Positions 1 to 64,000 of a stretch of 64,000 nucleotides of DNA are shown piece after piece; positions within the stretch are counted from its first letter, which is position 1; each line of letters opens with the position of its first letter. The position numbers and the translations under genes were made by a program. Origin of the DNA: Ylistrum balloti (taxonomy: Eukaryota); the NCBI RefSeq assembly GCF_031769215.1, contig NW_026781982.1:1054001-1118000 (forward strand), written 5' to 3'. The notes beneath the pieces are model-generated. The model saw nothing but the letters and a program-made list of their open reading frames with translations. It made no database searches and was not told the origin of the DNA.

Positions 1-1000
1 AAATGAGTATTCATCTGGTGAACTGCAAACTATAAATTAATTTGTATTGATCTATGCAGACGACATGGTACTTCTGGCGGAAATAGATAAGGAATTACAG
101 AAAATGCTACATTCATTATTGTATACAAATAAATGGAATCTTACCGTAAATGCGTCAAAAACAAAGAAAATAGCCATGCACGATAGAAAAGCCTTGTTCT
201 CCCTATCTAATGTCTGTAAGGAAAATTGTTTTAGTTTCGAAAGACAACTTCACGTTTTTAACACACAGGTTTGTAGTATATTGAATTATGTGGCTGAAAT
301 CTGGGGTTTTCATAAGTACAAGATATTGAGAAACTGTTATCACGGAAAAAACTGGGCGGAGCTATTATTCCTATAGTTTTCTCTGTTTTCACCGGTTGAT
401 CTGTATCAGGCCGATCTCGTGTATATCACTTCTGTAAGGCATTGTTAAAGATTATTAGGGGTAAAGATATCTACTGCAAATGTTACGGTCTACCGAGAAC
501 TAGGTAGAGATCATCTGGAGATTATAAAAAGATATCGTATCTTTAAGTATTGTATGAACATAAAGCTTTCTGATAACTGTTTGTAACAAGCCTGTTACCA
601 AGATATGTCAGAAAACGGAAACGAATGGCTGCATGGTGTGAGAGCTGAACTTTTCACTTTGGGTTTGGAGTACAAATGGCAATATAAAGATATTGTTACA
701 CCCAATTATATTATAAACATTATTAAAACTATATTGTTAGATTTAAACAAAAGTGTTATGAAAATATAAATTCATCTTCCCAATGTTCCCTGTATAAATA
801 TATCGGTGAAGATTTTGGTTTTCAGAATTATCCTAAAAAATCTTTCGGAAATTTCATTTTATAGTTAAATGTCAAAGATATGCGGATTTAAGGAAACTAT
901 TATTATAGGCCCAGTATGTTTAAATTTATCCAAATCTATGAGCAAAAAAGAATTATAGATTTTATCAAAATTTATAATCATGAGTAAAAGAAAATTATTT
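1..1000 (+). mobile_element. Degenerate non-LTR retrotransposon (CR1/L2-like) ORF2, RT C-terminal half
   Basis: ORF 47-376 has IYADDMVLLA (RT YADD), WNLTVNASKTK and YVAEIWGFHK. Downstream frameshifted GVKISTANVTVYRELGR and IFKYC..DNCL..ACY motifs are typical of this ORF2 tail. The right end is approximate. Confidence 0.8.
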
Positions 1001-1048
1001 GATTGTGCATGGGCAACATGTTGAATTTCCTCTACAGTATGCTAACTG

Positions 1049-1051
<3 letters not shown>

Positions 1052-1099
<48 letters not shown>
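1052..1099 (+). repeat. (GT)24 microsatellite
   Basis: Perfect GT dinucleotide run read directly. Confidence 0.98.
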
Positions 1100-1100
<1 letters not shown>

Positions 1101-2327
1101 GGATGAGAACTTTTGTGTATTGATGTTTTTCATACCTGTACGCTCAAGGTAAAAAAAGGTAAAGGAATCAGATTTCGTTTTAGAATTTAACGGTTGCAAT
1201 AATGTTCATTTAATAAACATAACTATACTTGCAGGGACAGGGGATGGGAGTTGGGTTGGCAGGTATTCAAGCGATTGATATATAGATAACAAACAGAAAT
1301 AGTGATGCTAGCAGAGAGTTTATTGCATATAACTAACGCATACATTACTTAATAAAAAGATGAAAGAAGGTATAAAGTACATTATAGTAGATATAGTAAA
1401 TAGGGAACATTTATCAGATATACTACGGGGGAGGATACATTTATGATACATTAGGGGTGATAACAGTATCCTCCACTCCCTAATATTTCAGATGATTGTC
1501 TCCTAGATACTATTCTGAAGGCTATCATTAATCTATCACCCCTAGTATATCAGAAAAGTGTCCCCTAAATCATTTTCTGACAGCCATCATAAAAGTATCC
1601 CCACCCTTATTATATCTCATTCTGGGGATATTGTACTGTAATGGGGATGATTTTATGGCGGCTGTCAGAAAATTTATCTGTACCCTGCATATCTCCTCAC
1701 TGGTAGGTGTGACCCCAGCCCCCTTGTTATATAATACAGGTGTCATTCCCGATTTATCTATTTAAGTCACCATGACACCTTCACAGTTACTTATAATTAT
1801 TTTTATGATTGTCGTCTCCCCAAATTAACCTTGTACAATTCGAATGAAAAAAGATGATGAGGGGGACTAAAAATATTATAAAGCGATACTATCATGATGG
1901 CCAGAAAAAGTGTGAGGGGGGGGGGATACAAATATGATATGACACCGAAAGTGTTTTGATGGCTATAACAAATACATATGACTTGGAGTTATTGAAAAAA
2001 AAAATACAGAAAACGAAAAGAAACATGTATTTATTTGTCGGTCATAACAATAACAATATTAACATAACATTAGTGATGATGCAAATCTTGTTGAATATCA
2101 TTTGTAAACACTAGTATAAACAGAAACCTCATTGACTAAAGAATGAATACAATATTATAGACAATAAGTATTGTTAGTTGATGTGAAATTCATACAAGTG
2201 TGCCCTTATACATAAATGAAGCTATAATTACAACAGAATGGTCAATTTGTCAATAAAACATAAAACAGCTGAACCATTTTAATGGAAGATATTCTGTATC
2301 CAGTTGTTTTAGATTTCAGAAATCGGC

Positions 2328-3517
2328 ATGGCTTCATCAGATGAACATCTGATGGTGGCTGCCATTGATTTCGGTAACAGATACTCAGGATACGCCTTTT
2401 CTTTCCGTTATGGTTATGAAAAGGATCCATTGAAGATCTCAACCAACAACTTGACAGCAGGATCAAGAGGTCTAAAGGTCTCGAAGACGTCCACTTGTAT
2501 TATCTTTAAACCCAACGGAGACTCCTACTTTTTATGGTTTTGAGGATGAAGACAAGTACTCCGATCTTACTTTAGACGTGGAACATGAAGGATGGTATTA
2601 CTTCCGCCGATTTAAAATGAAGCTTGATGAGAACAAGGTAGTAATGAAGTCTGCTTGGTTAATTACTTTCAAAATTGAAAACATATTTGTGATCAAATCT
2701 ATAAAAGAAGATGAATTCTTTTAAATTAAATGGGTTTATTTTTCTCCTTTTTACTAACTGAAATATGTATAGACTTCAATACAATTACACTGCTGATGAC
2801 CAAAGGACATCATAGAAATGATTGTACAAATGTACAAATACAAATTAAGAGCCTAACTAAACTCAAAATGAATCATACGGCTGCTTCATTCTGGGACATG
2901 GAGAGGTAAAGTCTATCTTGATGGTAGGAGGTTTTTCGGGGTCCACCATACTTCAAAATGAAATAAAAACAAAGTTTCCAAACCTGCGAGTGATTGTGCC
3001 TCCTGATCCGGGGTTATCGGTTCTTAAAGGTGCTGTTATGCTCGGATATGCACCGTGGTCCGTCAGTTCATGATTGTTCAAATATACCTCTGGCTCAGGC
3101 CAAGCATGGACATTTAATCCTGAGAAATACGATTCTGCTATGCCTTTCACCACTTCACCTTGAAAATGGAAAGTTAATGATTTATTTGATATCCATGTTG
3201 TTGCTGGAGATTGCGTGGATTTCCGAATGCCACTGATAGTTAGATTTTACAACCCATGTGAACCTGGCCACACTGCCATTCGATTCTATTTGTACACTTC
3301 CACAAAGAAAAATCTCAAGTACGTAACAGACCCCGGATGTGCCAAGATCGGTCATGTGACAATCACTCTGTCTGACAGTGCTAAGGGACTGGACTGGTTG
3401 GTAGAAGTACAGATATCTTACACCAAAACAGAAATAGAGATTACAGCTGTTGACAGAAATAGTGGGAGGGAAGCCGCAATGTCAGTCGAGGTTTCTGGAG
3501 GTGTTGAGCTAGAATAG
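2328..3517 (+). pseudogene. HSPA12-like pseudogene, copy A (internally deleted, frameshifted)
   Basis: Exon 2328-2637 encodes MASSDEHLMVAAIDFGNRYSGYAFS...FKPNG (frameshift) GFEDEDKY...WYYFRRFKMKLDENK|gtagta, with the same intron position as the intact copy. It then jumps at ~2880 to VKSILMVGGFSGSTILQNEIKTKFPNLRVIVPPDPGLSVLKGAVMLG...NPCEPGHT..KYVTDPGCAKIG...TAG at 3517; AATAAA at 3534. Two middle exons and the first ~150 codons of the last exon are missing. Confidence 0.88.
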
Positions 3518-5042
3518 CCACTTTAACATTGCAAATAAAGGTGCTTTGTGATTTTAAATGTTACCGGTATTGATGATTAGAAATAACAAGCAAACAAAAC
3601 TGTCATTCTTTGAGTACGGATTCATTAGTATAGAAACAAGAGAATGATAGCGTAAAGATATGAGAAGGTACTCGATTCAACTTCACTATTAACATAAATT
3701 GTGAATGATAATAACATATCTATTGAATTTGGAGTTTACGGCTTTTATCTTATCAACAAAACTATAAAGGAAATATTTTGGATTTCTACAAGTAAATACA
3801 AGAAAATATATAAAAAACATTTTTGTGCAGATCATTTTTTTTTTTAATTTCATCCTTTTTGCTGCAATTTGTTAAACTCTTAGCACCGTAGAATGGTATT
3901 TTTCTCCATCAAGCACTTCTATAAATTGTTACTTTGAAATGCTTGCCTCAGTAAAATATATAAAATTTCCGTCTCAAACTACTTGCCTTAATTGTTTAAT
4001 AAAGAAAAAGATATTCTAGTTTATCAGTTCAACTTGTGAAAAGATGTTAAATCGTCATTTACGGTCAATGCTAGAGAAGAGAGTGATAATTCAAGTGTAA
4101 GACGAGTTGAAGAAACTTCTCAATTCTCTCCACGATTTTTTTACAAATCACTTTGATCACCTAACAAGAATTTGGCAAATGTTGAAAGGTGAACTGTACA
4201 ACTCCCATATCCCTCACCTTTATATGCTTACAGAAGCAGAAATATAATGATTTACCTAGTAACAATATATCAGACAGTACAACAGTTGAAGCATTAAGTA
4301 ACCACTTGACATCAGAATAATTTTGCATGTATATAGGTTACACGAAATCTGAGCGTCAACAATACATATTTACTACGTGTCTGTTTCATTGATTGTTTTT
4401 ACGACCTCGCGAACGACCTGACGGCAAACTACCATACCCGGAAGTCTGAGGAAATCAGAAGGGAAATAAACGATATATTAGAATAGTGGTAATCAATGTT
4501 CAGCATGATGCTTCATTTAACCTTTAATACAAACAGCCTCGTAGTATATATCTATAAAGGGAAAATATGTAGTCACAAAGTGGCAGATATTTAAATAAAC
4601 TTAACTAATAAAATGTAATAACTATAATCTAATATACATCACTACAATGATGTTTGATTTCGCTTTTTTCACATTATAATTTGTCATCATAGAGATGTAA
4701 TTGAATTTGTTATTTGACAACGTGGCATACAATTGGGATTCACCAATCGCTTTGTCAATTGAAATGATCACATTCAAAGATAATGAAAAGAAATATTAAA
4801 ATGTTGTAAATAACTTTCTTATTTCGTGTAAAGAGCAGCTTATATTTCTAGAATACCGTATCAAGATTGTTGATATAATGCTACAAATAACACGTATGAA
4901 TGATTTTACATTCTATTATCTGATGTGTTTACTGTGTAGTGTTCGGATATGTTCACTTAGTTTGACAAGTTCGCTAGTGAATGCTTTTGTGTCATTCATT
5001 GCTGATGTTAATGAGCGTAACTTGGTATTGTTTAAGTCTCGA

Positions 5043-5545
5043 TGGTGTATTGTTTTTGTGTGTCTCTGAAGTATTGTTGATGTGTGTCCCTGGTGTATTG
5101 TTGATGTGTGTCCCTGGTTTATTGTTTTTGTGTGTCTCTTGAGTATCGTTTAAATATCTCTGGTTTATTGTGTATGTGTCCCTAGTGTATTTTTTATGTG
5201 TGTCCCAGGTGTATTGTTTAAGTGTGTCCCATATGTATAGTTTATTTGTGTCCCAGGTGTAATGTTGATGTGTGTCCCTGGTATAATGGAATGTATGTCC
5301 CTGATGTAATGTTTATGTGTGCCCTTGGTGTAATGTTTATATGTGTCCCAGGTGTATTGTTTATGTGTTTCCCTGTTGTATTGTGTATATGTGTTACTGG
5401 ATTATTGTTTAAGCGTGTTCCTTGTGTACGTGTGTTCCTTGTATATTGTGTGTGTGTCACAGATGTATTGTTTATGTGTTTCCTTAGTGAAGTGTGTAAG
5501 TATGCCCCATGTATATGTGTATATGTGTCCCTGGTGTGTTGTTGT
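5043..5545 (+). repeat. ~24-bp minisatellite (consensus tgtattgtttatgtgtgtccctgg), ~21 degenerate copies
   Basis: Tandem units read directly. The overlapping C/V/M-rich and T/H/N-rich ORFs are artefacts of the 24-bp period. Confidence 0.92.
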
Positions 5546-6579
5546 GTACCACATTTACAGACTTTACGAAAGTGTTCTTTGCTTTCACTTAGCTGCTACG
5601 ATAGGTTTCCATGTCAATAAAGCCTTCTGTTTGTTATTTACTAACGGTTAATTAAACATTACCAAATTTGGAGTATCTAGTGTTAGTCTCAGTATATTTT
5701 GTTTTTAATATCGACTGTGTTTGTAAATTATGTATCGTTCAAATGCGATGTTATTTGATTTAAGCAAATGGTTTTTTGACAGTATGAACAAGGTCGAAAA
5801 TATTTGGAAACTTTTAATCTACTTTGAAATTGAAATATACTATTCGTGGGTGCGTTTTTGTGAATCTTATAGTACTTGGAATGAACTGTCCATGTTGTGG
5901 AAATATTATTTGAAATAATGTAAACAAATTGAGATTGTTCTCCTTGTGGCAATAAAAACCAGAAAATGACTAAGAGTAGAATTGAACTGCGTTACAATTA
6001 CCATTGAGTAGGAAACACTGAATAGATTAAACATGCGGCATTATCGTGCTTCATTGAATTTCCCTTTATCCAGTTTTAGCATTCATATCGTAAATGGATT
6101 TAAACTGAAAACAGTTCAACAATTAAATATGATCATTAATAAATAACAAACTACAGTATTTAAAAGCAAATTCCTATTGAAAATTAAAAAAACAAAAGTG
6201 TAATAATTTTCTATCATTTTTGTGTTTATTTTATCGAGATCTCATTTGAAAATTCCAATTGGGTGGTTATTTTTCCAGATTCTGCACACGACATATCACC
6301 TTCTATGTACATTACCGACATTAAATTATATAATTATCTCATTGAGAAATATTCTTTTTGCGATGTTGGATGTCAGGTGGTTCTGTATATATATATATTT
6401 TTTTAATTTTAATTTTTTTTTTTTTTTTTTTTGGCGGGGATGGGGGGTGGGACGTGACATTACTTACTGGAACTGACCAAGGTTTAAATGACGTACCGAT
6501 GATGAAGCAAAAGACGTTTACGATTACGGAACCCTTGCCGTTATTCTCCTTGTAGTTGTTCATGTATTTTTTGTTCATA

Positions 6580-6843
6580 TTTATATCTAACTAAGGGGGA
6601 ATCAGGTTGTCCGTCCGTCTGTCAGTGAAGACATATCTTGTCCGGTCAATTCTTCCTAAAACTTGCGAACTGATTTTCAAAAACTACACAGAAATGTAAG
6701 GGACAATGTCGTGGAGGATTCAATGGTCGTACATAAAATTGAAGTCACTGGAACTGAAACTAAACCAAATTAATGTAAAAACTCTTTACATCTGCGGGGG
6801 GTAGTAGTTATCCTCAGGATGACAGTTCTACTTTGTCCTAGTT
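6580..6843 (+). mobile_element. Putative non-autonomous Helentron/HINE (DINE-1-like) element
   Basis: Starts tttatatc, has a (GTCC/GTCT)n microsatellite at ~6609-6622, a G-rich 3' segment gcggggggtag, and ends ...ctagtt. This layout is characteristic of invertebrate HINE/DINE elements; family assignment is inferred. Confidence 0.45.
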
Positions 6844-7639
6844 TTATTGAATTTGAGTTTGGATTATGATCTTGTTGATACTGACATTGTGGTACAGGTT
6901 TTGCCAATAGCAGCGAAGAATTTTAAATTACAATATTGTGCACTTATTGCTAACAATTCTCTGAGAAGCACAACGATATTTCGAAAACAACAAGAAAATA
7001 CCAACATAATTATGTATCAAACTCAGTAACAACCTATATCATAAGAAATACTTAAAACTCCGATTATGTCCCTTTAATCAATCATTAATTACATATACAA
7101 CATTTATATATAATATATATATCATATATAACAAGACAAATTTTCGCTATTAGTTTTGTACTGAAAGACCTTCCACACGAAAATGAAAATGAAATATATA
7201 GACTTCATTTATCATACAACAATTTTGAAGCATGCTATTTCAACTCATGCTAATTTTGTTGGCCCGGATGTAAGCACGAGATGGGTCTGTAGTACCCGTG
7301 GAAAAACCCCTTACCATTTCATGTCTGTTCGGGGAATCGTACCTGTTACCAGTGAGCCAACCGACCATCCAAAAAAATCCTTGATGCAAATAACATGTTT
7401 ATAAACACGACAATATATATATAATATAAAGATTTTTCAAAATAATTAATAACGTAGTTCATTAATGAAACACAATACGCAAACAAAAAAGTATCATGAA
7501 CACTGATGTATGCTGGTCTAAAGATTAAACCAACTCTGGAAATGTTAAATATTTATAGACTAATAAAGTTGAGTATTTGAAAGAGCGTTTGTAAAACACT
7601 ATTTTAGTTAGGACGTAAATATGTTCACAACATAAGTTA

Positions 7640-7960
7640 ATGCGAGCTGCTAAATATTCCTATATCATAGATAATTTCATAGGTTAAGAAAATGCCGAAA
7701 AAGGACAATTCTTATAATGAAAAATTATATTTTCAATTGAATGCTTATATTGACTATCTTCTAAATTCTCACACCGAAGCATTCACAGAAAGCCATCACC
7801 AAGCTGACTTGCTAAGTAGAGACCTTTTTTGCACTCTTACTGAACACGGTGGTTAACAAAACATAGAGTGGGGAAACACGCGTAATTTAAGATAATTGAT
7901 TGATGATGTGTTACACAAATAAATGAGGTACGATATTGTTATGATGCATAAGTATTTAAA
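7640..7960 (+). mobile_element. Highly degraded LINE ORF2 C-terminal fragment
   Basis: Frameshifted AYIDYLLN, QKAITKL and NIE..NR...IDD motifs resemble the KAITKLR.S.H.L.IE.GR...R.C..IEDE tail of CR1-like ORF2. Confidence 0.35.
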
Positions 7961-9083
7961 ATGCATTATTGAAGCAAATCACAACCTAATCAAAATACAT
8001 TATTTTAGTGAAAACTAATCATTATTTTATTTTACGAATGAATTGAAATGCCAGTACACCCTACCAGCTAGCAAGAGAAATATCTTTCATCTAAAACGGA
8101 ACACAAATATATGACATGGTAACAGAAATATTCATGGAAATCTAGAGTAGTCTACTTACTGTCCTTAGTATGGATAGGGGCACATATGTGATATATGAGT
8201 ATCTATGAAAAAAAAATCACATATAAGGGATAACTGATCTTATTTTCGCGTATATTTGAAGGGGTCTCCGTGTAAATCTTTCATACATTCTGATTTTGCC
8301 CTAGGTTTATTGAAGTTTTGTATATATATGGATTGTGATTTTGTTAGTATTTTCATTGTCCTTTTAATCGAAAGTTCTTAAAACTGAAAATGTCTGATAT
8401 TTCAATCTGTGTCTTTATTTTTTTTTTATTTCGTTTATACAAGCTTTAAATTTCAATAAAGCTTAATGCTTTTCAAATATTGGTAATATGTGTGGCTTTC
8501 CTATGCGTTGCCCTTGCAAATGTACTTCATGGAGAATTATATTTAAAAAGAGGTATGGAACCGAGAAAACAGATTTTACTTTCCTTTCATACTTACGTTT
8601 TCTGTTAAAAATTAAATTGTTCTGAATATCATCATGGTAAATCCGTGTCCTTACTAATATGTCTATATTACACAAAGGTAGATGTTTGTAGTCTAACCAA
8701 AAATATATTTGTCTCATCACAGACCTGTATAATCTTTTAAGACGGCAGGTGAGTAAACAGCCATGAAGGCAAATCGTAACAATTTGATATTGATGAGATG
8801 TATCAACAAATTGACAGTACCTCAATACAAAATCAACCCAAGGTCGACGTTCTGCTCTATCTGTAAAATCGCTTTTATAAAAAGCAAGTTAGAATTAATA
8901 TTCGTTGGATTTTTCATTTCAGCGGGATAAGTCATTTAAGTGTTATTCGATTTTCACAATTATCGACAAGATCGAACATATTCGTGAAGTCATATAAAAA
9001 GTTTGTGAAATATTCTGTCGTATTTGCATTTTTGTGTTATTAAGGATAATTAAAAATACACTTCATGGCTCGTATTTGTGACA

Positions 9084-12000
9084 CTATAAAAAATCGAATG
9101 CCGCGGTAACTTTCTCCCCGGTGTACTTGTCAGTAGCATCAACCTCGAGTTCTGTGTTTCCGAAGGTCATCTGTACCATTACAGACCTGTCCAGTCCCTT
9201 AGAAGTGTCCGGCATGGTGATCGTTAAGTGACCAATTTTGGTGCATCCTGCATCTGTTACATACTTTGGGTTTTTATGTATCGAATTATACACTTCAAAT
9301 GATAGGGTCGTTTGGTCTGGTTCAACAGGTCTGTAACTATTTACTGCCTGTGGTTCTCCGATATTTACACGATCTCCGTAACTGACATGAATATCAAATA
9401 TATCACGACATCTCATTTCTCCAGTAGAAGAGGTGAAACGTTTACAGTTGGCATGCTTCCCACTATCGAATGGTAGTGTAGTTTTTACTCCATAAGTAAA
9501 CTGACAAACTCTTGCTCTTATACTCGTCGGTTCATGTCCAAATATAACGGCCCCTTTCAGAACGGCTAGTCCTGCTTCCTGTGGCACAATCACTCGGATA
9601 TTTGGAAAATTTGTTCTGATTTCATTTTGAAGTACAGGCGACTCTGAGTATCCTCCGACCATCAAGATACTATTCATCTCACTCATATTCGGCTCTTTCA
9701 GCAACTTCTTCAAATGGGACACGACATGATTTATTGAATCTTTGAACAACTCATTTGCTCGATTTCCGCTTATTCTAAGTTTATCAGCATTAATGGACGT
9801 GTACTCCCTGAAGCGTAATTTAGACTCCACAATTGCTGCTATATCCACATTGTTCTCATGTTTACATGCATCATCTAAGGCTTTCGGAAGTCTAAAAGTG
9901 ACTTTTGCAGAGGACAGAGCATTTGGTTTGATATTGCGCTTTTTTAGTTCAAAGTCCCGGAAGAGTGCGATCATGTCGGCCTTGTTCTTTTCCTGAAAAA
10001 AGTGGAAAGCCTTGTTACCTATGATTCCCGTTAAAAGAAGTTTAAACGCGTAATCCACCTTGGTCCCTCCCCAATCTCCGCCACATGCCTTATGGATTTC
10101 GTTCAAAGATCCATCGCTTTGAACCTCGTGCACTGCGATATCTATAGTCCCACCTAGAAGCAAAACACTTTAAAAACTTAATATCATCAGAATACCAAAT
10201 AAGTTTACCTCGGAATTGCAAACCAATGGATGTTCTTCTTTCCTGCATACATGCATACCTTTCGTGTAAATATTCTAATTTTGATGTTTTGAATATGAGG
10301 AAAGTATTTGAATTTGAAATTGCAAGGGTTATCATCAATAACTTTTGAACTACTGCTTTTGATAGATTTAAAAATTGTAAAAAGAAAAAGATACATATGT
10401 GACATTTCAATGCAGATCTAGATTTAGAAACACAATAGCCAAATAAGTAATTCAATGTCATTAAGCAGCTGTTTCGGCCTTCTATGACTCGTCAGTGTTG
10501 CTGTTTAATGTGAAATAATGACCCGAAATTTAAGTGACAATTTATTTGGTGTTACAATCGTCTTTCCTATCAGGACGTGCTTCAAAATCGGGTAATTGGT
10601 TACTTAATTGATTGCCATAGACATTTTAATTGACATTACCCTGTCTATTATAAGTCAGTTCCACTGTAAGCCTTTGAGCTAGGCACGCGTCTACTCTACA
10701 CGTCATCCGTCAAGTCAAATACAAGGTTGTACCAGACAGTTTATTGTCTGTACCGAATAAAATCCAATTCGAATAATTTCAAACGAATGCAAAGTACAGG
10801 CATACTTTCTGAACCATGCAATGAATTAAAACGTGTCATGCAAGTTAATAACTTGTCAATTTAACTTTCGTCATATCCTCAAAATCATAAACTATTCATT
10901 AATGTTAATAATGAATATTTAACATTCTTTCGTTTATCCTCAAAATGTATGAAGGATATATTTAAATCGCGTACCTCCTGCGTCCAGCACCAGATACTTG
11001 AACCCCGAAGTAAAGGTCTTCAATTTACCCTCTCCTGTTCGTTCCATGGGGAGATGTTTGCAGAATAAGGATGCTGCCTCTGGTTCTAGAGCTATTTTAA
11101 GGTGATCTCCTCTGATACCAGCCTAAAACAAAGCAAACCTGACTCATGAATCATGGAAATCCGAAGAACATTTTGTTATTCAATGGGTGTGTAGGTTATA
11201 TTGATAGTAACTGGTCCGGAGTTTAATTTAACGTATGTTTTATCACTACTTAAGTCTATATTCTTTTAATATACTAATAAGTCAATTCAATAAATTATCC
11301 ACATAAAGTTTTATAAACGTTCTTACTGAATACTGGTTCAATCAGTAATTGCTTTCACTAGCAATGTAGAAGTTTTATTCTGTACTTATTAAATGAATTC
11401 AATCTTACCACTATGGCGGCCTCTCGCATGAACTGTTTGGAAGCGTTAGACCAGATTGCCGGAACAGTGAGAACCCACGAAATGTCTGATAGTTTTACGT
11501 CAGTCAGCTTATTGTTTAATGACGTCATCAGGTGATCCTTCAGATACTTGATGGCTGCCGCAAACACCTTTATTGCAGGCATGGTGCGACCTTGATCATC
11601 TTCTATCTCGAACGACCGCTTCAATTGCTAGATGTATATCAGAAAACAAATACCTTGGTCATCGACATAAACCAGTTCAGAGAATCGAGAGGTCATTAAC
11701 CTCCCAATCCATTCTCACCAATTCTAAAAACAAACGATTTTTATCCAGAAAAATGACCTAGGTCTTGGACGCAAGGTGCTTTATTTCTGAATACGGTTCT
11801 TCTTGAGTAATAACAAAATAATGTGAGAAAATGGAACGATAAACGCCACACCTTGCTTGGAAGTATTAAATGTTAAATACCGTTACATTTGAATTAGTAC
11901 TACACAACAACAGGTAAAAGATAAAACTCTTTTATTTCCATTGAGTATTTTGACATCAGCTAGTGCTGTGCTTAGACATCATTATGTATAAACATTTGCA

Positions 12001-12448
12001 TCATCATCAGAATGTCGATACATAAATAATGTCGTCACTAGTAATACTTTCATGTGTACCGAAAAATACATTAAAAGCAGAGTGATACGCGAGGCAGGGC
12101 GAAAACCACAATGACTGAGAAAATAAAGAGACGGTGAGATACCTTGTTCCCACCAATCTTCATTTTAAATCGGCTGAAGAAATACCATCCTTTTTCGTCT
12201 CCGTCTAAAGCTAGATTGGAATAGTTGTCTTCAGCTTCGAATCCAAAAGAGTGGAAGTTTCCATTGGGTTTAAAGAGAATACAAGTGGACGTCTTCGTTG
12301 ATACCAAACCCCCTGACTCTGCTGTCCAGTTGGGTGTTGAAATCACTAATGGGTCTCTAGCATAATCAGCGATGGTTGAGAAGGCGTATCCCGAATAGGT
12401 TGTGCCGAAATCAATGGCCGCCACCAGTAAATGACATGGGGGTTGCAT
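9084..12448 (-). CDS. HSPA12A: Heat shock 70 kDa protein 12A-like (HSPA12), copy B, apparently intact, 580 aa
   Basis: Coding exons 12448-12143, 11627-11409, 11122-10975 and 10153-9084. All three introns are GT-AG (phases 0, 0, 1) and the total is 1743 nt with no stops. Motifs: VAAIDFGTTYSGYAFS, WVLTVPAIW, IALEPEAAS, YLVLDAGGGTIDI, ILMVGGYSES, AVLKGAV. An acceptor (tttag|aaatc) 10 nt before the ATG implies an upstream non-coding exon; a candidate donor is GTAAGT at 13331-13326. Confidence 0.95.
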
Positions 12449-13899
12449 AGTTAGATTTCTAAAGATAAAACAGGTATTAATGTTTTTCATTCCATTTTTT
12501 TCATGTCATTTAACAAGTTCTATGATGCATTATGAAGTGTAAATTACGTCGTTGAAAAACATACTAAAGAGGAGGAGATCATGACAAGATGACAATAAAA
12601 CATTAACTTTGTAGGTGCTGCTTATAAGCGATTGGTGAAAAAACGTGAAGTTTTGCTATTGGATTAAATCCTAAACATATCAGATATTTGTATCATATTT
12701 ACGAACAATTATCGTTCCCATTTCTCGGCTGTGATATCGTTTAAACACAACACATTACAAACTATTGACAAAGTAAAGAAATTAGGCCATTACTCGCTCC
12801 TCCATTATAGATTATACTAATCGGAGAGAAAACCTTAGATAGCAATGTTATTCTCGTAGTCTACATCAGCTCTTATCTGATATTTATGATAATGTTTGTT
12901 GCTTTACGATACAAATATCAATACGACATTTTCCACTCAGGACAATATTACACATACCTGTTCTATTCTTACTTATGATTAATATAACTGAAATTCAAAT
13001 TATACCGATCAATCAAATATAACTTTTCAAAACTAAATAAAACAATCCTCTGTCTAACACATATTTGCTTTGGTGTCCAAAAACTTTAAATCTAAATACG
13101 ACATTTCATTCAACACTATCATTTTCCTGACATCTGTTTCGATCGCATAAAGGAAATTCGACTGATACTGTGTTATCGCAATCAGATATATAAAAGATAA
13201 TAATAATGTATATCAGATGTCAGGAATATGCACTGACATGTTAAAGATATTTATTATATGTGTTATGTTACATTCATTTGGATGAAGTAGGTCAAGTACT
13301 TCGACTACAAAAAATAGTCCTTTAAACTTACCAGTAAGATATTCAACGTATGTCAGATAATTTCATTAGTGCAAAATAATCATTTAATTACCTTATTCAC
13401 CGTTATTGGCGGTTGACTCCTTAGAAAGCGTCCAAATTATTACAGGACTGTCCAACACCTCGTACCCATAGTACTTGAGTGATAACAGTTGAACCACGTG
13501 ATAGATCAGCTTAAAAATCACAAAAGCAAATTGTTGAAGTGATCACATGTCAAATACATGACATACCTGTGAATAGATTGTGATGATACACAATCGTGAT
13601 GTATATGTGAACATGCTGAGATAGTGTATCAAACGCCTTTAACAGCAGTTGAATTTTACTTATATCCTAACATGAAACTCCATTATACCTTTTTGTTACA
13701 ATAGCTGAGAATGGCTTTTCTTCTCTACGACTTCGTTCTCATCTGACATCTGAGCATCATATCCCCAGGACCGACTCAGGAATTAGCACTCATCCTTCAA
13801 CACCAAGAAGGGTGTTCTAACACTTATCCCCTCATGTCTCATGATGAAACGGCAACGTCAATACAGGATCTCAATAACACAACAGATGAACACTCTTTT

Positions 13900-14750
13900 T
13901 GACTCAAGGTTTTGAGTTCCACACTGACTCGATTGACCGTTTTCATTCATCTAATCACGAACGTTTTCCCGCTCTGACCATGTTTGTCTATCCTGATCAT
14001 CCAGCAATCATCAGCCAAGTAGCAAGCAACTCGGACACCGACATAAAACTTTTAACAAAGCATCGAAATCATCTATACCATCGGCCATCTCGCCTTTGTT
14101 TTAACCATCGATATTGCCATAGGTAGATCTTGTCCATTATTTCACACATTAGTGTAGGACTCTTAATTTGATGTGACGCTCTCCAGGTACAATTGATATA
14201 TTTTCGGTAATGAAGACCACTGGAGATCACCACCATATGCCAATAATCACAAGCGGGGACTTACCTAACGAATACCAACCTCAATGCACTTTCCTACTGT
14301 AAGTCAATCCTTCCGCAAACAGTCCATCCCAATCAATAATGACACTTGTTCATTGTAATAGGGTACACTATTCTCGCTCATCGTCCATATAACCATCGTA
14401 AAACCATCCAGATCAGTTGCTTATTATGATGGGTCCGATGATACAATACAACGATCATGACGGTATCGTCCCATTTAAGGCTACAAGGACAATAAGATCC
14501 TTCGTTTTGCTATAAGGCTGTGTAGAGAAGTTAATGGGCCCCTGGGACCGTCAAACGACTCAACACTGGTGAACTCAAACCACATTTGATCTCTACACAC
14601 ACTTAATATTTCATTAATTGGACTCTGGATATAACCAGCAAGGATGTACCGATGTCAGATCAACACAAGGCTGGCTATCAACTACGGGGTAAACGCCACT
14701 GTCTAAACCAGCAGCAGGACCTAACTGACCACTAGATGTTATTAATCGTT
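13900..14750 (+). mobile_element. Very degenerate Gypsy integrase remnant upstream of HSPA12 copy B
   Basis: Scattered in-order remnants across frames: LFSH..D..Q, H-W-RSPPY-AN, LAHRPY..IMMG, WAPGTVKR. These parallel the LFS.FG.P..SDNGPQF / H..S.PY.PQ.NG / SPAELLMGR / W.PG.V layout of integrase. Confidence 0.3.
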
Positions 14751-15489
14751 AATATGAATTCAATCTTGATGACAAATAAATAGAATAACGTCAAATTGGC
14801 AAGTGATTTACAGTATTGTGCAGTTTAGCCTGAAATGTGCTTAGTAATGATTTCCTATGTTGTGAGATATTTATAAAGGTAATTACATGTTTCTGTTTTC
14901 TTATTCGGTCTAGATTAGGAAGCTGAAATGTCTTAATTGGAAGTGTAAGCATGAGCTTCTGATCGAGGATTTTCGGCACTCAGAATTTGAAATTCAACAT
15001 TTTAATTATTGATAAGATCCATACACGATTTATTTGCCAACCTGAAATTTAGCAATATTTTGAGGCGAAACATATTCTGCAGAAAGAATCGATCTCTCAT
15101 AGTTCTCGATCGTGAATAGAATCATCTTGGAGTAATAAAATTTCAATGTCATGTTGGAAATAAGGTATTTCAATTTGTTTTTTCAATCGCAAAATTAAAA
15201 AAAAAACTGTTGTGTTAGTAAAAATTTGACACCCTTAAATTTTCTCTTTAATATTTATACAAGTGTATATATAAATTAAATAGATAGTGAATAATTATTG
15301 ATAAGGTACGTACATCTTGTAATCTAAACTAATTTTCATTTTTACAAAGCGCACAGAAACTTGAAAAAAATCATGAATCATGATCAAAGTTTATGAAGCT
15401 TGTTGTCATATTGTATCGCCGTGCATACATATAGTTAACATTTTAGAAACAACATACAGAATATCCGTTGCAATAGCAAATAATATAAT

Positions 15490-16354
15490 CTTTTATTACA
15501 TACATCAAACTAAGTTTCTCGAGTTCATCGAGTTCTGTTTTACTTAATGTCATTTGAATCGCTACTTACCTTTTCACTCCTTTCAACATATCCGGAAAAG
15601 CGATTCGCAACTGCCTTATTTTTGTCCATCCAGAATCATTGACGTATTTTGGATTCCTTTTTACGGAAGAGTAAACGATGAATACTACAGCTGTTTTGTC
15701 TGGCTGTGCAGGATGACACGTCTTAAGCACTTCCAGTTGCCAGATATCAACATTGTCCATTCATACGTAGATTTCGAAAATGTCATTGCATCTAACTCTT
15801 CTATTTGATCTTACGATACATCATGAGTCTCTATGTCGAATTCAAATGATGAAACTACGCCATACCCTTGACATTGCAGCCCTCTGACATCTCGCTCTAT
15901 CATCAACTTTTTAAAATGGGTTACGATTTGTTTTACAGGGTATTTAAACAGTTCTTTTGTTCGTTCTTTGTTGACTCGTAGCTTATCACCAACGATAGTC
16001 GAATTTCCGTTGAAGTGCATTTTGACGTCATTATCATTGCCATATCCTCATAATTCTTCTCTTTGCATGCCTCATTCATCGTAGATTGAACTTTAAATGT
16101 GATTTGGTCGTCGGGCGGAACATTTGGTTTAACAATGCGTTTCTTTATTTTAAAGTAACTAGAACGCTCGACCATGCCAGCCTTGTTGTTTTCAAGAAAC
16201 GAATGACACGCTCCTTTACCTATTATTCCTGATAAAATAACCTGGATGGCGTGATTTTACCTTCTTGCCTCCCAGTTTCCACCATTAGCCTTGTGGATTG
16301 CCTCCAGTTTTCCACCTCTTTGAACCCATTGTACAGTGATATCTACGGTACCAC
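15490..16354 (-). pseudogene. HSPA12-like pseudogene, copy C (last exon only)
   Basis: GTVDITVQWVQRGGKLEAIHKANGGNW (frameshift)...KKRIVKP...DKLRVNKERTKELFK...KRNPKYVNDSGWTKI...KGVKR*VAIQMTLSKTEL. The acceptor reads ...ttgat|gt instead of ag|gt. It has frameshifts and stops, and the ILMVGG...LKGAV segment is deleted. No upstream exons were recognised. Confidence 0.88.
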
Positions 16355-17881
16355 ATCAAATAAACACAATTGATTCAAAAAATAAATGTGAGAACGTTAT
16401 CTTTATTAGAATTGGTAACATTCTTGAGCATTTTGTATCCCAGGTATGAGGAATACCATGTAAAAATCAGCTATTGTAAAATAACGAAATCAAAAGTATA
16501 ACAAAGATGTCATAAATGACTTACATTTGGAAAATTTAAACAATGACCATAACTATTGAACTGAAACTGTCTTGTCAAATCATTACCACAATGAAGATAT
16601 GTTTTTCACTAAGTGTGCATGCAATTAGCACATGCCTTACGCAATACAATTTCTATTGCTCCTCTTCAGATATTGTTGCAACAGGAGGCAGAGTGTTTCT
16701 GAAACACACCTTGATTGCATTATCAACCTACTTTTTATAATATGTCGATGCCAGATTTATTTACTCTATACAAAAGATAGATTGCAGTCAATTGATTTAC
16801 AATTGTTGTGAAAATGTCCATACAACAAATTTAAAACAATTAAAAATAAAGTTAAGAAAACGAAAATATCTGTAACTTCCTTTATTAGTCTGAAATACAG
16901 AGAAAACAACCCACCATCATGTATTCCAACGTACTAAATACAAATGCAGGTAACGCTTTAGTGGGCACTAATCATCTTTTACAGTGCATGATCCATGTAT
17001 ACAAGAAAGACTTTTATCCAAACCAATAATACATATTGATACTAATATGGTGTATCTAACATTTTCACAACCATAATAAAAACGATGTATGCACAATGAA
17101 ATATTGTTTCGGTAATAACATATAGTCATGATTAACACAGCTACGTATTGGTTTGAAAATACCAGCACTGTCTATGTTAGTTCAGGAAGATGTCGTGATA
17201 TATGTAATTTCATATGATAGTTTCTCTTCAGTGAACACACCATTACCTGAAACTCTTTTCGGGTAAGAAAGTTTAATCAATTATTTATTATCTAAAAGAA
17301 GATACTTCATTATTTACTTTGCTTCCTTCACGTAGTGTATTATAATACAGTATGTGAAGCGTAACCAAAGAAAGTTGCATATACAGCTTAGTTTTCTAAT
17401 AAGTCAATAGAGTTCTTAGAAACATAATACTTTTAGATATATGCAAACACAATAAGCTTTCGGTCACCTATAGACACATAATTTGTTATTTAAAAGTAGA
17501 TGATAAAATGATGCTAGCACAGCACAATAAAAATAATGATAAATTCAGAATTCCGCTATATCGAAAATTTTATGACAATTACTTCTCCCAGGTTAAATAT
17601 GCATATATACAGACCTGCAAACCAATGCAAAACATGAAAGAGATCTTACCAATACATCAGGGACACACAAACAATGACTAGATACGCATATACATGTAAA
17701 CAAGACGCCTGAGTTATCCTATGTGCATTAGATCATTGTGTAACAGCTTGTAACACATTCAATGTATTTCTTTCTTTCTGACAATCTTTCACTCAGATTT
17801 CTTCATTGTGTGTAGTGTATGTGCAGATCTGTTTATATGATTAGTCATGCTAGATGAAGGCAATCATGCATGAAAACATTA

Positions 17882-19385
17882 CTCCAGGGAAACACATAAA
17901 CATTACATCAGGGACACACATAAACAATACACCAGGGGCACACTAATAAACAATACAAGTGGGACACACATAAACAATACACGAGGGACCTACATAAATA
18001 TTACACCAGTGACACAAATTAACATTACACCAGGGACACACATACACAATATAACATGGACACACAAACAATACACAAGGGACACACACAAACAATACAC
18101 CAGGGATACACATAAAAAATACAGAATGGACACAGAAAAACAATAAACCAGGGACACACATATACATTACACCAGGGACACACATAAATATTTAAATCAG
18201 GGACACACATCAATTTTACACCAAGGACACACATAACATTACACCAAGGACACACTTAACTAACATTACACCAAGGACACACATAACATTACACCAAGGA
18301 CTCACATCAAACGTCACACCAGGGACACGCATAAAAATTCCACCAGGGACACACATAAACAATACACCACGGACACACATAAATATTACGCCAGTGACAC
18401 ACATAAAAAATTACACCAGGGACACACATATACATTACATCAGGGACACATGTACAATACACCAGGGACACGAATATACATTACATCAGGGACACACATA
18501 AATAATACACCAATATCGCATATAAACAATACATTAGGGACACACATATACAATACATCAGGGACACACATATACAATACATCAGGGACACACATATACA
18601 ATACATCAGGGACACATGAACGATACACAAAGGACACACATAAACATTACACCAGGAACACACTTAAACATTACATGAAGGACACACTTAAACATTACAC
18701 CAAGGACACACATAACATTCCACCAGGGACACACATAAACAATACACCAAGGACACACTTAAACGTTACACCAAGGACACACATAAACAATACACCAGGG
18801 ACACACATAAACAATACACCAGGGACACGCATAAACATTACACCAGGGACACACATAAGCATTACACCAGGGACACACATTAACTTTACACCAGGGACAC
18901 ACATCAACATTACACCAAGGACACACATAACATTACACCAGGGACACACATCAACTTTACACCAGGAACACACATCAACTTTACACCAAGGACACACATA
19001 ACATTACATCAAGGACACACATAACATTACACCAGGGACACACATCAACTTTACACCAGGGACACACATCAACATTACACCAGGGACACGCATAAACATT
19101 ACACCAGGGACACACATCAGCTTTACACCAGGGACACATTGGGACACACATAAACATACACCAGAGACACAGCTAAATATTTCACCAAGGACGTATATTA
19201 ACATTACACAAGAAACACACATACGCAAAATACTAGAGACACACATTAACAATACAACAGGGACACAAAAACAATACACCAGGGACACACATCAACTTTA
19301 CACCAGAAACACACATAAACATTGCATCAAGGACACATATAAATATTTAAATCAGGGAGACATAAACAATACACCAGGGGCACAC
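17882..19385 (-). repeat. ~24-bp minisatellite (acaccagggacacacataaacaat on +), ~60 copies; same family as 5043-5545 in opposite orientation
   Basis: The unit is the reverse complement of the 5.0-5.5 kb array. The TPGTHINN and MCVPGV ORFs are repeat artefacts. Confidence 0.95.
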
Positions 19386-19409
19386 ACCTGCATTCTCTTT
19401 ACGTGGCCA

Positions 19410-19966
19410 TACCTCGACCCCTCTCATTCATTGCTTGTAGGGAGCTCTACCAGGCCCTGCAACTATTACTTTAAGATGGCTCTATTATCACCCCTCAGTC
19501 ATTGCTATTAGGGAGCTCTACCACGCCCTCTGAACTTTTATTTCCATGTGGTCCTACGACGTTCTTTCAGTCATTGCGTCTAGGAGTCATACCACGCATC
19601 CTATGTCATTGCTTTGGGGAGCTCTTCCACGCCCCTCAACCATTACTTTTAGGTGACCTTACTATTACCCTCAGTCATTGCTTTTAGGGAGCTCTACCAC
19701 GCTTCTCAACCATTATTTTTAGGTTGCCATACCACGTCCCTCAGTCATTGATTTAGGGAGCTCTACCACGCCCCTCAACCATTATTCTTAGGTTGCCATA
19801 ACACGCCCCTTCAGTCATTGATTAAGGGAGCTCTACCACGCCCCTCACCATTACTTTAAGGTGGTCATGCAACGACCCCTCAGTCATTGCTTTAGGGAGC
19901 TCTACCACACCTCTCAACCATTACTTTTAGGTGGTCTTACCACACCCCCTCAGTCATTGCTTTTAG
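19410..19966 (+). repeat. Minisatellite with ~34+35-bp dimeric unit (cccctcagtcattgctttagggagctctaccacg / cccctcaaccattacttttaggtggccataccacg)
   Basis: About 8 dimers with alternating related subunits, starting just after the 24-bp array. Confidence 0.88.
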
Positions 19967-21231
19967 GTGTGTGTTATTTATTTGTATCAATGAGTGAACA
20001 AACGTTTTTGGATATATTTTTATTTTAATAGGAAAACTTCTAAATATCTTATGTAACGAGATGAAACAACAATGTTCCACAAAACCCACAAACAAATTAA
20101 AAAGGATTACAATGTCAAGCTTATCCCTTGCATGGTTTATTATGATGTCTAAGCCTATTTCTCTGATATTTTCAACATAACTAGTAAATGAGAAACGTGT
20201 GTGAATCATCACACCAGTAAATCGGTGAGATAAAGCCCCAGCCCATGGTGGCACAACAGAACTATTAAAAGTTAATACGTAAGATCAAATTATTCAAAAT
20301 TGTGCTAGACATAAGTCAGATATTTCATCATATTGTATTTACCTTTGTTAATTTATTACTGACCAGAGGTATTCTGTCGTTACTGATCTACTACACATGT
20401 TCATGTATAAGTTCGTTCCCTGATTATATATAAGTCATTACCTGAAACCTATCTAATCAGTTTGTATGAAGGTCAGTGTAACCTTACCTTGCTGTAAACA
20501 GCCGAATCTACTGCCATTTATGTGTGTAAAACCATGTTCATAACGCAAATATTACTTAATCAGTTACCTGTTAGCTAATGTGTAATAGTACTTAATCAGT
20601 TTACTAACATAAATAGTATAAATACGACCTCCTTTCTAGCCAGTTTGTTTCGGTTCCTGAAGTGTTCAATGTCTCCCTAACCTACATCTCATTAAACCAT
20701 CAACACCCGAACAGAGTTTGGACTTCTCCACTCATCACCACAAAAGAACAAAGCACCATTTAAACTTTTTTTTTCACAACATTGTTTATTGCTAAAACAT
20801 CTAGCTAAACCTTAATGCCCCTATATTACACACAGGAAGTCTGGCTGTAAAATCATAGAAAATTAGAGGATCGGAGGGCCCTACAGGTGCCTGAACACGT
20901 GACAGTCTTACATTTTTCAGACACTAGCTGTCTGGACACGCTATACAAACTGAATTTCGTCGGTTTTTTATTTATTTATTTATTTATTAGAAAAAAAAAG
21001 GTTTTACATGTTTTTTGGTTTTTTTAACTTTTGGCGATAGTTTCACTCTCATCATATTGCATTCGTCTTAAAAGTAGTCAACCAAACGTCCCCTAGCATT
21101 CGCATATGCTCTCGAAAAAGAGTTTTAAAGATTGAGAAATTTATAATGTTACTATAAACGTTTAAAGAATATCTCTCAATCGTTGTATGTTTTCTCTCAA
21201 TGTAAATAAGAGTGTTTGTGACCCTGATCTT

Positions 21232-21543
21232 GACAGAGGCAAGCTGATAAGGTTTGCTGTGACCTTGATCTTAACTTGACAGAGGCAAGCTGATAAGGTT
21301 TGCTGTGACCTTGATTTTAACTTGACAGAGGCAAGCTGATAAGGTTTGCTGTGACCTTGATCTTAACTTGACAGAGGCAAGCTGATAAGGTTTGATGTGA
21401 CCTTGATCTTAACTTGACAAAGACAAGCTGATAAGGTTTGCTGTGACCTTGATCTTAACTTGACAGAGGCAAGCTGATAAGGTTTGCTGTGACCTTGATC
21501 TTAACTTGACAGAGGCAAGCTGGTAAGGTTTGCTGTGACCTTG
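21232..21543 (+). repeat. 46-bp tandem repeat, ~7 near-identical copies
   Basis: Unit gacagaggcaagctgataaggtttgctgtgaccttgatcttaactt starts at 21232, 21278, 21324, 21370, 21416, 21462 and 21508. Confidence 0.97.
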
Positions 21544-21621
21544 CAATAACTATTTTGTCTTTTATTATGAAAGAGGCACAGCATTTAGGCATAATATGAA
21601 CTAACATTAGGCGAAAAAAAA

Positions 21622-21699
21622 TAGTTGCTTATTATGTTTTTTCTCAAACTAGATGATAATTAGTTGCTTATTATGTTTTTTCTCAAACTAGATGATAAT
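21622..21699 (+). repeat. Perfect 39-bp tandem duplication
   Basis: tagttgcttattatgttttttctcaaactagatgataat occurs twice in tandem. Confidence 0.95.
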
Positions 21700-22309
21700 T
21701 TTAAAAAAACATAGATGCGACGATATGTCAACATTTGTCAATTTGACGCCACATTTCAGGGGCTCCAGATGTTAGCTTTGTACAAGAACTGAATAACCTG
21801 TCTTAGGACTTTCTCCGTTCCTTATTTTAGAGTTATTTCGTTCCGTTTACAATAACCTTCCATATAGTTTAAAATCAACGAACAAGTTTTCGGCATCATG
21901 GGTTTCACATTTTGATATAAATGAACATGTTTGAATCTATTGGCCTGTTTTACTTTTAACATTCCACTTGAGTTATCTTTCCTCGGCTTAACAAATATAT
22001 TTCCCTTTTGTCTAATTGTATTATCAATCATCTTGAATTTCCACTTACAAAACCATAACTTTGTATCATTTTAATCGTGAAATGATAATACACACAAAAA
22101 TACACTTATATATGTTTTTTCTACATATTGGTCAGCAATACGTCATTTTAATAGTAATCCCATTTAGTGTTAATACGATTAATTATCCGATCTGTTTTTT
22201 TTTAATTTCACATACTGAGATGAAAATTTAGATCACATTAGCATCAAAAAACCATGTAAGAACGCCTCTCATAAATAACAACGTATATATTTACATATCT
22301 GAAAGAACG

Positions 22310-25300
22310 CTACGCCACCGGGTCATGAAACTGGATATTACCATCTTCGTAGTAATTATCTATGCAATCATGATTGTCTTTCATCGGACACTTTGAAAAT
22401 TTATGAACTTTTTTAATCCCTCCTTCCTTTACGTGCTGTTGATGAAAGAAAATTTCCGGATACATATTACGTGCAAATAGACCAGGATTTCTCATCCCAT
22501 TCAGAAGACGTCCATTGAAGGGAATCTTGGTCAAATTGCGATGTTCCGCTCTTACTTCATAAGGTTCGATCCAGTCACGTGACCAGATGTCTGCGTGCCA
22601 GTGTTTACTCCTTGCGCCTAGTTGTGCTGGATGTGCAGATGGCGAACAAACACTTCTCCTTTCTACTCTAACTGTTATACCTTTAGACATGAGTTTTAAT
22701 CCACCATTTTGTAATTTATTGAAATCTTGACAACGGAAGTTGAGATCCGCGTCAATCTCCCAAGGGATTACATCATACATTTTCACTGCTCCTAATATTG
22801 TTCCCGCGTTCAATTGACACGATCCTCCTTCTTTTTCACACATATCCATAAAACCATAACTTAAATCAGCAAGCTCTTGTATACAGCATGGTGATCTAAC
22901 AAATCCTTTCTTTCTCTGACAAGGATACTCGTAGTCACATCCAAAGTTTAAAGTCAGTCCAAAAGAAAACTTCAATCTATACAGATTTCTCTTTCTTCCA
23001 AAACTTTCCCATTCTTTTGTTACTTTACTTCGGCGCGGAAAATCCATATCAAATAACGAATCGGCACAAACAGCTGACTCAGTATTGAGTCTCATGAAAA
23101 AGTCTTCGTATAATCCCATAGGAGATAATTTACTATCGAATTTTATCTCGTTTAGTGTTTTTGTTTTGATGAGGAACGGTCCGTCCATGTGATCACAAAA
23201 TGCACAGTCATGCAAGGATTCATCATATCCTTCCTCGTACACAACAGTGTAGTTTCGGTACACCCTCTGATGGCATCCTAAACTCCAAATATTATCCGAG
23301 TTTCTAATAGATCCGCCTACTGCATTAACATTCAATATCTCAATTTCTCGCACAAGTCGCTCAATTCTTGCATTCCAATCCAGTTCCGTTACGTTTCTTA
23401 AAACTAAAGTGTATGTCGTTTTCACGTTTTCCATCAACATGTTTAATGCCTCACCCTCTGTAATAGTAGATGTCATTTTCTTTACCACAATATTACTTTT
23501 CTCTTTTATATTTCCACTATAGTCACCAATTATGACCGGAATTTTTGATCCATACCCATCCCTGGTGAACTCCTTATCTGCAGGCAAATCATAGTTTAGA
23601 CGAATGATCGTGACAATCTCCTCCAAACGTTTAGAGTAGGAACAATTTTTGATCAGATGACCATATACTTTATCAACATAATACTCCGGACACATGCTGC
23701 TTGATTTGTATAGTTTTCGTCGTGTGACAGCTTCGAACGAAGTACCGAATCCTCTCAGTATTGCATCCATATTTTCACTTGCATACTTCAGTGCTCGTTG
23801 TGTTTTGGAACCCCTCGCGTGTAACCTTGCCTTTTTTAAATAAATAGCCAAGTCAAATATTTGCCGTCGAATATTTGTAACATTTGCGACATTCGCTTTA
23901 ATTGACGAAATATCGATTGTCTCCTGCTTTTCCAAGCTTTTAGCGAGCTGCTGAGTCAGAGTTAAGTTTAGCTCGTAGGGGTTTCGGTATTGAAAGAAGA
24001 AAGGAAGCGCAATCATACCCCCAATGCCGAAACATATTAGGATGTAAAGGCTTTTCTGCAAAAATATAATAAAACAGGACAATCAGTCGTAATAATGAAA
24101 AGGCGTTTTTGTTTACAAATTATATAAGTTTCTGATTTTTTATCAAACAACAGTACGGTAGGATCTGTGATAGTATTTACTATAACTGGTCCGTTTCTCA
24201 GTTTCCTAAGCAACATAACCATGACAGTACAGCCTGGTTTGTGCTCGGCGTCCCGAGAAACACAATCGCGACAACATAGACTGGTTTGTGCTCGGCGTCC
24301 CGAGAAACACAATCACGACAACATAGACTGGTTTGTGCTCGGCGTCCCGAGAAACACAATCACCACATCACAGAATGGTACATCTTTCAGCTTCCTGAGC
24401 AAAACAACCACGGAAACACAGATGGGTCCGTTTCTCAGCTTCCTGAGAAACCCCATCACGGCAGCACATACTTGTTCATCTCAAAGCTTCCTTAGCAACA
24501 CAACCACAAAAACACAGACTGGTCCATCTTACATCTTCATGACAAACACAACCACGACAACACAGACTGGTCCAACCAAGATCTTCTTGACAAACACAAC
24601 AACGACAACACAGACTGGTGCATCTCACAGCTTCTTTAGTAACACAACCACGACAACATAGACTAGTCGATCCCACCGTTTCTTGAGAAACATACCCACG
24701 ACAGCACAGACTGGTCTAACCAAGATCTTCTTGACAAACATAACAACGACAACACAGACTGGTGCATCTCACAGCTTCTTTAGTAACACAATCACGACAA
24801 CATAGACTAGTCGATCCCACAGTTTCTTGAGAAACATAACCATGACAACACAGACTGGTCCATCCTACAGCTTCTTGATCAACACAACAACGACAACATA
24901 GACTGGACTCTATCACAGCTACTTGTGCAGCACAACCACGACAACACAGACTGGTCCAACCTAGAGCTTCTTGAGCAACATCACCAATACAACATAGACT
25001 GGTCCCTATCACAGCTACTTGTGCAACACAATCACGACAACACAGACTGATCCAACCAAGAGCTTCTTGATAAACATAACCACGACAACATAGACTAGTC
25101 AATCCCATAGTTTCTTGAGAAACATAACCACGACAACACTGACTGGTTCATTTCTCAACTTCGACTTCGATGACACTCAAATAGCTACAATTAAAATATG
25201 ATAATGTATATTTCGGCAAGTGCACATTATACAATGCCCGTGTGGTCAGATCATCTAATTCAGACACGATATATTGAGATCAACTGTTGTATATACGCTA

Positions 25301-28300
25301 TGATCATTAACATAAAACATAAATCAGGTTATTATCAGTTATTATCAGGATTATTCATAATTTGGTATTAAAGTTTAGATTAATTATCACATGATATATT
25401 TTCCTAGAAATGCAATTTTTAGCAACATTTTTTATAAAGTAACCTTCCAAAAAGTATCGAATGTTTTTCTGAAGTCAATAAATGAACGAAATACCTGTTC
25501 ATTTTATAATACAATAGAAAGCTGTTTTCTGTTTGTAGAATATCCTTTTCTGAAGTCAGCTAGAACAATAGAAATTAAGTCAACTTCTGAGAATTTGTTA
25601 AATCTAGAGTCGTAAGTACAAGACAAGAGACTAGGGTTATAGCTCGATAATTATCAGGACTTTTAGGGTCACCTTTCTTTTTTATATATGGGTTTTTCTA
25701 TTCCAGTTGTCCATGCTTCTGGGACACAACCAGACTTCAATATAACATAGAAAAGTTTTACATATGTAGGTAGTAGCACAGAATGTGTACTTTTTATATA
25801 TTCGTTTAAATTCCGAAGATTAGCACCAGCTTGTCTAACTTCATCTTCAGTTACTTCACCATTAAGAATAAAAGCAAATATATTTTCATTCATATCAGGA
25901 ATATTAAATTCATCGTTTTCATCATCGGAAGTTTTACATTAAATATTTATATAATTAATTCAAAGGAATATTGACATTACAATTATTGTTTGTCGATTTA
26001 TCTAACTTATTTAAAATATCCCACAATTGTTTAGGATTAGATTCCGACGTGTTTCTTATTTGGTTTTCAATATTAACCCTGTAGGTATTATAACTCTTTC
26101 GTAAGATTTATTTTAGTCTCTAGAACTTTTATTCATAAGCTCTCGGTTATTTTCCGATTAATGATTTTTATATATTTGTTTTCCTTCGTAGAATCTTTTT
26201 CTACATCATTCAGCAGTAAACCATGCCTTATCATTAAACGCTTTAGGCGGCATGTGTCTTGACCTTGATCTTGACCTCGATTAATATTCACGTGCTCAGG
26301 ATCGATCGAACCCTCTACTAGACATCGAAGAGTGAAAACTAACCTACAATGGACGTCGGATAGCGTTGGATCAAATTCAAGCACCTCAAAATCATTTACA
26401 GATGTAAACATCCCTGATGATATAATAAGATATCCAACTGTTAGATACTTTCCTAAAATAACGAAGTTGTTTTAGATTTTCGACTTCGAGTAACTGAATG
26501 AATTTAAACATCTTATGCTTATGAAATAATATGGCTTAATACATTTGTTGTGCATATCAGCATAATATCTACATTTAATGAAAAAATGATATTCGTCTTC
26601 AAATTGTTCAATTGCTAAATCTTGTACAAATAAACGGATCTTAGAATTAAGTCTTTGAAAATTCAAATTTACTGATTTATGGAGGTATGACTGGAGTTTA
26701 ATACTTTCAACCAGATGTTGGTATACAAATCCTTTAGATGAAGAATTAACTTCCATAAGCCACTGATGAAAATGGTCAAATAACGTTATTTTAAAAACAA
26801 TACCATCAATTTAACAGAATTTTTATTGGTATCTTCAAACATGTACCGAATGCTGGCATTTGAAAGGTCTCGTTTCAATTAAGGATCCAAGGGTCATTGT
26901 TTTCTACCATATAATCATAACTCGATTTGAGTGCACATTTATTAGAAAATTTTAGCTTTAGCCAATATTTGAAGAATTTGAAGGGAGAATCTTTCTAACT
27001 CAATGTATAAAAATGCAGTATTTGTTGATTTTCCTAGTCCTATTGATGACTTAAGAAATGCGATATGCAGTTTTTATCCATTTCTGGAGAATGTGATAAC
27101 CCCAGATTTCAGAACCATACATTGAATACCATTTACATAAGTGCCAAACACAGCAAGACGAGATTCAACATTAAACACATTCTTTCTACAAATATTATTC
27201 ACCGCGTATAATGCTTTTGGTCCTTGCAAATCCTACCTTCTCGCGGAATTCCTGTCCACTGATCTACCTCTTTCTACTGGTAAATGAAGATTGAATGAGA
27301 GAAATTTACATATGATATTTCTGTTTTTATGATGAAGTTACAAAAGATACTTTTTAATTCCAAACTTTGAAAATAGAGTACACATGACCAAAGCTACTAT
27401 TTTCAATATCATCATACTATTTTTGTAAAAAAAAATGGTCTTGAAGTCACTGTTGTACTAAATGTTTTAAACAGATTTTATTCATCGCTGTAACATTCTG
27501 ATCAAATATAATAATTGAAACCAGTATCACTTCGGGGAGTCAATGTTGAAGTGACAGGTTGCAAACCTATTAAACCATGGGATGCTCGAACTCGTTTCCA
27601 AGCAAGATTTTGTTATCATAGGGGCATCTCTGAAGCATTTGGGAAACAGAAAATTTTCTAAACTTTAAGATTTTAACTTGCATTATTAGCTTATTTAACC
27701 CCGTAACACAGAGCTAATGATAGCGTGCTTTCATAATACCATTGTCAATTAGCATCCTTTGTTGTAATATATGGAATTTTACCGCAGGGCGAAAATACTG
27801 TACAGTACAGGTTTGTTTCTGGAGCTTACTTGTGAATTTCTCTTGATAATGACAAGTCCATAGGCGTATAAGTCTTAACTTCACATAAACTTTAGCATGT
27901 ACATCGCTGAATTTTTAATATGTAACACAAGCAATAATTATTTTTAATTTGTTTATAAATTTTGATAAATTTTACATATAATTTTACAATCCTGTTGTGT
28001 CTCATAAGCAAATTTTGGCTAGATATCGGTATCTGTGAATCTTTAACTTAGGATGGTTTTTTTTTTAAAGAAATGTAATATCGATATGTGACACGTTAGT
28101 AGAATAAATACTTTTGTATTGTATAGTGTTGTATTGTAAGGTTTTGTTCGAATCATGAGGTGTCAATGGCTGTATTGTCATATAGCTTTCGGTCCGTGAA
28201 AAAAACCTTCGATACATCAAAACGTTCGATTTATAAAACTTTTATTCATCAGGGGGTAAGTTAGTAGTAATACATAGGAATGCAATTCGGCACTAGAAAA

Positions 28301-28879
28301 AACACTTCGATACATCGAGAAATTCGAATAATTGAAGTTCGATTCAAAGAAGTTTTGCTGCAAATGTTTTTTTATATATATATATTGCAATATTTTGATG
28401 CATGTTTGCCATCATATTGTCAAACTAATCCTTGTTACTGAAACAATTTTTCATTTGGTAATGTGCGCTGTTTTAATACTTTTTCAGATGAAAAACCCTG
28501 CCATACTCCTATGGTTACAACAATAATGGTTGGTAGCTCAAGTCATAGGAACCTTCTGAACTTTTTAATGCTATTTCATCGGTGGTCACTCAAGCTGTTA
28601 CAAATATCAAACACTTTTATTTAGTTTGATGCGTTGACGAAATCCATGTAATCAATATGTAATGACAATAAACAGAAACTTATGATTGTCCCGTGATACA
28701 ATATGTATATAAGAGAGGATTAAAATTATGACAATAAACAGAATCTTTTGAACGTCCCGTGATACAAAATGTATAAAAGAGACGATTGAAGTTTTGTGTT
28801 GACGTAGTTGCGAAAACATAAATCAATAAACACTTGAATGATGAAACTTAATGAAAACCATACTTACAGATGAAGTCAT
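22310..28879 (-). CDS. FKRP-like / LicD-family phosphotransferase, type II membrane protein (~585 aa)
   Basis: Main exon 24055-22310 follows a strong acceptor (ttatatttttgcag). It contains a TM segment (LYILICFGIGGMIALPFFF), an FKRP stem-like GT-A region (GEALNMLMENVKTTYTLV...IERL...CDHMDGPFL), a C..C..CC zinc loop (FGCDYEYPC...SPCC) and the LicD motif AGTILGAVK..VIPWEIDAD. The predicted upstream exon 28938-28868 (tttatacag|...ATG ACT TCA TCT|gtaagt) supplies MTSS in matching phase 0. Confidence is high for the main exon and moderate for the micro-exon. Confidence 0.88.
24180..25150 (+). repeat. ~48-bp minisatellite (cacagactggtc...cttcttgagaaacacaaccacgacaa), ~20 copies with a 144-bp higher-order duplication
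   Basis: Units start at 24561, 24609, 24657, 24705 etc. The trimer 24561-24704 is repeated at 24705-24848. Confidence 0.92.
25600..27220 (-). mobile_element. Two rearranged CR1/L2-like LINE ORF2 fragments
   Basis: 27220-26472 is C-terminal (MYGSEIWG, KSTNTAF..EL.RFP, FKYWLKL, FEDEYHFFIKC). 26411-25600 is the endonuclease end to RT start (DFEV..FDPTLSDVHC; LF..IL.SG.VPEAWTTGI..PIYKK). Confidence 0.8.
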
Positions 28880-29579
28880 TTCTCGTGTGTTTAATCTATA
28901 AACGATCAAGATTGCGTTGGTTTTCTCCGCCTTTGTACCTGTATAAAAAAACACACCTGATAAAATCACCAAACAACCCCTATTCCTAAATTAAAAGAAT
29001 TTTTTTCAACACTGTCATAAAATCACCAAACAAACCCTATTCCGAAATTGAGAGATTTTTTTTCAATAGATTTGGCTCTTGCACCTTACTTTTAAATCAT
29101 GCAACATACGTGTATGCAATGAGTAAGTCCATCACAGCCTCGCACTGCAATTAGTCAGAGTGTATGTAAAATGCTCGGTCAGACAAGTCTCCTTATATAC
29201 CCGCCGTAAGCTGAATCAGCATTTCCCCGACTCCGATCAATTGTCAAGCTTATCGCTATTGTATTTTATCGTTTTAGTATAAGAGTTAAATACATAAGAA
29301 TACAATGTACAATATAAAGCTATTATAACACATACAAGATATTCAGATATTATATGAAAATTGATTTTCATTGGACGAGACGAAAAGAAAGAAAAACAGG
29401 CTGGCGGACAGTTGATTACACATCAGAGTACAGGACAACTATTATTTAAATAGTGCCAGACAATATCATTTTACAGTAGGTAATTGGCAGAAGATGCATA
29501 ACAATTAAAAACACATTAGGCTTGAAATGTTGAACGTAATAATAAACTTCATTGTAAATATTTGCTTAAATAGCAACAT

Positions 29580-29988
29580 TTTTACGTAAATTTATATACA
29601 GAGGACAACTCAACATGAAATGGAACTCTTCTATTACTCATCTGGTTACAATTAAAGCAAATCATACGTTCCCTTGGAATATATCTATATCTAATTTCTT
29701 CTAAACGCATCCGATGAGAAGATATAGATATCATTATTTGGAACAGATTTTGATCACTAGTACTGTAAAAAAAATTTGCACAATTAACATCACTCGTTCT
29801 GTAATTGAAGAAAAACACCGACAATGCGCTGTTTGAAAAAAAAAGTCAAAATACTTTTTTCGTTGTCAACTCTATTATCTAACGAGACCAGTTGATAGCA
29901 GTAAGTTTCTGACACCGCCAGGTACATTTTCTGTGATTGAATTCAATTATAGCATCATACACTGAATTCATTATACAGTTATTAGTAT
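29580..29988 (-). mobile_element. Old host CR1-like LINE, 3' piece (continues across the Gypsy insertion)
   Basis: NTNNCIMNSVYDAII...VRNLLLSTG...FKQRIV...SSHR.RLE..RY..IPRER.ICFNC directly continues RKCRIIKYWLKLV, which is found on the other side of the Gypsy element at ~35680-35630. Confidence 0.8.
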
Positions 29989-32900
29989 TGTTGCATAAGT
30001 GCCCACTTACAATGGTTATGCAAAGTTAAAATTAGCAAGAAATATGTCGTCTGCCAATTCAGCTTGTTTTTCTTTACTTCATTATTTTTTCTTATACAAA
30101 AAATGAGGCTCTAAAAACCATCACTTGCACGCTTGCATTCTAATCACTCACACGCTTTACCGTTATCACACAACACCCTCCCCCTTATAAAAAGGTCACT
30201 TGTTGGTACGGAGTTCACAGGCTTTGCAACAGTACAGTTCTAGCTGTTCTGCATCACTTGAGGTCAAGCCTACACAATATCCATGGAACCACACAAAGCA
30301 AAAATCACATTGAATGATCATTATTCCATCATCGGGTTTCTGGCACACACATTGGGTTTCCAAATTTTGGACGTCGCGATTTTCCTGTTGGTCTTTAAAT
30401 CCACTGAGGTAGATTACGGTCGGTGCATAATTTCAATCGCATGGTTCACAGCTTTCTCTGATCTACCAATATGCACTTCATACACATGCGGCGTGTAGCA
30501 CTTCATGATGACTCCAGGACCTTTCCATACTGACTTCAATTTGGGATTTTGACGAGACGGCGTTGCAGTGTCAAATATGAAGACAACATCCCCAACTTTA
30601 TACCGGGTTTCATGTTCGCGGACATCGTAATCCCTTTTCATTCGTTTCTGTGACGTTTTTAAGGTTCTCCTTGCCACATCATTTGCACTTTGAATGACAT
30701 CGATGAGCTTTTCCACATATGTATCCACATCCTGTGCCTTTTCTCCTGGTGGATTGCGGTATAAGATATCTGCTGGCTGGTTGGTCTCACGCCCAAGCAT
30801 TAACTGATTGGCTGTATATAATGTTTGTCGGTTGACCGAACACCTTAATACACCCGCTTTCTGTGGTAAGTGAATATACCACTCTTTTTGCGACTTTATA
30901 AAGCACCGGATAGCATTCATAATCGTGCGATTGAATCGCTCGACCTGTCCATTGGCAGAGGGTTTTATGGATCTGCATCACTTCACATAAAGCCTTGAAC
31001 AACCGGCTCTCGAAATGCCGGCCTTAGTCAGTATGAATTTGGAATGGATATCCAAATCTTGCAAAACATTCATTGACGGCGGCCCTTGCTGTTGTCTCAG
31101 TTGTTTGTGTTGGTAACGGGACACACTCTGCCCATCCAGTAAACTGATCTACCATAACTAGAATATGTTCGTTTCCCATAGCTGTACATGGAAGTGGCCC
31201 CATAAAGTCCAGATGGACTCTCTCCATTGGCTCCCCTGACTGAAACAAGCTCATGGCGCAACGATCTTTCCGACTGGGTTTCTTGTTGGTATTACGGACC
31301 ATGCATGACTTGACAAACTTCTGAACATCTCGGGGCAAGCAATACCAATGGAACCATTGGCGTACCATACTTTCGGTGCGATTTATGCACTGATGTGCAC
31401 TAGCTGGGATATCATGACAATGAAAGATGGCATCGTCCCTCATGCTCTGAGGTACTATTAGATATTCCGACTCATCAGTGTCTTCAGGACTCCTCCTCAA
31501 TAACACACCTTGTTCATCCAGATGATATAACTCTCTGTTTATCCAGTAGTATTTCGTTGCTCTATCAGACCCAAATACCTCTCATTTATCTGCTTCTTTT
31601 CCGCTTTTTAGCCATTCCCGAAGAAAAGATAACTCTGGATCCTTATCTTGTTCTACCTGTATCTCTTTAGCAGTATCTTTACAGTTGAATGTCTACAGCA
31701 TTCACATCCGGTCCATCTTCAGATGTCAAGATTTTGAATCCATACGACGATACTTCTACAGTTGTTCACCTGACAAGTTGACCTTGCCCCAGCAGATAGT
31801 GGCGAAACTGTCTAGTGAATCGAACCACCGCTAAGAGTTCTTTACGCGTGGTACAGTACCTGCGTTGTTCTGGTGTCAAAGCGTAACTTGCATAGGCGTT
31901 CTTTCCTCGCCATCCTGTACATGGCACAATTCACTGCCAATTGCAAAATCTGATGCATCGGTGTCAAGTTTTGAACATGTCATGATGATTTAGTATGGTC
32001 AATGCAGGAGGTGAGCTCAGTGAGGGTTGTAACTTGTCAAATGCTATTTGATGTTTTTCATTCCACCTGAAGTCATTTTTTCCAGTCAACCCATGAAGGG
32101 GAGCAGCAATTTTGGCGTTCCCGGAAATGAATGAACGGTGGTAATTGGCAAAGCCAAGAAACTGCTCTACCTCTATATGTTGTAGGAGTTGGCCATTCTT
32201 TCATTCTCTCCACATGTTTGTCACTGGGTTCAATGCCATCTTCATTTAGAGTTCGTCCTAAGAACTTCACCTTTAAGCCTCGAAGAACAAGATTCATAAC
32301 CGTGGCATAGGTCGCATGAGCGTTGCAAAGACCAAAGCCCATTTTGACGAACTGAAACAATCCATGTTTTGCGGTCTTTGGTTTGTCCTCCTTTTTGATT
32401 GGGACTTGCAAATAGGCCGAATTTGCATCGAGCTTGGAGAACCAGATGTTATCTGTAAGTGCATCAAGGCATTCTTCTGTCAAGGGTAGTGGAAAAACGT
32501 CCTTCGTTGTTACAGAATTGAGACCCCGATAGTCTATGCACTAGCGCACTCAACCATCGCGTTTACGTATCAATACTGGCGCTGATGCCCATTCTGACGT
32601 AGAGGAATCAATGACCCCAGCGGTTTTCTCAATTGAGATTCCTCCTCATTAGAAAAGCATTCTGAAGTTTCACGAAATCGTTGCTTCATTGGTTTTGCCA
32701 TCCCTGTGTCAATATTTTGCTCAATGGCACTGAAATGATCCAAATCAAAGTCATTTTTCGCAAAAACATCCGAATAGTCGTGTGTGAGTGTCGGAAATTT
32801 GCTTAACTCGTCAGCAGATAGCTGTCCTTGGGCGTCATTAATCACACATTGCAGATTGAATTGGGCTTTATCTGTCCTGATCACAGAGCAAGGTGTCCAC

Positions 32901-35627
32901 AAATATGGGATCAATGTGCTTTTTCTGGTCAAGAATTTCTGTTGCCTCACTAGTTGTAGCCAATTAAGTTTTCCTTTTCAGAATTATATTTCTGTCTGTG
33001 ACATTGACACAATACAACTTTATATGAGAATTCGTGTGGTGAACTGATCTAGGAATAAATATTCCAAATTCTGCTGTAGATTCCACAATCACATCAGAAC
33101 AATCAATGTTTCCTGCTACATTATTGGGTGGTACCCCAGTCCGTTTCCGCACATACACCTTACATCTGGAGCAATTGGAATTCCTTTCCTGTTTTCTCAC
33201 AGATAGATGTTCTCCAATCAAACGCATATCAAGAATATTTCTGGGAGATATTAAGTTGTCCGTTATTGTCCTTTAAAAAGTCTAGACCCAACAAGATGTC
33301 ATCCTCTATTGGTCCAACGTAAATGTTACGATGGTAACTCATAGTTCCTATATCCAATTCTATGGATCCAATTATAAAGCTTTCTATTGGTTGGTTCCTT
33401 CCTGAAGCATTAAGTGTCACACGTTTTAATATATGTAGTGGCTCAAAAAGGTTCCTGTAGACCTCATACGAAAGTATTGAAATTTCTGCACCAGTGTCCA
33501 CTACTGCTCTAGTTTCATAACCTCTTGAAACATGGATGTTGATCGTAATCGGTTAAGTTTATTGTTTTCAGTTTCTGAGGATTCGGATGTCTTAACACTA
33601 CGTGTGTCTCCATCCTCCTTAAAACTTATTTTGTTCATGCCTCCATCCTCATCAGAACCTCCATGATATTATCCTCTTCAGACACTACCTGCTTATTCGT
33701 CACCTTTTCCTGGTTGTCCGACCCATTCGGGTTTAACTGAATCAGCTCTTTTCTTGTTCCTCCTCCTCATCCTCTGTCACGATAAAACCACTATCAACAG
33801 TCTGTATTGATTTTTTATCCTCCGATTTAGGACAATTTGGCTTTATGTGTCCCTTTTCTCCACAGAGATAGCAAATTATATCCTTCTCAGCCGAAACTAA
33901 CTCTTATATCTTTTGGAGAAATTGTTGCATACTAGTCACTTTGTCCTCCAGGGATGACTGGTTACCCACATCTGATGTCCATGTTGACGATTTAAATGTG
34001 GGTTTCCTCGGAAAGGCCCTGCTTACAGTTATATCCTCGTCTATTTTATTGACTACCTCCTCAGTGGTGTGTAATTTTAGGTTGGAGACGTGCTGACCTG
34101 CTTCCTTGTCCAGAGCCCCTTGTCAGATTGTTAAAATTGCCTGTCTGTACATTAATTCATCTGGGAGGTCATGATATACTCTAGTAGACAAGGACAATAC
34201 TCTAGCAGCCCAATCAGCAAGTTTTTTCTCCTGGATATTGGTGTGTATTACGGAGACGTGCTTGGGTGGTCTCGGCGAGTAATTTAAACCAAAGCGACGT
34301 TCCATCCTAGAGATAATGTGAAATTCATTATTTGGGTCACACTCGAGAAGCATAAAGTATTCGCTGACCTTACCCTCTAGTATCCAAAGAGGTTATCCCT
34401 ACGTTCGCGAGCAGTGAGGCTTTCTGATTCAACAAACTTTTTGAACTTAGTATAGAATGCCTTCCAGTCCGAACTACCATCATATCGTAATGTTTTAGGG
34501 ATAATGACACGTCCCCGTCTCTGTGGTTGATTTTTATGTCGACCATAGAACTCTTGCTGCTCCTCTCTAGGGTCGCGCTGACGCAGACCTCGATATCCAT
34601 AGTTGTCGCCTCGTTGCTGCAGATATCCATTACCACGTTGTTGATATCCATAATTGTCACTGCGTTGTTGATATCCATAGCTGGTGGGGAAAGAGGGCGG
34701 GGCGATGATTTTTGCGGGAATTCTGATCCATAGTCAGGATTCCTTTGAGAAGTATTAGATCCATCTTGGCCATATTGTTGCATTTGTGGCATAGCACGTT
34801 TGTCATATCTCTCATAAGGAGGTGAAAAGTCATTACACTTTAACATGGCATCCGTTGGTTTGAGATATGGTATTGCTAAAAATATGAAATCTCCCCAATA
34901 CATCGCGTACTTGTAGAATTTTATCAGTCAGTCTTCCTCCAATACCAGGTATCTCCAGTAATTCTGGCCTATCGCAGAATCATTATGACAGGGGGAAAGG
35001 CGACAACAGGTCACCAACCGCACAACCACAATTTATTGTTTGAGTCTTTTCCAACTTCTTTCCTCAATTTTCCTCAAAATTCTCGTCATCAGACGACTGT
35101 GATGATTTTTTTTCCACAATACGAATATCACTTGCTGGCTTCTCAAGTTTGGAAATATCTGATCGGATTCCACTTGTAACCACTGTTGCTTTATTTCTGA
35201 TTTCACGTGCAAGCCGTCAGCAGAACAACTACCACGCCGAAATGAAAATATATTGAAGGAGAGGGGATTGGCGTCAACAGAAAACCTACCACCAACTTTA
35301 CATTGACAAGACCACGCCTGCAAAGCACGATGAATCCTCTACCCGGGATCTGCACCGCCTTCTAACACCAAAATTACTGAAAGTCAACGTAGAAATTCAG
35401 CAAAATGACTTCCGCGAACATTCCGGATTGCTCGTGACGCCACTATTGCATAAGTGCCCGCGTACAATGGTTATGCAAAGGTAAACGTAAGAAGAAATAT
35501 GTCGTCTGCCAATTCAGCTTGTTTTTAATCGTCTTTTCTTTTTCTTGTACAAAAATTGAGGCCCTCAAAAAATCATTTGCACGCTTGCATTCTAATCACT
35601 CACACGCTTTACCGTTATCACACAACA
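29989..35627 (-). mobile_element. Full-length decayed Ty3/Gypsy LTR retrotransposon (5.6 kb)
   Basis: 3' LTR 29989-30175 (187 bp, TGTTG...CAACA) and 5' LTR 35444-35627. TSD GTAT at 29985-29988 and 35628-35631. PPT aagggggaggg abuts the 3' LTR and a PBS-like TGGCGTCACGAG follows the 5' LTR. Coding remnants: gag with CCHC knuckle CYLCGEKGHIKPNC (~33880-33835), protease VDTGAEISILS, RT (WFSKLDANSAY..VPI, MGFGLCNA), RNaseH DTDASDFAIG, integrase HDIPASAH..C / ERVHLDFMGP / LVMVDQFT / GPG. Many frameshifts. Confidence 0.96.
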
Positions 35628-35631
35628 GTAT

Positions 35632-36427
35632 TGACTAATTTCAACCAGTATTTGATTATTCGGCATTTTCGAGTAATATGCAGACGTACGACCTAGTTCA
35701 GAATATAGCATTAAAGAATGTGTACTATTTTTAACTTTTAAGACTTTTCCCCAAGAAATCAGTAACTATGTTCTTTTTCTATCTGATCAACTGGGATAAA
35801 ACCCCAGACTTTACAGCTATAATTAAGAATGGATGAAAAATAAACATCAAAAACATTCAATTAAGGTTCAACATTTAAAGCTAGATTATTACACACTTTT
35901 AGAACTGAATAAACCAGTCGGCTGAGATTTAGTAAATTTACCGTTAAAGTTCACTGAAACACCAAGGTAAGTAGAGGCATCAACAATTTCTATTTCACTG
36001 TCTTAAAAGTAAAACTTGTCATTTGTAAAAAAACATCTACCACCATTTCGGAATACAACAATTTTAGTTATGTTTCTATATCATCTGCCGACTGCCATTT
36101 GACATTATATAATTTCAAAGACTCTAACAACTTCTGTAAAACGGGAGCTGACTCTAGAGAAGAACTGTGTCAGCATACATCAATAGAAACATCACATGAC
36201 GTATTAATGAACTGTCTTTCAAGGTCGTTTACATGCATAGAATAAAGGATATAACCCTTTACCTTGCATCAAGTTTTGCGTGTGGAAAAGAAATCAGACA
36301 ACCCCGACTTGTGTCTCACACATAATTTTAAATTTAAATTGTAAATCAGACAGTGACTTCTTAATATCTAAGAACTTTCCTCTTATCCCACTTCGATACA
36401 ATTTTGAAAATAATTTATTTCTGTTTA
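35632..36427 (-). mobile_element. Old host CR1-like LINE, middle piece (RT core to C-terminal region)
   Basis: NRNKLFSKLYRSGIRGKFLDIKKSL...LSDFFS...MHVNDLE...LMYAD.VLL.ES..LQKLL...KTKIVVFRNG...YLGV..NFNGKF...ELGR...RKCRIIKYWLKL. Confidence 0.82.
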
Positions 36428-39400
36428 TTTCAAATTCTTCATGAGGAGTAGCTAATCATTTCACTTCATATATCATTTTAAAAAAAGCTGCTTCCAAAAT
36501 TTGTTTCTTGTTGATTTAGAAAAATGTTCATAAAATCTGTCACCCAAAATGTCAACTTGCAGACCAAGTTTAAAGGTACATGTAGTTTCAGTTACATTAA
36601 AAAAATATGTGCCAAGAAGGATGAAACATCATTTGTTAGTAGTCCACCTTCCTCCTTAGCTTGTATTATCTGTTTCCTAGCAACTCTATCTGTGGAGCTA
36701 CCCCAAATGTACGAGTATATCACCAATCCACATTGCATTAGTTTTGTCAATGTTTGGTTTCAATCCAGAATATCTTGTAAATTGCTCAAGCAAGTTTAAT
36801 GCTGATCTGAGCGAGCTGTCAGATAGTCTAAGAGAAATTTTGTATCATCGGCAAATTGAGATAGCTTGGTTTCTTTACTTTTAACTGTTATTCTCTTAAT
36901 GTTAACATTATTTCTTGCCACAATGGCCATAATTGCAGCACAAATAATAAAAAGGTAAGGCGAGACTGGGTCTCCTTGTCTGCAACCTCTTCCTATATTA
37001 AAAAATTGTGAAAAATACCATTTTGTATAACACAAAGGTTAAAGTTATTATTGATAATTGTAATCCAATTTTGAATGTTTGGTCAAAAGTTAAAAAAAAC
37101 TAAGGTTTTGTATATGAATATCCAAGACAAAGAACCAAACGCTTTCTCGAAATCTACAAACAGTGCCAATACTGGTTTATTGTTAGTTTCAAGAAAGCTC
37201 ATAATATCATACAAAGTTCGAGTGTTCTCGCCTATAAATCTGCCCTTAAGAAATCCTGTTTGATTTTCGTGAATCAATCCAGGTAATATAGGTTTAATCC
37301 TGTTAGATATACAACCTGATGGTAGTTTGTAAGTCGTATTTAAAAGTGATATCGGTCTCCATTTTCTTCAAAAAATATATTGCCTTTTGATATTAAAGTA
37401 ATAATGCCTTACTTTTGTGAGACAGACAATGAGTTACAAATGAAAGAGTATTTTACAGACCTATAAATAAAATGTTTAATTTCGTTCCAAACGGATTTGA
37501 AAAATTCAGCTGGGAATCCATCAGGGCCTGGGCTTTTACCGTTATTGAGAGATTTTAATGCTACAGCCAATTCTTGTAAAGAAATATGAAATTCTAGGTT
37601 TTTTTTTTTTTCATTTCTTCAGACAATTTTGGTACATCATAATCCTTCAAAAATATATACAAATCAAAATCTTCAAGGTTTTCATCTCGGTTTCTGTATA
37701 TATTACAATAGAACTATTTAATTTCATAAAGCAATTGTTTTTGATCAGTAACCTCATTTCCCTCATCATTAATAATTCTAGTTACTGTTTTATTTACATA
37801 ATGCCTCTTCTCGAGATTGGAAAAGTATTTACTTGGCTTTTCCCTATCTTCCACCCATTTTACTTTAGCTCTTATAGATAGTCCTTTTATATAATCCTTT
37901 CTCAGAATTTCCTGTTCAATTTTCTTTTCTATCATTATACTTGAGAAAGTTTCAGATTCTGGTGATAAATCACACATTGAAGAAGATTTATTTGACTTTC
38001 CAGATTGTGTGATCTAAACATAATTTTCCGCTTGATTTCAGCACTATAAGCTACAGCCATACATCGTATTTCTAGAAGCAGTACTTCTAACAGCAGATGG
38101 TCATTAATCATAAAATGTAAATCTGCGACGTCGGTTTTTTATCATTACGTTTTTCTATATTGTATGGTGTTGCTGCGTATCTTCGTACTATGACTTGTAT
38201 AACTCCCTTTACCTTTTCAACATATTCATTATCACGTAAGAGTGAAGTATTGAATTTCCAGAAGTCTTTGCCCCTTTCAAATTGAGAAAATTTCAAATGT
38301 AGCTCAATAATGGCATGATGACTTTTATAGCCTGGTATAATATCTGATCGCTCATGGACTGACAGTAGTTGTTCAGCCACTAAAAGGAAATCAAGTCTAC
38401 CTTTCTTAACTGGCGACTTTTCAAACCATGTGAATCGACGAAGATTAACACGCCATGGATCACAGAGCTCTAACCCTTCCATCATTTTCAAAACTTCTTG
38501 TCTGAATTTGTATTGTTCACATGTGCATAATTATATGTGTAAATTTTTGGATCTGTAACTAAGTTGCAATCTCCACACATTATTACAAAGTCATTATCAA
38601 GATAAACCACAATTTCTCGGATCTTTTTGAAAAACGCATTGGTATCTTTGTCAGGCCCATATATATTTATAAGAGTTAAAGTAGAATTACACATTTTTAT
38701 ACTCAGTGCTATCAAATTTCCCTTTTCATCTGACTTTACTTCTTCTACTTTATAGTCAAAGTTAGTATTAAGAATTATTGCGCCACCGAGGGAATTTCCT
38801 TTAGAATTGTTGAGGACACATTCGTAACCCCACTGAGCTCTTATGAAGGCAGCATCTGAATCTTTAAAATGTGTATCCTAGATACAGTATATTGCACAAT
38901 GTTTACACTTGCGTTGCATTCTCTCTAGATGAAGTAAGCCCAACCCAATGTTAATAATTTTCGATATTTACGTACGGTGATAAGGCTTGCGCATAGATAT
39001 CAAATAAAATGTAAGAACTACTTGTCCAAGTTGCGAACACTACAAAACGAGATTATAGTTTATGTCGTTCAGAAAAGTAAAGAAAATACACAACCTACCC
39101 TCAGTATGAATTATTCTGCTGCAGCCTTTCAGTCAAACATGTCATCAGGGTTTCTATCTAACTCATCCTTCCATGGATGCACGTTAACATTCAACAACAC
39201 GCACTAGCAATATCAACGTGGAGAACATGGCGTGTCATGTTCATCGTTTTCCCACTCTTTCGGGCTCGATCGGGCGGCCTCATTACGTATTTATAGATAT
39301 ATACCTGCGCGGTGTTAAATAATGAATTTGTGTACTATGAAAGAGGAATATTGTGTAAATGATGAACTATTGATTCTTAAAACTAAAAGATGTCTAAATA

Positions 39401-39781
39401 TTTAAATGAATATCATAAAACATGTTGATTGTTCTCTTATCTTTGAAAATTATTTTGTTTACTGTACTTGTCAACGGCAGCGCCACCTAGTGTTTTTATA
39501 TTTACTTGGCTGTTCTATAAAGCGGGCGGCTGTTCGAACAATGTGTATAAGGTGATCTTTTTTATTTGTTTTTAATTTCAAAGTGACCAAGTGTAAATAT
39601 AAGGATTGCACGCGCACCAAGTTGAATATGGACTTATCCCAATGTAAATACAATTCGATGCAGCTACAGAAAATAAGAAACAATCCTTAAATGTTGGTTT
39701 TTTAAAGTAATTAAAAACGTCCTTTCTTGTATTATAATCACCCAGGCCCTGTGCAATAAAGGACAGTATTTTAATCGACAT
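36428..39781 (-). mobile_element. L1/Tx1-clade LINE ORF2 (endonuclease + RT), decayed, 3'-truncated, interrupted by a 786-bp insert
   Basis: SIKILSFIAQGLGDYNTRKDVFNYFKK (39781-39697) rejoins HCAIYCI*DTHF...RAQWG (38903 downward). Also NIYGP..D, MCGDCN, DPWR, GRLDFLL, S.H, RAKVKW.EDREKPSKYF..LEK, QTGFLKGRFIGEN, DFEKAF, GRGCRQGDPVSPYLF, SQFADD. Confidence 0.9.
38904..39689. mobile_element. Unclassified 786-bp insertion within the L1 endonuclease
   Basis: Flanked by aatgtt at 38898-38903 and 39690-39695. Removing it restores ...NYFKK(Q)HCAIYC with a 1-nt offset. No TIRs seen. Confidence 0.55.
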
Positions 39782-39859
39782 ATCTGTTAAAGAGTATCAT
39801 TTGTGACTTTCAAGAGCACATTATATATATTGGCTGGCAGCCAGCAATAACCTTTAGTG

Positions 39860-40572
39860 TGTTATGTATAAATATTGTGTATTAATCTAAATCCAGATGT
39901 GCTGTGTTTACATGTATTGTATCATATTGAGTGTTTACATAAAAACCTGTTTATAATTATTTGGCGCAATTTGTATAGAAAGTCCTAGGCAGATTTTTCT
40001 AGAAAGTTCGGTTGCTAGAGTGACCTGTTTGTTTCCGGGAGTTTCGAAATCTAGTAAGTTCGGTTATTAGAATTACCTGGGCGTTTCCGGAAGTTTCTAG
40101 ATATAAATGTAAATAAGCTAGGTACCTGAAAGTCTAGAATCATCTAGATAAGAACTTTCTAGAAATATTTAGTGTATATAAACATGATGGGACTGAGTCT
40201 GAGCAGCCTTTTTTAAGTATTAACGCCTTGAGTGAGATTGCTTTGAGACTTCAGTCTGTGAAGTGTGGACTTTTACAGTAATTCAGTGATAATGCCTTGC
40301 GGACTTGCACTTATACATACCCAACGAGGAAACAATTCTTGGATAAGTCTTCGGATACCCTGTTTTCGGGACAATCTTTTGTGAATTCTGCTGGATTTGG
40401 AGAACTTCCATCGCAAGATAAGTTCTGACTTTTGATTAATTAGTGGCTAGCTCTGTGCACCATCGCAATATTTGTAACTTTACTGTAGAATTTATTTTTT
40501 GTTATTAAAGTGTTGAATTGTAAACCTAGCTGTTGGGTTTCATTTGCTGTACGTTAATTCCGTAACGTAACA
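39860..40572 (+). mobile_element. Solo LTR (713 bp) with 4-bp TSD
   Basis: Termini TGTTATG...CGTAACA; AGTG at 39856-39859 and 40573-40576; TATATAAA at 40175; ATTAAA at ~40504. Confidence 0.85.
39996..40182 (+). promoter_or_regulatory. Cluster of three perfect heat-shock elements plus TATA box inside the solo LTR
   Basis: tTTCt-aGAAa-gTTCg (39996-40010); tTTCc-gGAAg-tTTCt-aGATa (40084-40103); aGAAc-tTTCt-aGAAa (40151-40165); TATATAAA at 40175-40182. Function is inferred from the HSF consensus. Confidence 0.7.
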
Positions 40573-40695
40573 AGTGTAATACAAAAAAATTATGGTCCTA
40601 CTAACAGAACACACATAAAACAAGAATAGATTTGTTCTATCCTTCCATCTAACATTCCCTACCTACACCTGGAACTGCTATATGGCCATCTAATT

Positions 40696-52504: not shown

Positions 52505-53489
52505 GACTTTCACCTCTTGAGCTCCCCAGCAGACGACAAAACAAAATCAAGACTATTATTGATTATGATACGAAAACTAAATTTCTAAATACATAAAAAA
52601 TGTATTTGCAACGAATCTTTTAGACATACCAACAAGTATTGAACACATCTGACTTTATGTCGCAAAATGAAATAAGTGTATGACGACCTACGTTTCATGA
52701 AAACCTTATTTTTCACGTCAGCTATCGAATCCATTGCGCTAAATAAACACTACTCGATAAGAAAGCATTTTGTTTACTACCTAATTTGAACACTGAACAT
52801 TTGAAATAGACCTGTATATGGTTGCCTTGCACAAAAAAGTCACTTATTTCACAGGAAGCTGAGAAAACATACCGTTTTTTTGCTGTGATGGCTGTGTGCT
52901 TGGACAAAACATGTTACACCGATTGTTTTTCACAGAACGCTACAAGTCTTTCTAAATTGTTCAGCGAGGCAGTCGCTATCACCTTCAAAGAGATCCCGCC
53001 TCAAAATATATATATGTAAGTGTATTCTATAAAAAAGCTCGTTTTGAGAAGGTTAAATCAACACCACACTCGAAATGCTGACGGCTTTTGCCAAGGATTG
53101 AATGGAACAGCAAAAAAGTATAACTTGCAAATTAAGTTTGTAGAGAAAACCATAGCTTGATAGAGAAATCATTGTTCATTTACTGATTTCAGTAGAAAAA
53201 ATCATCAGTTTTGCTTTTAAAATTTGGTAAAACTGCGAAAATACAAAGTATAAAAACTGATGTGTTTTTATTATTACATCATCCTTTTACTTCTTTAATG
53301 ATCCTCAAACAGTTTCAATTAAAATTTCACAAGAAAAAAAATACGAGGGAGACTAATGACTTCGTCTTTAATTATTTAGAAAAGTGTTTTGAAAAGTTTC
53401 TCAAAAACGAAAGCACAGTTTTGAAATAATGCCTTTTTAGGCAAAAGCTTTATCACTGAAAAAAGATGGCTGAATAAAATCATTGATTT

Positions 53490-55330
53490 GTTGAGCTGTA
53501 AACTATCCTAATATTCGCCTGGAGAGAGTGTCTGCCAGCACATTCAGCATGCCAGGAAGATGCTTGACCGCGATGGTCAACTACATCTCCTGGCAGAGAA
53601 GAAGAATGCGAATGGCAAGAGAACACATGACGTGAGACCTGATGCCTCCTTTTCTCTCCAGATATGCGACAATTGTAGAGTTGTCGGTAGCCACACAAAT
53701 CACTTTGGACTGCAGGATACGCCGAAAGGACTGCAAAGCCAAATGAACAGCCCTCATCTCGAGCACATTGATGTGCCCCGAGAGCTGTTCCCCAGACCAC
53801 TCCCCAGAGCGGTACAGGCCGTCGAGGTAAGCTACCCATTCTCTCTGGACGCGTCCGTGAGCAGGGTCATAGGGGGGACAGGCCTGGTCAGAGGCAGTCA
53901 GCAGAGAACGTTTTCCTGAATAGTCCACCATGAACGACTGGGTAAGAGGTAATCCAGACCTCCCAATCACTGGGCGAGGGAACCCAGTTGGACAGGAGGA
54001 ACATCTGGAAAGGTCTGATGTGAAGCCTCCCTATGAAGGCCACATCTGCCAGGAAGTTCAGATATCCCAGAAAACTTGCGACCAAGCGATCAAGGTCAAA
54101 GTCATAGCCCTGGCCTTCTCAGACTTCTCCAATATTAAAAGGGATAAGGACCGAACCGTGCCGAAATGATAACCCAGGAAAAGGAAGACATGAGATGGGA
54201 AAACCTCTAACTTCGCTCTGTAAGGAATGAAGCCAACTCTGAGCAAGACTTTCAGGAACAGACGGGTGTCCTTCACTAGCGCTTCCCTCACCAAATGTAG
54301 CATGAGGGAATCGTCGAAATAGATGTGGATGTCTGTTCCATGAGAGTGAAAAAATCCCAAGACCACCTTCAGCAACTTGGTGAAAACCAAAGGTGTTGTC
54401 GTGAGCCCCAAGGGCATGGCCCTTTCCGTTGCACGTAAAACGGACGATCTTCCATGTAGACTTCTTGATGGGGATATGAAAGAAGGCATCCTTCAGATCT
54501 ACTGAAATTGCCAATAGTCCGTCCCTCACAGAGGCCGTAGTGCACAGTGGGGTCTCCATATTGAAGTGAGGAGAATCTACGGGCCTGTTGAAGGCATTGA
54601 GATCTACGACCGGATGCCACGCACCGGACTTCTTCCGAACCAGAAACATTCTTGAGTTGAAACCGGGAATGCATTCCGACATAGGAACCTCGTATCAGTC
54701 AATTAGCGGAAGAGGTAGGGTTCCTCAACTGGTCGGTTTTTAAAGACTGAAAAACGCCTAGCCAACACGACATCGCGGGCAAAGATACTTACAAAGCCGC
54801 CGATGCTCTCAATGTCGCGTTCAGGGTAGAGGTGAAAGAAGGCCCCGCATTGACTCAAGGATTAATGAACTGAGATTCAGTTATCCCGTAGACGCAGACA
54901 ACCCTAACAAGAAGTTTGTGACCCGGAACCTGCACTCGAAAGTCCAGGCCCGGCATCAAGCCGGCCCCCACCACCAACACAACCTGGTGTACCGGGATCA
55001 CTGAAGGGATCAGTGACCGACGACCGAAAGTCCATACCCGACGGTAAAACCAACGGCAGACAGGAACTCCCGTCCAATTCGACCCTGGACTGCGCCGAGT
55101 CAGGATCGGGCTGTCCCCTCCCCCGTACTCCAGGTTGCGCCTGGACAGGCGGGACCACCCCCTACCCGATGGAGGAGCTATAGAACCGGGGGCAGACGAC
55201 CTAACAGGCTTACTTCTCCTGCCGGAAGAAGAGGTCGAATTCCTCTTAGGGCTGAAAGCTCGTCGAACAGACTGGGGGCCTTGACGAAAGACTACACGTG
55301 TGAACAGTCTTATTACAAGGTCCATACCTG
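53490..55330 (-). mobile_element. DIRS1-like (tyrosine-recombinase retrotransposon) gag-RT-RNaseH fragment
   Basis: PGFNSRMFLVRKKSG.W.PV.DL..FN; HF.MET; S.DLKDAFFHIPI; AMP.GL.T.P.VFTK; IY.DDSL; TDAS..WG.HL; GEWS....HINVLEMRAV; TDNST.VAY...GG.RS; HLPG.LNVLADTLSR. It is truncated before the methyltransferase and recombinase domains. Confidence 0.92.
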
Positions 55331-55826
55331 AAGACATGGGAACACTCATATGCTGTACTCTGACGCAAGAAAGTTTTGAAAATCTAACTAAACGAAGCCA
55401 CGATAACAAGAGAAAAACCAACATACCGAGGCAAACAACTGCAAAAGGAGACTTTTTAATCTTTTGTTTTTGGGGTACAAAGATGGGTATAGGTACCATA
55501 TTTGCATACTAAAGTTCTGGTAATTATTACTGAAATGAAATACATGTTTACATAGCAGAAATACGTGTTATCAAGTAACCAGGTACAAACGGTATTATAT
55601 CATTAGATCTTAAATGTTTGACAAGTTAGACATTTTTGGTCTGGTCACCTTGATCCTTCATCATTTTTATGGATCAATCAATCATTCTTGTTAGAAATGG
55701 TATATAAACCCTTTTTATATGTTGATAGTGGGTCGGTCTCCAGACACGTATCATCTGGTATGTATCTCACTTAAATCAATAAACAAGAACACTGCACTTG
55801 TTGACATCACCCTCCTTTCATCATTC

Positions 55827-55946
55827 TCCTTTCATCGTACAAACACTATCATGCTTCAACAAATTGGCGCCGTGACCTCCTTTCATCATACAAACATCAT
55901 CATACTTCAACAAATTGGCGCCGTGACCTCCTTTCATCATACAAAC
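55827..55946 (+). repeat. 51-bp tandem repeat, ~2.4 copies
   Basis: tcctttcatc(g/a)tacaaaca..atcat(g/a)cttcaacaaattggcgccgtgacc at 55827 and 55878, partial at 55929. Confidence 0.9.
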
Positions 55947-55954
55947 AACATGAA

Positions 55955-56430
55955 AAAACTAGAACAACTAAACAAACAATTGGAAATTATCAGACAGGGA
56001 AAGATTAAGGTAGCTTTGTAAGATCTCGGGCAAAATGGCAGGACAACGGGGAAAGTCTATACAATACTTTCTCAATTTAGGATGTAGAAATTTTACGTCA
56101 TTTTGTTTTTTCCAAAATTAGAGACTGATGATAGGAGCACACTAAACAGCAAAATGAAATTCTTCAGGAAGGATTTAAGAGCAACTATATGTTGAAAATA
56201 ACGATTTAGAAGATTTTAACCTAAATGATTTATTATGTATTTGTAATGTTCCAAAACTAGATGATAATGTTTCTAAGAGTTTAGAGGAGAAAATTACTAT
56301 GGACGAAGCAGCAAATACTTTTAAAAACATGAAAAATAATAAAACCCCGGTACAGATGGTTTCATTGTGGAATTTTTAAAATGCTTTTGGAGACGATTAA
56401 ATGGGTTCATTGTAAAATCAATAAATTTTG
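55955..56430 (+). mobile_element. L1/Tx1 ORF2 fragment (linker to RT start)
   Basis: LEIIRQGKI...RSRAKW...GE; PKL.....SLEEKITMDE...KNMKNNKTP(G).DGF.VEF.KCFW..L..FIVKSINF. Confidence 0.8.
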
Positions 56431-56819
56431 GCTGCTGCTGCTTGCAGAGTTAATGGAAGGACTGGTGCTAAGGAAAAGGAATACGCAAACCCGAATATGA
56501 ATTTTGAATAACAAATTTATATACAAATATACAACAAGGAACGAAATTCCAAGTTTACAGAGTATTCCATCTTAGTGCTAAGATCTCACCTCGCCTCAAA
56601 TCAGCTTAAAAATAACAATGTCAGACTGATGTTGATTGTTTATCATTTTTTCACAGACTGATGTGTGAATGTGTCATGTCCGTTGTCCGAGGTCTTGGCA
56701 GAAGTGTCGATATCATCAGTCTCTAGGTCATACTCCATGTAGAAATGGTTATCCTATGTTGCTACAATGATCAGTAGAGTAATTTGAAAAGACTGTAAAA
56801 TTAATTTAGGTTAGTTTAT

Positions 56820-56998
56820 GCTATACTTGGTAATGAATGACTAATGTAGGCTATACTTAGTAAAATGAAGGACTAATTAAGGCTATACTTGGTAATGAAG
56901 AATTACTTTATGCTATACTTGGTAATGAATGACTACTGTAGGCTATACTTAGTAAAATGAAGGACTAATTAAGGCTATACTTGGTATTGAATGGCTAC
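56820..56998 (+). repeat. 30/32-bp minisatellite (gctatacttggtaatgaatgactaatgtag), ~6 copies
   Basis: Units of 30, 32, 30, 30, 32 bp plus a last partial unit running into the solo LTR. Confidence 0.88.
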
Positions 56999-57713
56999 TG
57001 TAAAGCGGGACGAGCCTCAGTTTAGCATTCGAGGGAAAAAAGGAAACCAAGAATAGTAACATATATATACGAATTTATTTACATAAAATAAACCTAAATA
57101 CTGACAGGTTCACACTCGCTATCATTCAGTAACTTTCTTATACTAGTAATGGTAGACCCTACAGTCTTTCCACGGATAGATGGGTTGTTGTAATACTTCA
57201 CTTAACAGCATTTGTTGACAGTGAATAATATATCTCCAGTAGTATACACCGCGCTAGCAGTATATTTAGTAACAGAAGGTAAACTACTCTGGTGATATGG
57301 GTAACAACCTCGGTCCAATAACTCTGGCCAACAAACCAGAAGCTTGGTACAATCCGGGCCTCCCCATATAGTCCGTCTAGTGAGCGTGACGTTCCTTATA
57401 GTAGCTGACCTTGACCCCGACGACATATAATGCTGGTCGGTCCTCACGCCACTGTCTGTAAGTCACCTTGTTGTTGGCTCTAGGTGGTGCGTATGTCATC
57501 TGCCCATCATGTGAAGCCAAGTCAGAGTTCTAGGCTCCGTACATACTATGGCCAAAACTGATCCGAACACGAGTAAACAGGTACCATACACACTGAACGT
57601 CGTTCTTACCTTCCCGGTCACACACCACCTGCACTCACTCATGCGTTCACACATACGCTCACGTGATCCCTTTCCTAACAAAAATATGTTACTACACACT
57701 TTCGTTCGTGACA
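56999..57713 (-). mobile_element. Putative solo LTR (715 bp)
   Basis: Termini TGTAAAG...GTGACA; flanks GCTAC / GCTAG (5-bp TSD with 1 mismatch); minus-strand TATATAA at ~57140 followed by AATAAA at ~57075. Confidence 0.65.
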
Positions 57714-57809
57714 GCTAGCGTTATTTTTACAATCAACAATTCGCCCTCATCCCCTCCCCCTGTTTTTCTTTTCAAATGTAAACACGTGACCATGATAGAT
57801 GAAAATTAC

Positions 57810-57960
57810 AATTAAAGCATTTTATTTTTTTAATAAATATTAAATCGTTTATTGTCGGAACATTAAAATATGGATAAATGAATGGTCCATTACCACTAAG
57901 CTACAAACAAGGTTCTATCACCTGTATTCCAAAAGGTGGCAAGTCAACACACATTCTTTT
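57810..57960 (+). mobile_element. Short L1/Tx1 RT fragment
   Basis: IKSFIV...YG..NG.LPLSYKQGSITCIPKGGK. Confidence 0.65.
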
Positions 57961-60164
57961 TAACAAAATGGATGTCATTTATTATATTGAGTGTTTCCCA
58001 GCATTTGCTTCATCATGTATGTTGATATTCTCTGGTTACAGTTTAGATCCATGCTATACCATTATAACATCTCTATTTCAACAAGTGTATAACATCTAAT
58101 GAAAAGAAGTTCCTAACAAAAGCTGTTCTACCTAAATCTTTGTTATCTACTTTTTAGATACACTGTACTAGATTATTTCAACATAAATGCGTATTTACAA
58201 TAATATATTCTTCATCGACGCAAATCACATCAAAGTTACGAACATCATACACATACGTAGCTCGACGTGTATGATGTTCGTCAGTTTGTTGATTCCGTTG
58301 GTGTAACCTACATAAACATTATATTAAGAGAAAAATATGATAAAAACACATCAATCTTTTAAGCACTGTTACAAATACCATTGCATTAACAATAGCATAC
58401 TATATCACACATTTGTATCTCCGTCTTTCAAGCAAGTTGAATACTTGTCGTTGTCAACTAGTTTCGCCTCCTGTTGATGCCTATACCTAAAGAAGTGAAT
58501 ATCCGACTTACCGATTGTTCTTTCCATTTATTTAATCGCTTAGTTCGGTTACCTAAGCTTAATTTCATAGCACCCCACTGAACAACCCACCAACATCGGA
58601 ACTAAAGTTGGCTCTATTTCACTGTTTAATACTCCTTTATAGGATACCTTAACATAGAAATTGTAATCGCATTCCATACTTACTAATATTACAAAGTAAA
58701 TACAATATTCATCATACTTTATTGCGAAATATGGAAAGAAATGTCACCAAATAATAAAAATTATGTATATACAGTGTTTATGTACAATTATGCGTTGGAA
58801 AGTATACTTTATTGAAGAGTAAAGGTGAAAAATGTCTTCCACCACAATAAAAAAAATGACGTATATACAATGTTCATGTAATTTAACAAACAAATTATAC
58901 ATTTGAAAGAATAACTTTTTTGTCCGCCTCCAAATGATAAAAATATCCATGTTAGTTCACAAATAGTTTATCCCTTTTTCTCAAGACACAAAAATCACCG
59001 CCGGTAACCCACCTGTAATGCTTTCATCGTTGATATAGTGAGTGAAAGAAAGTAACGAGAGTAACCCACAAATATGGACAATACACAAAGGAATAGAGTA
59101 CAGAGCAAAGGCTAACATTAGTTGGCCATTCGACTGTTTCTCTTGATGCTACAAAATCATAACACATAAACATCATTTCAGTAATTGATTATTTTCTGTT
59201 GATAAATATTTTGAAAGTTGCAAATGTTTTAGAACGTAAATGAATATACATCATAAATTTTGTAAATAATTTTCGTAAATAAATCTTAAAACGTCGCAAA
59301 AATATACGTGATTCAAGTGTCAACAAAACGTATATTTCCTCCCTTCCATATTGTCAATTTTTGCCTTAAGTTTACAATGACGTTTTGTTGACCTTTTTAT
59401 GATTTCCAATGAAGCCTTTTCCAATAAAGTTTATTCATATTATGTACTGCCTGTATTATCTTTATTAATTTTCGTACACATTCTATTGTTGTACAAACAT
59501 TCTTACTCTGTTGAAAGTGTACTAAATTTTTCACTGCTATTTCACATTATCATTCAGATGAGCAAGCTATGTTGATGGGTAACTGTTATCAACACAACAG
59601 CTATAATTATGACGTCTTACTGCCAATCACAATTTCATTTCTGTCTATCCAGCTGTATAGGTGGATTGTCATGGAGATATTAATCTATCTCGTGATGATC
59701 ATGCTATTCATTAATAAAATCAAGTCACATGACACATCATGCGGACAGAAGTTTAACAAGAACTTATATGGAAGACTTCAACATAAAATAGAAAAGCGCG
59801 GTTTGTTTAATATTTTCATTTTTATTCAACCTATGGTAACATTTTTCGTTTTAGCTCGCCTCACCAGATACTCAAAAAGTTTTTTGACTCGTCTCATTAT
59901 CCTTTCTAGTATTGTGGTTTGGAGACTATAGTAAAGATTCAGTATGTACATGTACATTGGTACGGGTCAGAGTGAAAATTCGGCAACTGATTCGATAAGC
60001 ACACAGATGGCTCTAAACGGTGTAAATTGGTGAGATATTGAAATTGATATTTCTATTTATCTTAATTGGTTTACTATAAAGTTTAATATTATTTATAGGG
60101 GAAAGGATGTACATTTTTTGTTCAGTTGTCAGCATTTCGTATATTTATCAATAAATATGATAAT

Positions 60165-62264
60165 CTATATCACTTGGCCAATACTTGTCAGTGTCATTTT
60201 CCATGCCTCAGCGAATTGTATATCGAATTGCTCTATATATTCTCTCATATATAAATTTTTGTACAGCTCCCAAATATCTGTCAAATTGCCAGATTTTTCC
60301 GATGAAAGGAATTCCACCAACTCTTTACTTTTGTGGTACAAATCCAACTCTGCATTAAAATCTTTTAAGATATTATGAGAGTTTCTTTCTTGTGTGACAT
60401 ACGGTGGCGAAAAGGCCAAACGGATATCTTTTCTGTGAAGAAAGAATTGAGCAATGTAGCTTCTCCAAATATCACTGACACGCCCATTCACACTAATAGG
60501 TAATGCTAGGTAAGGAAACGCCGGCGGTAGCCATAAATTCGCCTGGGCATTGAATGGTGCATAGGAATATTTAGGCAACACTAATGAGAGATGAGACTTT
60601 CTGGTTGCTTTAAAGTCAAAAGGAACATCACGTGTCAGTCTATAAATAGCATCTATGTCTGGCTGATTATTGGCTAATGATTGCACGATGCCAAGAGTCA
60701 ATGTATCACTTGAATTGCATAGTTTTGGTTTAGTAGTTTCGTTTCTAATATCTTGTAGGGGAAATCCCCTTGGCCAGGTATAAGTTTCCTCCACTCCGAA
60801 ATATGTATAAGGGTTTAGGAGAATACTTTTCATACCTTTACAAACTGTGACGTAATGGAAATGTGTTTCCATTTTGAAATCGTTTAGTTCAATCATTCCA
60901 TTATTATCGTCATCGAAGTCCCATATATATTTAGCTTTGTGATGGATAGCATACATATATCCAATGTTTTTTCTTCCAAAATGATTAATTGGTATAATTT
61001 CTGATAACAAAGGATATAACTTGCTTTGTTCCTTTACAGAAAGATATTTGATTCTGTTTCGGGTCTTATCAAATCCAAGTCCTGGGAGATATGTACCCTC
61101 CAACGGTGTCAAATTGTCAGCTACTATAACTAGGCACCAATTCGACAGCGACGCTATGGTTTTCATAGCTTTTGATGGAGAATGTATTGTCGTGACAACA
61201 GCCCAGTTATTGCACTCTGGCATTTTGTCTAACATTGCCAAATATTTATACTTATTCGTTATCGACGTCGGTAAAAGTGTTCTTACGACATGACCCGAAA
61301 ACAACGATCCGGTTACAGAACCAATGGACCCAACATTTGAGAAGGTTACAGGTGTGTTATATTTATGGAGTTGCTTCATCACATCCACGGATGATTTGTG
61401 GTTTAGGATATACCTTGTACAAAATCCTGGCTTTATGTTCATCAGTATCGTTGCTTCATGACCTCGGCCCATGTGAATAATCATTTTGTTATCTGCAACG
61501 TAATCAATATCAATGTAAATAGACAACCAAGATACTAAAGACGTATCAGCAAAGTTAGTATCAATCAAGTCAATGCTAGCGTTGCATCCTTTCTGATCTG
61601 TACAATATTTGCGTTTAACAATTCTATCTATTATTTTTTTACCAACAACTACAAAAATTTCGTCTAAATAAAACTCTTTTGCATTTAGTTTCTGTCCGCC
61701 ACCATGTGTCCACCCATAATATAATGTCTGTGATTTCAGTTCATTAAGTCTTTTGAAAATCTGTGGGACACAAATAAATGTATCATCATCTAATTTTGCA
61801 ATAAGTGACACATCCGGGTATTTTTCATGAACGTATTTATACCACACATATAATTTCTCTCCAAATCTTACCGCTCGTCCCTTCATAGTCACATTTAGAA
61901 AAAGAATATCGTTGTATTTGCTCTTTTCTAACATTGTAATCTTTGTTGGCTGGTCCATTAGAAACTTATATGTTATTCTGAAAGGAAGTGTATCTTGTAA
62001 TAGATTTACAGTAGACAGCCATGTCGACCGAAGTGCATTCCTATATTCAACATTCCGATCAGCTGAAAATATTCCTAATACGAAAAGTGGTCTTTTGTCA
62101 AGGTTTGATAGCTCTGCAGATTTTGTGCATCTTTGTGTCACTGACATCGTGTTCCGATGAAAATAGAAATTGTAGATGGAGACAGTAGAGAAGATGGCAT
62201 ATATTAAAAGTCCCATAAATAAGATATTTTTCATCAACCTCAGACGTCTGCCTTCCCCAAACAT
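60165..62264 (-). CDS. Type II membrane glycosyltransferase fusion: GT31 (beta-1,3-galactosyltransferase-like) + STELLO/DUF288 domain, ~699 aa
   Basis: Open 720-codon frame with an acceptor ttttaattttcag| at 62307, so the likely start is MFGEG (62264). TM segment ILFMGLLIYAIFSTVSIY. GT31 motifs: VLGIFS..RN...RNALRSTW, KFL.D, DILFL, K.Y.WYKY, KLDDDTFI. STELLO motifs: WAVVTTI, WCLVIVAD..TP, YLS..EQ, HFGRKNIGY.YAI.H.AKYIWDFDDDN, NPY.YFG, WPRGFPL, QSLAN..PD.DAIYRLT, PFNAQ, VSDIWRSY.AQ, V.Q.RN.HN..KDF.AE. Confidence 0.92.
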   Translation of the reverse strand: MFGEGRRLRLMKNILFMGLLIYAIFSTVSIYNFYFHRNTMSVTQRCTKSAELSNLDKRPLFVLGIFSADRNVEYRNALRSTWLSTVNLLQDTLPFRITYKFLMDQPTKITMLEKSKYNDILFLNVTMKGRAVRFGEKLYVWYKYVHEKYPDVSLIAKLDDDTFICVPQIFKRLNELKSQTLYYGWTHGGGQKLNAKEFYLDEIFVVVGKKIIDRIVKRKYCTDQKGCNASIDLIDTNFADTSLVSWLSIYIDIDYVADNKMIIHMGRGHEATILMNIKPGFCTRYILNHKSSVDVMKQLHKYNTPVTFSNVGSIGSVTGSLFSGHVVRTLLPTSITNKYKYLAMLDKMPECNNWAVVTTIHSPSKAMKTIASLSNWCLVIVADNLTPLEGTYLPGLGFDKTRNRIKYLSVKEQSKLYPLLSEIIPINHFGRKNIGYMYAIHHKAKYIWDFDDDNNGMIELNDFKMETHFHYVTVCKGMKSILLNPYTYFGVEETYTWPRGFPLQDIRNETTKPKLCNSSDTLTLGIVQSLANNQPDIDAIYRLTRDVPFDFKATRKSHLSLVLPKYSYAPFNAQANLWLPPAFPYLALPISVNGRVSDIWRSYIAQFFLHRKDIRLAFSPPYVTQERNSHNILKDFNAELDLYHKSKELVEFLSSEKSGNLTDIWELYKNLYMREYIEQFDIQFAEAWKMTLTSIGQVI

Positions 62265-64000
62265 GATTACTTGCTCCTTGTAAATCAGCAGCTCGTGGTG
62301 GGATGACTGAAAATTAAATATGCTCATTTCAATAAATTGGAAGATTTGATACAGTTCTGTGATATTAATGTATTAATTCATGATTCATATATACAACACA
62401 TATCAAAGGCAGCATACTATTTACATAAACAGATACAGACAGCAGATCAATTGAACAACATATATCAAACCAATAAAAGAAAAATTTAACAAACTTCATC
62501 ATCTTATTTAAATTGATGGTATGCGGTCTAATTGACCTAGGTTAAGATAAACGTCTACAAGTTGGAATGAGACCTTCTAGAGCTCTCTACTTTTCCATTT
62601 CTGTGCGCCCCCAACACAATATCCACCAAAGTACTACATAAAATGTTTCATTCTCAGCTACAAAATGACGTGGTTTGATATATACGCATCTATGATACAT
62701 TTCCGTCGCTAAATACTCGTAAGAAGTTCAATAATGTTCATAAAAAAAATAGCTCGTCGGTGCTTTATTTCTCACAACCACGTAAGCATTCCCTTGTATC
62801 GAGAATAATCTTTTAATACGATTAATACCGATATTGCCCTGTCATAAACGAATTAGGAAACCTGTGGTAAACGTTGCAAAAACAATGCAGCAGACAGTCA
62901 TTCGTTGAAACATCAATGCAGATGCTGCAATAAGACACCAAGTGTTTGTTGTACAAAGTAAAACTGTTTTCGCATGCCACATTATATTCATTTGAATGCA
63001 ATTACTCAGTTTCGATTTTCCTCTGTCGACTGTTATGATTAAATAATTTAGACCCTTAGCATTATTAACGAGTCATAGAAAAGAATGGCAAGATGGTGGA
63101 CACCACTAGCGCACCACAACGACGTAGAGCGGAAATCTAAATACACGGCAATTCTGATAAAAAAAAATAAAACTGGTGGTAAGTGGAAGTCCCGAGACCA
63201 TTATAATGTCTATTTACGTACAACGCCACCCGATTTTGATATGCCGTCTTCTGAACCCCAACTCAAAGTCGATAATAAAGAGAATGTTAAGTAACTTGAT
63301 AATGAACTAATTCACTTTCCGCTTGATTCGAATGATAGGAAATTAACTAAGATATGTGTGGGATAGAGGCATAACTGAAATATATGACGATTTTGTTGTA
63401 TAGAAGTGTTGTGTTAGGTCATGCTAGAGTCATAATGAGGTAATGGTGTAGAGGTGTTTTGTTAGGTAAACTTGTCGAAAGGATATTCCAAAAGAATATA
63501 CAAAGTCACTAAATGTAGCAAGAGACAGCTTGATTGTTTAGGCATGTAGGAATTTTCGATTTTAAAAAGTCAACACTGTAAGCATTAAAAATAAATGCAC
63601 CACAGAGACCAGGGAAGTCAATCTAACAAGCCATATATTATCAGGCACTCTTCTGTGTTCTCGAGCTTCTTCAAATGGGAGTCAGACTTCTATGCTTAGT
63701 AAAAGAACTAAAATAGAAAACGACAGTGTTTTTCATTCAATATGCGACAACTTTAAATCAAATAGAACTGTCCTGGAATTAACGGAACATTCACAATAGG
63801 GAAACTGGAATCCCCACGCTTATCATACAGCTTGGTTGAAAGCTTTCCGTGTTTATTTCGTTGTAGTAAAGATCGAGATAATTGGCTTATGTAAAGAGTC
63901 AAATATGATGCTTTGATAATTTGATGACCTGTCAGCTAATAAGGTCACGTTAAATTTGTTTTAAACTTTGGGAATGTCTTTTTACATGTCTTTTTAAAAC

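Follow-up and report, generated by a model that had tools for sequence, protein, structure and literature searches.

The U3 region of a Gmr1-like Ty3/gypsy retrotransposon family of the scallop Ylistrum balloti appears to be built as a heat-shock promoter, and binding of heat-shock factor (HSF) with heat-driven transcription of the element is most likely how this region worked when the family was active (we assign this reading a probability of roughly 0.7). In the proposed mechanism, trimeric HSF would bind the heat-shock elements (HSEs) of the long terminal repeat (LTR) after heat or proteotoxic stress. Two of the HSEs would act from within a tandemly duplicated 52-bp enhancer unit, and the third from a position 10 nt upstream of the TATA box. 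In the manner of ONSEN and of LTR families of Macrostomum, HSF would drive synthesis of the element's genomic RNA from a start ~30 nt beyond the TATA box, and an ATTAAA motif would probably end many transcripts inside the LTR. We regard the scallop heat-shock LTR as a well-supported reading of the sequence of an old, apparently dead family. The copy from which the analysis proceeds lies in the window (the whole 64-kb stretch of Y. balloti DNA that was analysed), and its features are listed in Table 1.

Table 1. Features of the window copy of the LTR and of its surroundings (positions in the window; LTR positions in brackets).
Feature	Position	Strand	Remarks
Left target-site duplication AGTG	39856-39859	.	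Matches 40573-40576
Solo LTR	39860-40572	+	713 bp, TGT..ACA ends; Gmr1-like Ty3/gypsy family of Ylistrum balloti
U3, R and U5 regions	U3 ~39860-40205, R ~40205-40530, U5 up to 40572	+	Inner LTR borders inferred
Site X, perfect HSE specific to the window copy	39997-40009	.	Disrupted by 1-3 core mismatches or by an indel in each of the other 27 copies
Two tandem 52-bp units, each with an HSE site at its end	39998-40101	+	Units 39998-40049 and 40050-40101; 79% alike
Site A, ancestral HSE	40033-40045 (LTR 174-186)	.	One core mismatch here (GGA for GAA); perfect in 20/27 other copies
Site B, perfect HSE and near-match fourth unit	40085-40097 (LTR 226-238)	.	Perfect in 20/27 other copies
Site C, proximal perfect HSE	40152-40164 (LTR 293-305)	.	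Perfect in 22/27 other copies
TATA box TATATAAA	40175-40182 (LTR 316-323)	+	Intact in 21/27 other copies
Predicted transcription start	40205-40215	+	Inferred from TATA spacing alone, 25-35 nt past the TATA box
ATTAAA, likely LTR polyadenylation signal	40504-40509	+	Kept in 24/28 copies; among the best conserved stretches
Right target-site duplication AGTG	40573-40576	.	Matches 39856-39859
643-aa ORF with reverse-transcriptase domain	41276-43207	-	Pfam RVT_1, E 1e-33; other, non-LTR-like element

The solo LTR and its family

The segment from 39860 to 40572 is a solo LTR, the remnant of a retrotransposon whose two LTRs recombined with each other. This identification, already made in the first-pass annotation, is borne out by the following observations: (i) end-to-end copies exist in the Y. 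balloti genome, of which at least 40 were scored at 81-91% identity, most of them spanning bases 1-713; (ii) the segment is flanked by a 4-bp target-site duplication (TSD), and many other copies have 4-bp duplications of their own (e.g., CTGT, ATAT, ACTT, GTGT and CTCT); (iii) a primer site is absent from both flanks, which consist of the TSD and unrelated sequence; and (iv) the window diverges from contigs of an independent DNA-like sequencing run exactly at 39860 and 40572/3.

A further 19 LTR copies, truncated or more divergent, were recovered by means of a word of 17 bases that includes site B. This word has 35 hits in the genome (vs. 0 for the reversed control), all of them within the LTR family, whose genomic copy number is at least 60. 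Among the 30 best copies, all searched for an adjoining primer site, the site was missing beside 29 (L031 being the sole exception), and nearly all of these top copies are therefore solo or 3' LTRs. Two copies, L010 (G000:C52) and L013 (G000:C278), are preceded by a AAGGAGGGG polypurine tract and have no TSD, which identifies them as 3' LTRs of truncated elements and not as solo LTRs; the same tract is present in L077, a relative of the family from a Tara metagenome. Copies L009 and L012 (G000:C776), and likewise L017, L018 and L022 (G000:C892 and C1143), have the same flanks and TSDs at different places. Both groups are segmental duplications or redundant haplotigs of the assembly, and each was entered once in the counts.

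Three collinear internal copies (L031, L033 and L034) show paired LTRs around an internal region of ~4.8 kb. An 18-nt primer site starts 3 nt past the 5' LTR, its complement being the 3' end of tRNA-Pro(AGG) genes of the host, and purine-rich tracts precede the 3' LTRs of the internal copies. The domains found comprise RVT_1, RT_RNaseH, RT_RNaseH_2, Integrase_H2C2, Integrase_p58_C and SH3_Tf2-1; in L031 and L034 they are arranged in the order weak zinc knuckle, integrase (H2C2 and C-terminal SH3), RVT_1 and RNase H, the last lying right against the 3' LTR. A set of gypsy-type domains in which the integrase comes before the reverse transcriptase (RT) constitutes the Gmr1 arrangement (PMC6238403), and the Gmr1 clade, with its gypsy-type RT and RNase H and an integrase upstream of the RT (Goodwin and Poulter, 2002; PMC6238403), corresponds in this respect to the scallop family. 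By domain order alone, the family is classed as Gmr1-like Ty3/gypsy.

Within individual elements, the paired LTRs show 94.2 and 91.5% identity, the median identity of the LTR copies is 89% (maximum 94.7%), and the internal copies, of which there are about 6 in the genome, show 80-91% identity. Moreover, the internal parts of L031 and L034 are broken by many stop codons. The diverged LTR pairs, the copy identity of ~89% and the internal stops make present-day activity unlikely, and the family appears to be old, decayed and extinct in this genome. The suggestion in the first-pass annotation that this would be a heat-activated retrotransposon consequently has to be moved into the past: the family would have been one when it was active.

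Two further ORFs of the window were assigned, namely a 590-aa ORF with a LicD-family domain (22310-24082, minus strand), which fits the FKRP-like gene reported in the earlier annotation, and a 286-aa ORF (49748-50608, plus strand), which is a piece of gypsy-type RNase H from a different retroelement.

Heat-shock elements and TATA box across the family

Pattern searches of the window copy detected three perfect nGAAnnTTCnnGAAn arrays (sites X, B and C), situated 10-180 nt upstream of the TATA box; the latter begins 10 nt downstream of the last HSE. The searches agree in this with the three perfect HSEs described earlier upstream of a TATA box, and the internal duplication of ~51 bp that had been said to carry HSEs was recovered as two tandem 52-bp units. 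Shuffled sequences predict about 1 perfect HSE per 64-kb window, and the background in 137 kb of non-LTR DNA (the window plus the flanks of other copies) amounts to 2 perfect HSEs; three of them within 170 bp are therefore far beyond chance. The enrichment over background is roughly 200-fold. One other perfect three-unit HSE is located in the whole 64-kb window, at 32664-32676.

Conservation of these sites was analysed in an alignment of 28 non-redundant LTR copies (the window copy and 27 others), chosen by overall LTR similarity. At least one perfect HSE is present in all 28 copies, and at least two together with TATATAAA in 19 of them. Conservation of the HSEs across the LTRs of the family, proposed in the first-pass annotation as a check, was thus found for sites A, B and C, with the frequencies given in Table 1. 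The window copy is atypical in that site A was lost and site X gained, the latter having no perfect counterpart in the other 27 copies of the alignment. The HSE cluster therefore holds as a feature of the family, but the trio of the window copy (X, B and C) differs from the ancestral one (A, B and C). As judged from the alignment, the three HSEs of this latter set and the TATA box are ancestral to the family. Both 52-bp units also occur across the family, so the duplication is older than its spread. Copy L028 (G000:C488:552752-556491) has three tandem 52-bp HSE-bearing units instead of two, which indicates that family members differed in how many enhancer units they carried.

The minor-allele fraction is 2.5% in the HSE and TATA core columns, compared with 5.5% over the remaining columns between LTR positions 141 and 400. 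Variants present in two or more copies reflect differences between propagating lineages; those common to at least two copies account for 0.8% in the core and 2.8% in the rest (Fisher p = 6e-5), whereas the corresponding values for singleton variants are 1.6 and 2.7% (p = 0.06). A base-matched column permutation of the core columns yielded p = 2e-4, and site C proved the most conserved (rank 1 of 248 masked windows). These values show HSE blocks that were constrained while the family was spreading. The contrast between core and spacer columns, considered as decisive proof of an nGAAn grammar, was rejected, since it is gone once the CpG columns are removed: non-CpG spacer columns vary at 3.1% vs. 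2.4% in the core columns, and CpG decay (10.7%) makes up the spacer excess. With spacers as conserved as cores, the constraint applies to whole HSE blocks and does not prove the nGAAn grammar.

The host HSP70 promoter and related elements

A gene with an HSF DNA-binding domain is present in the Y. balloti genome, as is a tandem array of at least 9 intronless HSP70 B2-like genes (646 aa; XP_0600687xx), placed 5-7 kb apart at G000:C235:616000-668500 (loci L037-L045). The promoters of these genes are near-identical. Relative to the ATG, their single perfect HSE is placed at -277 and TATATAA at -196, in the order distal perfect HSE, degenerate proximal HSE block and TATA box. LTR positions 226-331 align collinearly with this HSP70 B2-like promoter with a score of 68; dinucleotide shuffles give 27 +/- 5, and a second HSP70 promoter, which also has perfect HSEs and a TATA box, gives 37. 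Scores of 53-74 on the HSP70 B2-like promoter were obtained for all family copies, vs. a median of 32 for control flanks. The host HSE differs from LTR sites A and B in a single spacer base. A 13-base TATA context is identical between the LTR and the promoter of the host cluster; taken alone, it was not accepted as evidence that the promoter had been captured, since the 13-mer occurs often in the genome (390 hits vs. 262 for the reversed control).

The hsp70 promoter layout ascribed to the LTR in the first-pass annotation is thus upheld by the collinear alignment of its HSE array and TATA box with a promoter of the host itself. Order and spacing are similar, but the host promoter has one perfect HSE vs. 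three in the LTR family, and the likeness is confined to a module of ~105 bp. The LTR promoter thus resembles one particular host heat-shock promoter beyond generic motif content, whether through capture or through convergence, and this likeness makes a case for promoter mimicry or capture.

Relatives of the RT-RNase H piece in other genomes reach up to 69% amino-acid identity, and two of the elements identified carry perfect HSEs in their LTRs. The first, L070 (ENA ERZ25069865; 3265-10132), is bordered by an identical pair of 755-bp LTRs, each with two perfect HSEs, the proximal of which lies 8 nt before the TATA box; a tRNA-Pro-like primer site follows the LTR. The second, L075 (ENA ERZ26273219; 2540-8826), has 498-bp LTRs (98.4% alike) in which a first HSE is followed by a perfect array of four units, located 8 nt upstream of TATAAAA; past the LTR comes a tRNA-Pro primer site that is likewise perfect. 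The L075 LTR starts with the first eight bases of the scallop LTR (TGTTATGT) and ends with its last seven (CGTAACA). The LTRs of L070 and L075 gave no BLAST alignment to the scallop LTR, and the assemblies containing them gave no DNA match to the scallop genome. Both elements fall in large protein clusters of up to 610 member sequences, and these clusters, together with the near-identical LTR pairs, suggest that L070 and L075 were recently active at high copy in their genomes.

Perfect HSEs were missing from the LTR-like repeats of L072 (Sinanodonta), L073 (Patella), L074 (Apostichopus) and L076, and no clear LTRs were found in L071, a short NCBI contig. The sequence of the closest relative, L077 (on a Tara metagenome scaffold), breaks off after ~100 bp of the 3' LTR. 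According to the gene calls, the integrase precedes the RT and RNase H in L070, L074, L075 and L076, which backs the Gmr1-like order, and in L070, L075 and L076 a SCAN-type gag call stands ahead of the integrase.

A wider interpretation, which we consider doubtful, is that these elements represent a marine-invertebrate, Gmr1-like sublineage with a long-lived, hsp70-like HSE-TATA promoter. In the scallop, the promoter module would have been captured from, or have co-descended with, the promoter of the host HSP70 cluster, and the LTR copies would form a reservoir of HSF sites shaping the heat-shock response of the scallop. Elements of this putative sublineage have in common the tRNA-Pro primer site and the TGTTAyGT..ACGTAACA ends. 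In a poorly resolved tree of the short RT-RNase H fragment, built from database relatives only, the HSE-bearing lineages were not united.

Alternative readings and known systems

The conserved blocks of the LTR may bind another factor, such as an ETS-family protein recognizing CCGGAAGT or a reader of the TCTAGA palindromes; the HSE match would then be incidental, and the LTR promoter constitutive or tissue-specific. Sites A and B do contain CCGGAAGT, an ETS-type core, TCTAGA palindromes recur across LTR positions 138-305, and the non-CpG spacers are conserved like the HSE cores, so that the nGAAn grammar is not singled out. We nevertheless consider binding of such a factor unlikely: a GGAA core is missing from sites C and X, although no block is better conserved than site C; the HSE pattern is retained in several copies that have lost GGAA (e.g., CAGAA, CTGAA or CCGAA); L070 and L075 have the HSE pattern and TATA spacing in common, but the ETS core inconsistently; and nearly the same element is present in the inducible-type HSP70 promoter of the host.

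With its TATA box and three perfect HSEs retained, the window copy may still be a cryptic heat-inducible promoter or enhancer today. Its predicted transcription runs on the plus strand; the RT ORF, which is encoded on the opposite strand, ends 704 bp downstream of the LTR. Of the earlier proposal that the LTR would be transcribed antisense into this ORF, the orientation stands, but the reach is questionable, as the ATTAAA motif may end transcripts before the RT ORF. Another possibility is that the host has co-opted the window copy or other copies as heat-responsive enhancers or alternative promoters of nearby genes, in which case they would now serve host regulation instead of transposon expression. 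A precedent is provided by Helitron1_CE and related Caenorhabditis Helitrons, which are reported to spread HSEs, with nearby host genes becoming HSF-1 dependent (Garrigues et al., eLife 2019, PMC6927752). Consistent with such a takeover, the window copy has not only retained its HSEs and TATA box but also gained a new perfect site, and at least 60 copies have scattered HSEs through the genome. It is nonetheless quite unlikely, given that singleton (post-insertion) changes of the core are not significantly depleted, as expected under neutral decay, and that no gene start lies within ~700 bp downstream of the window copy, where the nearest feature is the opposite-strand RT ORF of another transposon.

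Very improbable, finally, is the notion that the motifs are relics devoid of regulatory meaning, a by-product of the 52-bp duplication and of an A/T-rich, palindrome-rich LTR inherited neutrally: a single duplication did give rise to two of the sites, and most copies are neutrally decaying solo LTRs whose shared motifs indicate common descent only, but the core columns are half as variable as base-matched ones, variants common to several copies are 3.5-fold depleted, the HSE-to-TATA layout recurs in non-alignable LTRs of two other genomes, and HSEs are roughly 200-fold enriched over background.

The preferred reading, an LTR promoter driven by HSF when the family was active, has counterparts elsewhere, since HSE-driven LTR retrotransposons are already established in a plant and a flatworm. 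In Arabidopsis and other Brassicaceae, the LTR of ONSEN (ATCOPIA78) contains HSEs that recruit heat-shock factor, and transcription of the element is activated by heat; for this plant Ty1/copia retrotransposon, direct binding of HsfA2 has been shown and transposition has been observed. The scallop LTR would follow the same logic of hijacking the heat-shock response, but the two are unrelated in phylogeny and sequence, and their likeness is therefore convergent.

In the searchable open literature, no HSE-driven LTR retrotransposon of a mollusc, bivalve or scallop was found, and a paper on the Mytilus Hsp90 promoter yielded unrelated repeats only. The claim that no equivalent had been described accordingly stands for molluscs, but not for animals in general: in Macrostomum lignano, a flatworm, LTR families of the Mag, CsRN1 and Gmr1/Osvaldo groups contain canonical HSEs and show >250-fold heat induction (Ustyantsev et al., Mobile DNA, December 2025, PMC12801592). 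Mutation of the HSEs abolished the heat response of a Mag-family LTR promoter, and 2 of the 6 HSE-bearing M. lignano families were not heat-induced (PMC12801592), so HSEs alone are no guarantee of a response.

The Caenorhabditis Helitrons resemble the scallop LTR family in spreading HSEs through an animal genome, but they are rolling-circle DNA transposons and do not act through an LTR promoter. Scallops and other bivalves are exposed to marine heatwaves, and by scattering HSF sites, a transposon family could place additional heat-responsive promoters or enhancers in the vicinity of host genes. If heat induction of the scallop family is true, HSE-driven LTR retrotransposons would extend to molluscs as a third case after plants and flatworms, and the strategy would recur inside one retrotransposon clade in several marine animals. 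A close parallel is offered by the M. lignano families, which, like that of the scallop, are spiralian Ty3/gypsy elements of a marine host whose LTRs contain 1-4 canonical nGAAnnTTCnnGAAn arrays upstream of a TATA box; one M. lignano family belongs to the Gmr1/Osvaldo clade and has the same pol arrangement as the scallop family. The scallop family differs from them in its mollusc host, in a heat response that is predicted from sequence, in its age and preservation mostly as solo LTRs, and in a tandem duplication of 52 bp that carries two of the HSEs.
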